This document shows positions 1-40,693 of a DNA stretch of 40,693 nt, piece after piece. The notes beneath the pieces were generated by a model. That model saw nothing but the letters and a program-made list of their open reading frames with translations, did no database searches and was not told where the DNA came from. The position numbers were made by a program, and so were the translations under genes. The stretch comes from a virus (taxonomy: Duplodnaviria > Caudoviricetes). The stretch lies in the IMG/VR virus record IMGVR_UViG_3300017909_002489, positions 1-40,693 of that record; one strand, given 5' to 3'. How positions within the stretch are numbered: the first letter of the stretch is position 1; every line of letters starts with the position of its first letter.

Positions 1-124
1 CTACGGCAGAAGCCGCAGCATTAGTTTCGCTGCTCGCAGCAGCGGTCTGCGATGATGCACTCGCAGTTTCAGATGCAGATGCCGCTGACGCGCTAGAAGC
101 CGCAGCGTTCTGGCTTGCAAGAGC
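1..124. repeat. Terminal direct repeat, left copy (circular-assembly overlap)
   Basis: Bases 1-124 are identical to 40570-40693, and the repeat falls inside a reading frame that continues across the join. Confidence 0.95.
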
Positions 125-835
125 AGCCGCAGCCGAAGCAGCCGCATTCGTTTCTGAGGATGCGCTCGCTGTTTGCGATGAACTCGCAGAAGCCGCGCTA
201 TTCGCACTTGCTGTCGCGCTATTCGCACTATTGGATTCGCTAGTCGATGCCGCTGTCGCGGAGGCGGCAGCAGCCGTAGCCGAGGTCGCCGCGTTCGTGG
301 CCTGAGTGGTCGCCTGCGCGACCTGGCTAGTGGCAGCGGTATCCGTGTAGTTCTTAGTCGCAGCATCTTGCGCCGAAACCGGATCACCAAGTCCGGTAAT
401 CTTGTTCGCACCAGCAGCAAGGTCGCCACCAAGAGTGGCAGACGTAAGCGTCTTGTTCGTCAGCGTTTGCGTTTCAGTCTCACCGACAACGTTCGATGTA
501 AGAGCGAGGCCGTGAACATTGTTCGTTGAGTCCTCATGCTGGCGGGACTCACGGAAATCACGGCCACTAAAGGCGTGCTCGACCTGACAGCCGACAGAGT
601 GAGCGACCGCAGTAGTCGAATCCACTCCACGAGTGATTGTGAGTATCGTGCCCGAGACATTCGTACACTCGACCAGCTCTTCATCAATCGTGTCCTTATC
701 GAGAACGATTGTGAACGGGTAGCTCGTTGGGTATCCGGACGCGAGCGCAACAGTTATCGACGTATCGGTCGAGTTAATGCCATTAACCAGAGTGGTCTTT
801 TTGGCTGTGGATGAGTAATAACGTGCTTGCGCCAT
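1..835 (-). CDS. Tail fibre/virion protein, 5' part (409 aa total, continues across the join to 40175)
   Basis: ATG at 835 (MAQARYYSSTAKKTTLVNGINSTD...), frame open to base 1. Contains TQTLTNKTLT, NKITGLGDPVSAQDAATKNY and Ala/Ser-rich repeats typical of fibres. Missing from the ORF track because the stop lies beyond the join. Confidence 0.85.
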   Translation of the reverse strand, partial: MAQARYYSSTAKKTTLVNGINSTDTSITVALASGYPTSYPFTIVLDKDTIDEELVECTNVSGTILTITRGVDSTTAVAHSVGCQVEHAFSGRDFRESRQHEDSTNNVHGLALTSNVVGETETQTLTNKTLTSATLGGDLAAGANKITGLGDPVSAQDAATKNYTDTAATSQVAQATTQATNAATSATAAAASATAASTSESNSANSATASANSAASASSSQTASASSETNAAASAAAALASQNAAASSASAASASETASASSQTAAASSETNAAASAV

Positions 836-838
836 TTT

Positions 839-1720
839 CTACCTCTCGTAGTGGACGCGAATGGGGTTTTCTGCTTGCTGCTGACGACGAACTTCCTCAA
901 GGCGCGTGCGGTACAGACCCAGCAGGTACTTGCCCAGACGCTCACCAGCACCAATGGGACGCATGTTGGCCGCAAGATCAGCGGTTGCACTCAGGCCCGA
1001 AACGAGGGGTGTTTCTAAGTAAGGAACCATCCGGTAAGCAGCACCAAGGCGCACCACATCTACGGCACTATCCGGAAGGCCCGAAGTGCTAAACAAGTCC
1101 GTGTCATTTGCCAAGGTCTGAGGCGGGCCTCCAGTCCGGACGTGAATACGTTGACCTGGGACCGGCTGCTCATACAGACTCAGTTGCGCACCACCGCTGC
1201 CGTAGGGCCGCAGTTCGTAATGCCGGATTGGTATGAACTCACCCGACGGACCAATCCGCTCGCCAGCGACACGAAGTACATGACGAGCGTTTGTGTTCGT
1301 GAGGATGAAGTTAGTTTTGGTCGGATCTGCCGTTAGGTACTCGTCTTGAATCGCGTACAAGTCTGGGTAAACGGCTCCGATGCTGTCATTCACCGCTTGC
1401 TTGACGGAAAACCGTGGAAACTGTGGGGAGGACACGACGCGAGTACCTGCCGCGTGGGTAGCCGCAGTCGTCCCACGGAATCCTCTGCCATAAGGCGGGA
1501 TGGTGATTGTTTGAGAAGCCCTATCGACGTTATCGACCTGCAATAGTTCATATCCGATTTCACACACGCCGCGAGAAATAGCGGAAGCGTCACTCACGTT
1601 CGCCGTCAAGTCCGTGGTTGTCACGCTTCCCAGCAGATACGTCGATTGGTCTTGTTGAGAAGTGAAACCCGACAAGTAAAGGAGCGTCGAGTCAACAACA
1701 TCGCCCAAAGTAGTGCTCAT
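839..1720 (-). CDS. Putative head-tail adaptor / tail tubular protein A-like (293 aa)
   Basis: Long ORF downstream of the capsid gene and upstream of the fibres. Call rests mainly on synteny in a podovirus-like module. Confidence 0.55.
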   Translation of the reverse strand: MSTTLGDVVDSTLLYLSGFTSQQDQSTYLLGSVTTTDLTANVSDASAISRGVCEIGYELLQVDNVDRASQTITIPPYGRGFRGTTAATHAAGTRVVSSPQFPRFSVKQAVNDSIGAVYPDLYAIQDEYLTADPTKTNFILTNTNARHVLRVAGERIGPSGEFIPIRHYELRPYGSGGAQLSLYEQPVPGQRIHVRTGGPPQTLANDTDLFSTSGLPDSAVDVVRLGAAYRMVPYLETPLVSGLSATADLAANMRPIGAGERLGKYLLGLYRTRLEEVRRQQQAENPIRVHYER

Positions 1721-1926
1721 GCTCCTGCCCTTCTAATGGCCGCCATGCTCGCCTTGTGCGTGCTCTTTTCAGGTTGCAAGCCAATAGATTTCGCGTAGGC
1801 GTAACTGTTCAAGTCTTTGTTTACTTTCGCTGCCGTCTCACCCGCGATACGCATGTTTGCGTTACGAGCGCAAGCACCCCACGATCCACAATCCTGAGTG
1901 GGGCAGCCAGTCCTGCATTTGCTCAT
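1717..1926 (-). CDS. Hypothetical protein, Cys-rich N-terminus (69 aa)
   Basis: ORF in operon, ATGA overlap with the next gene; CRTGCPTQDCGSWGAC. Confidence 0.7.
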   Translation of the reverse strand: MSKCRTGCPTQDCGSWGACARNANMRIAGETAAKVNKDLNSYAYAKSIGLQPEKSTHKASMAAIRRAGA

Positions 1927-1929
1927 GGT

Positions 1930-2184
1930 CTAAACGTCCTCAATGTAAGAACTGAATCCTGCGGCAGTAATCTCCGTTACCTGCGCGTCCGTCAACTCGT
2001 GACGGTGACCACCCAGGTAGTACGAGTCCGCGAGTCGAAGTCGCTCAGCGGACGGGTATGACACCAGCGAACCGACGCCACCCTCGATCAGTAATGTCTG
2101 TGGAGTTTTCGTGGTTACGAAGTCGCCGAACAAACGATCCGTCGTGTACTTCTCACTTATCTGTGGTGTGCTGAGAATCTTCAC
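1930..2184 (-). CDS. Hypothetical virion-associated protein (84 aa)
   Basis: GTG start with strong AAGGAGG RBS, directly after the capsid terminator. Confidence 0.75.
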   Translation of the reverse strand: MKILSTPQISEKYTTDRLFGDFVTTKTPQTLLIEGGVGSLVSYPSAERLRLADSYYLGGHRHELTDAQVTEITAAGFSSYIEDV

Positions 2185-2202
2185 AAAACCTCCTTAACGC
2201 GA

Positions 2203-2230
2203 GGAGGGGCCGACCGAAGCCGACCCCTCC
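2203..2230 (-). terminator. Stem-loop after the major capsid gene (likely attenuating terminator)
   Basis: GGAGGGGTCGGC-TTCG-GTCGGCCCCTCC, a C(UUCG)G tetraloop hairpin about 20 nt after the capsid stop; weak U-tract. Confidence 0.7.
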
Positions 2231-2248
2231 CACTATCACTAAGAGTGA

Positions 2249-3241
2249 TTAGGTTGCGTTAGTCGCAATCGTTGAACCCGAAGTGATTTTGCGGAGTGCC
2301 TCTGTGCGATACAAAGACCACCCACACAGGCTGTACCACCCATATGGGCGGAACCTCGAAAGGCGATCCACAACCGGCCCGAGCCGCACGGAGGGCTCAA
2401 CGGCGCACGCTTCTGCGAGTGCCTGCTGCCCCACGACGAACGTGCTGTACTCGTCCTCACCGCCAGGGCCAGTACCCGTGGCAAGCGGAGCGCGAGAGGT
2501 TTCGATGACGTAAGTGCCACCGAAAACGCCCGTGGTCTGCTCAAGGAGAGCCCCCACGTTTGGCTCCGTGTGCTTCCGAATATCCTCAAACGAAAGCGCA
2601 CCTGTCTCGTTGCGCAAATCGAAAGCGACGTCGGGGTGCATGTACGCGGCGTACAAGGAACCCTGACGCGGAACCACGTTATCTCCGCGGAGCTTGGCAA
2701 CAGCCTTACGGATAGAAGTACCCGTAATAACGTCAGCGTTCAAGTCCTCCGTCTGTCCGGCAGCAGCACCGTCCAGCACGGTGGAAACAACCTTGTCCAG
2801 GCTGTCCACCATGTTGAAGCCGATGAGGTTGGCGATCGCTGGATCAATGTCAGCGAACGCAGTCTCCTGAACGTAACGAGTGTTGACAACCACGTTGCCG
2901 TACTCCTTGAGAACGACGCTAACTTGGTCAACGTCGTCAAGCGCGGCCGCGTCGAGGTCAGTTACCTCTGCCAACGGTGTCGTAGCCTGAGCCAGATCGT
3001 TGTACAGAGAGAATGTGACCGCGTAACCAGGCATCGCCTGTTGGACCGGACGCTTGTCAGCGAGGTCCCGGAATACAACCTGGGACCTCAACTGGAAATC
3101 AATCATCCGGTCATACGCACGCGCAACTAGATCATCAAAGCCTGTGCCCGTCCCACCTGCTGCGAGTGTCGAACTAACCGTCGGCGGCGTCTTGATAGAC
3201 GCACCGGAGTTAGTCGCTGAGTCAATAAAATTGTCAGCCAT
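2249..3241 (-). CDS. Major capsid protein (330 aa)
   Basis: Size, position after the scaffold gene and before a terminator. Motifs such as EYGNVV, YAAYMHPDVAFDLR and GPVVDRLSRFRPYGWY resemble N4-gp56/T7-like capsids. Confidence 0.88.
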   Translation of the reverse strand: MADNFIDSATNSGASIKTPPTVSSTLAAGGTGTGFDDLVARAYDRMIDFQLRSQVVFRDLADKRPVQQAMPGYAVTFSLYNDLAQATTPLAEVTDLDAAALDDVDQVSVVLKEYGNVVVNTRYVQETAFADIDPAIANLIGFNMVDSLDKVVSTVLDGAAAGQTEDLNADVITGTSIRKAVAKLRGDNVVPRQGSLYAAYMHPDVAFDLRNETGALSFEDIRKHTEPNVGALLEQTTGVFGGTYVIETSRAPLATGTGPGGEDEYSTFVVGQQALAEACAVEPSVRLGPVVDRLSRFRPYGWYSLCGWSLYRTEALRKITSGSTIATNAT

Positions 3242-3282
3242 TCTTGCGATTCACCCCCCTTAAGGGTGTAGTAGTGATTGGA

Positions 3283-3741
3283 TTACTTGACCGGCCCGTA
3301 GGGGTTGCCGAACAGAAGTTCGTTCAACTCCTCTTGACTTTGCGCGTTAGCGATGCGGGTTTGCAGATCACCCGCGTCCACCGCGGTAGCGGCGGACCCA
3401 ACGGAAGCAATACGAGCTGCGGCCTGGACTTCCTCAGAGTCTTTCTGAGGTTGCGTCTCAAGCCCAAATAGTTCAGCGTTCTCAACTATCCAGGCTTCAA
3501 CTTCATCTGTGGTCGTGACCGACTCGGGGATGAACTTGCTGATACGCGCATCCACGCCTTTCTCGGTCAAAACGCCCTCTACGACACTCTTTCGGCTGGC
3601 AGAAGAAAACTCCTCCACTTGCTTGCGGAGTTGGTCCACTTCCTTTTGTTTCGCCTTGTATGCCTTACGGAGTTGTCGAACAACGTCAGTACCCAAATCG
3701 TCATCCAGGTTGTCGATGTCAAACTCGTCGTTTTCGGACAT
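3283..3741 (-). CDS. Capsid scaffolding protein (152 aa; start ATG 3741)
   Basis: Acidic N-terminus, coiled coil (VVRQLRKAYKAKQKEVDQLRKQVEE), directly upstream of capsid. AGGGAG RBS before ATG 3741. Confidence 0.75.
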   Translation of the reverse strand: MSENDEFDIDNLDDDLGTDVVRQLRKAYKAKQKEVDQLRKQVEEFSSASRKSVVEGVLTEKGVDARISKFIPESVTTTDEVEAWIVENAELFGLETQPQKDSEEVQAAARIASVGSAATAVDAGDLQTRIANAQSQEELNELLFGNPYGPVK

Positions 3742-3770
3742 TGGTGTTCTCCCTATCTCTTCTATGTGAA

Positions 3771-3856
3771 TCGCCAGCCACAAAAAACACCTGGGGGAGT
3801 GCCTAATGGCTCTGACTACCGGACTGTTTCTCGCTAGGGGCCGGTCGGTCCTAGTC
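3771..3856 (-). ncRNA. Putative structured RNA leader (H-type pseudoknot plus branched hairpin) of the scaffold/capsid genes
   Basis: CTAGG(3854-3850)/CCTAG(3838-3834) stem whose loop ACCGG can pair with CCGGT(3822-3818). Then an AGCCA/TGGCT stem enclosing GGCAC-TCCCCCAG-GTGTT. Confidence 0.45.
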
Positions 3857-3861
3857 GGAAG

Positions 3862-3940
3862 TGGAGGCGGTGGGACTCGAACCCACGTTCCTTACGCTGC
3901 CCTCGTGGGGATTCTTGTAAGGTCTTTCCTATTCGCCCCC
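3862..3940 (-). ncRNA. tmRNA tRNA-like-domain-only RNA (mini-tmRNA / tRNA-Ala mimic), 79 nt
   Basis: Acceptor GGGGGCG/CGCCTCC with G3:U70 and discriminator A. Stemless D loop AATAGGAAAGA, helix CCTTAC/GTAAGG, AAC linker, T arm GTGGG-TTCGAGT-CCCAC. No anticodon arm, no tag ORF, CCA not encoded. Confidence 0.8.
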
Positions 3941-3946
3941 GCGGTG

Positions 3947-5023
3947 TTACCCGCGATTAGTGTCAAGCGAGGAGCTGGTGATCCCAGACCGACCACCAAA
4001 GCGTGCCCGCTCCCGAGACTGCAAGCCTCGAACCTTTTTCTTTGCGTCCGCATTCAGATCCAACTGCGACTGGACGACTTCACTATCCGTCAGCGAACTA
4101 CCTTCAATGTTGGCAAGCCGCGCCGTTGCGTCCCGAACGACAGCCGCCTTGGTGAACTCTGGCTGATACTGGCCGATGTTCGCGTCATTGTTGCCGGCAA
4201 ACCCAGCAACACCCTGGGCTGTTTCCAGGTCGATGTCCAGCCCAGCGCGACGCGCCCCGCCACCCAGCAACGTTGCGTTAGCGATCTCGTTAATCTTGTT
4301 CTGACTGCGAACCGGATCAAGGACGTACTCAGTCAAAGTCGCTGTATCAAGCCCGTAATACTCCTGCATGGCCTCCAGGGTTTCGGGGGAAGTGTCAGCC
4401 ACGACTCGCGCCGCGTCATTCACGCGAGCACGGACCTCGGACACGCTCACGCTGTAATCGGACACGAGTTCAGCAATAGCGTCGAACTGGCTTTGGGTTC
4501 CATCCGGACCCAGGAAGTCGCGCATACCCGCTTCACGGAACACGCTGCGATACTCGCGCTCCAGACCCAGGTACTCGGACTCGTTGCGAATATCAGTAAC
4601 GCCCTTCCTGCGCAGTTCGACTAACCCCTTGAAGCGCGTTTGGTACGTTTCGGTTTCGGGTATTTTCGCCATGATGACCTCGACGTTGTTACCCCACTCG
4701 CGGATCAAACGGTCAAGGTCACCAATCAGACCCTCCATGCCGCCGAACTCGCGGAATCGGGCAGTCAGGATGGCCTTAGCCTCCTGGTCCTTGCGCCGCC
4801 TTGTTTCAGCCGCTTGTTGCGCTAATGCAGCGTCGATCATTTTCTGAACGTCTGCGCCACTTAAAGTGGGCGTCTCCGGCTGCCTAGGCTGCGGCTGCCG
4901 ATCCTGCGGTTGCGTAGTTAGCGGCGGATTGATGACTGAATCGGCCCAATCCTGAATCCGCTGCATCTCGGCAGCAAACTGAGGCGTTGAAATTGCACCT
5001 AGATCAATCGGCCCAAATACCAT
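3947..5023 (-). CDS. Putative internal virion (ejection) protein (358 aa)
   Basis: Helical, Ala/Glu/Arg-rich ORF in the block between portal and scaffold. Confidence 0.55.
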   Translation of the reverse strand: MVFGPIDLGAISTPQFAAEMQRIQDWADSVINPPLTTQPQDRQPQPRQPETPTLSGADVQKMIDAALAQQAAETRRRKDQEAKAILTARFREFGGMEGLIGDLDRLIREWGNNVEVIMAKIPETETYQTRFKGLVELRRKGVTDIRNESEYLGLEREYRSVFREAGMRDFLGPDGTQSQFDAIAELVSDYSVSVSEVRARVNDAARVVADTSPETLEAMQEYYGLDTATLTEYVLDPVRSQNKINEIANATLLGGGARRAGLDIDLETAQGVAGFAGNNDANIGQYQPEFTKAAVVRDATARLANIEGSSLTDSEVVQSQLDLNADAKKKVRGLQSRERARFGGRSGITSSSLDTNRG

Positions 5024-5028
5024 TCAGA

Positions 5029-5970
5029 TCACCCAAACCCAAACATCGCGCTGACGGCGTTCATACCCTTTGCGTAAGTGGCAGCCGCATCATCCGTGCT
5101 TTGCCACTCATCCGTGTTACGGATGTACCGCTCGGCCTCCCACAATGCTCGCTGCGAGAAAGATCCGTCCGCATTCTGGACTTGCATCATTTCTTTCATA
5201 ATGGGGTCGTTCATATCCATATTGCCTCGACCCAACATTCGTTGAGCAACGCTGCGGTACGGTCCAGCGAGTTCGTAAATGTCTATTCCCGCGTTAATCA
5301 TCTCTGCCCACGCGGGGAACGCGCCCACCATGTATGTCGTCCGCAGCTCGGACTTGACCTGATCCAAAGTCTTGTCGCCGAAAGTCACGCTCGCCAGCAT
5401 CGCGTCCGCGTCGTTCTGGCTAATGGTGAATCCGTTGCGGCTTGACCACGCCGACAATTCGGCCGCTGCGTCACCTAGGTTCCCAGAGAATCCAAGGTTA
5501 TCTTCGGATGCGGCAAGTGCTCCCGTGAGGTCATCTCGCAGAAGATTGCGGATCTCGTCCGAGTCGTACTCCTCGCGCCACGCCATCTCGGTGAGTTCCG
5601 CGAGTCGAGCGGGGTCAAGTTCCAAACCAAGTTGCCTAGCGGCATTTGCTACATCAAGTTCTACCGATGAGCGTTGAGCCGTAACCTCGCCCGCCATGGT
5701 CGGGTCGGCCTCTTGAACGTAAGAGCCGAACGCCGCATTGGATAGATTTCGGACCCACTCGCTTTCATCAAGTATGTTTTGCCAGTAGTCCTCGGCGTCC
5801 TTCGGGGTGTCAAAGTCACCCTTCTTAACTTTCCGATCAAACTTACGAGCGGCTGCAAGTAAGTCAGGATCGTTTTTGGCTAGTTCGTAAGCCTCAAGGG
5901 TTTCCTGCTTGAACCTTTCCCGATCAGCCCGCTTTTGCTTCTTTGTTTTCTCGTCGTCTTTGTCGCTCAC
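5029..5970 (-). CDS. Putative internal virion protein (313 aa)
   Basis: Tightly packed ORF in the same block; helical composition. Confidence 0.55.
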   Translation of the reverse strand: MSDKDDEKTKKQKRADRERFKQETLEAYELAKNDPDLLAAARKFDRKVKKGDFDTPKDAEDYWQNILDESEWVRNLSNAAFGSYVQEADPTMAGEVTAQRSSVELDVANAARQLGLELDPARLAELTEMAWREEYDSDEIRNLLRDDLTGALAASEDNLGFSGNLGDAAAELSAWSSRNGFTISQNDADAMLASVTFGDKTLDQVKSELRTTYMVGAFPAWAEMINAGIDIYELAGPYRSVAQRMLGRGNMDMNDPIMKEMMQVQNADGSFSQRALWEAERYIRNTDEWQSTDDAAATYAKGMNAVSAMFGFG

Positions 5971-7046
5971 AGGGCCGCCTTCTGCTTCTGCTCGGCGAGA
6001 TACTTGCGCGTGTATTCCAACGCGGCTTCACCCATTTGGTACTCGCGGTACTCGGGGTTTTCGTTAAGGATCTCTGCCATAACTTCCTCGCGCTCCGCGT
6101 TCGTGATTCCCGACTTAGTTCGCGTCGTGTTTCCGGAGGATGATGTGATGGTTGGGGATTTGCCTTCTTCCTTGCGCACCTTTTTGAGAAGTTGCTGGAA
6201 CTCCTTTTCCGTTACCCGCCGGCCAATGAATGCCTCGGACATCTCATTAGCAAGGACTCGAACGTCAGCCTCATTCATTTCCTGATAGGAGTAACTGACC
6301 CCGCCAGACCCTCCGCCACCCTTCTTGCCAGCGTCAGGGTCGTAATTCTTCTTGCCTTGCGACAGCAGAGTCCAAGGGCTGACGTTCTGGCGTTGGGCAA
6401 TCTTTATCATCTGGTTCCACGCCGACTGGTCGGTCGTGTAAGACATAAACTCTTGGCCGAAATACCCCTCAAGTCCCTGCTGGAAACTGTCGTACTGCGG
6501 GTTTCCCCGCGCACCCGTAGTTCCCATGACGTCCATCGGATACGACTGCGCCTCGTACTCCGACGTCATAATGTCGGGGCCTTCACCCCCACCCATGCGA
6601 TCAAGGCGGTCGTAGTAGCCGCCCTTCTGCTTGATAACCGGATCGGTTTCCGTCAGCGTTTCTGTGGTGACAACCGTGCCGTCGTCGTAAGTCTTGACGT
6701 ACTTATCGACCGGCCCCTCGGGAGTCTGGATCTCGGACTTCTTTTGCTTGTAGCCCTGCTTCTTGTCGTTAACGTCAGCGTTGAGTATCGACCAAGCCAT
6801 TTTTGCGTTAGAGGAAAGTTGATCCCAGGGGATTCCACCTACCGTTGCTGGAACGCTTATTTCCTCACCAGCATCAGGCTCAACTTGTCCCGTTACCGAT
6901 GATCCCTGTTCTTTCTCCTCATCGGAGGCGACGTAAAACTCAGCCTTGCCTAACTTTCGCTTTTCTCCTTGAACGTAGAGGTAGCAATAATACTCGCCGT
7001 CCGCTGCATCTTGTTCCGCTTTGCCCGTTTCGCATCTCCAAGGCAT
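5967..7046 (-). CDS. Putative internal virion protein (359 aa)
   Basis: ORF with AGGAG RBS and a GTGA overlap with the next gene. Confidence 0.55.
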   Translation of the reverse strand: MPWRCETGKAEQDAADGEYYCYLYVQGEKRKLGKAEFYVASDEEKEQGSSVTGQVEPDAGEEISVPATVGGIPWDQLSSNAKMAWSILNADVNDKKQGYKQKKSEIQTPEGPVDKYVKTYDDGTVVTTETLTETDPVIKQKGGYYDRLDRMGGGEGPDIMTSEYEAQSYPMDVMGTTGARGNPQYDSFQQGLEGYFGQEFMSYTTDQSAWNQMIKIAQRQNVSPWTLLSQGKKNYDPDAGKKGGGGSGGVSYSYQEMNEADVRVLANEMSEAFIGRRVTEKEFQQLLKKVRKEEGKSPTITSSSGNTTRTKSGITNAEREEVMAEILNENPEYREYQMGEAALEYTRKYLAEQKQKAAL

Positions 7047-7054
7047 TTACACTC

Positions 7055-10000
7055 CTAAAGGTTCCACAAGACTGACTCAATAAAGTTCTTGGCATTCGGG
7101 CTTTCAATACTTATTGCTTCGTACTTCTCGTCCCGATCTTTCTTGACGATGTTCCGCATCAAGACTTCTCTCCGAGAGTTGCCAGGAGCCACGGCCAGTA
7201 GTTGTTCTGCCTCACGATGAATGTCGATACTGAGTTGAATGAAATACTCAGAACTACCCTCGGGTAAAGCAGCAGGCTCTTGCGGAGTCCCATACTTCTC
7301 AGTACGCATCCACGACAGGAGGTTTTCTACCTCGGCCAGGGCTTGCAATTTCTCACCCCGTATTGACTTACCATCGCGGTAGGAGTACCGGCCGGTCTTG
7401 AACTTCTCCATGGTTTCGTCGCGCTCGGCGTTGAGAAGTTTCTTGTCCTCCGCATAAGTGGGGGAGTAGGGGTCGAGTTCTCGCTCCCTCTTATCGAACT
7501 TGTATTTCATGCGCGAGATCTCCGCGTCAAACTCGGAGTCCACTATCGACAAAACGCGATCGTCAAACGCCTTCTTGGTGCGCGTGGCAAGGTAATACTT
7601 TGCGATGTAGTGACCCGTGTAGTCGAACTCACCCTCGCGGGGCGCAAGGAACAACGACGCGGATTGGTGCTCCTCGGGGTACGACTTGTAACCGTTCTCC
7701 TCATCGAAATACCACGGAAAAGTGCCTTCCACAGCTCGAAAGTTCGCACGCTGTTGCGTCGTATCTCCGGCGTCCTCGAATGATCCGACCGTGAACGGTA
7801 GGAACGATCCTCCGTCCCAGCCTTCCTCGGTCGTGGGATCAAGTCCGTCAAGAACTCGGTTTACTCGCAACTGCCACCACGAGGCCATGGCGTAATTCCA
7901 TGGATCGTAGATGTCCTCACCCACGGCTTCTTCAACAAGTTTGAGGTATTCCTCGTCCCAAATAACCGTGTCGGTGAAGTCGTAGAACGCATCGGTCATG
8001 TTGTCGATGCCGTTCTGACGCGCCCAATCCGAAACGTTGGTGTCGATCCTTCGCGGGTATGCAGGGAGAGCCCACGACAAGAATTTTTTGGAAATCCACA
8101 ATCCAGTCGAATAGATCTCGGCCGCCTGGTATTCGTTGCTTGCCATGATCTGACCTTGCTCGGCTTCTTCTAGCGGGATAACCGTGCCGTCTTTCATGGT
8201 GATGGTGTCGAACATTCCCCAGCCAGACATCGTTTGCAAAGCCTTCATTAGCGAATCAGCCTGTGCGGTTTGAGCCTGTTCGGTATCGGTGAGATCGCCT
8301 AGGCGTTTGGCCCCCGCGGGAGCTAACGCCTGACCGATGTCCCTCCACATAGATCCGGTTGGTTGATTGAACTGACCGAGGATCAGCGCACGCAACCCGC
8401 CCAACTCCGGCTGCCACGCAAAGAAAGCAGCGGCCGGAACCTGGCCCCACCCGCTTGTAAACGGCGGAATCATGTTCATGGGGTCGGCCGAGGGCGTCAG
8501 GCCCAGAACCTTTCCGCCCAAACCGAACGGCTCAACCTGGGTAAATGGATCGAACTGGCCCTTAAACAATCCGACCATCGGATACATGACCTTCTGAGCG
8601 ATTCCATTCATCGGATACATGAAGTACTTGTCGCCGTAGTCGTCCGTGTAGACAAACCCCGTGTCATCCAACAACGAGTACACCAGGGCCGCCTTAACAA
8701 ACCCTTCTGGGTTTGAGGTTCCCATTCGACGCATCCGCCGGTAGAAATCCTCACTTGCGCGGTAGTAACGCGATACGTTGCGCGCCTTCCATGCCAAGTT
8801 CGATCGGTTCATGGGGTTGTCCATGAACGCTAATGACAGGCTGTAAGCCCGATCAAGGACGTCTTTACCAACCAACTCAGACGCAATCTTGTGGTTGGCG
8901 AGCTGGGCCTTGTCGTCAAGTTCTTCCCAGGTTTCGCCGCGGGCTGACGAGATGGCTCGCGCCAACTGATCCCGTCGGGGTTTAGCCGACCGCCACAGGG
9001 CAATCACGTTGCCCCAGAAGATCGGCTCCCGTGACAGTCGAGCGTTCTGGCGGCCCATCCACATGTAGGCCCGATCCGCCAAGCCATCAAGAGAAAATAG
9101 CGACGGGAGCGTGTTGGCGTAAGGAATGTACTGCTCGCCCTCGAACTCGGGCATCATCACCATTGGACGTTCCTTATCGGGAATCGTCCGCAAGTCTTTG
9201 GCTGTCACGCGGTCAAATGCCAAGACTTCATCTGGTGCGGTTAGTAGTTCTTCGCGCGACCACCCCTTGTAGATGCCGTCCGCGTCAAAGAACATATCGA
9301 CTAGGCGCGTGCTGATCGAACCGTCCGGCTTCTGGAACAAAGCCAAGACGTCCTCAAAGTAGTCATTAGCGAACGGCTGTATGCCCTCGTCCGTGGCTAG
9401 GCGCGAGAACCGTTGAGTGTAAACACCCGAGGGATCATTTCGGATTGCGTCTGCAATCTGCTGCTGCACGCGCGCAACCGTCGTCCGGCCATAAGATATG
9501 TCCGCGATTCCTTGAACCGCGATTGTCCCAATTTCGCCGTCGTTCTGCATAACCGAACGCAACAGGTGATGCCATTGGTCTACGGCGTGACGCGACTTAG
9601 CGGGCGTGCGGTTCCACCCGCTCACCTTTCGGGCAGTCTTAACCTTGCTGTTGAGTTTTGCCACAGCCCTGTTGAGTGCTCGGTACGCCGCTTCGTTGTC
9701 TATGGTTCCTGGCATAACACCAGGAGGGTTCTCGTCTATCTCGTCCAGGGCCATGCGGCCCGCCTTCATCCCGACGGGGTTACGCGCGCTGTTCAGGTAC
9801 GTTGCGCTTTGCGCTACGTCATCCAGCAAGGCCATGCCGTGAGCGGACCCAAGAACTTGGTCAACAATTAGTAGGTCGTCGTCATTCATCAAACCCATCG
9901 AACCCATGCTGCGGCCACCCATCCGGTAGCCAATCAAGCCTTCCATGACCATCTTCCGCCACGGCTCTTGATCGCCGGCTGCGTATCGCACTAGGGCGTC

Positions 10001-13000
10001 CTGCAAAGCCTCGGTGCTGACGCGCGGGGCTAAGACGGGAATAATGATGTTTCGCATGAAGAAGCCAGGGAATCCTCTGGCCTCGCTCCATTCGTCTTGC
10101 CAAGCAGCCTGGGTCTTGCCCCCACCCATTCGCCCGCGGGCTTTTTCGACTGTGCGACCGATAAGCCCTTGAGTTGGCTTCCACGCGACAACGTACTCGC
10201 CATCCAGGTTCTTTTTAACGTACAACTCCCTAGACGCGCGGCGACGAGCCGTAGACGTCATGCGACCCTTTATGAGATCCGTCGTCTTACCGGCGGTCAG
10301 GAACCACAGACCCCATTCCTCGATTGCGTTACGAATGGAGAACCGCCACCCGAACAGCGTCGCAATAGACCAGAAGTTAGTGAACCTTTCCAAGCCGCGG
10401 CTGCCATAAAACATGGCCTGCCCCAGGCCACCCATCTCTTTTCGTAGATCCTCAAAGTCAGTCAGAGTCGGCAAGCGCATCTTGTCTGTGGTCTGATCCA
10501 TGTGCAGCGCGCTCTGCGTTCCCGCATCGTCGGCCGATAGAGAAACACGCGCGGCCGCTTCCTCGGCGGTAACAAAAGGAATTGGAGCTGGCTCTGAGAA
10601 CTCTCCGCGCGTTATCTTCCGTGCAGGCGGGGGAGCGAACCTTGATCCAGGATCGGCTGCCTCGCGCTTGGCGAGCATGAACTCCTCTAAGCGATCATCA
10701 AGTTCCCCACGGATGAGGGCTTGCTCGAATTCCAACCATTCGTCGTCGGTCAATCCAAGATCTGCGTCAAGTTCTTGTTGTTCCTTGCGCGCTTTGGCTC
10801 CGCCACGCGCCCACGGAACAGCAATACGAGGCTGCTTTCCCCGCTTTTGCCCGACCGCAAAGTCCATGTACCAATCTTCGGGAACGCCCTTCCAGCCAGC
10901 TATCGGCTTGCCGGTCTTGGGGTCTATCTTGCGCCCTGGCATATTGATCGGAAGTTCAACGTTGGAGCGACCGAGTTGGCCCGCGTTGTCGGGCAGCCCC
11001 GTGTAGAGCCACGCGATCATGTTGTCAAGGCCCTGATCGTCAGCGATGTTCGACAGCGTGGTCAACGAGATGGTTCCATCGTTGATAAAGCGAGCGTCTA
11101 CACCCAGCGTTCCGCCGACTTCGGATGGAAGTCGGGGTGTCTCTGGCGATCCATTCTCAGGTACGTTTTCTAAGTACCAATCTTTCGGATTTGGGGCGTC
11201 CTGCGGGATTTCGTCCGCGTACCGAAAGTTAGTTGCGTAAAACTCCTCAACAAGCGGGGTGTCAGTAGAAACCTGTTCTCGCCATTCCCGCTTAATATCC
11301 GCAACTATCTGAGGCAGTCGAGCGTTAAACTCCTCTGGCGAGAGACTGCCTTTAAGTGCTTCAATCTCGTCGGCCTTATCGTTAACAATCTCCGACAAAG
11401 TTCGGAACCCCGAATACTCGATCGGTATGCCTCGGGCCGCCTCTGCCGCCGCTTCCGCTGCTTCCTCGGCCGCATCGTCAGCAACCGTCTGCATCTGCGA
11501 CTCAGCAAGTGCCCGCGACGGGCGAGTCGCCTCGGTCATCTCCTGGCCGTACAACTCCGCTTCGCGGCGACCTGTGACCTTGATCTTCTCTGACGAGGTT
11601 TCTAACCACTTGTCAGCCTGCTTCTTACTGACGGAGATACCGCGAGATTGCGCTGCCGCGCGTACAACCGCCGACATCAGCAAGCGACGCTCTCCGATGT
11701 CACCCTGGCGGTATGCAGCCGCAACAGTCTCAGCCATCTTGCGTGGCAGGAACATGCGGGCGTATCGGTACACACCCTTGGCTCCCTGGCCGGTCGTAAG
11801 ATCAATAACCTCATCTACTGCGATGGATGAGAACATCCTGCCGAGCGAATCGAATAATCCTTCGCCCGTGACAATTAATCCGTCTACTGACCCAGCACCA
11901 CGTTTGTAGTCGCCGACCGCTTCGCCGATCTCCGTCGCGTTGTCAGACATCGACTGCGCGATAGTTCCAGCGTTAGTAGTATCGACGTACTTCTGCATGA
12001 TCTTCGCGGCGCGGCCGGTAGGCATCAAATGTGCCGCAACAAGATTGGCTAGGTCGCTGCGAACGGCCCCCGCGCTGGTACGCATAGGAGCCATATCCCC
12101 GCGCTTGATCTGACCGCCTCTGCGGAGCGCGGAGTCGAACGACTCCTTGCCCATTTGGTCAAGGGCCGCCATGACAAAGCGTGGAAGTTCATTAACCGTC
12201 ACGCCTGCCTGTATCGCTTGGGCTTCGACGGCCGCGTAGGACTGAACAAAGTCCATGTTCTTGTCGTCAATGAAGTCTGCGATCTCATCGACGCCGATCT
12301 TGCCGTCGGCATTCCTCGGAACGGTGTCGATCATATCTTCGATGAGGTCGTCGGGAAGTTCCCCGTATTGACGCTGCATACGCTGGCGCGCGCCATCCAG
12401 AGCCAGTCGAGCCTGTACCTGGGCAGCGGTTCCGACCGGAGCCTCGTTGAACGCCTTTGCTAGTTCGTCGTACTTGTTTAGGTCGCTCGCCAGAGCGTTG
12501 AAGTATCGGTACGTCTTGTTGTTAAGGCGGATAGGGCCAATGCCCTTACCGATACGCAATAAAGACCTTGCTCCAACCATCCCCGTGGGCACGGGAGCCA
12601 GGGCCGCTAGTGCGTAACGTGCGGCCTGTACGCCGCGGTAAACCTTTGACGAGGCAATCGTCGGATCAAAAAGGATGCTCGACCCAAAGCCAACGACGTT
12701 GGCTACGTCTTGACGAGTCTCACCCCCGCGGGCTTCTGAGTATTCGTCGCCCGCCGCTCCAAACATAACCTGGCCGGTATTGCCAAGATGCGCGGAATCG
12801 ATCTGCCGCATGAGTTCCGCGAGCTGTGTAGTGCGTAAGCCACGGGTTCCGATGATCCCGCCAATGACTGCTTGCGCTTCCAAGTCATTGGCGTACTCCA
12901 CCCAACTTTCCCAGATATCAAAGTCGGGGTCATCGACAGCCTTGCGGTGGAGGTCAAAGGCCACCTGGATCTCTTTGTCCGAGTAGAGCCGTTGTCCGTT

Positions 13001-13882
13001 CTCATCGGTGGCTTCGTACAGCGAGTCGATGTATTCCTCGTTGTACTTACCCTTCTCGGCTGCGCTCCGTCCTCCAGTCGCGCCGTAAGCAAAAGAACCT
13101 ATGTTGCCTAGCGCGCCCTGCCCGCCAGGAGCGTCAACCGCGTCATAAACGGAAATCATGCCGCCGCGAATCGACTGCATAATTTCTTCGTTGGCGATCA
13201 TGAACGGCGTCATAACTTTTTGCAGAACCCACAACGCACCAGCTACGCCCTTATCCACAATGCTTGGATCTTTGGCGGTCGCCGTAACTTTCTCCGTGGC
13301 TAACTCAAAGGCGATACCGGCGTAGATGGGATCTTCTGCTTGCAGGGTCTTGGCGATGTTCTCAACTGCGATCGCATTCTTATTGGGATCTTCCAGGATC
13401 AACTTCGCCATGCGATCGGACGCAAGATTCACTTTGCGCCAATCAATCATGTTGCTGACGTCATCCTTGGAAACCTCAAGACCAGCATCCTCGGCCTGGG
13501 CCAAAATCTGCGCCCAGACATTCAGGTCGTCAAGGTTGCGAGGGTTTTCAAGGGACTGCCAGTTGGCCGTGAGCATCTTCTGGGTTTCCAGAAACGTCTG
13601 ACCAGGAGAGTAGTTGTTCTCCTCGGCGTAGTAGTCGTACATCGACCCGCCGTACTGAGCACCCTTGGCTTGCGCTTCGTCGGCACGCATCGCTTTCTTG
13701 TTAAGTTCACGATTCGTGTCGATGTAATCCAATCCGGCCGCTTCGACGGCCGTATCACCACGCATATCTTCGTATGGTGAAATCAGTTCGTCGGCTTTCT
13801 TGGTGTCAGCCAGAACTTTGTCGAGGTAGGGCCACGGATTACGCCGCTGCGCGTCCCGCTCTAAGCGGTCTGCGGTTGCCAT
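7055..13882 (-). CDS. Very large internal virion / DNA-ejection protein (2275 aa)
   Basis: 6.8-kb ORF, helical with hydrophobic segments, lacking tape-measure periodicity. Position typical of large podovirus core proteins. Confidence 0.65.
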   Translation of the reverse strand: MATADRLERDAQRRNPWPYLDKVLADTKKADELISPYEDMRGDTAVEAAGLDYIDTNRELNKKAMRADEAQAKGAQYGGSMYDYYAEENNYSPGQTFLETQKMLTANWQSLENPRNLDDLNVWAQILAQAEDAGLEVSKDDVSNMIDWRKVNLASDRMAKLILEDPNKNAIAVENIAKTLQAEDPIYAGIAFELATEKVTATAKDPSIVDKGVAGALWVLQKVMTPFMIANEEIMQSIRGGMISVYDAVDAPGGQGALGNIGSFAYGATGGRSAAEKGKYNEEYIDSLYEATDENGQRLYSDKEIQVAFDLHRKAVDDPDFDIWESWVEYANDLEAQAVIGGIIGTRGLRTTQLAELMRQIDSAHLGNTGQVMFGAAGDEYSEARGGETRQDVANVVGFGSSILFDPTIASSKVYRGVQAARYALAALAPVPTGMVGARSLLRIGKGIGPIRLNNKTYRYFNALASDLNKYDELAKAFNEAPVGTAAQVQARLALDGARQRMQRQYGELPDDLIEDMIDTVPRNADGKIGVDEIADFIDDKNMDFVQSYAAVEAQAIQAGVTVNELPRFVMAALDQMGKESFDSALRRGGQIKRGDMAPMRTSAGAVRSDLANLVAAHLMPTGRAAKIMQKYVDTTNAGTIAQSMSDNATEIGEAVGDYKRGAGSVDGLIVTGEGLFDSLGRMFSSIAVDEVIDLTTGQGAKGVYRYARMFLPRKMAETVAAAYRQGDIGERRLLMSAVVRAAAQSRGISVSKKQADKWLETSSEKIKVTGRREAELYGQEMTEATRPSRALAESQMQTVADDAAEEAAEAAAEAARGIPIEYSGFRTLSEIVNDKADEIEALKGSLSPEEFNARLPQIVADIKREWREQVSTDTPLVEEFYATNFRYADEIPQDAPNPKDWYLENVPENGSPETPRLPSEVGGTLGVDARFINDGTISLTTLSNIADDQGLDNMIAWLYTGLPDNAGQLGRSNVELPINMPGRKIDPKTGKPIAGWKGVPEDWYMDFAVGQKRGKQPRIAVPWARGGAKARKEQQELDADLGLTDDEWLEFEQALIRGELDDRLEEFMLAKREAADPGSRFAPPPARKITRGEFSEPAPIPFVTAEEAAARVSLSADDAGTQSALHMDQTTDKMRLPTLTDFEDLRKEMGGLGQAMFYGSRGLERFTNFWSIATLFGWRFSIRNAIEEWGLWFLTAGKTTDLIKGRMTSTARRRASRELYVKKNLDGEYVVAWKPTQGLIGRTVEKARGRMGGGKTQAAWQDEWSEARGFPGFFMRNIIIPVLAPRVSTEALQDALVRYAAGDQEPWRKMVMEGLIGYRMGGRSMGSMGLMNDDDLLIVDQVLGSAHGMALLDDVAQSATYLNSARNPVGMKAGRMALDEIDENPPGVMPGTIDNEAAYRALNRAVAKLNSKVKTARKVSGWNRTPAKSRHAVDQWHHLLRSVMQNDGEIGTIAVQGIADISYGRTTVARVQQQIADAIRNDPSGVYTQRFSRLATDEGIQPFANDYFEDVLALFQKPDGSISTRLVDMFFDADGIYKGWSREELLTAPDEVLAFDRVTAKDLRTIPDKERPMVMMPEFEGEQYIPYANTLPSLFSLDGLADRAYMWMGRQNARLSREPIFWGNVIALWRSAKPRRDQLARAISSARGETWEELDDKAQLANHKIASELVGKDVLDRAYSLSLAFMDNPMNRSNLAWKARNVSRYYRASEDFYRRMRRMGTSNPEGFVKAALVYSLLDDTGFVYTDDYGDKYFMYPMNGIAQKVMYPMVGLFKGQFDPFTQVEPFGLGGKVLGLTPSADPMNMIPPFTSGWGQVPAAAFFAWQPELGGLRALILGQFNQPTGSMWRDIGQALAPAGAKRLGDLTDTEQAQTAQADSLMKALQTMSGWGMFDTITMKDGTVIPLEEAEQGQIMASNEYQAAEIYSTGLWISKKFLSWALPAYPRRIDTNVSDWARQNGIDNMTDAFYDFTDTVIWDEEYLKLVEEAVGEDIYDPWNYAMASWWQLRVNRVLDGLDPTTEEGWDGGSFLPFTVGSFEDAGDTTQQRANFRAVEGTFPWYFDEENGYKSYPEEHQSASLFLAPREGEFDYTGHYIAKYYLATRTKKAFDDRVLSIVDSEFDAEISRMKYKFDKRERELDPYSPTYAEDKKLLNAERDETMEKFKTGRYSYRDGKSIRGEKLQALAEVENLLSWMRTEKYGTPQEPAALPEGSSEYFIQLSIDIHREAEQLLAVAPGNSRREVLMRNIVKKDRDEKYEAISIESPNAKNFIESVLWNL

Positions 13883-14320
13883 CTATCTCCCTTTACGTCG
13901 CATTTGCTCCGCTGCGGTGGCAAGGCTCCGATCTCCGGAGGCTTCTGCCAGCATCGTCAACGTGTCGCTGATGGTTGGAACCGTGCGCCTCGGGGTGCGC
14001 ATAGGTCCGTCCCCTGGGCCAAACGGCGCACCGGCTGTTACCGGCTCCATGGGTCGTGTTGTAGGTGTGAACATTTCGCGGGGCGCACTAGAGCCACCCC
14101 TAGCGCGCGATGACGCATTTGGGTTTTGCATCGCCGCGCCAGGGGTAGCCCTGAGCGGGGCGGCAGACTGCATTTCGTTGAAATCAGCATTCTCGCCATA
14201 TGCGAGGCCAGTCATTTTCTGCGTTGTCTGCGCCGGTCCGCCGTCCGTTCTTCGCGACAGTTTGCCTGGGGCACTCACGGGTGCTGGTTGCGACGGCTTT
14301 TGATATCCGCCTCTAGGCAT
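13883..14320 (-). CDS. Hypothetical Pro/Gly-rich virion-associated protein (145 aa)
   Basis: MPRGGYQKPSQPAPVSAPGKLSRRTDGGP; GGAGGA RBS; in operon after portal. Confidence 0.7.
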   Translation of the reverse strand: MPRGGYQKPSQPAPVSAPGKLSRRTDGGPAQTTQKMTGLAYGENADFNEMQSAAPLRATPGAAMQNPNASSRARGGSSAPREMFTPTTRPMEPVTAGAPFGPGDGPMRTPRRTVPTISDTLTMLAEASGDRSLATAAEQMRRKGR

Positions 14321-14591
14321 CGGAGTCCTCCTCCAAACTGTCCATAAAACGAACTATGCGGGGGTCTTGTAATTCCTTCGTGTCCGACTCGGGGTAGTCG
14401 TCATCGTCGTTGTCGTATTCGTGCTCGATGAGATCTACGTCGTCCATTTGCTGCAAGGCTTCGCCGAACATCCAGGCGGTGCGTCGAGCCAGGTCGTCCG
14501 CGATGTCTGGGTTGTAGGCGGAATTAGACGCGATCATCGACACGGCTAGGTGCTGTCCCATGCGGATGCCCGTCATAATTTCTCTTGCCAT
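14313..14591 (-). CDS. Hypothetical acidic protein (92 aa)
   Basis: AGGAG RBS immediately after the portal stop. Confidence 0.7.
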   Translation of the reverse strand: MAREIMTGIRMGQHLAVSMIASNSAYNPDIADDLARRTAWMFGEALQQMDDVDLIEHEYDNDDDDYPESDTKELQDPRIVRFMDSLEEDSDA

Positions 14592-14599
14592 TTCAACTC

Positions 14600-16420
14600 C
14601 TAGATCGGCAGACGCCGGCTGACTCCAGCCGACAAGTTGGGTTCCCCGTTTGAGCCAAGGGAAGCGAGCATCACGGAAAGATCAGGGCGACCACCTGGCC
14701 CCATTCCCTGCTGGCCTGGTGCGACGCCGCGCATAGTGCCGTCAGGGTTCAAGCCGTCTCCACCCAAGCCTCCGCTGCTGGTGGGAAGGGCAGACATCTC
14801 CGCCTCCATCTGCTCCTCGGGAGTTGGCTCTGGGGGTGTAAAGGCTTGCTTTACAACACTTTCGATCGGGTTGCCCTTTTCCCGCCCCTCGATGATGTCC
14901 GCAACAACTGAAAGCACTTGGGCGGGATCTTGTCCAGACTGAGCAAGGGCGGGAATGGATTGCGCGTAGCCAGCAACGGCCACTTTCAGCGCGTCGCGCA
15001 TTTCCTCAATATCAACGATCTGCTCTTCCTCAGTCGCGTCCAAGGAGAACGGCATTTGCCGACGCAGGAAGTCACGAGAAATCAGTTTGTCGCCGCGTGC
15101 CTGCAAACCGAATACGAGGGCACGGTTCGGGTCAAGGCCCGCGAGCAGCCCGTACTCCACATCAACTGTGTGATCGCCCTTGATGTCCCGCGCGGGCTTG
15201 TACTTAATCTCGTAGGGCGTTCCATCGTTGTTGCCGCGCATGGTGCGTTCAACGTTGGGCCACAGTTTCTCGTCCAGGCGCAAAGACTTAGCGATCAGGT
15301 TCTCAAACGTGCGCGCGAACATCGCTTGACCCGTCCGGATCTGCGAGTCGAAACCACCCATCAGGGCTTGCACCCCACGGCCTGTCACAACGGAACCGTC
15401 GATGTTGCCCGTGCGCGCTTCTGGATAGCGGGAGCCAGCGCGCAGCTCGCTATCAAGCATCCCTTGTTCCGCGAACGCACTTGACGGAACCTCTAGCGGA
15501 ATCCTCCGTACAGCCTGCGCGTTGGAAGTACGCAGCACGGCATCCGGTCCTAATGCAAGTTCCTGTGCGTCAGGAGGGAGGACGAGGGGGGCCTGCACGG
15601 ACTTCTGTGCCGCCTCCAAAGCGAGCATCGCCATGCGGGACTTCGCAACCTGCACGCCGATCACATCATCGAATTGGCCGCGAGGCTCACCATCGACGCT
15701 AGGCCGCATGGTCCACTCGACCAGGCACTCACCCGTGGGGTTCGCGCCCATCTCAAGAATGAAACCCTCATAGTCAGGCAGGAACAACACATTCCTACCT
15801 GCGCTGTGATACCGGACCACGGTGCATGGCAGGTTCATTTCATCCCGCTGGTACGAGCTGTACCCAGGCTTGCGGAAAACCTGCGCAGTCTCCGGATACT
15901 TCGCCATGAGGTCGGCCTTCGTCATTTGCAGAGTGAAGTACGCCTCAATGCAGTTACCCCAACGATCAAATACGGGGTAGGCCCCCAGGGGTTCCATGAA
16001 CGTGATCCGCGGTAACTGCGATTCTGCGTCGATCTCCACAATGCTGGGGACGCTTCCGTAACTGAAATACGATTGCGCCGCCTGGTACATCTGGCGCGAC
16101 AAGTCCGAATGCTCGACGTACCCGCGCACGATCAGCGACCGCTTCTCAGCGAACTTCCGAGCCGTGTCTGAAACAGACTTACTCGACGCGCAGTTGAACG
16201 TCGGCAGAGGGGCAAGTACCTCAGACAAGTCATGCGCCGCTACGTCAATCATGTTCGCCACGATTCCCGTAGACAGCGGGCCGGTCGGGAACATATCGGG
16301 ATAGACCTCGTTCATGCGGCCCTGACGAACCATTCGGATCATGCTCATGCGGCTGTCGCGATTCGCAAAGCGGGTCTTAGCCGCCTCGTATCGCTTCCGC
16401 AGATCCTTTTCGTACTCCAT
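14600..16420 (-). CDS. Portal protein (606 aa)
   Basis: Directly downstream of TerL; size and helical/disordered C-terminal organisation typical of podovirus portals. Confidence 0.8.
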   Translation of the reverse strand: MEYEKDLRKRYEAAKTRFANRDSRMSMIRMVRQGRMNEVYPDMFPTGPLSTGIVANMIDVAAHDLSEVLAPLPTFNCASSKSVSDTARKFAEKRSLIVRGYVEHSDLSRQMYQAAQSYFSYGSVPSIVEIDAESQLPRITFMEPLGAYPVFDRWGNCIEAYFTLQMTKADLMAKYPETAQVFRKPGYSSYQRDEMNLPCTVVRYHSAGRNVLFLPDYEGFILEMGANPTGECLVEWTMRPSVDGEPRGQFDDVIGVQVAKSRMAMLALEAAQKSVQAPLVLPPDAQELALGPDAVLRTSNAQAVRRIPLEVPSSAFAEQGMLDSELRAGSRYPEARTGNIDGSVVTGRGVQALMGGFDSQIRTGQAMFARTFENLIAKSLRLDEKLWPNVERTMRGNNDGTPYEIKYKPARDIKGDHTVDVEYGLLAGLDPNRALVFGLQARGDKLISRDFLRRQMPFSLDATEEEQIVDIEEMRDALKVAVAGYAQSIPALAQSGQDPAQVLSVVADIIEGREKGNPIESVVKQAFTPPEPTPEEQMEAEMSALPTSSGGLGGDGLNPDGTMRGVAPGQQGMGPGGRPDLSVMLASLGSNGEPNLSAGVSRRLPI

Positions 16421-18325
16421 TTACGCTCCCACCGGCTTCCAGAGTTGATGCGCTTGAGCGTCAAGCAAAGAAATAGTGCGTTGCTGCCGTAGATCCCACG
16501 GCGTAGCAAACGGATTGTTGATATGTGTCTTACCGATCGTGTGAAAGACACGATCACGGCACGCAAGTTCGGCAAACCACAACGCCATTACTAGGTCTGT
16601 CTTTTGCGTCTTAGGCGCATCCGGAGCCCAGATAGCCAACTGCTCCATCAGAGCCTTGACTGCCTCAGATCCGATAGACGACGGGAACTCGATCATTGTT
16701 TCGCCGTCCTCCCAGCCCGAGAACAACGTCGTCATGGATGCAACCCCGAAATCGGCGTCATGCTTGTTGTTGCCCGTGAAGTGAGGCTGGATCACGCACC
16801 CGCGCGCCGATGCAAACTGATTCAAGTCCGTGTCGTGGACAAGGAACCCCTGGAATCCGTTGCGTTCGATACGCGCTTCGGCGATCTGGTACTTGTCGAT
16901 AAAGCCGCAGATCATCTCGCGCATCTCATCCGGCGTAATACCGGCCTTGTTGTAGCAATCGACCACATACCGCTTGTGCAGGTTCGGGTCGAGGCCGACG
17001 ACCACAGCAGCGGTATGTCCGCTAGTTGCTGGGTCTACACCTAGAAGGTGAATAAGTCCGTCGCCACCACGCCCTTGACGGACTGCATTGTGATTCTTGG
17101 GCATAACTCCGGTGAGCCGTGCGCCATTGACAGCCGCAGCCAACATCTCCGGAGAGAAAATGGAAGCGGAATTGACCTGCTCCTGCTGGTAGACCAACGC
17201 CCACGATCTCGGTTGAATCCGCGCGCGTTTCTTGTGGAGCCGCTTGCCGTCCCACTTCGGGTACAGTCCTTCGCTGACTTCCTCGGCCATTTCGCCCCGT
17301 GCGCCGATCTCCGGCTTGTGGGCATACGGCCACAGAGTTACCCAATCCTCCGGCTTTTCGTTGAACTCCAAAACCGCCGGCATAGACAGGTATGACCACG
17401 GCGACTTCTCCTCCGGATACCTGGCGGGGTCGCGCAGCGCGGAATACAGATCCTCACCCGCAAGCCGCGTCCCGACGACCAAGAAGTTTCCGCTGGTCGA
17501 AATACGGCTAGTGACCTCCGACTGCACCCACTCGATCTGCTTTTCGTACTCATGGGCGTTCGTCATATCCACGCAGTCGTCCATGATGACTAGATCGGCG
17601 CGCGCGCCGAAAACGTGGGCTCGAATGCCTAGTGCTTGAACGGTGGGGTCTTTCTCTCCGGAGTCCCTACTGTCATCCGATATGTAGATCATGTTCTGCG
17701 TCCACGACGCAGAGTTGTTATTGAATCCGCCGGTAGGCGCATAGTTCATATGCAACTTGGCGTAAGCGGGGCCGGTCAGCCTGCTCTTTACCGCCAGCAA
17801 GAACTTCTGCGCCATCGTCGCCGTCTTGGAAATAATCAAGATGCGAACGTTCGGGTCTTTGCAGATCCGGTAAACGACGTAATTGACGGTAAGGGTTGTT
17901 GACTTACCGTGCTCCGGCGGAAGATTCGTGATGCACAAGTCCTGCTCGTTGCGCTCCCACACCATGCTTGGGTGCTGCCAGCTCGGGTCGCGCCCTTCCA
18001 AAACGTCAATCACGTTCTGCATGTGCGGCCACACGGGGGCGTCCAGGTACTCCTTGCTGAACTCCGCGAACGACGGGAAATCATCATCCGTGCGTTTCGC
18101 CAGAGCCTCGCCTCGACCGTGACGCACCCGCTCCACAGCCGCCCGAAACTGCGGGTCGCTTCGCTTCCAGGATTCCCAAGTCTTTAGGGAGCGATTCACG
18201 CCCATCATCGCGTTAGCGACAGTCTCGCCCTGACCGATGGAGGCCAGGACTTCTGCCTTCAATGGAGCAAGATTCGCATTCCTACCCCGAGGCTTCGACT
18301 TACTCGCCTTCTTCGATTGCGACAT
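16421..18325 (-). CDS. terL: Terminase large subunit with N-terminal HTH-like extension (634 aa)
   Basis: Walker A LPPEHGKST, Walker B LVIMDD, coupling motif VGTR, RNase H-like nuclease GVDPA...DLVMALWF. Confidence 0.92.
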   Translation of the reverse strand: MSQSKKASKSKPRGRNANLAPLKAEVLASIGQGETVANAMMGVNRSLKTWESWKRSDPQFRAAVERVRHGRGEALAKRTDDDFPSFAEFSKEYLDAPVWPHMQNVIDVLEGRDPSWQHPSMVWERNEQDLCITNLPPEHGKSTTLTVNYVVYRICKDPNVRILIISKTATMAQKFLLAVKSRLTGPAYAKLHMNYAPTGGFNNNSASWTQNMIYISDDSRDSGEKDPTVQALGIRAHVFGARADLVIMDDCVDMTNAHEYEKQIEWVQSEVTSRISTSGNFLVVGTRLAGEDLYSALRDPARYPEEKSPWSYLSMPAVLEFNEKPEDWVTLWPYAHKPEIGARGEMAEEVSEGLYPKWDGKRLHKKRARIQPRSWALVYQQEQVNSASIFSPEMLAAAVNGARLTGVMPKNHNAVRQGRGGDGLIHLLGVDPATSGHTAAVVVGLDPNLHKRYVVDCYNKAGITPDEMREMICGFIDKYQIAEARIERNGFQGFLVHDTDLNQFASARGCVIQPHFTGNNKHDADFGVASMTTLFSGWEDGETMIEFPSSIGSEAVKALMEQLAIWAPDAPKTQKTDLVMALWFAELACRDRVFHTIGKTHINNPFATPWDLRQQRTISLLDAQAHQLWKPVGA

Positions 18326-18616
18326 AGGGTTCCAAACTCAGAAAAGTATTCGATGGATGCCAAAAAGGGGGAAACCTACGAGGGAGCGAGCGGAGCGTCA
18401 GCGGAGCGAGCGACCGAGTGGAAGGGGGTTCACTCCAGCGGCCTCCGCTATTGCAGCGGCCGCCTCCGTTCTCCCCCTCCTTGGGGAGGCGGAGGCCATT
18501 AAGAGCCGACGCCGACCCCCCCAAACTCGTCGTTCGCTGCGCTCTCTCCTCGCAAATACCCCCCCACTTAGTAGTACCGCCGCGAGATTGGAGATCCGGA
18601 AACATTTTTTTAGAAA

Positions 18617-18632
18617 TGTAATCGAGGTCACA
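18617..18632. promoter_or_regulatory. CRP/GlxR-like site upstream of terL
   Basis: AAA-TGTAA-N6-TCACA, one mismatch from the TGTGA-N6-TCACA consensus. Confidence 0.4.
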
Positions 18633-19111
18633 CCTAGAATGCGGAAACTAGGGGCATCTCAGCCTGGAGCTGGGTTGGTCAAGGTTGGTCAAGGGCTCTA
18701 TCTAACCTAGAAATTTTTGGGGTCTACGTGATACCCCCGAGCGCGCGCGCAAGCAAGCCTCGGGTCGGTCGCGCGCTCGCGCTCGCCCGCGATCGCGGGC
18801 GGGGGAGGGTAGGCGGACTCTGCTCGGCATCCACCCACCCCCACCCCCGAGCCCGTGCCCCCGTCGATCGACGCTCCCGCCGTCCATAGTCCGCGGCTCA
18901 TCACGGCCGCGGCCGGACTAAGTGCGGAAGGACTAGCCCCGAGCCCCAGCCCGCAGCCCAGCCCCGTCCACCGTCGATCCAGGGCTGGAGATCCGCAGCC
19001 CCAGCGCGAGGCCCCGACCGATCGACGGCCGAGGCGACCGCCCCCAGGAAATTCGGACAAACCTGGACCCAGCTCACTTTCGAGACATACCGTGGCAAAG
19101 GGTTCGAGTGC

Positions 19112-19127
19112 GTAACGATTTGATAAC
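19112..19127 (+). promoter_or_regulatory. MtrA/GlnR-like direct-repeat box upstream of the early operon
   Basis: GTAAC-N6-ATAAC matches the GTnAC-N6-GTnAC class of actinobacterial OmpR-family sites. Confidence 0.35.
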
Positions 19128-19197
19128 GTCCGGCGTTTGCCATGGTCCGCCCCCACGCCTCGGCATATGCTGGCCAGACCTGCCCCACCTGGGGCCA

Positions 19198-19207
19198 AAC
19201 ATTGGAG
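19198..19207 (+). repeat. AACATTGGAG start-associated box 1
   Basis: Exact 10-mer 6 nt before ATG 19214; preceded by small hairpin 19182-19195. Confidence 0.9.
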
Positions 19208-19213
19208 ACAGAT

Positions 19214-19540
19214 ATGCCGAACATCATCGACCGCGCCGACCTGCGCACGGTCACCACCTGGGACATCCGCCGCGAGAACTCCGCCGCGGGCTTCCACTTC
19301 TTCGATCAAGCCGCAATGCGTTGGTTCTCGTCGCGCGTGCTCCCGACCATCCACACAGACGGGGCTCGGCTTTTGTTCGTCACGAGCGAGCGCGACACCT
19401 GGAACGACCAGCCCCGCCTCTACACAGTTCGGGAGTTCGATCTCACCACGGCCGAGATCATTACCCACGGATTCCAGAAATTCACCACGGCCGCCGACGC
19501 CCACGCAGAAGCGCGCAACATCCTGGGGGTGACCGCATGA
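19214..19540 (+). CDS. Early hypothetical protein (108 aa)
   Basis: ATG after box 1; MPNIIDRADL...GFHFFDQAAMRWFSSRV. Confidence 0.85.
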   Translation: MPNIIDRADLRTVTTWDIRRENSAAGFHFFDQAAMRWFSSRVLPTIHTDGARLLFVTSERDTWNDQPRLYTVREFDLTTAEIITHGFQKFTTAADAHAEARNILGVTA

Positions 19541-19773
19541 ACGCCCCAGGAACCGCGCGGAACCTAACCGCCGCCCCCGTCGATGAGCCGACCCACGTCC
19601 GGACGGATTGCTGCGACCTAGTGACCTGGCCGCTGCACACTTTCCTCGCCCGTGACGGTGTTGGCGACGTCGTGCGGATCTGCCGCACGGGGCACGGTTG
19701 CCTCTCCGACGTCCTGAGCCGCCCCTACTACCAGGGGACCTACCGCGTGGACCCGCCAGGGGTGACCCGATGA
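19537..19773 (+). CDS. Early hypothetical protein (78 aa, Cys-containing)
   Basis: ATGA overlap, GGGGTGA RBS. Confidence 0.7.
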   Translation: MNAPGTARNLTAAPVDEPTHVRTDCCDLVTWPLHTFLARDGVGDVVRICRTGHGCLSDVLSRPYYQGTYRVDPPGVTR

Positions 19774-20003
19774 CCGCGCCAGACCGTCGCACGTGGACGG
19801 ACTGCGCAGCGTGCGAGTGCCGCCCCCGCGCGGTCTGTGACTGCTCCTGCCACCCGATCCCGACCGCGTGCCTGTGGTGCTACGAGCCTGCCGAGGTCGC
19901 CACCTGGACGCCCGTCAATGGATGGATCGACCTATGCACGCGACACCACGCCCAGACCGCGCGGGAAGTAGTGGCAAACATCATCGAAAAAGCCACGCGA
20001 TGA
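19770..20003 (+). CDS. Early Cys-rich putative Zn-binding protein (77 aa)
   Basis: ATGA overlap; CAACEC...CDCSCH...CLWC...CTRH. Confidence 0.7.
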   Translation: MTAPDRRTWTDCAACECRPRAVCDCSCHPIPTACLWCYEPAEVATWTPVNGWIDLCTRHHAQTAREVVANIIEKATR

Positions 20004-20092
20004 CCGCCGCATACCTGGCATTCATGGCCGCGCTGTTCGCCGTCGGATTCATGGAACAGACGCTCATGGTGCGCGACGAGATCCGCCGCTGA
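20000..20092 (+). CDS. Small membrane peptide (30 aa)
   Basis: ATGA overlap; MTAAYLAFMAALFAVGFMEQTLMVRDEIRR. Confidence 0.6.
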   Translation: MTAAYLAFMAALFAVGFMEQTLMVRDEIRR

Positions 20093-20093
20093 C

Positions 20094-20137
20094 CGCTTGC
20101 CTACGCCGCCCAGCGCGCTGGACGGCTAGGGGAGGCG
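20094..20137 (+). other. Long imperfect intergenic hairpin (candidate RNase III processing site)
   Basis: CGCTT-GCCTA-C-GCCG-C-CCAGC-GC-GCTGG-A-CGGC-TAGG-GG-AGGCG between a stop codon and box 2; no U-tract. Confidence 0.55.
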
Positions 20138-20154
20138 ACCCAGCCCCCGAACCG

Positions 20155-20164
20155 AACATTGGAG
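20155..20164 (+). repeat. AACATTGGAG start-associated box 2
   Basis: Exact 10-mer 5 nt before ATG 20170. Confidence 0.9.
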
Positions 20165-20169
20165 ACAGC

Positions 20170-20571
20170 ATGACCAACGTAAGTGCAGACACCTGCCGCA
20201 AGGTAACCGCCGAGATCCGCGCAGCCGTGGAACCGATCCTGGAAGCCCACGGGCTCACCATGGACAAGACGAGCGCGAAGTACGGCGACCTATACGCCCT
20301 CACGATCAAAGCCCACGGAAAAAGCGTGAACGCGGACGGGATCGACGAGGGCGACCCGCAGGTTCAGGACTGGTTCACGATGGCCCGAATCCATGGAGTG
20401 CCAGACCCCGCGGAGTGGATGACCACACCCCGCAAAATCCGCGGCCGCGATTACGTCGTAGTGGGCTGGGCGTACCGGAGCCGAAAGTACCCGCTGCTCA
20501 TGCGCGACCTGTCCGACGGCAAGGTCTACAAGTTCCAGGAAAGCGTGCTGGAGCAATTCCTCAACGTCTAG
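20170..20571 (+). CDS. Early hypothetical protein (133 aa)
   Basis: ATG after box 2; C-terminal GWAYRSRKYPLLMRDLSDGKVYKF. Confidence 0.85.
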   Translation: MTNVSADTCRKVTAEIRAAVEPILEAHGLTMDKTSAKYGDLYALTIKAHGKSVNADGIDEGDPQVQDWFTMARIHGVPDPAEWMTTPRKIRGRDYVVVGWAYRSRKYPLLMRDLSDGKVYKFQESVLEQFLNV

Positions 20572-20633
20572 GCGAAACCGCCCCACGGGGCGGTCTAGCG
20601 GCTTGACGACCCGCTACTGACGAGCCGAGTCAA
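20571..20633 (+). ncRNA. Type II hammerhead ribozyme 1 (predicted cleavage after C20595)
   Basis: GGC-GAAA-CCGCCCC-AC-GGGGCGG-TC-TAGCGG-CTTGACGAC-CCGCTA-CTGACGA-GCC. Full catalytic core, stems I-III, GUC site, and a loop I TTGAC / 3' GTCAA pseudoknot. Confidence 0.93.
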
Positions 20634-20643
20634 AACATTGGAG
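20634..20643 (+). repeat. AACATTGGAG start-associated box 3
   Basis: Exact 10-mer abutting ribozyme 1, 5 nt before ATG 20649. Confidence 0.9.
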
Positions 20644-20648
20644 AACGC

Positions 20649-20948
20649 ATGATGACCACGTTCAGCGTTTCCTGGCATGAAACCAGGGAAGAACGCAAAG
20701 AACCTGACGCGATGGCCCCGATTGAGTTCCGCGGGTTATCCGTCGAGATCCACAGCGGAGACGCGATTGACGACATAGAGATCGTCTGGGCACCCCTGGA
20801 GCACTCCAGGCAATACCTAGATCCTGGCGACCTGTACGAGATCCAAGAGGTCGTCGCTCAAGCGATCGCCCACTACGAGGAACGCGCCGCCGCTTCCAAA
20901 GCTGCGATCGCCGAGTGGCGCGCAAGCCGCGAGGAGGCCCAATCATGA
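20649..20948 (+). CDS. Early hypothetical acidic protein (99 aa)
   Basis: ATG after box 3. Confidence 0.8.
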   Translation: MMTTFSVSWHETREERKEPDAMAPIEFRGLSVEIHSGDAIDDIEIVWAPLEHSRQYLDPGDLYEIQEVVAQAIAHYEERAAASKAAIAEWRASREEAQS

Positions 20949-21124
20949 GCAAGCCAATCACGATGACTGTGTACCTGTACGCGGACGAGGGCGAGAACCC
21001 TCGGAAGTGGAACGTCGCCGAATGGCTGGATGACCCGACGGTAGTCGGCTGGGACATCGAAACAGGACACCCCGAAGGCTGCTCTGGCTGCGCCACCAAC
21101 GATCGACAGGAGGCCCGAGCATGA
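20945..21124 (+). CDS. Early hypothetical protein (59 aa)
   Basis: ATGA overlap, GAGGAGG RBS; MSKPITMTVYLY...HPEGCSGC. Confidence 0.7.
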   Translation: MSKPITMTVYLYADEGENPRKWNVAEWLDDPTVVGWDIETGHPEGCSGCATNDRQEARA

Positions 21125-21711
21125 GCGAGAGCAAGAAAAGAATCGACGCTGCCCTAGACAAGATTGCCGAGGCGATGGGCGACCTAACCGAAGCAGTACG
21201 GACAGCCGACGACCACGATTGGGCAAACAATTACCTGTCGGCCATGTTCGACGTCGCTGGGTTCACCCAATCGACCGAAGAAGCCCAGCACGCGCTCATG
21301 CTCACAGAGCAAGATCGACGGGAAACCTGGAACAACAATCGGCCGCCCATAGATCTGAACGCCGTGGGTTACGTCGTCCGACAGATCACGGGCTACGACG
21401 TCAAGTTGGAGCAGACCGGAGGCGGAACCGCCACCATGTACGTCTACGCCGACGGAATCGACAACGCCCTCGCGGTCGCTGGGCCTGGATGGTTCACGAC
21501 CCCATCGTGGACAAAAGCACTCGCGGATTGGGACGGGTTCTGCATTGGCTTGGACGACGATGGCGAGGACTTCTGGTGGTATCCGCAGCAGGAGTTCCCC
21601 TGCCCGACCGACCAGGAGATTGCCCAGATCATCGCCGACTACGCCGGAGCCACCCACGAGAACATCCGCACGGATTGGAGGAACGTAGACGTCAAGCCCT
21701 CCTGGGCCTAG
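21121..21711 (+). CDS. Early hypothetical protein (196 aa)
   Basis: ATGA overlap, AGGAGG RBS; EQTGGGTATMY motif. Confidence 0.8.
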   Translation: MSESKKRIDAALDKIAEAMGDLTEAVRTADDHDWANNYLSAMFDVAGFTQSTEEAQHALMLTEQDRRETWNNNRPPIDLNAVGYVVRQITGYDVKLEQTGGGTATMYVYADGIDNALAVAGPGWFTTPSWTKALADWDGFCIGLDDDGEDFWWYPQQEFPCPTDQEIAQIIADYAGATHENIRTDWRNVDVKPSWA

Positions 21712-21769
21712 CGAAACGCCCGAGAGGGCGTCGCGCGGAGTGCCGACCCGCGCCTGATGAGCAGAGGCA
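21711..21769 (+). ncRNA. Type II hammerhead ribozyme 2 (predicted cleavage after C21732)
   Basis: GC-GAAA-CGCCC-GAGA-GGGCG-TC-GCGCGG-AGTGCCGAC-CCGCGC-CTGATGA-GC. Full core, GNRA-capped stem III, 2-bp stem II, and a loop I TGCC / 3' GGCA pseudoknot. Confidence 0.92.
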
Positions 21770-21771
21770 GA

Positions 21772-21781
21772 AACATTGGAG
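21772..21781 (+). repeat. AACATTGGAG start-associated box 4
   Basis: Exact 10-mer just after ribozyme 2, 5 nt before ATG 21787. Confidence 0.9.
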
Positions 21782-21786
21782 AAACC

Positions 21787-22272
21787 ATGTTGCACCACAA
21801 GTACGAGGTGACGATCCGATTCACCACGGATCGACCCCTCACAGAGCACGAGCGAAACTGTCTGGAGTCCTACACCTGCGCCCAAGTGGACGACCCAGCG
21901 ATCCACAACAACGCCGGAGAGATCCAGGACGCCGAGTTCCGCACCTGGGTTCAGAGCGTCGATCTCGCATGGACGGGCTTTATCCGCCGCCCCGTAACTT
22001 CCGTCGAGGACAATGTTGATCCGCAGAACTTCTCTGCTGACATACATGTTTGCGAGGAATCCGAGTGGCGATTCCTGGACTGTGACAAGTGCGAAGAATG
22101 CGAGATCCGGATCTGCGTCGATTGCGGAGCCGAGGTCGGGGCCGAACCGACCCCAACCTGCGACGTCTGCGCCCAGCCCTGCGACGAGCAGCAGCGCGAA
22201 TGGTGCGGAACCTGCGGGAACTGCGCCGACCATTGTGCAGCCGAGATGGACTGCGCGGGGGTGACGGCATGA
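21787..22272 (+). CDS. Early protein with Cys-rich C-terminus (161 aa)
   Basis: ATG after box 4; multiple CxxC pairs. Confidence 0.8.
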   Translation: MLHHKYEVTIRFTTDRPLTEHERNCLESYTCAQVDDPAIHNNAGEIQDAEFRTWVQSVDLAWTGFIRRPVTSVEDNVDPQNFSADIHVCEESEWRFLDCDKCEECEIRICVDCGAEVGAEPTPTCDVCAQPCDEQQREWCGTCGNCADHCAAEMDCAGVTA

Positions 22273-22469
22273 GCGCGTACCCCGACGGCTTCTACAACGT
22301 GACGATCGTTCACGACCTGTTCACGATCACGACGATGGTCATGGCCGACGATGACGAGGACGCGACCAAAACCGCCAAGCAGTTCCTCACCCAGGATCAA
22401 GGCTTGCCCGATTGGGTAGCCGAGAACGCCATAAGCGTCCAGGTCGAGTTGGAAGGGGTGTTCCGATGA
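22269..22469 (+). CDS. Early hypothetical protein (66 aa)
   Basis: ATGA overlap, GGGGTGA RBS; MSAYPDGFYNV... Confidence 0.75.
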   Translation: MSAYPDGFYNVTIVHDLFTITTMVMADDDEDATKTAKQFLTQDQGLPDWVAENAISVQVELEGVFR

Positions 22470-22780
22470 GCGAGGTACAAGTGCAAAGGCAGGCGACGGT
22501 CGAAGCGGTCCATCGCGCGCTCGGCGAATCACAACGCCGCCGCGTAAAGCAAGTGCAACTGTTGGAAAACCAGATTGACGATCTCATAGGAACGTTGCAC
22601 AGGCTCAAGCATGATCTCGCCGCCGAAGATCCCATGGAGAGATGGGGGAGAGGCGGTCATTGGGAACGGAATGGCGAGTTGCAAGGGTACGGCGGAAAAC
22701 TCGATATGCGCCTTGCCGTGCTCGCAGGTATCGACCATGAGATCCGCGCCCTGAATGAAATACGGGAGGTCTGGCGATGA
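22466..22780 (+). CDS. Early hypothetical coiled-coil protein (104 aa)
   Basis: ATGA overlap; MSEVQVQRQ... Confidence 0.7.
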   Translation: MSEVQVQRQATVEAVHRALGESQRRRVKQVQLLENQIDDLIGTLHRLKHDLAAEDPMERWGRGGHWERNGELQGYGGKLDMRLAVLAGIDHEIRALNEIREVWR

Positions 22781-23145
22781 AAAACCCATCCTGGCTCACG
22801 CCCGAAGGATTCCTGGCGATCTGCGCCGTGAACACGACCGAGGTCACCGGAGAGCGAGAACGCCTCGCCGACTACACCAAAACCGTGACCGAAGTGCCCA
22901 AGGGGACGGGCTGGCCGAAACTCTCCAGGGATCTCCAGGAGTGCTGGGAGCACCTAATACGGGAGTGCTGGTCGATTGACGCGATGATGACTAACGCCGA
23001 AACCCTGTACCCGCGGGAACGGCTCACGCCGGAATCCTGGGTGCAGGTGAGAGGGGAGGTTTATCGCATGACGCTCACCTATGACCGGCTCGCACGCGAC
23101 ACGCGAGCCCAGCTCGCCCACGCCCGAGCTGAGATCAGCGGGTAA
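22777..23145 (+). CDS. Early hypothetical protein (122 aa)
   Basis: ATGA overlap, GGGAGG RBS. Confidence 0.75.
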   Translation: MKNPSWLTPEGFLAICAVNTTEVTGERERLADYTKTVTEVPKGTGWPKLSRDLQECWEHLIRECWSIDAMMTNAETLYPRERLTPESWVQVRGEVYRMTLTYDRLARDTRAQLAHARAEISG

Positions 23146-23166
23146 GATTGCCACCATCCGCCGGAT

Positions 23167-23221
23167 CTCCTGGTGGTGGCCTCCGGCCAGGTTCCACAGC
23201 CTGTCCGGAGGCTGCCAGGAG
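23167..23221 (+). other. Long imperfect intergenic hairpin (candidate RNase III processing site)
   Basis: CTCCTGGT-GGT-GGCCTCCGG-C-CAGG-TTCCACAG-CCTG-T-CCGGAGGCT-GCCAGGAG, upstream of box 5. Confidence 0.55.
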
Positions 23222-23239
23222 GAGAGCCCTCCGAGAGCA

Positions 23240-23249
23240 AACATTGGAG
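23240..23249 (+). repeat. AACATTGGAG start-associated box 5
   Basis: Exact 10-mer 5 nt before ATG 23255. Confidence 0.9.
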
Positions 23250-23254
23250 CACCA

Positions 23255-23659
23255 ATGGGAATGGACATCTACGCCCACGATCCGATCAACCCCGAGAATG
23301 ATTATTGGCGGTCGAGCATTGGGCATTGGTCAAAACTAGGCGGCTACGTCTACGACGTTGCTGGAGCCACGATCGACACGATCACCCCAGGCAAAGATAA
23401 TTGGTTCAGCAACGCTGGCGACTTCATAGACGAGGAAGCCTGCACGCGCATAGCCGCCGAGGTCCGCTGGCACATACAAGAAAACGGCCTACCCGAGACA
23501 CCCAAGGTCAGCAACAACCCGACGTCCGACCTGATGGGCGTCATCGAAAGATCCCTCGGAGCCAACATCATCGACTGCACACCACGCAATCTGGTGGCCG
23601 AGCAGATCATCGAGTTCTGCGAGTTCCTAGAAAACAGCCGCGGAATCCGCATTCTCTAG
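23255..23659 (+). CDS. Early hypothetical protein (134 aa)
   Basis: ATG after box 5; MGMDIY...EFCEFLENSRGIRIL. Confidence 0.85.
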   Translation: MGMDIYAHDPINPENDYWRSSIGHWSKLGGYVYDVAGATIDTITPGKDNWFSNAGDFIDEEACTRIAAEVRWHIQENGLPETPKVSNNPTSDLMGVIERSLGANIIDCTPRNLVAEQIIEFCEFLENSRGIRIL

Positions 23660-23692
23660 CCCAATTTGCCATCATCTCCCGAAAGGAAAACC

Positions 23693-23845
23693 ATGGCCCT
23701 TTACCTGGCCCTCACGATCGGCACGATCATCGTCGCCGGACTGTTCATTCACCACGACGCTTACGAGCGCGGCCGCGAGCACGGCCGCAACCTGGAACGC
23801 GCGCAAACTCGACACCCAGCAAGCAACGTCCGAGTAAGCCGATGA
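23693..23845 (+). CDS. Small membrane protein (50 aa)
   Basis: AAAGGAAA RBS; MALYLALTIGTIIVAGLFIHHDAYERGREHG...; below the ORF-track cutoff. Confidence 0.7.
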   Translation: MALYLALTIGTIIVAGLFIHHDAYERGREHGRNLERAQTRHPASNVRVSR

Positions 23846-23976
23846 CGTTCCAAGCGATCTCCGCTTACTGCAAAAAGCGTGTCGGGCAGCAGCCCGAACA
23901 CGATCGCTGCTACGGCAGGGGATGGGAGTGGTTGGAATGCTCCTGCCCCTGCCACGAGCCAGAAAACGCAACGTGA
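23842..23976 (+). CDS. Small Cys/His-rich protein (44 aa)
   Basis: ATGA overlap; C...HDRC...CSCPCH. Confidence 0.65.
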   Translation: MTFQAISAYCKKRVGQQPEHDRCYGRGWEWLECSCPCHEPENAT

Positions 23977-24368
23977 ACTACGAGCGCGAGAAACTAAACG
24001 ATCTGGTCTGGATCAAAACCAAGTACGGCGGCCCGTACAGCCACGGCATGTTGTATCGCAACTATCAGTTCGAGGGATACCCCGACGGACGCGCCGCCTA
24101 CGAGGTTGGAGACACGAGCGTCAAGTTGGATGGCACACCCAATCTTGTGCTGGCCGAAGGCCAGGTGAAATACAACGCTTGCGAACTGTTCGCGAACGTC
24201 TGGGCCAAGTCCACCGAACTCCTCAGAGTCGAGGAGCGAAACCACGACGCCTACGTCCGACTCCAAGTGTGGCTCGCACCAGGCGACGACGTACACACCG
24301 CCGAGGCTCTAGAACATCTCGCCGGACAGATCCGAGCCAACGCCGCAGCAAAGGAGCAGCACCCATGA
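23973..24368 (+). CDS. Hypothetical protein (131 aa)
   Basis: GTGA overlap with the previous gene. Confidence 0.65.
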   Translation: MNYEREKLNDLVWIKTKYGGPYSHGMLYRNYQFEGYPDGRAAYEVGDTSVKLDGTPNLVLAEGQVKYNACELFANVWAKSTELLRVEERNHDAYVRLQVWLAPGDDVHTAEALEHLAGQIRANAAAKEQHP

Positions 24369-24688
24369 GATTCCCGTTCCGCAAGAACGAACGCGCGGCC
24401 CTGGAAACAGCCCTGGAGTTGCCGCACAAGACTGTCAGCGAGGCAGCGAAAGCAGCCTGGGACGCGAGCTTGGAGCAGTTTCTCGCACGCGAGATGTGGG
24501 TTGTGCTGGTCCGAGATCCAGGGGTAGGGCTGTTCGCATACGGCGTTTACCCCACGCCAAACGCTGCAAATACAGCAATCAAAAAGGGGGAAATCTTTAG
24601 TGCTAGTTCCGGCGCAGTAGGAGTCGTGACGCGCCTCAACAGCCATGAAATAGAGCAATACCACCACGAGCAGGAGGAACTATTTTGA
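24365..24688 (+). CDS. Hypothetical protein (107 aa)
   Basis: ATGA overlap, AAGGAG RBS; MRFPFRKNERAALE... Confidence 0.75.
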   Translation: MRFPFRKNERAALETALELPHKTVSEAAKAAWDASLEQFLAREMWVVLVRDPGVGLFAYGVYPTPNAANTAIKKGEIFSASSGAVGVVTRLNSHEIEQYHHEQEELF

Positions 24689-25194
24689 TCGCCTCATTTG
24701 CCACGTTATCCCTGGCCGCCGCCCTGAGTGCGGCCCCTTTACAGGCTGGCGGCCCCGACCATCACACGCTGCAAACCCAGGAAGTAAACATGGAGAAACC
24801 CCATAAGGGCGCATGGGGTGACCAGATCGTAGAAGCCGCTCGCGTGCCGAAAAAGTGGCGAGCATTTGCGGCTTGCGTTTGCGACCGCGAAAGCGGTGGG
24901 ACTCTGGAAAAGATCCAGTCAGGAGTCGGGGCTCGTAACCCCAGCTCGTCTGCGTCCGGTCGTTGGCAGTTCCTCAATTCGTCGTGGAACGAGCCGTTGG
25001 GTTACATCGTTGCCGACCGGCTCAAAAGCAAAGGCGTACCCAAGTCCGTAGCCAAAGAAATCCGCGTCGAGTTACAGGCCATGCCGATCTACGAGTGGCA
25101 CGGGTATTTCCAGGACGTCGGTTTCGTCGCTGTCGTAACCAACGGTGGATGGAGACATTGGAACGGCCACACCTGCAACGGGCGGAGGCCGTAA
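24685..25194 (+). CDS. Secreted lysozyme-like lytic transglycosylase (Rpf/SceD-like, 169 aa)
   Basis: Signal peptide (MIASFATLSLAAALSAAPLQA); catalytic RESGG; ARNPSSSASGRWQFLNSSW; GGWRHW. Confidence 0.75.
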   Translation: MIASFATLSLAAALSAAPLQAGGPDHHTLQTQEVNMEKPHKGAWGDQIVEAARVPKKWRAFAACVCDRESGGTLEKIQSGVGARNPSSSASGRWQFLNSSWNEPLGYIVADRLKSKGVPKSVAKEIRVELQAMPIYEWHGYFQDVGFVAVVTNGGWRHWNGHTCNGRRP

Positions 25195-25511
25195 TGGGTG
25201 GGCAGCAGCGGTATCCGCTGCGTCAAGACAGGAATCGCGCCCTAATGGATCTGCCTCTGACCTACCAAAACTGTCAATGGATGGACCAAGGCGCGTGCAT
25301 TGGGGAAGATCCAAAGTATTGGATGTCCACTTCCGAGGACGAGAAAACACAAGAGATTCGCGAGAACGTCCAGGTCGCAGTCCAGATCTGTCGCAAGTGC
25401 CCCGTCCAATCCGAGTGCCTGTCGCACGCCATGACGTACCTGGAATTGGGGATCTGGGGCGGGACGACAGATATTGAGCGTTCGCTTATGCGGAAGCACC
25501 GAATGGCATGA
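25194..25511 (+). CDS. whiB: WhiB-family Fe-S transcription factor
   Basis: W..QGAC...ICRKCPVQSECL...GIWGGTT...ER: four Cys plus the G(I/V)WGG turn. TAATG coupling; an alternative start is at 25245. Confidence 0.93.
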   Translation: MGGQQRYPLRQDRNRALMDLPLTYQNCQWMDQGACIGEDPKYWMSTSEDEKTQEIRENVQVAVQICRKCPVQSECLSHAMTYLELGIWGGTTDIERSLMRKHRMA

Positions 25512-25633
25512 GTGCGTACCTGTGTCCCGAGTGCAAAGATGACAACAACACAGTCTTGCAGTCGGACTACGGCCCCCACCTAGTCATCAAGTGCGATTCG
25601 TGCGTGCTTGTTTACGGTGCTGCCAAGCCGTAG
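25508..25633 (+). CDS. Zinc-ribbon microprotein (41 aa)
   Basis: ATGA overlap; CPEC...CDSC. Confidence 0.7.
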   Translation: MSAYLCPECKDDNNTVLQSDYGPHLVIKCDSCVLVYGAAKP

Positions 25634-25641
25634 AATAGACC

Positions 25642-25686
25642 GGAAAGGCCCCTGGGTTTCACTCCAATGTACCTGGGGGCCTTTCC
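25642..25686 (+). terminator. Hairpin at the convergence of the two arms; loop is antisense to the AACATTGGAG box
   Basis: GGAAAGGCCCC-TGGGT-[TTCACTCCAATGT]-ACCTG-GGGGCCTTTCC. G:U pairs form only on the + strand. Confidence 0.8.
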
Positions 25687-26385
25687 CTATGCGCCTTCCT
25701 CTGTGCGTCGAGTATCCACTTGAGCAGCAGCGTTACTTCGCCGCTGTCGCATACGCCTCGGTTGCTCACCACCGATAGATCGAATCAGCCTGTTGATCGC
25801 TCGGGACAATCGGTATCGCATAGTCCGATCCTTGACTTTGGCCGAGGCAGCCATGACTTTGACGTCGCTGCCCCCGAACGCGAACCGATCCCACAGGAGC
25901 CTCTTGTCGTTTGGTGGGAGTGAGGCCAAGCCGGCACGGATATCGGAAAGCATGGCGTGGTACTCGAATCCTTCGGATGGCTGCTTTGACGCGCGGACGA
26001 ACTCACCGTGGGGGGCCGCGCTTACCGTGGTTGTGCCGGCGTCCGGATCAAAGGCGTCCGGAAGTAGCTGCTCCACCACGCTGCGCGAGTAGTGGTAGTA
26101 GTCGTCGGGTTTCGTCCCGTCGCGCCGCATCCGCTCTTTCTGGCACATCTTGTGTAGATGGACTCGGAGAGAAGATGAAAGTAACCCTTTGGCATTCTTC
26201 TGAGAGGCTGTCTCATCATCGTCAAGCCAGCCATGGACTTTCCTGGAGTGAGCGAACACCCATATCCACGCCTCTTGACGGAGATCATCCTCTGGGATGT
26301 ATTCCCTTTGAGACTTTGCGACTTGCTTCGCCGTTTGAGTAACGGCCTTGGCGACGAGCGTGTTGAGAAACAACTCGTCATTCAC
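25687..26385 (-). CDS. Sigma-70/ECF-like transcription factor (232 aa)
   Basis: Region-2-like EDDLRQEAWIW and region-4-like LASLPPNDKRLLWDRF...TMRYRLSRAINRL. Confidence 0.7.
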   Translation of the reverse strand: MNDELFLNTLVAKAVTQTAKQVAKSQREYIPEDDLRQEAWIWVFAHSRKVHGWLDDDETASQKNAKGLLSSSLRVHLHKMCQKERMRRDGTKPDDYYHYSRSVVEQLLPDAFDPDAGTTTVSAAPHGEFVRASKQPSEGFEYHAMLSDIRAGLASLPPNDKRLLWDRFAFGGSDVKVMAASAKVKDRTMRYRLSRAINRLIRSIGGEQPRRMRQRRSNAAAQVDTRRTEEGA

Positions 26386-27131
26386 CAGCGATATTCCTTC
26401 CCGTTGTAGATGAAACGATTACCCATGACCGGCACGAGCATGGGGGAGAGCGTGTTGCCGATCGGAGTAAGCACGGCAAACGCTTTCTGCCATTGGTGCG
26501 TCTTGGTGTAGAGGGCACGGCGGAGATCCATCGCGTGACCTACCTCTAACGCCCAAAGAGTGCGAGTGATCTGACCCATGAACGATTGCGTCGTTGGAAC
26601 TAGACCGGCTCGATGTGTATGGCCTTGGCAGATGTTGAGGCCCATGGCGCGCGTGTTGGCGACAGCCGTCATGCCTCCGACCTGGCTCGTGCGGCCTTCA
26701 TCCCCATGGATGAACAGCCAATCCTTGATTCGCAAACCCTTTGGATGCCAGCGGATACCCAGCTCGGGCAGGCGCATGAAGTTCTCTAGGCTCAATTCCG
26801 GCAGCGAGCCGAGCGAGGGGATCTTGGAAGCGATCTGCTTGTGCAGCCTGTCTGTGTGATTGCTGCGGATGGTGTCGGTTACCTGGAGTTCTTTCGCAAT
26901 CCGAACCCACTCGTCGCGCTCACGGTTTAGGTTTTTGGAGAATTGCTCCGCGTATCCTTCGGACCAGCGACCCAAAGAACTAAGGTCGAGTTCATCGCCG
27001 ATCGTGATAATTCGGCCAATGTCCCTGCGGTTATCCGCAATAACGCGAGCCAACCCATCGGAGACAAATCGCTTATCGTGATACGGGATCTGGAGATCCG
27101 GTATTACCCATACCTGTTTCTCGCTCATCAC
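26382..27131 (-). CDS. Calcineurin-like metallophosphoesterase (249 aa)
   Basis: DLQIPYHD, GDELD, SNH, HG and GHTH motifs. Confidence 0.88.
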   Translation of the reverse strand: MMSEKQVWVIPDLQIPYHDKRFVSDGLARVIADNRRDIGRIITIGDELDLSSLGRWSEGYAEQFSKNLNRERDEWVRIAKELQVTDTIRSNHTDRLHKQIASKIPSLGSLPELSLENFMRLPELGIRWHPKGLRIKDWLFIHGDEGRTSQVGGMTAVANTRAMGLNICQGHTHRAGLVPTTQSFMGQITRTLWALEVGHAMDLRRALYTKTHQWQKAFAVLTPIGNTLSPMLVPVMGNRFIYNGKEYRW

Positions 27132-27528
27132 TTTCCTTCGGTAGTGACTTGGCGAGTCGGCCTATGAGAAGGGAAATCATGGCGATGTAGTTCTGTGCGT
27201 CCGCGAGTTCTTCCTGTAACCCTTGGATAAGTTCTTGAAGTTTCATCTCCTCGAACTTTTGATGAGTGCCACGGTCGTACTGCACCATGCCATCACCCTC
27301 AACCCGCTGGGCGCACCAGCGAGCAAAGTCTCTGACGTATTGCGCCAGCTCGTAACTTGTTATCCCGTAGTCTGGCGAACCTGGGGGACGCGCAACAGAA
27401 CCGTCCCGTCCGCTTGGTTCGCTGAGACAATTTGCATCCCCGTGGCTTTCAGCATTTCCAGCACTCTTGTCCATTCGTAATCTGTCAAGGCTGGGCCAGT
27501 CATAGCGGGGGATTCCTCCGTAGGTCAT
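27073..27528 (-). CDS. Hypothetical protein with MazG-like helical motif (151 aa)
   Basis: QKFEEM...QEELADAQNY; ATGA overlap with primase. Confidence 0.5.
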   Translation of the reverse strand: MTYGGIPRYDWPSLDRLRMDKSAGNAESHGDANCLSEPSGRDGSVARPPGSPDYGITSYELAQYVRDFARWCAQRVEGDGMVQYDRGTHQKFEEMKLQELIQGLQEELADAQNYIAMISLLIGRLAKSLPKESDERETGMGNTGSPDPVSR

Positions 27529-28151
27529 AGTGCTCTCAATATCTCTCGTAGTTGTTCAGCTCCGTGTTTGACATAGATGGAGTTCGTGTCCTCGCCAGAG
27601 GGAAGTTCGACCATGGTCGCGTCAATTTCTTCGACCATCTTCTTCCCGAAATCTCGTCCAGCCTCGTCCCCATCAGCCAGGACGATGATCCGGTCAAAGT
27701 CCTCAAAGAGCCATCGCCACGACTTGTTCCAAGCCTTCGACCCTGGTACACCCACGGCGGTCACGCCCATTTGTGTAAGGGTCATCTGATCTAGTTCCCC
27801 CTCGACGACGACTGCTTCTCGGCTGTCACCGAGCAAGCAACTAACCCCGAATAGGTGAGGCATGGCCCCGCTACGCGACAGATACTTAGGCGTGGAGTCG
27901 TCCAGGGTGCGAAACCGCAACGCAACGACCTCGCCGGAGGCACATATGTAGGGGATTGCGAGTCGTCCGACGTATCGCTCATCGCCCAGACTCGCTGTAT
28001 CTGAGGCTACGACGCCAAGACGGAACATATTGACGGTCCCCTCGGTTAGCCCTCTGCTCACTAGGTAAGGCAGAGCGACCTCGATGTTCTCTTGATACGC
28101 CGCCGTTGCCTTCTCCAGCGATTCCTTTTGCGATTCTGAGAGCCTGTCCAA
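27525..28151 (-). CDS. DNA primase, TOPRIM domain (208 aa)
   Basis: GRLAIPY, KYL, VVEGELD, DGDEAG and DTN motifs of DnaG/T7-type primases. Confidence 0.9.
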   Translation of the reverse strand: MDRLSESQKESLEKATAAYQENIEVALPYLVSRGLTEGTVNMFRLGVVASDTASLGDERYVGRLAIPYICASGEVVALRFRTLDDSTPKYLSRSGAMPHLFGVSCLLGDSREAVVVEGELDQMTLTQMGVTAVGVPGSKAWNKSWRWLFEDFDRIIVLADGDEAGRDFGKKMVEEIDATMVELPSGEDTNSIYVKHGAEQLREILRAL

Positions 28152-28365
28152 AGTCGCATCCTTCCTTTATCTGTATGACTTTCAAGGCGTCGCCCTTGAA
28201 TCCGCACGCATGGCAGTTCACGGCGTTCTTGTCGAAATTGACGGAGGCACTTGCTTGCCTGTCGTCATGTTCCACGCACTTGACGGGAACCCATCCAGGT
28301 CGCTCGCTCGGCAGAGTCCAGCCGTAGTGCTCCAGCACGGGACCGATAGAAAAGTCGTAACTCAC
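27979..28365 (-). CDS. DNA primase zinc-binding (CHC2) domain protein (128 aa)
   Basis: CVEHDD.QASAS...CHACGFKGD. GTG 28365 overlaps the resolvase stop; overlaps the TOPRIM ORF by 173 nt. Confidence 0.85.
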   Translation of the reverse strand: MSYDFSIGPVLEHYGWTLPSERPGWVPVKCVEHDDRQASASVNFDKNAVNCHACGFKGDALKVIQIKEGCDFGQALRIAKGIAGEGNGGVSREHRGRSALPSEQRANRGDRQYVPSWRRSLRYSESGR

Positions 28366-28727
28366 GAGATACCACCCCACCGGAGCAGGTTGATGAACTC
28401 GTCCACGGTCATCACGATGCGACCCTCGCCAGGGCCAGACTGACGAGTCTTGGTGGCGACGAACGCGATCGTGGGCTTGTCGTACTTCTCGCTGTAATTG
28501 TCGGCCTCTGTGAACGCTTGCCGCAGAAAATCTTTCATCTTGTCCCATGCGGAGCGCACGTTCTTGCACTCGCCAATGGCGTCAAAGAACTTTGTGCGGA
28601 TGGAGATGTCCCCGATGTCTTTACTGCCAGCCCGCGGTAGCCGGCGGGCGTCGAGTCCCATCTCGTTGAGGTAGTTCTCTAGGTCGCGCTCCCATGCGCT
28701 GCCCTTCCGCTTGTTCGCGCTACTCAT
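28362..28727 (-). CDS. Holliday junction resolvase-like PD-(D/E)XK nuclease (121 aa)
   Basis: NKRKGSAWERDL...DIGDI...ECKN, an archaeal-type/phage resolvase pattern. Confidence 0.8.
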   Translation of the reverse strand: MSSANKRKGSAWERDLENYLNEMGLDARRLPRAGSKDIGDISIRTKFFDAIGECKNVRSAWDKMKDFLRQAFTEADNYSEKYDKPTIAFVATKTRQSGPGEGRIVMTVDEFINLLRWGGIS

Positions 28728-28821
28728 CAAGTTCCTCCCACGGCAGGCCACAGAAGTTGCACGGCTCGTAAGGCCCATCAGTCCTGTGCTCGTGGTCATC
28801 CAAAGGAAACAAGTCGCTCAT
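28720..28821 (-). CDS. Microprotein with CxxC (33 aa)
   Basis: ATGA overlap with the helicase stop; MSDLFPLDDHEHRTDGPYEPCNFCGLPWEELDE; fills the gap exactly. Confidence 0.55.
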   Translation of the reverse strand: MSDLFPLDDHEHRTDGPYEPCNFCGLPWEELDE

Positions 28822-29597
28822 CGCTCGGTCGCCTCACCTATGAACGCGCGCTCGGGGGCGTAGTCAAACCAATCGACTATCCGACCGTCTTTGTCCATGT
28901 AGCCGTAGCGGTTCTTCACCGCTCCCAGACCGAGCCACCCTTCGGTTGATGTGACCGACAGGATCAGAGCGGGAGTCTCGGCAGTCTTACCTTGAATCGC
29001 CTCCATGGATGGGACCGTGCCCTCGGGGTGCGGCCTAGACAGGCTCATGTGATGAAGCACCAATGCGCACAAGTTCCAGCTACGAGCCAGAAACTTGAGA
29101 TCCTTAAGAAACTCTTTCCCCCACTCATCCCCGTTGTCTCGCAAGACGTCGGTCAGGTTGTCCACGATTAGCAACATCGGGCCGTCGCCCCACATCTCAG
29201 CGTGCGCCTCAACGAGTTCGCGGATCTGCTGGACTGTCGGAGCCGACAGGAAGTTCCACCGGATGTTTGACGTATCGCGCAATAGTTCGCTGGCGCGGTC
29301 CTTGTCATGCACCAGCATTTCCTCGACGTCGGACTGCGGCATACCTGTAATCAGGGATAGGAGTCGAATCGACTGAGTTGCCAGGTGTGAGTCGGCGGAA
29401 ATGTAGATCGTTGGAACCTGCGCGCGGTAAGCCAAGTTCAGAGCCACCATGGACTTGCCGGTACTCGGCCGCCCACAGATCATGCTCACTTCACCGACGC
29501 GCATGGAGATCCCGCGCTCAGTTAAGGCTTCCCACATATTCGGGATCGACGGAGCCTGAGCCGCGGGGGACAACACCGCCTTATGTAGTTGCCTCAT
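28818..29597 (-). CDS. DnaB/RecA-like ATPase, putative replicative helicase (259 aa)
   Basis: Walker A GRPSTGKS, Walker B LLIVDNL, LVLHH, VKNRYG arginine finger. Confidence 0.85.
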   Translation of the reverse strand: MRQLHKAVLSPAAQAPSIPNMWEALTERGISMRVGEVSMICGRPSTGKSMVALNLAYRAQVPTIYISADSHLATQSIRLLSLITGMPQSDVEEMLVHDKDRASELLRDTSNIRWNFLSAPTVQQIRELVEAHAEMWGDGPMLLIVDNLTDVLRDNGDEWGKEFLKDLKFLARSWNLCALVLHHMSLSRPHPEGTVPSMEAIQGKTAETPALILSVTSTEGWLGLGAVKNRYGYMDKDGRIVDWFDYAPERAFIGEATER

Positions 29598-30664
29598 GCG
29601 TAAGCCTCCATGAGTTGCTTACCCAGCCACTCGGCTACCGGAACGGTCACGGCGTTACCCATTTGCTTGTACCGATTTGAGTCGGCCAAGCCTTTGGTCC
29701 AGTCGTCGGGGAATCCTTGTAGTCGCTCGCACTCAACCGGCGTCAAGCGACGCACGTTCCATTCGTAAGCAACCGCGGGAATCTGACTCGTTGATAGCGG
29801 GGGCGTAGCCTCCATCGTGATACCGAGGCCGTCGTTAGCGTTGCCGTAGCCTCCGCCGTTCTGCCAATTCAGGCCGATAGCCAGCGTCGTGGCTCGGGAC
29901 TCGGAGTGATTCTCAAACGTGTTCAGCGTCGGGGTAACGTTGCTTTCAACCCAAGTTTCGTAGTCGGTATTCGACTGAGCGCGCCTACCCTTGGCAAAGG
30001 GAATCAACTGATTTCCCCTGGCCTGGTTGTCGTCTGGCCCACCTGTTCCAAGGCTTGACGTAAGAGCGACGGTAGTGACCGCCCTCTGCGGCTGGAGCGT
30101 TCCAGAATCCCCCGACAAGTCTTGGGACTCAACGAGTACCGCTCGGCCGCGCGGGGCTCCAACACTTGCGACAATGAACAGACGCTTGCGTCGTTGGGCC
30201 ACTCCAAAGTATTGCGAGTCCAGCACTCGCCATTCGATGTGCGGATACCCTGCTTCGGCCAATGTAGTGACGACTGTGCCGAAATCGCGTCCTTTGTTGC
30301 TGCTGAGAAGTCCTGGCACATTCTCCAAGACAATAACTTTTGCTTGGGTGTGCGTACTGAAAGCGACAGCGGAGAAGAACAATCCGGAACGCTGCCCAGC
30401 AAGTCCTTTGCGGACTCCTGCGATGGAGACATCTTGACAAGGGAATCCTCCGCAAACAACATCGACTGACCCTGTAATTCTTTGTGCATCCGACCAATCT
30501 CTCGCTGTCTCTATATCGTCGTGCCGATCTATTTCCGGCCAATGGCTAGCCAGAACCTCTACGCATTTCTTGTCGATCTCGACCTGGCCCACACAGGAGA
30601 GGCCAGCGCGCTCAAATCCAAGATCAAAGCCGCCGACTCCCGCGAACGTGGACACGAATCTCAT
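29594..30664 (-). CDS. C5 cytosine DNA methyltransferase (356 aa; start ATG 30664)
   Basis: Motifs I FAGVGG, IV GFPCQ, VI ENVPG, VIII QRRKR, IX RRLTPVECERLQGFP and X MGNAV. Confidence 0.95.
   Translation of the reverse strand: MRFVSTFAGVGGFDLGFERAGLSCVGQVEIDKKCVEVLASHWPEIDRHDDIETARDWSDAQRITGSVDVVCGGFPCQDVSIAGVRKGLAGQRSGLFFSAVAFSTHTQAKVIVLENVPGLLSSNKGRDFGTVVTTLAEAGYPHIEWRVLDSQYFGVAQRRKRLFIVASVGAPRGRAVLVESQDLSGDSGTLQPQRAVTTVALTSSLGTGGPDDNQARGNQLIPFAKGRRAQSNTDYETWVESNVTPTLNTFENHSESRATTLAIGLNWQNGGGYGNANDGLGITMEATPPLSTSQIPAVAYEWNVRRLTPVECERLQGFPDDWTKGLADSNRYKQMGNAVTVPVAEWLGKQLMEAYA
30004..30489 (-). CDS. Overprinted alternative-frame protein inside the MTase (M.EcoHK31I beta-like, 161 aa)
   Basis: Same-strand +1 frame open for 161 codons; C-terminal SLSQVLE...RYSLSPKTCRGILERSSRRGRSLPSLLRQAL resembles such beta polypeptides. 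Confidence 0.65.
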   Translation of the reverse strand: MHKELQGQSMLFAEDSLVKMSPSQESAKDLLGSVPDCSSPLSLSVRTPKQKLLSWRMCQDFSAATKDAISAQSSLHWPKQGIRTSNGECWTRNTLEWPNDASVCSLSQVLEPRAAERYSLSPKTCRGILERSSRRGRSLPSLLRQALEQVGQTTTRPGEIS

Positions 30665-30780
30665 CGGTAGTAGTACCTCCCACACTCCGGATCGGTGCAG
30701 CGAATGAGATACCTATGGCAATCAAAGTTTGCGGCGGCCCCACAATGCGGACACCACGGCTGCTCATCTACCTTGGGCAT
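30661..30780 (-). CDS. Zinc-ribbon microprotein (39 aa)
   Basis: AAAGGAAG RBS; CPHC...CTDPEC; ATGA overlap with the MTase. Confidence 0.7.
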   Translation of the reverse strand: MPKVDEQPWCPHCGAAANFDCHRYLIRCTDPECGRYYYR

Positions 30781-30798
30781 GACTTCCTTTCTGTGAAT

Positions 30799-30899
30799 GT
30801 GCGGGGCGACTAACGAGGGGATTAGCCGCCCCGCACTTCCCTTCCGCTGCTCATGCTCGCCAAGTGGTATGAGCAGCAGGCTTTCCGCGAATGCGGAAA
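30799..30899 (-). other. Three tandem intergenic hairpins
   Basis: Minus strand: TTTCCGC-ATTC-GCGGAAA; GCTGCTCAT..ATGAGCAGC; GTGCGGGGCGGCTAA-TCCCCTCG-TTAGTCGCCCCGCAC. Confidence 0.6.
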
Positions 30900-30900
30900 C

Positions 30901-31419
30901 TTAGGAGTTAGCGAGTTCCGGCAGATTGGAAGTGTCGAAATTCCACTCAGTCATCTCGCCCCATGCGTCGCGCTGACCCTTACCGCGCTCGGCGACATCC
31001 TCGTCCACCCATTTGGTGTACGGCTTGCCATTGGAAGAGCGAGCCCACAACAGAATGGCTTTTGTGCCGTTCGGGGTAAGGATCGCCTTGGGGTGGTCGT
31101 AGATGAAGAACTTGTCCGGATACTTCGTTTCCACCACGCGCATATCGCCGCCAGCGGTTTGCGGAACCGGAGCTGGGGGAGCGGGACGGTCGGGCTTGAC
31201 CTCCGACGCACCCAGCGACGACTTGGCGTTGGTGATCGCCTGCCCCAGCGTCGGAGCAGGAACCTTGGAGACAACCGCGAACTGCTCCAGCAGTACGGGA
31301 ATCTCCTCGTGGTTCACAAAGTCCCGCAACTTGTCCGCGAGTCCTTCAATCGTGTCGTGCTCGACGTTGCAATAGTTCGCCGAGACTGTGTAGTGGTACT
31401 TGCCAGCCATCTTTCTCAC
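30901..31419 (-). CDS. Hypothetical protein, possible ssDNA-binding/recombination partner (172 aa)
   Basis: Coupled downstream of the exonuclease; Pro-rich linker and aromatic C-terminal domain. Function inferred from synteny only. Confidence 0.55.
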   Translation of the reverse strand: MRKMAGKYHYTVSANYCNVEHDTIEGLADKLRDFVNHEEIPVLLEQFAVVSKVPAPTLGQAITNAKSSLGASEVKPDRPAPPAPVPQTAGGDMRVVETKYPDKFFIYDHPKAILTPNGTKAILLWARSSNGKPYTKWVDEDVAERGKGQRDAWGEMTEWNFDTSNLPELANS

Positions 31420-32228
31420 TTACCTTTCTTCATATCGAATTGAGCGATGGACCCTGGATCACCCTTTAACCGGCAATACGGCTGCACCTGGCATGAGGCG
31501 CACATCGGATTGGGGTTAGGGATGAAAACTTCTGCGGAGATTCCCTTGGCTGCATCGGACCACCAATGAGTCAGTCCCGTAGGGGACCGATCGAACGCTG
31601 CTGTTTCGGTGATCTCGGCTTTGCGCGCCATGTAGTACTGACCAAAGTCGGGGGAGATCTTGTAGTGCTGCCGCATCAACTCGGCGTACACATCAAGTTG
31701 CTCTCGGCTCTGCTTGTACGAGCCGGTCTTTAGGTCGATGAGAAAGATCTGGCCGGTCGGAGACACCATGGCGCGATCGACGTAGCCGACCACCTTCACG
31801 CCCCCGATCTGTCCCCAGACTCCGAACTCAATACCTGGGGTTCCGTTGCCCAGATCCAGCCATTTCCATCCCTCGGCCATGCGGCCTTCACGGAAATCGA
31901 CATAACGTTGCAAATACTCCGAAAGATGGGACTTCCACCACGGGCCATCCTCAACCTTCCCGCGGCCACCAGGGCGCAGCGCGTCTAGGTCAAGGCTCTT
32001 CGCTTCGACTGCCCAAGCTTCCTCTAATGCCAACTCGATGCTCAGGTGCGTACCGCGATCCAGGTACTCCGAGGCGGTATGAAACACCTTGCCTCCGAAT
32101 AACGCCCACGAGCCAGCCGTAGGGATCCCCACGATCCGCTCCAGGCGGAACTGCTCGCCGCAGTTGGCGTAGTTCTTGACGGCAGAGAAGGAGAGGTAGT
32201 CCTTGCCCGTTACTAACTGGAGGCTCAC
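31416..32228 (-). CDS. Cas4/RecB-like PD-(D/E)XK exonuclease (270 aa)
   Basis: LSFSAV...C, GKVFH, GYVDR...IDLKTG, QLDVY, C-terminal CASCQVQPYC. Confidence 0.88.
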   Translation of the reverse strand: MSLQLVTGKDYLSFSAVKNYANCGEQFRLERIVGIPTAGSWALFGGKVFHTASEYLDRGTHLSIELALEEAWAVEAKSLDLDALRPGGRGKVEDGPWWKSHLSEYLQRYVDFREGRMAEGWKWLDLGNGTPGIEFGVWGQIGGVKVVGYVDRAMVSPTGQIFLIDLKTGSYKQSREQLDVYAELMRQHYKISPDFGQYYMARKAEITETAAFDRSPTGLTHWWSDAAKGISAEVFIPNPNPMCASCQVQPYCRLKGDPGSIAQFDMKKGK

Positions 32229-32494
32229 TTACTACTCCAGTCGATCGTCACGAATCTGCACTTGTGCTCTACCCACTCATCCAGAACGCGCACGTTGGTT
32301 GGTATCGACACGGACCAAGCAAAATCCTGCCAGGATGATGACTCAGCCATGATCCCGAGAGCGCGGTTCTCGGATATCTGCACCAGCACGGGCGGCTTGT
32401 TCTCATATTTATTCATGGCGTAAGCAACCATATGGCCGACTACCTCCCAACGCAAGCGTCCTAGAGACTTTCCCCTTGGGCGTGTCGTGACCAT
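32225..32494 (-). CDS. Hypothetical protein (89 aa)
   Basis: GTGA overlap with the exonuclease; start uncertain. Confidence 0.55.
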   Translation of the reverse strand: MVTTRPRGKSLGRLRWEVVGHMVAYAMNKYENKPPVLVQISENRALGIMAESSSWQDFAWSVSIPTNVRVLDEWVEHKCRFVTIDWSSK

Positions 32495-32522
32495 ACCCCG
32501 ACACCCCGACAGCGACGTATGC

Positions 32523-32551
32523 TTGCAAACGCCACGATTCGGGATTAGACT
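32523..32551 (+). promoter_or_regulatory. SigA-like promoter firing against the leftward arm
   Basis: TTGCAA-17-TAGACT; same GCTTGCAAAC context as the integrase promoter. Confidence 0.6.
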
Positions 32552-32575
32552 TCAATGGTGGTTGTAAGGGCAGGT

Positions 32576-32740
32576 GTGAGCGAGCACAGAGCGAGCGAAC
32601 TCAGAGCTTTTTACTCGTTGCCTTTCATGGGGGAAAGGCAACACCCGCCGCGGGTTACATATCCCGCGTAAGTCGCTCAGATAGCGACCCTCTCTGGTAA
32701 CTAGGTACGAGGAGGCCCCCGAGGACGAATCTCGGGGGCC
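32576..32740. other. GAGC repeats plus four tandem hairpins (candidate origin or ncRNA; last hairpin may terminate repressor mRNA)
   Basis: Hairpins at 32617-32642, 32649-32668, 32672-32688 and 32714-32740. Confidence 0.55.
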
Positions 32741-32743
32741 GAC

Positions 32744-33178
32744 TCATTTAAGGCTTACTTCGACGGGATGGATCGGTAGATCTTCGGGATCTCCCTCGAC
32801 CCGATCCGCGTAAGCGAATCCGCGATCGGAGTCGTAGACAACCACAGTCTCGTCCCGCTCCATACGAGCAAGCCAGGAATCCAACCGATAGTTCTCGTCC
32901 TCCGTCAGCGACTTACCCGCTCGACGTCGCGCAAGGCAACGGAGCATCTTGATGGGGTAGTCCCGCTGGTGCTCGGTTTTAACGACCCACGGAATCTCGT
33001 CCTCGTATTTCGTTTGAGCTGCCAATCCAGCTCGGACGATGGCGGAACTAATGGTGGTCCGTTGCAACCGGACCCCCGTCGCCTCATAGACCTTCTCCAC
33101 TATTTCTTCGTGGGTTAGTCCTTCTGACAGGAACTTCTCCAGTTCCTTTGGTGTCGGGCTAATCCTTGGCCTGCCCAT
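32744..33178 (-). CDS. Immunity repressor, L5 gp71/cluster A-like (144 aa)
   Basis: N-terminal HTH (GLTHEEIVEKV...RTTISSAI), then IPW...H...MLR...LTEDENYRLDSW...VVVYD...GFAY..R...D, paralleling L5 gp71. Divergent from int. Confidence 0.75.
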   Translation of the reverse strand: MGRPRISPTPKELEKFLSEGLTHEEIVEKVYEATGVRLQRTTISSAIVRAGLAAQTKYEDEIPWVVKTEHQRDYPIKMLRCLARRRAGKSLTEDENYRLDSWLARMERDETVVVYDSDRGFAYADRVEGDPEDLPIHPVEVSLK

Positions 33179-33256
33179 TCACTTCCCCTCCGCGTTATTA
33201 TTTGCCGCCGCCGCCGGCATATATATGCAATTTTTTTTGGATATGCTGATGCGTAT

Positions 33257-33287
33257 ACAATACCTTTGTTTACAACATTAGTGTCAA
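33257..33287 (-). promoter_or_regulatory. Putative repressor promoter
   Basis: Perfect TTGACA, then TATTGT, in an AT-rich patch; the spacer is long (19 nt). Confidence 0.45.
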
Positions 33288-33383
33288 GTTAATTACGGGT
33301 TATGACGCGGGTGTGTCGGCATATTCCTGCGAACTCCCATAATGTGAAACCCTGTGGATAAAGGGCGTGTTTGTATGGGGATT

Positions 33384-33413
33384 GTGTCCGGAGGGGGACT
33401 TGAACCCAAGTCC
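33384..33413 (-). mobile_element. attP core: 3' end of a host tRNA (probably tRNA-Leu)
   Basis: Minus strand GGGTTCAAGTCCCCCTCCGGACAC is a T loop plus acceptor 3' strand like actinobacterial tRNA-Leu. Inverted repeat GGACTTG-AACC-CAAGTCC. About 80 bp upstream of int. Confidence 0.8.
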
Positions 33414-33422
33414 GTCTTACGC

Positions 33423-33451
33423 TTGCAAACCACCTTATCCCGCCGTACTCT
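33423..33451 (+). promoter_or_regulatory. Integrase promoter
   Basis: TTGCAA-17-TACTCT upstream of int. Confidence 0.6.
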
Positions 33452-33490
33452 GGCATATGATGGCATATTCCCATATCGACCCATTGAGGA

Positions 33491-34498
33491 GTGAAGGTGG
33501 CGAACGAAACTTTAAGTCAGGCGTACCTGAAATACGAGCAAAACCTGTTGGCCCAAGGGTGGGCGGAGAACACTCGAAAGAATAAGTTGCAAGTGCTTCA
33601 TCACGCCAAGAGGACCTGGGGTAACCCCGTTGTCCGGCGTATCCAGCCAGCCGACGTCAATAAGTATTTCGGCAATCAGGATTGGAGCGAACGAACCCGC
33701 AATCTGTACCTGACGGGCCTTCGGCAGTTTTTTAAGTTTTGCCGAGAAACCCGAATCACCCCACCAGATCACGACCCGACGATTGGGTGGCGGATGCTAC
33801 GCGAGCCGGACTCCGAGATGTTTTGGATTCCGCCGTCACAGTTCAACGACTTGATGGATGCGACTGAGCACCCACGCGATCGCATGATCATCGCCGTCGG
33901 CCTGTTTGCCCTGTGTCGAGGAAGCGAGGTCCGCGCTTTAACTTTTGGCGACGTTGATCTTGACTCTGGAGTGTTGCATGTGTATCAGATCAAGAACAAG
34001 CGCGAGCTGCGCCTGCCCATTGTGAGCAACCTACGCTCCGAGTTTGAGCGGTACTTTGAGTGGATCACCAGCATTCAAGGCCCGATCCAATCGTGGTGGA
34101 ATCTGACTCCGCCACGAGCCAAGAGGTTTACCTCCGGCTTGACATTTCAACAAGCGGCTTTCCAGCCGCCGGTAGTCATGGAGATGGATAAGCAGTTCGC
34201 TCACATCTACAAGCCAGTCCGCGAGGCTTTTATTGCTCTCGGTTACGACCTTCCTGGTAAGACAGGTAACCACGCCCTCCGTCGATCTGGTGCTCGCAAC
34301 CTTCTAGAACACTTCCGCCGGATAGAAGGGGAGCAGTCCGCCATCCTCCGCGTGTCCACCATGCTCGGTCACAAGTCCGAAAAGGACACTAGGAAATACC
34401 TAGGAATGAACTTGGAGATGGAACAACTACACGACCGCCTTATCGGAGCCGACGTTCTCGGCGATCCGCACGCCCAAGCCCGACTTCGAGTTGTGTAG
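33491..34498 (+). CDS. int: Tyrosine integrase (335 aa; start may be GTG 33497)
   Basis: Catalytic R (LCRGSE), K (IKNK), HALRR, LGH and Y (RKYL); adjacent attP. Confidence 0.92.
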   Translation: MKVANETLSQAYLKYEQNLLAQGWAENTRKNKLQVLHHAKRTWGNPVVRRIQPADVNKYFGNQDWSERTRNLYLTGLRQFFKFCRETRITPPDHDPTIGWRMLREPDSEMFWIPPSQFNDLMDATEHPRDRMIIAVGLFALCRGSEVRALTFGDVDLDSGVLHVYQIKNKRELRLPIVSNLRSEFERYFEWITSIQGPIQSWWNLTPPRAKRFTSGLTFQQAAFQPPVVMEMDKQFAHIYKPVREAFIALGYDLPGKTGNHALRRSGARNLLEHFRRIEGEQSAILRVSTMLGHKSEKDTRKYLGMNLEMEQLHDRLIGADVLGDPHAQARLRVV

Positions 34499-34573
34499 GG
34501 TTGTCGCCATGAAGGTCATCGCAAGCACCTACATTTTTCCAGACTTTTACTCCAACTACCCCCAGGGGCCGTA

Positions 34574-34792
34574 ATGGCTGAGAAAATGATCCGCACCTGC
34601 GACAACTGCGATGTACCCGCGGAAACTCGCGTCCAATTTACGATCGGCAGAAAGTCAGCAGAGAAGGAAATTGATCTGTGCCCTGCGTGCCTAGAGGAGT
34701 TTTTGCAAATGACTCGGAACTCACGTTCGGTATCTGGCAAGCGGCGACATCGCGCCTACCAAACTCGGGCATATCAGGATAAAACGTCCTAG
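34574..34792 (+). CDS. Small Zn-binding protein resembling the Lsr2 dimerisation domain (72 aa)
   Basis: MAEKMIRTCDNCD...RVQFTI...EIDLCPACLEEF parallels Lsr2 MAKKV...DD.DG...TVEF...YEIDLS; no AT-hook domain. Confidence 0.55.
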   Translation: MAEKMIRTCDNCDVPAETRVQFTIGRKSAEKEIDLCPACLEEFLQMTRNSRSVSGKRRHRAYQTRAYQDKTS

Positions 34793-34798
34793 AACGAC

Positions 34799-34837
34799 AA
34801 AAAGCCCCCCACCCTGGGGGGATACCAGAATGGGGGG
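34799..34837 (-). terminator. Intrinsic terminator ending the late arm
   Basis: Minus strand CCCCCCATTCTGG-TATCCCC-CCAGGGTGGGGGG-CTTTTT at a gene convergence. Confidence 0.8.
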
Positions 34838-34890
34838 AAATGCCGTTAGGAGCCGTCTGAGGGCGTCCTAGGGGTACTGTGGCAAACGGG

Positions 34891-36804
34891 TCAGATAACC
34901 CTCATCAAGATTGAGGCTATGCCTCCGTTGTTGCCATCATTTTGAGCGGGGGGAGTGGTCCGTGAGTAAGACACCCGCTCAATGTAAACATTGACTTTCT
35001 CGCCGGTCGTGAAGTCCTCGAAGGGAACCACGGCAAACACCTGCTCAAGGGCCTCAAGAAGTTCTAGCCTGTCGAAGGCATAGCCGTCGTATCCCATGAC
35101 CGATCCAGCGCGATCAGTCTCACGATCGAACAGCATGACAGGAACGCGGAGCATCCGCGTCCTTGTTGGGGCTGGGATGGCTCGGAGGTTGTAGGACGAA
35201 ACGTGCGAAGTGCCTGTTTTATCGGTGGATGCCCTTAGTTCAAGCGCAACGAAAATGTCGGTGAAGGGCTCGTTGGGGTTCGAGCTGACCTTTCCTGTTC
35301 GGTCGTAGCGATCACCGTCTGTGAAAACGACTTGCTGCCAGGTCGATGGGTTAGTCGAGCCCTCATCACGATTCGCGTAGCCAATAACAGATCCAGAAGA
35401 TCCAGGCAGGTTCAGCACTCGAAGGTCACGCCACGTTTTCGCTTCTGCCGTACCCAAACGGATACGACCTGTTTCGATAAAGCCACTCTCAACATAAGTG
35501 GCGGCCTGCTTGTACACACCGGCCGTTCCGGTGACACCGAGTATCAGTTTGTCGGTGGCATAACTGACGCTCTCGCAAGATCCCGTAACATCGACGTAAA
35601 TGTCATCAGCGTGCGCGAAGTCAAGCGGGTTGTTGTTTAGTGTCTCGCCCAGGTGGATGCGCACAAGGCCAGGAGCAGTCGAACGGTCACCTTTCTGGCA
35701 TTGAGTTCCGACCGCGGCGTAGACGTAAGATCCAACCGCCACAAAATCCTTCACTCCGTCACTTGATTCGTGAATCAGAGGTCCGATACTTAAGTTGCCA
35801 TCATCGTTAATTGAGGCGACGCGCGTTCCAGTCGAGGTTCCAATCATCAGGAAACTTCCAACGTAAGCGTAAATAGTGTTTACGGTTTCCCCGCGCGGCA
35901 TATCAGCCACCTGCACTAGGGCACTTAGTTGGATCGCACTCGCGTCTGCGGTGGCTGAGATCTTGTAAATTGCAGCCTGATCTCCAGCGTTACCCGACAA
36001 GTAGATCGCCTGCGGACCCTCCGCGATATCAGTCCAAGTCCAGCCGCTAGGGAAAGTCGTGCCAGGATCTATCTGAGTCCACGTTCCGCCCGCGCCTTCA
36101 TGCACAGCCCTACCGACGGTCGCAATCAAGCGGCCTTTGACCCAACGCACCAGGACGTTAGCCGAGGTCGAGAAGTTGTGGTACAGCGTTCCACTACCAG
36201 ATGCGTTCGTGCCCGAGTAAATCTCACCGCCGGTCGTACCTACATACCAATTGTCGCCGTCAGTAGTAAGGGAGTGAATGTTTGTGTTTGCGTAAGTCCA
36301 TGTGACCAGACCATCCAGGTCGCTCATCTCAACGCCGGCATCATTGGCGGTCAAGATCCCAGAGGATGTTCCCAAGACCTCGATGTGCGTACTTGAGAGG
36401 GATCGGACACTCTCAGTCTCATTCAAGAGCGTGAGTTGTCCTGGGGTCCACGGGTCAACTCCGCCACCCCTCGCGTAACGAAAGCGCGACTCGCTAGTGT
36501 CCAGCTCAAGCGGCTCGGCGGAGCGTAACCCCGCACCCAAATGCCAAGATTCTTGCGACCGATACCAAAACCCCGAGTCAAGGGACTGCTCACCAGGAGT
36601 GCGCTCCGTGTCGATACGCTCCCGTCGGAAGTCGGCAGTCTCCCGCAACATGGGGTTCTGATCCGACATAGCAAACAAAAAGGTGAGAGCCCCCAGGCTG
36701 CAATCCCAGGCCTGCGAATCCGGAGCGAACACTTTGCCACCTGGCATCTCGGTTAAACCAAGACGCTCAACGATACGCTCGGTGATCTGATTTAGGTTAG
36801 ACAC
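34891..36804 (-). CDS. Putative tail nozzle / tail tubular protein B-like (637 aa)
   Basis: Beta-rich, propeller-like repeats; GVDPWTPGQLTLL; last gene of the late arm. Confidence 0.6.
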   Translation of the reverse strand: MSNLNQITERIVERLGLTEMPGGKVFAPDSQAWDCSLGALTFLFAMSDQNPMLRETADFRRERIDTERTPGEQSLDSGFWYRSQESWHLGAGLRSAEPLELDTSESRFRYARGGGVDPWTPGQLTLLNETESVRSLSSTHIEVLGTSSGILTANDAGVEMSDLDGLVTWTYANTNIHSLTTDGDNWYVGTTGGEIYSGTNASGSGTLYHNFSTSANVLVRWVKGRLIATVGRAVHEGAGGTWTQIDPGTTFPSGWTWTDIAEGPQAIYLSGNAGDQAAIYKISATADASAIQLSALVQVADMPRGETVNTIYAYVGSFLMIGTSTGTRVASINDDGNLSIGPLIHESSDGVKDFVAVGSYVYAAVGTQCQKGDRSTAPGLVRIHLGETLNNNPLDFAHADDIYVDVTGSCESVSYATDKLILGVTGTAGVYKQAATYVESGFIETGRIRLGTAEAKTWRDLRVLNLPGSSGSVIGYANRDEGSTNPSTWQQVVFTDGDRYDRTGKVSSNPNEPFTDIFVALELRASTDKTGTSHVSSYNLRAIPAPTRTRMLRVPVMLFDRETDRAGSVMGYDGYAFDRLELLEALEQVFAVVPFEDFTTGEKVNVYIERVSYSRTTPPAQNDGNNGGIASILMRVI

Positions 36805-36807
36805 TTC

Positions 36808-37422
36808 CTACACTCCATACTTAGATGCCCAAGCACGCAACGTCGATAACCTGTATTTGGAGTCCACTTTCCTTTTCGGAGCCCAAGTCTTGTGATTGGG
36901 CAAGCGCATGTAGTAGCCCTTCCAACCGGCGGCTTCCTTCATGGCACTTGCCAGCAGACCCCACGACTTCTTCTGAGCCGCCGTAAAATCTTTCTTCAGG
37001 CCCTTGGAAACCACTTCACAGCCTGCGAAGTAATCGTTGCCCTTATCGTCCGGCACATTCAGACGAGCAAAACGGTCCACACCCTTGAATGAGCCACGGC
37101 CTGCGTGCCATACAGGATACGCGCTATGAACGTAGACTGTGCCATCCCTATCAAGAGAGAAGTTCGCAGCCGGGACGCGGTAGTGGCTCTGGACGTAGTT
37201 GATTACTCCTTTGTTAGCACCCTTCTGGTTGCCAGGGTGTGAAGGTCGGGTAGAACTGGTTGCTGCTCCCGCCGTGTGATGACACATGAGGGCGACAGGA
37301 TTCTTGCGTTTCCAATTGATGCCACGCTTCTTGTCATCCCACTTATCAAAGTAGACAACCTTGCCTGGTAAACGTTTTTCCAAAGCCTTCTCAAGACGAC
37401 GCGCAAAGAACGCCTTAGCCAT
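36808..37422 (-). CDS. Endolysin, N-acetylmuramoyl-L-alanine amidase (204 aa)
   Basis: Amidase_2-type HHTAG, WHAG, GCE and HKTWAPKRKVD; next to the holin. Confidence 0.88.
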   Translation of the reverse strand: MAKAFFARRLEKALEKRLPGKVVYFDKWDDKKRGINWKRKNPVALMCHHTAGAATSSTRPSHPGNQKGANKGVINYVQSHYRVPAANFSLDRDGTVYVHSAYPVWHAGRGSFKGVDRFARLNVPDDKGNDYFAGCEVVSKGLKKDFTAAQKKSWGLLASAMKEAAGWKGYYMRLPNHKTWAPKRKVDSKYRLSTLRAWASKYGV

Positions 37423-37630
37423 CTTGCCGACCGAAACGATCATTCTGCTTGTTCAACCAGTCAACAAGTACAACGAGCGCAGGGGGCACAGCAACAACAA
37501 GCACCGGAGGCCAACCGAAGTCACCCACGTTGTCGATTACCCAGGTCAATCCGGTAGCGGCAAATACTTTCAACGCGACACCGAGCGGGTGGTCGTTAAT
37601 GAATGCCATAAAGTCTTTCCAAGAGTTCAT
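37415..37630 (-). CDS. Putative holin (71 aa)
   Basis: Two hydrophobic segments, WLN...RFGR tail, upstream of the amidase. Confidence 0.65.
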   Translation of the reverse strand: MNSWKDFMAFINDHPLGVALKVFAATGLTWVIDNVGDFGWPPVLVVAVPPALVVLVDWLNKQNDRFGRQDG

Positions 37631-37905
37631 TTCTTCCCTGACCATTTCGTCTTGTTAGCCCAATAGGCCGCTGACATTTTTCCTTTTGCGATGTTCTTGC
37701 CGTGGCGACTCTTAAAGTCCTTGTTGCGTTGAGTTCCAGTAGGGGAGCCCGAGACTCCCTGTTGCCCAAACCGAATCGTCTTTATCTGGTCGCCTTCCTT
37801 GGCGACAACAACGTGAGACTTGGTTGGGTGGTTTGGTGTCCGCTTAGGTTTGTTGTAACCCGAAACGCCTGCATTCTTAAGTCGAGGATCTTTCTTTGGG
37901 GGCAT
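37627..37905 (-). CDS. Basic hypothetical phage protein (92 aa)
   Basis: GYNKPKRTPNHPTKSHVVVAKEGDQIKTIRFGQQG...SAAYWANK; coupled overlaps on both sides. Confidence 0.8.
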   Translation of the reverse strand: MPPKKDPRLKNAGVSGYNKPKRTPNHPTKSHVVVAKEGDQIKTIRFGQQGVSGSPTGTQRNKDFKSRHGKNIAKGKMSAAYWANKTKWSGKK

Positions 37906-38027
37906 TACTTCTTTTTCCGGCCCTGCATTTTCTTAGCGGGCTTCCTCTTGGCAGCCATACCCATCGCAGGCTTAGCCTTCTTTGTCATGCCCGACTTCTT
38001 CATTCCCTTGCCGTAGTGACCTGGCAT
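37905..38027 (-). CDS. Lys/Met-rich basic microprotein (40 aa)
   Basis: TAATG coupling at both ends; MPGHYGKGMKKSGMTKKAKPAMGMAAKRKPAKKMQGRKKK. Confidence 0.7.
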   Translation of the reverse strand: MPGHYGKGMKKSGMTKKAKPAMGMAAKRKPAKKMQGRKKK

Positions 38028-38185
38028 TACTTCTTCCTCCTTTTGACAGCGGCGTTATCAACAAGATTTGGGTAGGGGCGACCTGCTTTCTTAGCTCGTC
38101 TCTTGGCAGCAGCCTTCTGCGCAGGCGATAACGGTGTGGACTTTTTCTTTGGGTTCTTCTTGTCCCAAAATGCTTTCTTTTTCAC
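38027..38185 (-). CDS. Lys-rich basic microprotein (52 aa)
   Basis: MKKKAFWDKKNPKKKSTPLSPAQKAAAKRRAKKAGRPYPNLVDNAAVKRRKK; TAATG coupling. Confidence 0.75.
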   Translation of the reverse strand: MKKKAFWDKKNPKKKSTPLSPAQKAAAKRRAKKAGRPYPNLVDNAAVKRRKK

Positions 38186-38269
38186 TACTCAAATCCCCAA
38201 TTCCTTTATCTACTGAGCCACACAGCTCACAAATGCAAATTCCGCGCCACTCCGCGTAGGAGCAGCCGT

Positions 38270-38383
38270 TTAGACAGGACACGGTTCCCCCTCGCAACAG
38301 TTCGCTTTTGCCCCACAGAACGGACAAAGCCACCGCGAGTGAGTCCCATCAAAGGTTCGACCACACCAAAGGCACTCGATCAC
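38270..38383 (-). CDS. Zinc-finger microprotein (37 aa)
   Basis: GTGA overlap; CLWC...CPFC...CCEG. Confidence 0.65.
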   Translation of the reverse strand: MIECLWCGRTFDGTHSRWLCPFCGAKANCCEGEPCPV

Positions 38384-38616
38384 TTCTTTTCTTCTAAGTG
38401 CCAAGTGATGTGATGATCGAATTGCTCTTCCAACTTCTCGTTCTGTTTTTCGATCCGATCAAGAACGTCACGCATCGACGTACCGCCATTGGGTTTCATT
38501 TCCCGTGTGATGCGGTTGATGCGTGCGTCGATGACGAAGATCAACGCGGAGAACGCGAAGCCGAAGATTGAGATTACTGCGAGCAACGCACCGGGAGTAT
38601 CAAGTTCCCAACCCAT
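38380..38616 (-). CDS. Membrane protein of the lysis region (78 aa)
   Basis: One TM helix then MKPNGGTSMRDVLDRIE coiled coil. Confidence 0.75.
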   Translation of the reverse strand: MGWELDTPGALLAVISIFGFAFSALIFVIDARINRITREMKPNGGTSMRDVLDRIEKQNEKLEEQFDHHITWHLEEKK

Positions 38617-38619
38617 CAG

Positions 38620-39609
38620 TTATCCGATGCGGTAACGAACGAGAATCAAGCCTTGCGTGCCGTCCCCACCACTAGGGTTGGTGAGAACATTGGCCGTGTA
38701 ACCGGCACCGCCGCCTCCGCAGCCGAATCCGGTCGCATCGCCTCCGGCTGAATTATCGCCGCCGTTACCACCGCCGCCGGTTCCACCGGCTCCAGCCACT
38801 CCTGAGTTAGCCCCGCCGAGGCCACCTGCACCACCAGCAGCGAAGCCACGAAGCACACCGTCGAAGCGAAGTTCTATGCCGTCGCCGCCGTCTCCACCCT
38901 TTTGAGTGCCACCAGAAATGTCAGGCGTACCACCTTGACCGGCTTGGGAGTAACCACCGCCACCGCCAGCGCCGGTAGTGCTGGCAGAGTACGCCCCACG
39001 CGACCCACCGCTATTCCCCTGACCGCTAGTCCCGGTCGCAATCGTTGTACTCGTTTGCGCTCCAGAAGCAACGCCACCACCCGATCCACCGGATCGTGGA
39101 TGGTAGGTTGAGAATCCAGTCGCACCCGCGCCACCGGCAACAGCCGTGAACGCGCCAAATGTCGTGTCGGTTGCCCAATTAGCAGAGGACATACCAACAG
39201 AGCCATTGCGTCCAATTCCACCGACGCCAACAGTCGCGGAGTAGGAAGTCGCAGTAACCGCTTGGTTGTACAGCAGGATCAAGCCGCCTGCCCCACCGCC
39301 GCCACCTGCGTAGCCATTAGAGGCTGAGTTGTTTATGTACGCACCGCCGCCCGGCCCGCCACCGGCCACGATCAAGAGGTCAACGCTGCCTGCCTGCGAG
39401 AACGTGATTGACTCCGTAGCACCACCCGCATCCTCAAACCGATGCACGCGGTACGTCGCACCATTCACCGTCCCAGCAGTACCGTCACCAACGAACGTGT
39501 ACGGCGTTACCGACTGACCCGTACCGTCTGCATAGGCGGCCTGACCCGGCGTGACGTTCGACACAACAATGCTGCTCGCGTAAGCGGCCCTAAGTCGATC
39601 AATAGCCAT
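38620..39609 (-). CDS. Glycine-rich tail fibre/minor virion protein (329 aa)
   Basis: LIVAGGG...GGGGAGG...GLILVRY glycine-rich domain; start ATG 39609. Confidence 0.8.
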   Translation of the reverse strand: MAIDRLRAAYASSIVVSNVTPGQAAYADGTGQSVTPYTFVGDGTAGTVNGATYRVHRFEDAGGATESITFSQAGSVDLLIVAGGGPGGGAYINNSASNGYAGGGGGAGGLILLYNQAVTATSYSATVGVGGIGRNGSVGMSSANWATDTTFGAFTAVAGGAGATGFSTYHPRSGGSGGGVASGAQTSTTIATGTSGQGNSGGSRGAYSASTTGAGGGGGYSQAGQGGTPDISGGTQKGGDGGDGIELRFDGVLRGFAAGGAGGLGGANSGVAGAGGTGGGGNGGDNSAGGDATGFGCGGGGAGYTANVLTNPSGGDGTQGLILVRYRIG

Positions 39610-39610
39610 G

Positions 39611-40171
39611 TTAGGAAATCTCCGATCCGAACAATCCAAAAGCAACATCCTCACGGGATGCGCTCACGAGAACATATTTATTTGTCGCGTCAAGCGTTAG
39701 GCCAAGCGTCAAGGCAACGGTTTCGTTGCCAGCCAGAACATCGTTCTTTGCGATGAACTTCGCGTTCGCTGGCTCACCCGTAGCGTCAGTCACCGCAATC
39801 GCGTAGTACGCGCCCGTGTTCGCAAGGTTGCAAACCGTCAAAGTAGACACGACCGCAGCGGTGGAGGCAGGACAGGTGTAGAGAGTGAGCCACTCAAAAC
39901 CCGTCAAGGTTCCCGTCGTTGCCGCGCTAGTCACATCAGAGTTCTGTGACGCATACGAGAGTGTCGTGCTGGTGACCGCTGTAATGGTGTGGACACCATC
40001 GAACGCGGCCTCTGGGGTCGTCAGGGCGACTTGAATCTGTTGCCCCACGACTAGCGTGTGAGCGGCACTCAACGTCAAAGTCGCTACGTTGCTGGTGAGT
40101 GCCTTGTTTGTGATTGAGAGCGATGACTGAGTGGTTACAGTCTGCCCCAACACCTTGTACGTTGTCGGCAT
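39611..40171 (-). CDS. Tail-associated virion protein (186 aa)
   Basis: MPTTYKVLGQ...LYTCPASTAAVVSTLTVCN...FGSEIS; Thr/Ala-rich, beta-type. Confidence 0.7.
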   Translation of the reverse strand: MPTTYKVLGQTVTTQSSLSITNKALTSNVATLTLSAAHTLVVGQQIQVALTTPEAAFDGVHTITAVTSTTLSYASQNSDVTSAATTGTLTGFEWLTLYTCPASTAAVVSTLTVCNLANTGAYYAIAVTDATGEPANAKFIAKNDVLAGNETVALTLGLTLDATNKYVLVSASREDVAFGLFGSEIS

Positions 40172-40174
40172 TAT

Positions 40175-40693
40175 TTACGCTCCCATCAAGAGAAATACAT
40201 CGGCTGTTGAGCCACCACCGCCGGATGAGGCAGCCCACTTCACGCCCGTCGCCTCCGCTGCATCAGCGGTAAGGACGAACCCATCTGTTCCAACTGCTAA
40301 ACGCGCAGCCGTGTTATCGGCAGACCCAACTACGAGGTCGCCTTTCGCGTCGATCAAAGTCTCCGCGATGAATGTTCCTGTGTTTACTTCCAGCCACGCA
40401 GCACCGTCGTAAACGTGCATCGCGTCATCCGTGCTATCGAAGTACAGCGTTCCTTCCACCAGGGCGTTGCCGTCGTTGTCGGTGGTTGGCTCTGTCGCAA
40501 AAACTCCCAAGTAGCGATCATCGAAGGAGTCATACGTTGCAGCCGCACTAGCGGCACTAGCAGCAGCGGCTACGGCAGAAGCCGCAGCATTAGTTTCGCT
40601 GCTCGCAGCAGCGGTCTGCGATGATGCACTCGCAGTTTCAGATGCAGATGCCGCTGACGCGCTAGAAGCCGCAGCGTTCTGGCTTGCAAGAGC
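40175..40693 (-). CDS. Tail fibre/virion protein, 3' part (continuation of 835..1)
   Basis: Same frame across the join; YDSFDDRYLG...GTLYFD...DAKGDLVVGSADNTAARLAVGTDGFVLTAD; TAA at 40175-40177. Confidence 0.85.
   Translation of the reverse strand, partial: ALASQNAAASSASAASASETASASSQTAAASSETNAAASAVAAAASAASAAATYDSFDDRYLGVFATEPTTDNDGNALVEGTLYFDSTDDAMHVYDGAAWLEVNTGTFIAETLIDAKGDLVVGSADNTAARLAVGTDGFVLTADAAEATGVKWAASSGGGGSTADVFLLMGA
40570..40693. repeat. Terminal direct repeat, right copy (circular-assembly overlap)
   Basis: Identical to 1-124. Confidence 0.95.

Follow-up and report, generated by a model that had tools for sequence, protein, structure and literature searches.

A tRNA-like domain without a message upstream of the capsid genes

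What use would a phage have for a tmRNA without its message? The question is raised by a 79-nt gene on the minus strand of an uncultured caudovirus (IMG/VR record IMGVR_UViG_3300017909_002489), whose complete 40.7-kb record, with terminal repeats, is the window analyzed here (40,693 nucleotides). The gene (3862..3940, from G1 to the discriminator A73) has the geometry of tmRNA's tRNA-like domain (TLD). The original prediction had described its parts from the letters alone, and all of them were found, on the minus strand. The acceptor stem of 7 bp (3940-3934/3869-3863) joins a 5′ strand starting with G1, G2 and G3 (3934..3940) to a 3′ strand (3861..3869) that carries U70, A73 (3862) and C74 (3861), and thus contains the alanine identity pair G3:U70. 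Next come a stemless D loop of 11 nt (3923..3933), made up of A8, GG and then NN-A-G19, ending in GA and lacking the YGAC motif, and a helix-2a-like arm of 33 nt (3890..3922) that replaces the message domain and consists of a 6-bp helix (3922-3917/3895-3890), an internal loop and a 3-bp apical hairpin (3910-3900). A 3-nt linker, AAC (3887..3889), lies at the position of tmRNA G333-A334-C335 and leads to a T arm (3870..3886) with 5 bp and a canonical 7-nt loop. The bases following A73 are CUU, hence CCA is not encoded.

The TLD shape is that of the minimum-energy fold (−29.3 kcal/mol, z −1.88, equalled by 8 of 200 shuffles), and a TLD descriptor had a single match in the window and none in 200 simulated ones. 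Of the detection programs that had been proposed as checks, ARAGORN called no gene in the window, the TLD included, and the Rfam tmRNA model (RF00023) gave a match of 40.9 bits (E 2e-14) that does not reach the gathering score of 47. In the RF00023 alignment both ends of the model are matched and 23 nt stand for 314 inner positions, so that the two halves enclose no message domain, with neither a resume codon nor a tag frame nor pseudoknots. The Rfam scan gave no second match to the tmRNA family in the window. A two-piece (permuted) tmRNA was rejected, the 5′ half coming before the 3′ half and the window holding no match to the permuted model; the lone match to that model (L067, 24.4 bits, E 0.53) was judged to be due to chance.

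The element begins 6 nt after the stop codon of the upstream gene (3947..5023, minus strand, 358 aa, PHROG 8424, unknown function), as had been noted. Downstream, also on the minus strand, lie a conserved leader RNA (3742..3855), a 152-aa gene (3283..3741) and the major capsid protein gene (2249..3241, PHROG 1357). The earlier assignment of scaffold and capsid holds fully for the capsid gene; the scaffold is putative, the role of this protein (PHROG 7813, unknown function) being assigned from position only. Because the capsid and the terminase resemble those of Streptomyces Beephvirinae (42-45% identity), we infer an actinobacterial host. A six-frame search of the complete phage record found no SmpB gene. 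Elsewhere in the window, two type II hammerhead ribozymes, at 20570-20635 and 21709-21770 on the plus strand, scored above the Rfam cut-off. The genes at 19.8-25 kb are apparently on the plus strand, and each hammerhead sits between two of them, directly before a similar Shine-Dalgarno (SD) sequence and start codon. A 2275-aa open reading frame (7055-13882, minus strand) that follows the portal gene gave no match in PHROG and Pfam scans.

Conservation across relatives

Loci of relatives were collected through the capsid protein and not through the RNA. Among the first 30, a T-arm scan with no G:U filter found a match at the same site in 20, all 20 with G3:U70; of the remaining 10, 4 were too short upstream and 6 had a different tiny element. 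A covariance model built on 21 sequences, with rows chosen by a G:U filter, found 69 matches when run on 100 sources and 56 when run on 80, the loci being redundant. The 69 include the window, the mycobacteriophage DS6A, one tRNA-Ala and one cut-off match. From the hits, 67 were hand-picked against duplicates, leaving 57 distinct RNAs of 70 to 97 nt from capsid-linked phage loci. G1-C72, G2-C71, A73 and C74 are present in all 57, G3:U70 in 56, and A8 and a linker of the form NAC in 54 each. Since the model was trained on G:U-filtered rows, it is the unfiltered samples that carry weight, namely the T-arm scan above and a sample anchored on the leader, in which 14 of 15 TLDs have G3:U70.

In the 21-row alignment the acceptor and T stems are 100% paired, with G1-C72, G2-C71 and G3:U70 constant (these being rows picked with the G:U filter) and two-sided changes at 4 of the 7 acceptor pairs and 4 of the 5 T-stem pairs. 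The proposed structure outscores all slid versions of itself (covariation of 0.69 versus at most 0.33). Helix 2a is 60% paired in the MAFFT alignment, where it is poorly aligned, and folded singly its arms form a stem in nearly all members; the apical loop is free to vary in length and sequence. The decay without compensatory changes that had been named as a sign against the prediction was looked for in the relatives; the stems covary instead, and the compensatory changes span loci with capsids only 56-65% identical. In an Rfam scan of 16 loci, tmRNA was the best match at the site in 7, one of them partial, and one member (L081) had its top score on the tRNA model. Searched by BLAST in cultured phages and plasmids, the element returned T-arm matches only, and a scan of viral contigs with a strict TLD pattern gave 2 weak loci and is uninformative on spread. 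A tRNA-Ala (RF00005) was rejected given the frequency of A8, the lack of a D stem, the variable apical loop and the negative ARAGORN result. Judged from these alignments, the TLD family is real and under clear selection in a whole uncultured phage lineage.

Relationship to tmRNA and to the DS6A RNA

For comparison we used 37 full-length tmRNAs, none of them actinobacterial, of which 36 could be parsed; two phylum draws gave mostly the same genomes. In this set without actinobacterial tmRNAs, C or U before G19, the YGAC motif and the linker GAC were found in 36 of the 36 parsed molecules, and among the full-length ones A8 was present in 32 of 37, C74 in 37 of 37 and an encoded CCA in 9 of 37. 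The family shares with RF00023 the acceptor stem, alanine identity, A8, G19, A334-C335, the T arm and C74, with A8, G19, A334 and C74 as common single bases. It differs in that the gene is devoid of message domain, pseudoknots and tag, the D loop is one base shorter and the linker is not fixed as GAC. The D loop has the form GG-NN-AG, with YGAC in 0 of 57 members versus all 36 parsed tmRNAs and DS6A; position 18 is A and not C or U, the gap from GG to G19 is 3 nt in 50 of 57 members versus 4-5 in tmRNA, and the A20/G333 combination of tmRNA is found in 1 of 57.

These bases face SmpB. According to PMC8363625, G19 sits on a hydrophobic patch of SmpB, stacked on C18, while A15, U17 and A334 surround SmpB Trp122, and weakening of the C18-G19 stacking destabilises the complex. 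The two best-known contacts, G19 and A334, are thus kept in the family, and neighbouring bases are altered. Because the D loop has no YGAC while G19 and A334 are retained, we consider binding of SmpB by these RNAs only plausible.

The precedent that the original prediction had named, a TLD-only gene in DS6A, was borne out by PMC4131195 (Hudson et al. 2014) and PMC11915505, where it is a TLD-only (CDS-less) tmRNA (tmRNA Website tmID 11587), and by the DS6A genome itself (JN698994). The RNA is 80 nt long (28478-28557, between gp33 and gp34), scores 43.2 bits on the Rfam tmRNA model, also below threshold, and in BLAST has a full-length match to DS6A alone. With our family model, whose training set did not include it, it reaches 53.6 bits, compared with 28-35 for tRNA-Ala genes and 21-35 for the ends of full tmRNAs. 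This match, the fold and the RF00023 alignment support reading the element as a mini-tmRNA of the DS6A kind. Both are about 80 nt with G3:U70, A73, C74, unencoded CCA, a stemless D loop and no tag, and in both the helix-2 arm is short, its internal loop A-rich and its apical hairpin small. However, DS6A has C8 and retains UCGAC in its D loop, where the family has GG-NN-AG, and its site is not before a capsid leader, whereas the family occupies the tRNA-array site of Beephvirinae-like phages. CDS-less tmRNAs are also described for organelles, in mitochondria and as plastid genes of ca. 65 bp in Mallomonadaceae (PMC11915505). They likewise consist of a TLD with no tag frame and are thought to act with SmpB, but they serve the translation of their own cell with a matching SmpB, whereas a phage-borne TLD would use that of the host.

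The TLD-only kind is therefore already published, in DS6A and some organelles, and what is new here is the D-loop variant. We found no published description of the family or of this variant, in searches with limited coverage of subscription papers, and as far as these searches show the phage TLD-only RNAs in print come from one phage. These sequences may be listed among the 10,006 candidate viral RNAs in the PMC10690425 supplements, or in the tmRNA database that PMC11915505 describes.

The capsid leader and its optional cargo

The leader directly downstream of the TLD is a separate RNA. It contains an H-type pseudoknot (3854-3850/3838-3834 and 3845-3841/3822-3818) and then a stem (3816-3812/3777-3773) that has an internal loop and a C-rich loop, the latter a possible pairing partner of the putative scaffold gene's SD at 3753-3749. 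In two loci (L361 and L302) changes in the C-rich loop go along with changes in the purine tract that precedes the start codon, as SD pairing predicts. In 29 sequences, the leader's 19 proposed pairs show 98.4% pairing, and 11 of them have two-sided changes. The leader matched nothing in Rfam 15 or in BLAST against phages, and scanning viral sequences by pattern yielded 120 loci out of ca. 440 estimated; FlowerPower, a cultured Streptomyces phage, has a weak trace of its second half only. We rejected the idea that its pseudoknot is the displaced message domain of the TLD, as it is present with no TLD in most loci and the bases that follow form a covarying stem. In metatranscriptomes, five runs (searched as contigs only) contained 7-12% of the words of positions 3300-4400 of the window, and six contigs from these five runs reach the leader, ending at 3832, 3844 (X1), 3844 (X2), 3832 (X3), 3802 (X4) and 3847 (X5). 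None of the six extends over the TLD; RNAs of 80 nt are lost in such libraries. These ends would be in line with a capsid mRNA whose start is at the leader, a stop of the reverse transcriptase at the pseudoknot being also possible, and we do not count them as evidence.

Among 102 distinct regions upstream of the leader, 15 hold a TLD, 3 a tiny tRNA-like RNA and 1 hairpins, 1 is too short, and 82 (81 plus L332, added by eye) lead from the upstream gene directly into the leader across a short AU-rich motif, with no tRNA-like element. Since most of these regions hold none (86 of the 101 long enough to judge), the TLD is optional cargo 5′ of the leader. In a capsid tree made with a quick method (79 distinct rows from 87 loci), the TLD is found in 62 rows and on both main branches, with at least five changes forced by well-supported branches. 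It was repeatedly lost or replaced, and 9 of the 79 rows are free of any tRNA-like element; on this pattern of presence, the gene is dispensable. The TLD of L011 is nearly identical to those of L091, L161 and L104, across the main branches, which suggests exchange of the gene between phages.

In most carriers the TLD adjoins the leader. Where other genes have split the two (L042, L085, L106, L134, L135, L144, L145, L178, L182 and L193), the TLD remains whole and retains its alanine identity, and the leader is usually adjoined by another tRNA or tRNA-like element (L042, L085, L106, L134, L135 and L193). In four of these loci an open reading frame has come between (L042:2027-2380, L135:317-770, L144 and L145), which, judged by eye from its motifs, resembles an HNH endonuclease. 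In L085, L178, L182 and L106 the intervening stretch holds small tRNA clusters and short repeated hairpins, i.e., the TLD can head a tRNA array. Other relatives have single tRNAs or tiny tRNA-like RNAs at the site. The latter form a second class of ca. 45-55 nt directly 5′ of the leader (L020-L023, L027, L028, L092, L094, L097, L134, L135, L042, L193, L265, L295 and L320), with an acceptor stem, one small hairpin, a T-like arm with a non-standard loop and an A-C end; G3:U70 was absent in those inspected. Another form (L057:39-79) is a TLD derivative of ca. 40 nt that lacks the helix-2 arm, pairs G3 with C70 and encodes CCA. Five cultured Streptomyces phages, the Beephvirinae FlowerPower, Kumquat, Immanuel3 and Manuel together with Abafar, have 14-22 annotated tRNA genes, including a short tRNA-Ala, at the same site, from the upstream virion gene to the pre-capsid gene. 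Unlike the TLD family, these arrays are made of anticodon-bearing tRNAs, and on the five phages the family model gave tRNA-level scores only (at most 35 bits) and no TLD-only gene. The FlowerPower array has an unannotated gap of 245 nt (L032:4537-4782), and similar gaps are present in Kumquat and Manuel. What stands just before the capsid leader differs between phages, with tRNA array, TLD, single tRNAs and tiny tRNA-like RNAs substituting for one another.

Possible roles of the TLD RNA

The reading that we prefer, and to which we give an even chance, is that the RNA, cut out and alanylated, would compete with host tmRNA late in infection. Structure, covariation, alanine identity bases and position are observed, as are the missing tag domain and the lack of a phage SmpB; beyond them, we infer expression, processing, charging, SmpB binding and an effect on tagging. 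The TLD would be transcribed late together with the capsid genes and released by host tRNA-processing enzymes, and host enzymes would complete CCA from C74 and charge the RNA with alanine. The charged RNA would then compete for host SmpB and stalled ribosomes, titrating the former and/or entering the latter to add alanine with no degradation tag, two of the functions that the original prediction had listed, and the outcome would be a damping of host trans-translation during the synthesis of virion proteins.

The primary paper for the inhibition of tmRNA by an RNA of the DS6A type is reportedly Mao et al. 2009. According to PMC4131195, an RNA similar to that of DS6A strongly inhibits tmRNA whether chargeable or not, perhaps by titration of SmpB, and according to PMC11915505 the DS6A form itself inhibits tmRNA in Escherichia coli. 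Polyalanine has been made in vitro by a TLD plus SmpB, as cited in PMC3929946 and PMC2481249. Because G3:U70 is strictly conserved although titration alone needs no charging, its conservation suggests that the charged form matters and would favour ribosome entry as part of the role. The departure of the SmpB-facing D loop from tmRNA, the dispensability of the gene and the incomplete pairing of helix 2a argue against competition for SmpB. A more radical version, in which the altered elbow is the mark of an active tag-less rescue RNA and not of a passive SmpB sponge, the RNA being produced along with the capsid message, taking over stalled ribosomes late in infection for alanine tailing and possibly having its need for SmpB altered or gone, seems to us doubtful.

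Among the alternatives, the one that survives best, though we consider it rather unlikely, is that the RNA, once excised and alanylated, acts without SmpB, as a decoy or competitor for whatever reads the acceptor ends or elbows of tRNAs (anti-phage toxins that cut or modify tRNAs, EF-Tu or AlaRS are candidates). Its ancestor would possibly be a tRNA-Ala of a phage, with D stem and anticodon since lost. In tRNA numbering, the D loop runs G18-G19-N20-N20a-A21-G22, a spacing that GG-NN-AG matches, with YGAC missing. The site also speaks for such a role, being that of the tRNA arrays with their short tRNA-Ala in the Streptomyces relatives and of single tRNAs or tiny tRNA-like RNAs elsewhere, as does the preference of L081 for the tRNA model. 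On the other hand, the family shows several traits of tmRNA (A8, the 3-nt NAC linker, the pair G19/A334 and a D loop with no stem), tmRNA was also the best match in 7 of the 16 scanned loci, one of them partially, and no defence partner was identified. The original prediction had listed a decoy for anti-phage tRNA nucleases; where these are anticodon nucleases the idea fits badly, the RNA having no loop that resembles an anticodon loop, and the free variation of the apical loop argues against it as well.

Equally foreseen was a role as a punctuation mark, with RNase P and 3′ nucleases cutting at the TLD and freeing the capsid mRNA from the leader on. The TLD adjoins the leader in most carriers, a displaced one is usually replaced there by another tRNA or tRNA-like element, and C74 is invariant, all of which would suit a processing or 5′-protection mark. 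Yet most of the clade does without any tRNA-like element before the leader (82 of 102 upstream regions and, for the closer relatives, 9 of the 79 tree rows), and G3:U70, which punctuation does not require, is retained in displaced TLDs. We therefore regard punctuation as improbable as the main role; processing at the TLD probably does happen, as a by-product of the release of the RNA. Finally, a relic, either a non-functional attP fragment of host ssrA, which is often an integration target (PMC11915505), or a decaying tmRNA gene, is hardly credible and largely refuted by the covariation across loci with such divergent capsids, since despite the patchy presence of the TLD and a tyrosine integrase in the phage (33491-34498, with no match in cultured phages), the element lies inside the virion genes, separated from the integrase by ca. 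30 kb when counted along the window or ca. 11 kb round the circle, and has both halves of the acceptor stem.

Implications for phage biology

An uncultured phage lineage carries TLD-only RNAs that ARAGORN misses and that fall under the Rfam cut-off. Their 57 natural variants show which bases of the TLD matter once the message is gone. They depart from tmRNA exactly at the site where SmpB binds, and so offer a direct way to test if phages retune ribosome rescue, and by what means. If the RNA were an active rescue RNA, host trans-translation would be turned into tag-less alanine tailing late in infection.

Follow-up and report, generated by a model that had tools for sequence, protein, structure and literature searches.

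Layout of the early operon

The window, the whole 40,693-nt stretch of viral DNA analyzed here, carries an early operon in which five blocks of genes open behind exact copies of one 10-nt word, AACATTGGAG, hereafter the box (Table 1). All five copies are on the + strand, whereas shuffled sequence holds a mean of 0.05 and a maximum of 1. The boxes stand 6, 5, 5, 5 and 5 nt from their ATG (boxes 1-5), and the structures upstream of them are a hammerhead motif in two cases, a long hairpin in two and a 5-bp hairpin in one. Genes within cassettes are joined by ATGA overlaps at 19537, 19770, 20000, 20945, 21121, 22269, 22466 and 22777. The box has traits of the start-associated sequences (SAS) of actinophages, being a repeated asymmetric word at the ribosome-binding site (RBS), 3-7 nt 5' of ATG, in gaps of more than 50 bp and before non-structural genes only. 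An earlier note on this DNA, made from the letters alone, had described an early operon at 19182-25686 built of structure, box, 5-6 nt and ATG, with ATGA joining inside cassettes and a standardized mRNA leader. We recovered all of these features for the gaps up to 23.25 kb, where the shared box and near-constant spacing support the standardized leader, but the gap at 23660-23692 and the seven genes downstream of it are box-less.

Table 1 Features of the early operon and its flanks.
Feature	Position	Strand	Description
P1, promoter-like site	19064..19093	+	TGGACC-N18-TACCGT; putative, from sequence
Direct repeat	19112..19127	+	GTAAC-N6-ATAAC; putative MtrA/GlnR-like site adjoining early promoter
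P2, second -10-like hexamer	19166..19171	+	TATGCT; putative; aligns with L234 -10 relative to repeat
Hairpin preceding box 1	19182..19195	+	5 bp, weak; region z -1.7
Box 1, AACATTGGAG	19198..19207	+	leader of cassette 1 (19214-20092; four ATGA-coupled ORFs, first DUF7447)
Long imperfect hairpin	20088..20144	+	core UGCCUACG (20098-20105) / CUAGGGGA (20126-20133); candidate RNase III site
Box 2	20155..20164	+	leader of cassette 2 (20170-20571)
Type II hammerhead 1	20570..20635	+	stop TAG 20569-20571 runs into stem II; cut predicted 3' of C20595
Box 3	20634..20643	+	leader of cassette 3 (20649-21711; three ORFs)
Type II hammerhead 2	21709..21770	+	stop TAG 21709-21711; cut predicted 3' of C21732
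Box 4	21772..21781	+	leader of cassette 4 (21787-23145; four ORFs)
Long imperfect hairpin	23163..23228	+	~25 bp, no U-tract; candidate RNase III site
Box 5	23240..23249	+	leader of cassette 5 (23255-23659)
Operon tail without box	23693..25633	+	seven ORFs including whiB (25194-25511)
-10-like hexamer, putative promoter	25631..25636	+	TAGAAT; 5 nt 5' of anti-box hairpin, overlaps last stop codon
Anti-box hairpin	25642..25686	+	16-bp stem with two G.U pairs; 13-nt loop 25658-25670; z -5.0

Two promoter-like sites lie upstream of box 1. P1 is not among the matches of a strict sigma-70 scan; a relative, L234, has TTGACT-N18-TACCGT ahead of its first box. Among 143 regions upstream of terL, 9 contain a repeat of the GTAAC-N6-ATAAC type, in 7 cases at 716-797 nt from terL, and the MtrA site is given as GtnAcC-n5-GTnAcn in the accessible text of PMC13189361. 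The word TTTGATAAC at 19119 was considered as a boxA and rejected, as it belongs to the RTAAC repeat. The short hairpin noted earlier before box 1 is present, but with just 5 bp and promoter-like hexamers upstream it is unlikely to be a cut site. Since it sits directly behind these hexamers, it is probably the 5' end of the primary transcript, and box 1 probably a primary leader following the promoter and not a cut product. In L234, a hammerhead precedes the same gene and the same box.

Two hammerheads fused to stop codons

Both hammerheads claimed earlier score above the gathering score of 37 for the Rfam family Hammerhead_II (RF02276), at 46.8 bits for the first and 46.6 bits for the second. 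They contain the type II core (CUGACGA and CUGAUGA, GAAA and the triplet GUC), with stems I and III closed and stem II open (2 bp in hammerhead 2), and the GUC triplets put the predicted 5'-OH ends at 20596 and 21733, in agreement with the positions expected beforehand. Loop I pairs with the 3' tail in a pseudoknot of five Watson-Crick pairs in hammerhead 1 (UUGAC 20603-20607 with GUCAA 20629-20633, ending one base 5' of box 3) and of four, with a different sequence, in hammerhead 2 (UGCC 21741-21744 with GGCA 21766-21769). Active hammerheads make up 14 of 18 consensus sequences in the accessible text of PMC3088659.

Each hammerhead is fused to the stop codon upstream, and among terL relatives an ORF stop ends 1-8 nt 5' of GAAA in all 21 distinct type II hammerheads, every one on the early strand. 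Of the 102 relatives whose upstream sequence reaches 2.5 kb or more, only 7 carry hammerheads; these counts rest on our own descriptor because the hammerheads of L009, L015 and L017 escaped Rfam at its gathering score. We rejected cutting as a switch that unmasks the RBS, as box accessibility before and after cutting is 0.63 vs 0.59 and 0.35 vs 0.40.

Long hairpins

Folding bears out the two long imperfect hairpins, with -31.3 kcal/mol (z -2.5) for 20086-20147 and -47.9 kcal/mol (z -4.5) for 23160-23232. Their imperfect duplexes, ~20 bp in the first and ~25 bp in the second, are close to the ~22 bp of RNase III substrates in the available part of PMC3867540, and we take both as putative RNase III cut sites. 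The enzyme prefers G at +3 near the scissile bond (PMC9291653, accessible portion); the G-run in the hairpin 3' arm is compatible with this in several registers and hence does not discriminate.

The 20088 hairpin belongs to a family with the core UGCCUAC/UAGGGGA, whose 21-copy alignment has a covariation of 0.674 (0.171 shuffled) and which also includes a copy in mycobacteriophage Sheen (on M. smegmatis); its own 53.8 bits with the family model follow by construction. The model ruled out the 23163 hairpin as a member. It found nothing in five Streptomyces genomes (150 candidates scored in each, without a positive control), in the L5 right arm or in cluster BF phages. The 20088-20144 hairpin has no Rfam match in the window at E<=1, Rfam matches to the motif in 13 loci at E<=10 are at chance level only, and blastn with the window copy gave no full-length phage match.

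Interchange of elements and genes among relatives

Seven protein families contain both a member led by a hammerhead and a member led otherwise. In an HTH-like family, the hammerhead stands ahead of the gene in L009 and L015, and a hairpin does so in L013 and L143-L149, in gaps of 72-96 nt (five were folded, with z from -1.8 to -3.6). This replacement before homologous genes points to one shared job, mRNA processing. The earlier idea of ribozymes and host-nuclease sites as interchangeable punctuation thus stands as far as the alternation of hammerheads and long hairpins goes, with the hairpins remaining candidate host-nuclease sites.

Comparison with four related DNA runs (X2-X5) showed that upstream structures and downstream genes do swap at the box. 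In a relative at 90-95% identity, genes are swapped or absent at boxes 1, 3 and 5; at the edges of box 3 the hammerhead upstream and the gene downstream both differ in relatives, and a relative that keeps the 23163 hairpin is missing 23237-23664, which is box 5 with its gene. In X5, 4 of the 20 breakpoints among those listed fall no more than 5 nt from a box (binomial p 1e-4) and 9 of these 20 are at gene starts in general. The proposal that the box is a recombination joint therefore holds only in part: genes are exchanged at boxes, but the box is not a privileged joint, because box-less gene starts also break.

The box is lineage-private, as judged from the sequences: a search in relatives found it kept in the closest ones only, with other words in its place elsewhere. 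The pattern CTGAYGAN{5,22}AACATTGGAG matched 121 stretches of viral contigs, a chance level, and in the scanned ones no hammerhead precedes the box; 420 loci contained no match to a tandem-box pattern, and the sigma-like gene as query returned only a 100% copy. The host is probably an actinobacterium; one close terL relative (L224) lies in a Novosphingobium bin.

A hairpin with a loop complementary to the box

The gap between the operon and the convergent sigma-like gene is filled by a strong hairpin whose loop holds CUCCAAUGU (25662-25670), the complement of ACAUUGGAG. This 9-base complement occurs once in the 40.7 kb. The loop can form 9 Watson-Crick pairs with all five boxes (-13.7 kcal/mol, opening costs not counted) and no more than 7 with any of 44 other leaders tested. 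RNAcofold gives a gain of 0 to -0.8 kcal/mol, which shows only that the stem stays shut, as closed-loop pairing is outside its model. The hairpin matches no Rfam family at gathering score, and the c4 and CI RNA families are absent among five weak Rfam matches at 25560-25760. A TAnnnT hexamer is found at a similar offset in L181, L189, L208 and L294 and is absent in L200 and L286. The earlier note did not mention this hairpin, although it lies inside the interval described there.

Among 22 box-bearing clusters, 14 have a loop complementary to their own box on the early strand and eight lack an own-box loop, against 2 of 22 for the opposite strand; the 14 are not independent, as GA-repeat boxes account for nine. 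The early-strand fold is the stabler in 15 of 17, and with foreign boxes 17 of 272 matched, none of them with the window's box. A strong hairpin lies 71-146 nt 3' of whiB in 9 of 24 whiB-bearing clusters (15 have none); all nine match at least two own leaders, across three box types (permutation 0/20000), one box being common to seven of these nine non-independent matches. At the same genomic position, loop and box bases outside the Shine-Dalgarno core change together (ACATT/AATGT, GACT/AGTC, GACA/TGTC). The exposed loop, complementary to its target leaders and covarying with them, is what is expected of a loop-seeded antisense RNA. The earlier suggestion of co-regulation through the shared box thereby gains a candidate reader that changes together with the box between lineages. 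Against this reader, the pairing covers just 9 bp and actinobacteria are not known to have an Hfq.

Elsewhere, Streptomyces cluster BF phages carry an anti-box loop inside the operon and not at a convergent end, and in Streptomyces phage Manuel (host S. lividans) hairpins, box and anti-box loop occur together. Scanning for the stem with CTCCAATG gave 109 matches, 63 of them distinct with long flanks, including five that are terminator-like. ATTGGAG leaders number 3 in the 45 kb around these five and 3 in the 642 kb around the rest, an enrichment that is a hint only because the numbers are small; L483 has the exact box twice.

Proposed model and alternatives

On balance we favor a model in which the five blocks carry one private RBS leader, the transcript is cut by the hammerheads and probably by RNase III, and the loop RNA silences all five. 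The shared tag, the ribozyme and hairpin elements and the complementary loop make it likely that the message is cut into blocks, which one small RNA would switch off together. Cutting at a hammerhead would give an upstream mRNA that keeps its stop codon and ends in a 3' stem-loop, and a downstream mRNA that begins with a 5'-OH stem-loop ahead of the standard leader; the long hairpins would do the same job via host RNase III. The processed ends would stabilize and insulate each block, with the box not being unmasked by the cut. The 25642-25686 RNA could be made from its own -10-like site or survive as the early transcript's stable 3' end. Its loop would pair over the Shine-Dalgarno GGAG of the five leaders through 9 bp and block translation, and ATGA coupling would spread the block to 13 ORFs. 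The outcome would be a shutting off of early genes, or a negative feedback, whose specificity is private to the lineage, and the modular junction would allow gene exchange without re-tuning of expression. We entertain more tentatively a broader proposal, an all-RNA regulon in which plug-in cassettes are made by ribozymes and by cleavable hairpins of a new class and one hairpin RNA serves as the master key, with key and lock co-evolving like an immunity type; the key would then answer what reads SAS in actinophages. In this proposal the UGCCUAC/UAGGGGA hairpin, too, may be an unrecognized self-cleaving RNA.

It is somewhat unlikely that processing is the whole story, the elements cutting and insulating mRNA, the box being a strong homogenized RBS, the 25642 hairpin a bidirectional terminator and the loop match non-regulatory. 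The box does contain a normal GGAG core, many relatives with private boxes have no matching loop, and the hairpin lies between convergent genes with a U-rich tail in several relatives. Such a reading does not account for the loop bases that track the box beyond the Shine-Dalgarno core or for the BF loops inside an operon, and a 13-nt loop on a 16-bp stem would be unusual for a plain terminator.

We regard it as unlikely that the UGCCUAC/UAGGGGA hairpin is a new small self-cleaving ribozyme, or the site of a specific protein, and not an RNase III site. Its fixed core between freely covarying stems, its position where hammerheads otherwise stand (an ORF stop lies within 11 nt in 17 of 21 copies) and its spread over phages of 39-65% GC with no Rfam match would suit a ribozyme. 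However, the core is partly fixed by the search pattern that collected the copies, and copies not selected by that pattern differ, L412 having GCCUC/CAGGGG, L411 a broken G-C and L410 looser variants; the element is a single hairpin with no pseudoknot that grades into generic two-turn hairpins, and in L418 a copy comes after a major capsid gene.

A role of the long hairpins as U-less attenuators or terminators that set a transcription gradient, in place of being cut, is decidedly unlikely. U-less terminators have been reported in actinobacteria, and the hairpins are GC-rich and immediately 3' of stop codons, but the gaps of 72-110 nt are too small for internal promoters, the hairpins alternate with hammerheads ahead of homologous genes, and BF-type leaders carry a word that we take to be boxA-like.

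Least probable, and very unlikely in our view, is a box bound by a RegA- or RegB-like protein with the hairpin as an opposite-strand terminator of the sigma gene that displays a sense box decoy: the minus-strand hairpin is stable (-27.3, z -2.8) and carries ACAUUGGAG, but its fold buries part of the box, G.U pairs favor the + strand and the loops are biased to the early strand. Pope et al. left RNA and protein binding of SAS open in the accessible text (PMC3203893), but 50 PHROG-scanned and 16 Pfam-scanned ORFs, most of them without a family, include no candidate RNA-binding protein.

Significance and comparison with known systems

What self-cleaving ribozymes do for bacteria and phages is described as an open question in the available part of PMC6765202, and the locus makes both this purpose and the SAS reader (PMC3203893, in part) testable, a loop that changes with a private RBS being a candidate for that reader. 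Pieces of the system are carried by cultured relatives that grow on harmless hosts, phage Manuel and mycobacteriophage Sheen. Orthogonal loop/leader pairs would be useful translation switches for actinobacteria.

The c4 RNA of P1/P7 and the CI RNA of P4 are phage stem-loop RNAs whose short loop, of phage-specific sequence, pairs with phage transcripts; they act at one anti-repressor or immunity locus, whereas here one loop faces a leader repeated before five blocks. The synthetic insulator RiboJ has the same order of ribozyme cut, hairpin and fixed leader before the RBS, but is engineered, single-copy and without a trans-acting reader.

Clustered phage hammerheads have been proposed to cut polycistrons into gene- or operon-length mRNAs, so hammerhead punctuation is already published, and the prophage type II hammerheads of Perreault et al. 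2011 share the loop I-3' tail pseudoknot, the occurrence of several per polycistron and the flanking of single genes or short blocks; the shared leader, the hairpin replacement before homologous genes and the antisense reader go unmentioned in the accessible text (PMC3088659). Our search of the openly accessible literature found no paper on the antisense reader or the whole combination. T7 RNase III processing also uses intergenic imperfect stems of about two turns ahead of phage-gene RBSs (Nicholson review, PMC3867540, in part); here, such hairpins, as candidate RNase III sites, are mixed with ribozymes in one operon of a phage whose host is probably an actinobacterium. The closest likeness in the leader itself is to the SAS/ESAS of cluster K mycobacteriophages (Pope et al. 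2011, PMC3203893, accessible text), asymmetric RBS repeats 3-7 nt before mostly ATG starts, in gaps of more than 50 bp, at non-structural genes and with conserved bases unable to pair with 16S rRNA. The box differs in its word (10 nt, five copies, not the 13-bp consensus) and in having covarying RNA stems upstream in place of the 17-bp DNA inverted repeats, and the complementary loop is a candidate for the reader left open there.

Organization of the early operon

The window, a complete phage record of 40,693 nt, has genes for terminase, portal, capsid, integrase, repressor and WhiB, and one sigma-like gene. Because the nearest cultured relatives of the terminase are the Streptomyces cluster BF podoviruses (~43% identity; the cluster is described in PMC9753666), we infer an actinobacterial host; the best DNA matches to the window are seawater metagenomes from a single study. 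A block of small ORFs, almost all without family, is assigned to the early genes from its position, divergent from terL, and its gene make-up.

One ten-base ribosome-binding word (the box) occurs before five gene blocks in exact copies (five vs 0.05 expected), as the earlier note had claimed; within the blocks, genes are joined by ATGA overlaps and have other Shine-Dalgarno (SD) words. The two hammerheads and two long imperfect hairpins of that note held up as well: both type II hammerheads score over the Rfam cut-off, start inside the preceding stop codon and end in a pseudoknot strand directly 5' of a box, and the hairpins have z of -2.5 and -4.5. The RNA elements it placed before the boxes stand for boxes 2-5; the one at box 1 is a weak 5-bp hairpin. 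Upstream of it are hexamers of promoter type and an RTAAC-N6-RTAAC repeat, both also present in relatives, so four of the five leaders are processing candidates.

The hairpin preceding box 1 is similar to stem III of hammerhead 1, perhaps as a remnant. Two copies of TTGCCAYCATC flank box 5, its hairpin and its gene; the 5' arm of that hairpin (GGUGGUGGC) could pair with either copy, and in a relative without cassette 5 the second copy thereby adjoins the hairpin. Elsewhere in the window, a primase match falls on two overlapping ORFs, annotated likewise in phage Manuel (genes 55-56), and an 82-nt tmRNA-like RNA with a tRNA-like domain only (Rfam tmRNA E 4e-13, 40.9 bits, under gathering; missed by ARAGORN) has a TTGACA hexamer ahead of it; scanning for its pattern matched 25 stretches.

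Features of the early operon and other elements in the window
Feature	Position	Strand
tmRNA-like RNA	3859-3940	-
Short hairpin	19182-19195	
Box 1	19198	
Early block	19214-25633	+
Long hairpin (UGCCUAC/UAGGGGA core)	20088-20144	
Box 2	20155	
Hammerhead 1	20570-20635	
Stem III of hammerhead 1	20578-20593	
Box 3	20634	
Hammerhead 2	21709-21770	
Box 4	21772	
TTGCCAYCATC copies	23148-23159, 23666-23677	
Hairpin 5' arm (GGUGGUGGC)	23173-23181	
Long hairpin	23163-23228	
Box 5	23240	
Anti-box hairpin	25642-25686	+
Box near-match	25662	-
Primase	27525-28799	-

Hammerheads and hairpins in relatives

The sample comprised terL relatives and seven named BF phages. Of the 102 relatives whose sequence reaches 2.5 kb or more upstream of terL, a descriptor detected type II hammerheads in 7; two relatives with shorter sequence have them too, and every one is on the early strand. 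L015, one such region, has seven. An ORF stop lies 1-8 nt before the GAAA in 21/21 distinct hammerheads, and a pseudoknot with 4 or more pairs is present in 8/21. No hammerheads were found in the BF phages; their equivalent gaps contain long hairpins instead, 5' of their own box AAGGGAGAGAGA. We picked 26 regions and clustered their early proteins; seven families had both hammerhead-led and otherwise-led members; hairpin-led members of the cleanest family have 72-96 nt gaps, and two of the seven are weaker, with long gaps. In L234 (terL 87%), a hammerhead precedes the window's first gene, whose box and spacer are identical to those in the window. The mixed families and this case support one putative shared job for hammerheads and hairpins, in line with the earlier proposal of interchangeable punctuation: the punctuation is retained across relatives and its elements vary.

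The hammerheads are very probably active. The enzyme of the predicted hairpin cutting is read from two properties of RNase III substrates, two-turn length (PMC3867540) and a G preference (PMC9291653), the latter of which does not discriminate in these hairpins; we regard the prospect that RNase III cuts them as evenly balanced.

The core of the first long hairpin also occurs in L234, L242 and L243, regions reached through terL. Scanning for the core pattern gave 100 matches in 95 stretches (80 distinct sequences), from which we retained the 14 whose inner hairpin is strong and excluded two loci duplicating L242, and the rest as chance. Aligned with seven terL-derived copies (n=21), 88.5% of cells are paired and covariation is 0.674 vs 0.171 after shuffling, with slid controls at 0.148 or less. 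The outer stem covaries too, though outside the selection criteria; that the core does not vary is in part a product of the search pattern. A stop codon lies at most 11 nt upstream in 17/21 copies, mycobacteriophage Sheen has the element between genes 78 and 77, and Rfam contains no match to the family. Unselected copies alter the core and grade into generic hairpins, which is more in keeping with a degenerate protein substrate than with a rigid catalytic core.

Region L410 (G006:C1:10000-20000) carries a row of about ten cassettes of one gene apiece, in which a stop, a long hairpin and a GGGAGGGTTAGCAATG-type box recur every time, and several UGCCUAC core variants within one genome. Leaders of BF-type phages (L015, L009, L010, L013, L016, L017, L143-L145, L147-L149, L227) have a TTGAGAACTCA-type word, absent from the window, ~0.8-2.2 kb into the early leader; its similarity to actinobacterial rRNA boxA suggests antitermination in these phages. 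A short repeat, GGAATGCCGCT, has 8-13 copies in the upstream region of L016 and L017, and TTTAAA seems very frequent throughout that of L242 and L243, inside genes as well as ahead of start codons.

A hairpin loop complementary to the box

At the operon end, after whiB, a hairpin with a 16-bp stem holds in its loop the sole plus-strand CUCCAAUGU, which forms 9/9 pairs with each of the five boxes and no more than 7 with any of 44 other leaders; read on the minus strand, this site is a near-match to the box. In a wider test, 74 regions, none shorter than 5.5 kb, formed 42 clusters, 22 of them with an 8-mer in at least four leaders. The complement of a cluster's own 8-mer is present in a loop of an early-strand hairpin in 14/22 and of one on the other strand in 2/22. 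Foreign boxes found a loop match in 17/272 pairs (15 GA-repeats, none the window's box).

A position-defined test took the 24 clusters with a whiB homologue. In nine, a hairpin at or below -21 kcal/mol lies 71-146 nt 3' of whiB, and all nine match at least two of their own leaders; nine others have weak hairpins only, with no match, and six have no hairpin. Box types of the matching clusters, GACTGGA (seven times), GACAGGAG and ACATTGGAG, differ at bases outside the SD core, and because there are just three, the independent box-loop events are few. The permutation test gave 0/20000, kinship ignored. In BF phages the loop caps a long stem within the operon; among non-BF cases, 5/7 have a -10-like hexamer ahead of the hairpin. 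Of the two strands, the early one gives the better fold in 15/17. We think it probable that the loop acts on the boxes.

L483, an apparently unrelated phage contig, has an exact AACATTGGAG box at 2885 and 5176 and, at ~8000, a hairpin of terminator-like form whose loop has CUCUCCAAUG.

The box as a module boundary

In contigs mostly 90-95% alike to the window, alignments stop at 19208 and 20644 and then run into other genes, one starts at 20634 with another hammerhead half upstream of it, and 23237-23664 is skipped. Among the 20 ends listed, four are no more than 5 nt from a box (p 1e-4), but nine fall at any gene start. Judged from these alignments, the boxes are real module boundaries and other RBS-start stretches are likewise, so the gene-shuffling joint proposed earlier would not be peculiar to the box.

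Proposed mechanism and comparison with known systems

The transcript would most likely be cut after the stop codon of each block, yielding mRNAs with protected ends and one common leader; predicted cutting leaves box accessibility unchanged. The loop RNA would cover GGAG in the five leaders and, via ATGA coupling, silence 13 ORFs, as late shut-off, feedback or prophage silencing. We hold the whole scheme, cut blocks with loop RNA silencing, to be slightly on the probable side.

Further systems for comparison are c4 and CI RNAs, RegA/RegB, RiboJ and U-less terminators. Clustered hammerheads, possibly processing phage polycistrons, appear in PMC3088659, a review (PMC6765202) calls the purpose of hammerhead ribozymes undefined, and PMC3203893 describes the start-associated sequences of cluster K mycobacteriophages and leaves their reader open. 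Searches of literature listings turned up no paper dealing with hammerhead/hairpin interchange or an anti-box RNA, though published supplements could list some of these ribozymes. The early-operon feature is real and its parts are of known kinds; how they are combined with a covarying antisense loop is, as far as our searches reach, undescribed in the literature, and cultured relatives would allow a direct test.

Follow-up and report, generated by a model that had tools for sequence, protein, structure and literature searches.

A type II hammerhead ribozyme, here termed ribozyme 2, lies between the stop codon of one phage gene and the ribosome-binding site (RBS) of the next, and by every feature testable in sequence it is a member of the Rfam family RF02276. 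The stretch analyzed, henceforth termed the window, is a complete virus record of 40,693 bases with direct terminal repeats. Self-cleavage of ribozyme 2 after C21732 is very likely judging from its sequence, and our favored reading, to which we assign a probability of roughly 0.6, is that hammerheads of this kind split what is likely an early message into pieces that are each protected. Ribozyme 2 is unremarkable as such; its sequence is new and belongs to a lineage of actinophages related to the Beephvirinae (cluster BF).

Structure and family membership of ribozyme 2

The elements of ribozyme 2 and its immediate neighbors are as follows.

21121..21711, + strand: upstream gene (196 aa), whose TAG gives the first base of stem II
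21711..21769, + strand: hammerhead ribozyme 2 (type II), from the RF02276 match, a descriptor search and a check of the pairs
21711-12/21761-62, + strand: stem II, 2 bp (G21711-C21762, C21712-G21761)
21713-15, + strand: GAA (GAAA being 21713-16)
21716-21/21726-31, + strand: stem III, 6 bp including the core A-U pair, GAGA loop
21730-32, + strand: cleavage triplet GUC, predicted cut after C21732
21733-38/21748-53, + strand: stem I, GCGCGG/CCGCGC, 6 bp with a 9-nt loop
21741-44/21766-69, + strand: pseudoknot TGCC/GGCA between loop I and the 3' tail, 4 Watson-Crick bp
21754-60, + strand: core CUGAUGA
21772..21781, + strand: box 4 RBS, AACATTGGAG, with the Shine-Dalgarno (SD) GGAG 5 nt before ATG 21787
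21787..22272, + strand: downstream gene (161 aa)

Against the Rfam covariance model, ribozyme 2 scores 46.6 bits (E 1.4e-6, model positions 1-66), exceeding the gathering score of 37. The core is canonical and without deviation, with CUGANGA, GAAA and the UH triplet all present, and the layout is that of type II, in which loops close stems I and III and stem II is open. G21711, the final base of the TAG that ends the upstream reading frame, opens stem II, and A21769, the last base of the pseudoknot, is separated by 2 nt from the box at 21772. A first-pass annotation had proposed a hammerhead of this topology and cut site, with a stem II of only 2 bp, that begins on the TAG stop and ends 2 nt before box 4; sequence, descriptor and Rfam model bear out this description.

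Among 150 dinucleotide shuffles of the window, 148 contained no descriptor match and two contained one, such that the two matches of the real window were reached in none (0/150). By itself, CTGANGA is no more frequent than expected (18 observed vs 22 expected), and the hammerhead signal therefore resides in the whole structure. Folding with ViennaRNA, which cannot model the pseudoknot, gave stem II a probability of 0-0.29. We additionally observed an ATG at 21757-21759, within the ribozyme core, that is in frame with the downstream gene and has no SD; gene callers may thus misplace the start of that gene.

Covariation among hammerhead copies

Only two RF02276 matches occur in this genome, ribozyme 2 and a second hammerhead, ribozyme 1, located upstream of it.

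20571..20633, + strand: hammerhead ribozyme 1 (type II; 20570-20635 as Rfam match), RF02276 46.8 bits, same layout
20596-601/20611-16, + strand: stem I of ribozyme 1, TAGCGG/CCGCTA
20603-07/20629-33, + strand: pseudoknot of ribozyme 1, TTGAC/GTCAA, 5 bp
20634..20643, + strand: box 3 RBS, before ATG 20649

Ribozyme 1 has a stem II of 3 bp and a predicted cut after C20595, and its pseudoknot abuts the next box with a gap of 0 nt. Owing to a competing fold, its stem I reaches a probability of only 0-0.42 in ViennaRNA without the pseudoknot. Stem III, counting the core A-U pair, spans 8 bp in ribozyme 1 vs 6 bp in ribozyme 2. The differing stem I sequences of the two copies, their pseudoknots (4 bp in ribozyme 2, 5 bp in ribozyme 1) and a 9-nt loop I ending in GAC in both had been noted in the first pass and were all found at the positions given.

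Comparison of the two ribozymes revealed two-sided changes at two of the six stem I pairs and at one of the four shared pseudoknot pairs, i.e., three compensatory swaps among ten comparable pairs. The fifth pseudoknot pair is exclusive to ribozyme 1; in ribozyme 2, G21740 opposes G21770. The covariation between the copies is thus real, as had been claimed, but it is thin, and to call three compensatory pair swaps in two copies strong evidence of selection overstated it. Common descent and separate acquisition are inseparable from two copies, which may be separately acquired modules. Stronger support comes from outside the pair, i.e., from the Rfam score, the shuffles, a copy in a relative and an excess of matching loops and tails over a tail-swap control.

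The copy in the relative, a close one (L243; terminase 87% identical), has the same geometry and scores 41.7 bits in Rfam. Across four copies (the window pair, L243 and L145), all 40 of 40 cells are paired, six pairs show two-sided change, and the covariation score was reached by none of 500 shuffles. The four were selected, out of 20 hammerheads whose stem-loop I measures 21 nt, for having a pseudoknot in this register, which makes the pseudoknot half of the test circular; within it, one of the four pairs changes on both sides and three are invariant. Less biased is the tail-swap control, in which at least 4 Watson-Crick pairs between loop and tail were found in 85 of 149 phage hammerheads vs 55.5 +/- 4.5 with tails swapped (200 rounds, maximum 66).

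A search of 6 of the 64 parts of the viral collection with a narrow type II pattern gave 141 matching stretches, from which we estimate about 1300 viral stretches over the whole. The 149 distinct phage hammerheads of the tail-swap control were recovered from these loci. An SD and start codon lie within 60 nt of the core in 100 of them (shuffled 25.7 +/- 3.8), at a median of 23.5 nt, and a stop triplet lies within 12 nt before GAAA in 118 (shuffled 58.3 +/- 5.7). Placement between stop codon and RBS is accordingly the norm for type II phage hammerheads and not peculiar to this phage. Arrays that we noted were 17 pattern matches about 250-400 bases apart in a 57-kb viral contig (L096) and seven type II hammerheads in a BF-related contig (L018 1824-5676, - strand). 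The latter have a 4-bp stem II, a 3-5-nt loop I and a canonical core and lack the long pseudoknot; a scan at Rfam gathering level misses them as well as the hammerheads of L012 and L019.

Genome and lineage

PHROG matches in the window comprise portal, terminase, major head, primase, helicase, RusA, a sigma-like factor and integrase. Among cultured phages, the terminase matches best, at about 43% identity, those of the Beephvirinae (cluster BF), which infect Streptomyces and make up 29 of the 31 records in a terminase search at E<=1e-60; the host is probably actinobacterial. A run of small genes without assigned functions (19214-25511) is oriented away from the terminase, and cultured BF phages carry the matching cluster, with an ArdA-like gene in it, at the right end of the genome. 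By analogy, the cluster likely consists of early genes. Two Pfam matches suggest that the phage is temperate and infects an actinobacterium.

25245-25511, + strand: WhiB (PF02467)
33491-34498, + strand: tyrosine integrase (PF00589)

The cultured BF phage Manuel has no annotated integrase. It shares with the window a DNA primase split over two overlapping reading frames (28362-28569 and 27525-28151, - strand; genes 55 and 56 in Manuel). Directly before the major head gene, where Manuel carries a tRNA cluster, the window encodes a tmRNA reduced to its tRNA-like domain (3859-3940, - strand; RF00023 40.9 bits, below the gathering score of 47, E 4e-13), with a G-U alanine-type acceptor stem and a 23-nt insert vs the usual about 314 nt. 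ARAGORN does not detect it. A pattern scan found copies of 80-83 nt in eight viral contigs, two of which are near-identical relatives, and the inner helix of these copies shows compensatory changes.

Ribosome-binding boxes in the small-gene cluster

Five exact copies of AACATTGGAG serve as the RBS of five genes in the likely early cluster. Hammerheads precede boxes 3 and 4, long imperfect hairpins precede boxes 2 and 5, and box 1 has neither in front of it.

19198..19207, + strand: box 1 RBS, heading the DUF7447 (Pfam) gene at 19214-19540, the first of the cluster
20088..20144, + strand: long imperfect hairpin, candidate RNase III-type site (20 bp, -30 kcal/mol, z -2.0)
20155, + strand: box 2 RBS, preceded by the hairpin at 20088..20144
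20596..21732, + strand: predicted 1137-nt RNA freed by both hammerhead cuts, deduced from the two cut sites
23160..23238, + strand: long imperfect hairpin, candidate RNase III-type site (about 30-31 bp, z -4.3)
23240, + strand: box 5 RBS, preceded by the hairpin at 23160..23238

The predicted 1137-nt RNA carries the genes 20649-20948, 20945-21124 and 21121-21711. In L243, the DUF7447 gene (ortholog 83% identical) stands behind a hammerhead, whereas box 1 of the window has neither ribozyme nor long hairpin, and RBS and gene start are nearly identical between the two phages. The slot-2 hairpin also has a counterpart in L243, in which CCTAC...TAGGGG is kept and the inner stem is different but paired. 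Neither gene flanking ribozyme 2 gave a Pfam or PHROG match, and no relatives of either were found in viral contigs, which places the slot of ribozyme 2 itself outside the comparison across phages.

The window hairpins gave no Rfam match at E<=5. Inspection by eye, likewise without Rfam support, led us to reject HDV-like, twister or pistol ribozymes as their identity. A search for the pattern CTGANGAGC...AACATTGGAG returned three matches, one real (L003) and two due to chance, and all seven matches to a pattern for the slot-2 hairpin with its box were judged to be chance. A promoter/terminator scan of the window yielded no excess over shuffles (2 vs 1.9; 8 vs 7.6). The scan showed no terminator-like site before 25591 on the + strand, which would fit one long transcript. 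Among sequencing runs, none with RNA was listed for 18900-25700, which speaks neither for nor against transcription.

Hammerheads and hairpins in the slots of related phages

Among 174 loci found through their terminase, eight contain convincing hammerheads, with 19 ribozymes in total, always on the strand opposite to the terminase and 0.9-6.1 kb upstream of it. Of the loci with at least 5 kb upstream, only 3 of 62 carry convincing hammerheads, i.e., most relatives manage without ribozymes. Descriptor matches in L216, L223, L253, L303 and L309 were dropped on account of long weak stems or off-consensus cores.

We then compared 56 RBS slots in 12 phages, comprising the window, six uncultured loci and the cultured BF phages Manuel, WRightOn, Immanuel3, FlowerPower and Dennebes; the slots are a subset, since the box pattern skips variant boxes, and the 12 phages are related to one another, five being cultured BF phages. 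A hammerhead occupies 14 slots, a long hairpin of 20-39 bp with internal loops 32, and neither 10. Under a stricter cut-off for long hairpins (at least 20 bp and at most -29 kcal/mol), 31 of the 42 non-ribozyme slots qualify, as do 35 of 210 shuffles but none of the 14 slots with a ribozyme, an exclusion that is partly trivial because a 60-100-nt gap cannot hold both elements. Ribozymes fill all seven slots of L018 and hairpins six of the seven of L013, while the five cultured BF phages have 18 hairpins in 23 slots and no ribozymes (19-27 slots read). Both elements are mixed in L020, L243 and the window.

In three gene families, the preceding element differs between phages, being a hammerhead in some and a hairpin in others, although homologues across slots are distant. 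In the first, the gene at L018 2349 (ribozyme) is 32-42% identical to those in L013, L016 and L020 (hairpin); in the second, L018 5531 and L020 2742 (ribozyme) share 36-41% identity with L013 6718 (hairpin); the third, which is weak at 21-37%, pairs L012 2318 and L018 4154 (ribozyme) with cultured BF genes (hairpin).

The hairpins in slots 2 and 5, of 20 and 31 bp, fit an RNase III processing site, for which a duplex interrupted by loops or mismatches and roughly two helical turns (22 bp) long is expected. An ideal RNase III substrate measures 22 bp and has degenerate recognition boxes (Nicholson, PMC3867540). With regard to proximal and distal boxes suited to the host enzyme, which are degenerate, the hairpins of BF-type phages show by eye a recurring geometry. 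By shape and position, the long hairpins are candidate sites for the host RNase III, which likely cuts them. Hairpins before AAGGGAGAG boxes (Manuel (L025) 38054-43627, L322-L325, L013 and L020) share by eye an upper stem of 14-16 bp, a lone G-C pair flanked by small internal loops, and a lower stem of 6-8 bp. An Rfam scan of six related loci found only the L243 hammerhead and one sub-threshold microRNA match, and these hairpins possibly represent an undescribed RNA family.

Taken as a whole, the slots suggest, tentatively and at a little short of even odds, that in BF-related actinophages hammerheads and host-RNase III hairpins are interchangeable means of cutting the early message before each strong RBS. 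We found no report in the open-access literature of ribozymes and RNase III-type hairpins sharing phage slots.

Proposed function and alternatives

In the processing-and-protection role that we favor, ribozyme 2 would cut itself while the likely early message is being synthesized, with the pseudoknot, as known for the family, holding stems I and II side by side, offsetting the 2-bp stem II and enabling fast cleavage. On the upstream side of the cut, the RNA would terminate in the stem III hairpin, 21 nt beyond the stop codon; on the downstream side, it would open with the stem I hairpin, bearing a 5'-OH, and a fixed 54-nt leader. Bacterial nucleases are slowed by 5'-OH ends and terminal hairpins; both terminal hairpins here would likely act in this way, and the next gene would be freed from its upstream context. 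Together with the cut in ribozyme 1, the three-gene 1137-nt RNA would be released, and long hairpins in other slots probably have an equivalent role that depends on host RNase III, as known from phage T7. ViennaRNA predicts a stem I pairing probability of 0.91-1.0 in the cleaved downstream product. Clustered prophage hammerheads cleaved polycistronic transcripts of ~2 kb, and pseudoknot disruption and rescue demonstrated that this element is required for fast cleavage (Perreault et al. 2011, PMC3088659). In T7, most transcripts bear RNase III sites, which are needed for optimal protein output, and single-strand cuts by this enzyme leave stabilizing 3' hairpins (PMC3867540).

The uneven distribution of hammerheads can also be explained by an active ribozyme that is a nearly neutral passenger or recombination module, its cutting tolerated and not needed, with gain and loss of ribozyme-and-RBS units that accompany small accessory genes. 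The DUF7447 gene, with a ribozyme in L243 and without one in the window despite its near-identical surroundings, fits this account, as do the patchy occurrence among terminase relatives and the origin of one of the four same-register copies from an unrelated contig (L145). Strict placement from stop to RBS on the coding strand, compensatory changes that keep every cell of the four-copy comparison paired, and the presence in a single phage (L018) of as many as seven copies whose stems differ all argue against it, and we consider it unlikely. Cleavage might instead destabilize the message, opening an entry for nucleases and shutting down early genes after their moment. Early host-takeover genes need only brief expression, and cleavage of the glmS ribozyme leads to decay (PMC6765202), but both products of ribozyme 2 would keep a terminal hairpin, and RiboJ, in which a hammerhead plus hairpin precedes the RBS, permits strong expression in the actinobacterium C. 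glutamicum (PMC8942793), leaving destabilization quite unlikely.

The tight packing of ribozyme and RBS raises the idea of a translational switch, in which the cut unmasks the downstream RBS or a ribosome stopping on the stem II TAG gates the cut. The stop codon indeed overlaps stem II in ribozymes 1 and 2 and in the L243 copy, the pseudoknot ends only 0-2 nt from the box, and in eukaryotic RNA viruses translation benefits from self-cleavage (PMC13725137). The SD lies within no ribozyme stem, however, and the predicted cost of opening the region from SD to AUG, 4.0-5.3 kcal/mol uncut vs 3.8 cut, is barely altered by cleavage, which argues against an RBS switch and makes this account very unlikely. 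That ribozyme 2 is an inactive look-alike, i.e., a chance match or decayed relic, is highly improbable: 4 of the 18 consensus hammerheads tested were inactive (14 were active) and stem II spans just 2 bp, yet this length is common and even 1 bp works (PMC3088659), the core is without deviation, and the score above gathering and the shuffles both set the structure apart from chance.

Significance and comparison with known systems

Within this phage family, related genes are preceded by a ribozyme, by a long hairpin or by neither, a comparison set up by nature, and cultured members grow on harmless Streptomyces hosts, such that the purpose of hammerheads could be tested genetically. Cultured phages with hairpins only, L018 with ribozymes only and the mixed window are the basis for reading the two elements as interchangeable. 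Should this be true, swapping a hairpin for a ribozyme would test why phages carry hammerheads, for instance whether they confer independence from host RNase III.

The RF02276 hammerheads of Perreault et al. (PMC3088659) already displayed the type II layout, the pseudoknot, a stem II of 2 bp and a clustered arrangement between phage genes. They share with ribozyme 2 a stem II that is open, stems I and III that are closed by loops, the canonical core, a pseudoknot of at least 4 bp between loop I and the 3' tail, and multiple copies flanking small gene blocks in phage DNA; the two do not differ in structure, ribozyme 2 being a new sequence with predicted activity. In prophages of Agrobacterium tumefaciens, Azorhizobium caulinodans and Clostridium scindens, two or more hammerheads likewise bracket one to three genes and were proposed to split long transcripts into gene-length mRNAs (PMC3088659); according to a 2019 review, polycistronic processing has been suggested as a role of bacterial and phage hammerheads but needs more work (PMC6765202). 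The genes flanked in these prophages include ardA, and phage Dennebes has an annotated ArdA-like gene in the equivalent cluster. Whereas the prophage hammerheads were shown to cleave, those described here are known from sequence, and the sections of PMC3088659 considered here make no mention of long hairpins in the same slots of relatives.

Early RNase III sites of coliphage T7 are positioned just before RBSs. Like the hammerheads, T7 sites are intergenic cutting signals that leave a hairpin-protected end (PMC3867540), but they need a host enzyme and leave a 5' phosphate, whereas the hammerhead is protein-free and leaves a 5'-OH and a 2',3'-cyclic phosphate; the slot hairpins described here are candidates for RNase III cleavage. 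The synthetic insulator RiboJ (PMC8942793) likewise cuts just before an RBS to give a uniform 5' leader. RiboJ is engineered and placed after a promoter, whereas ribozyme 2 is natural and intercistronic.
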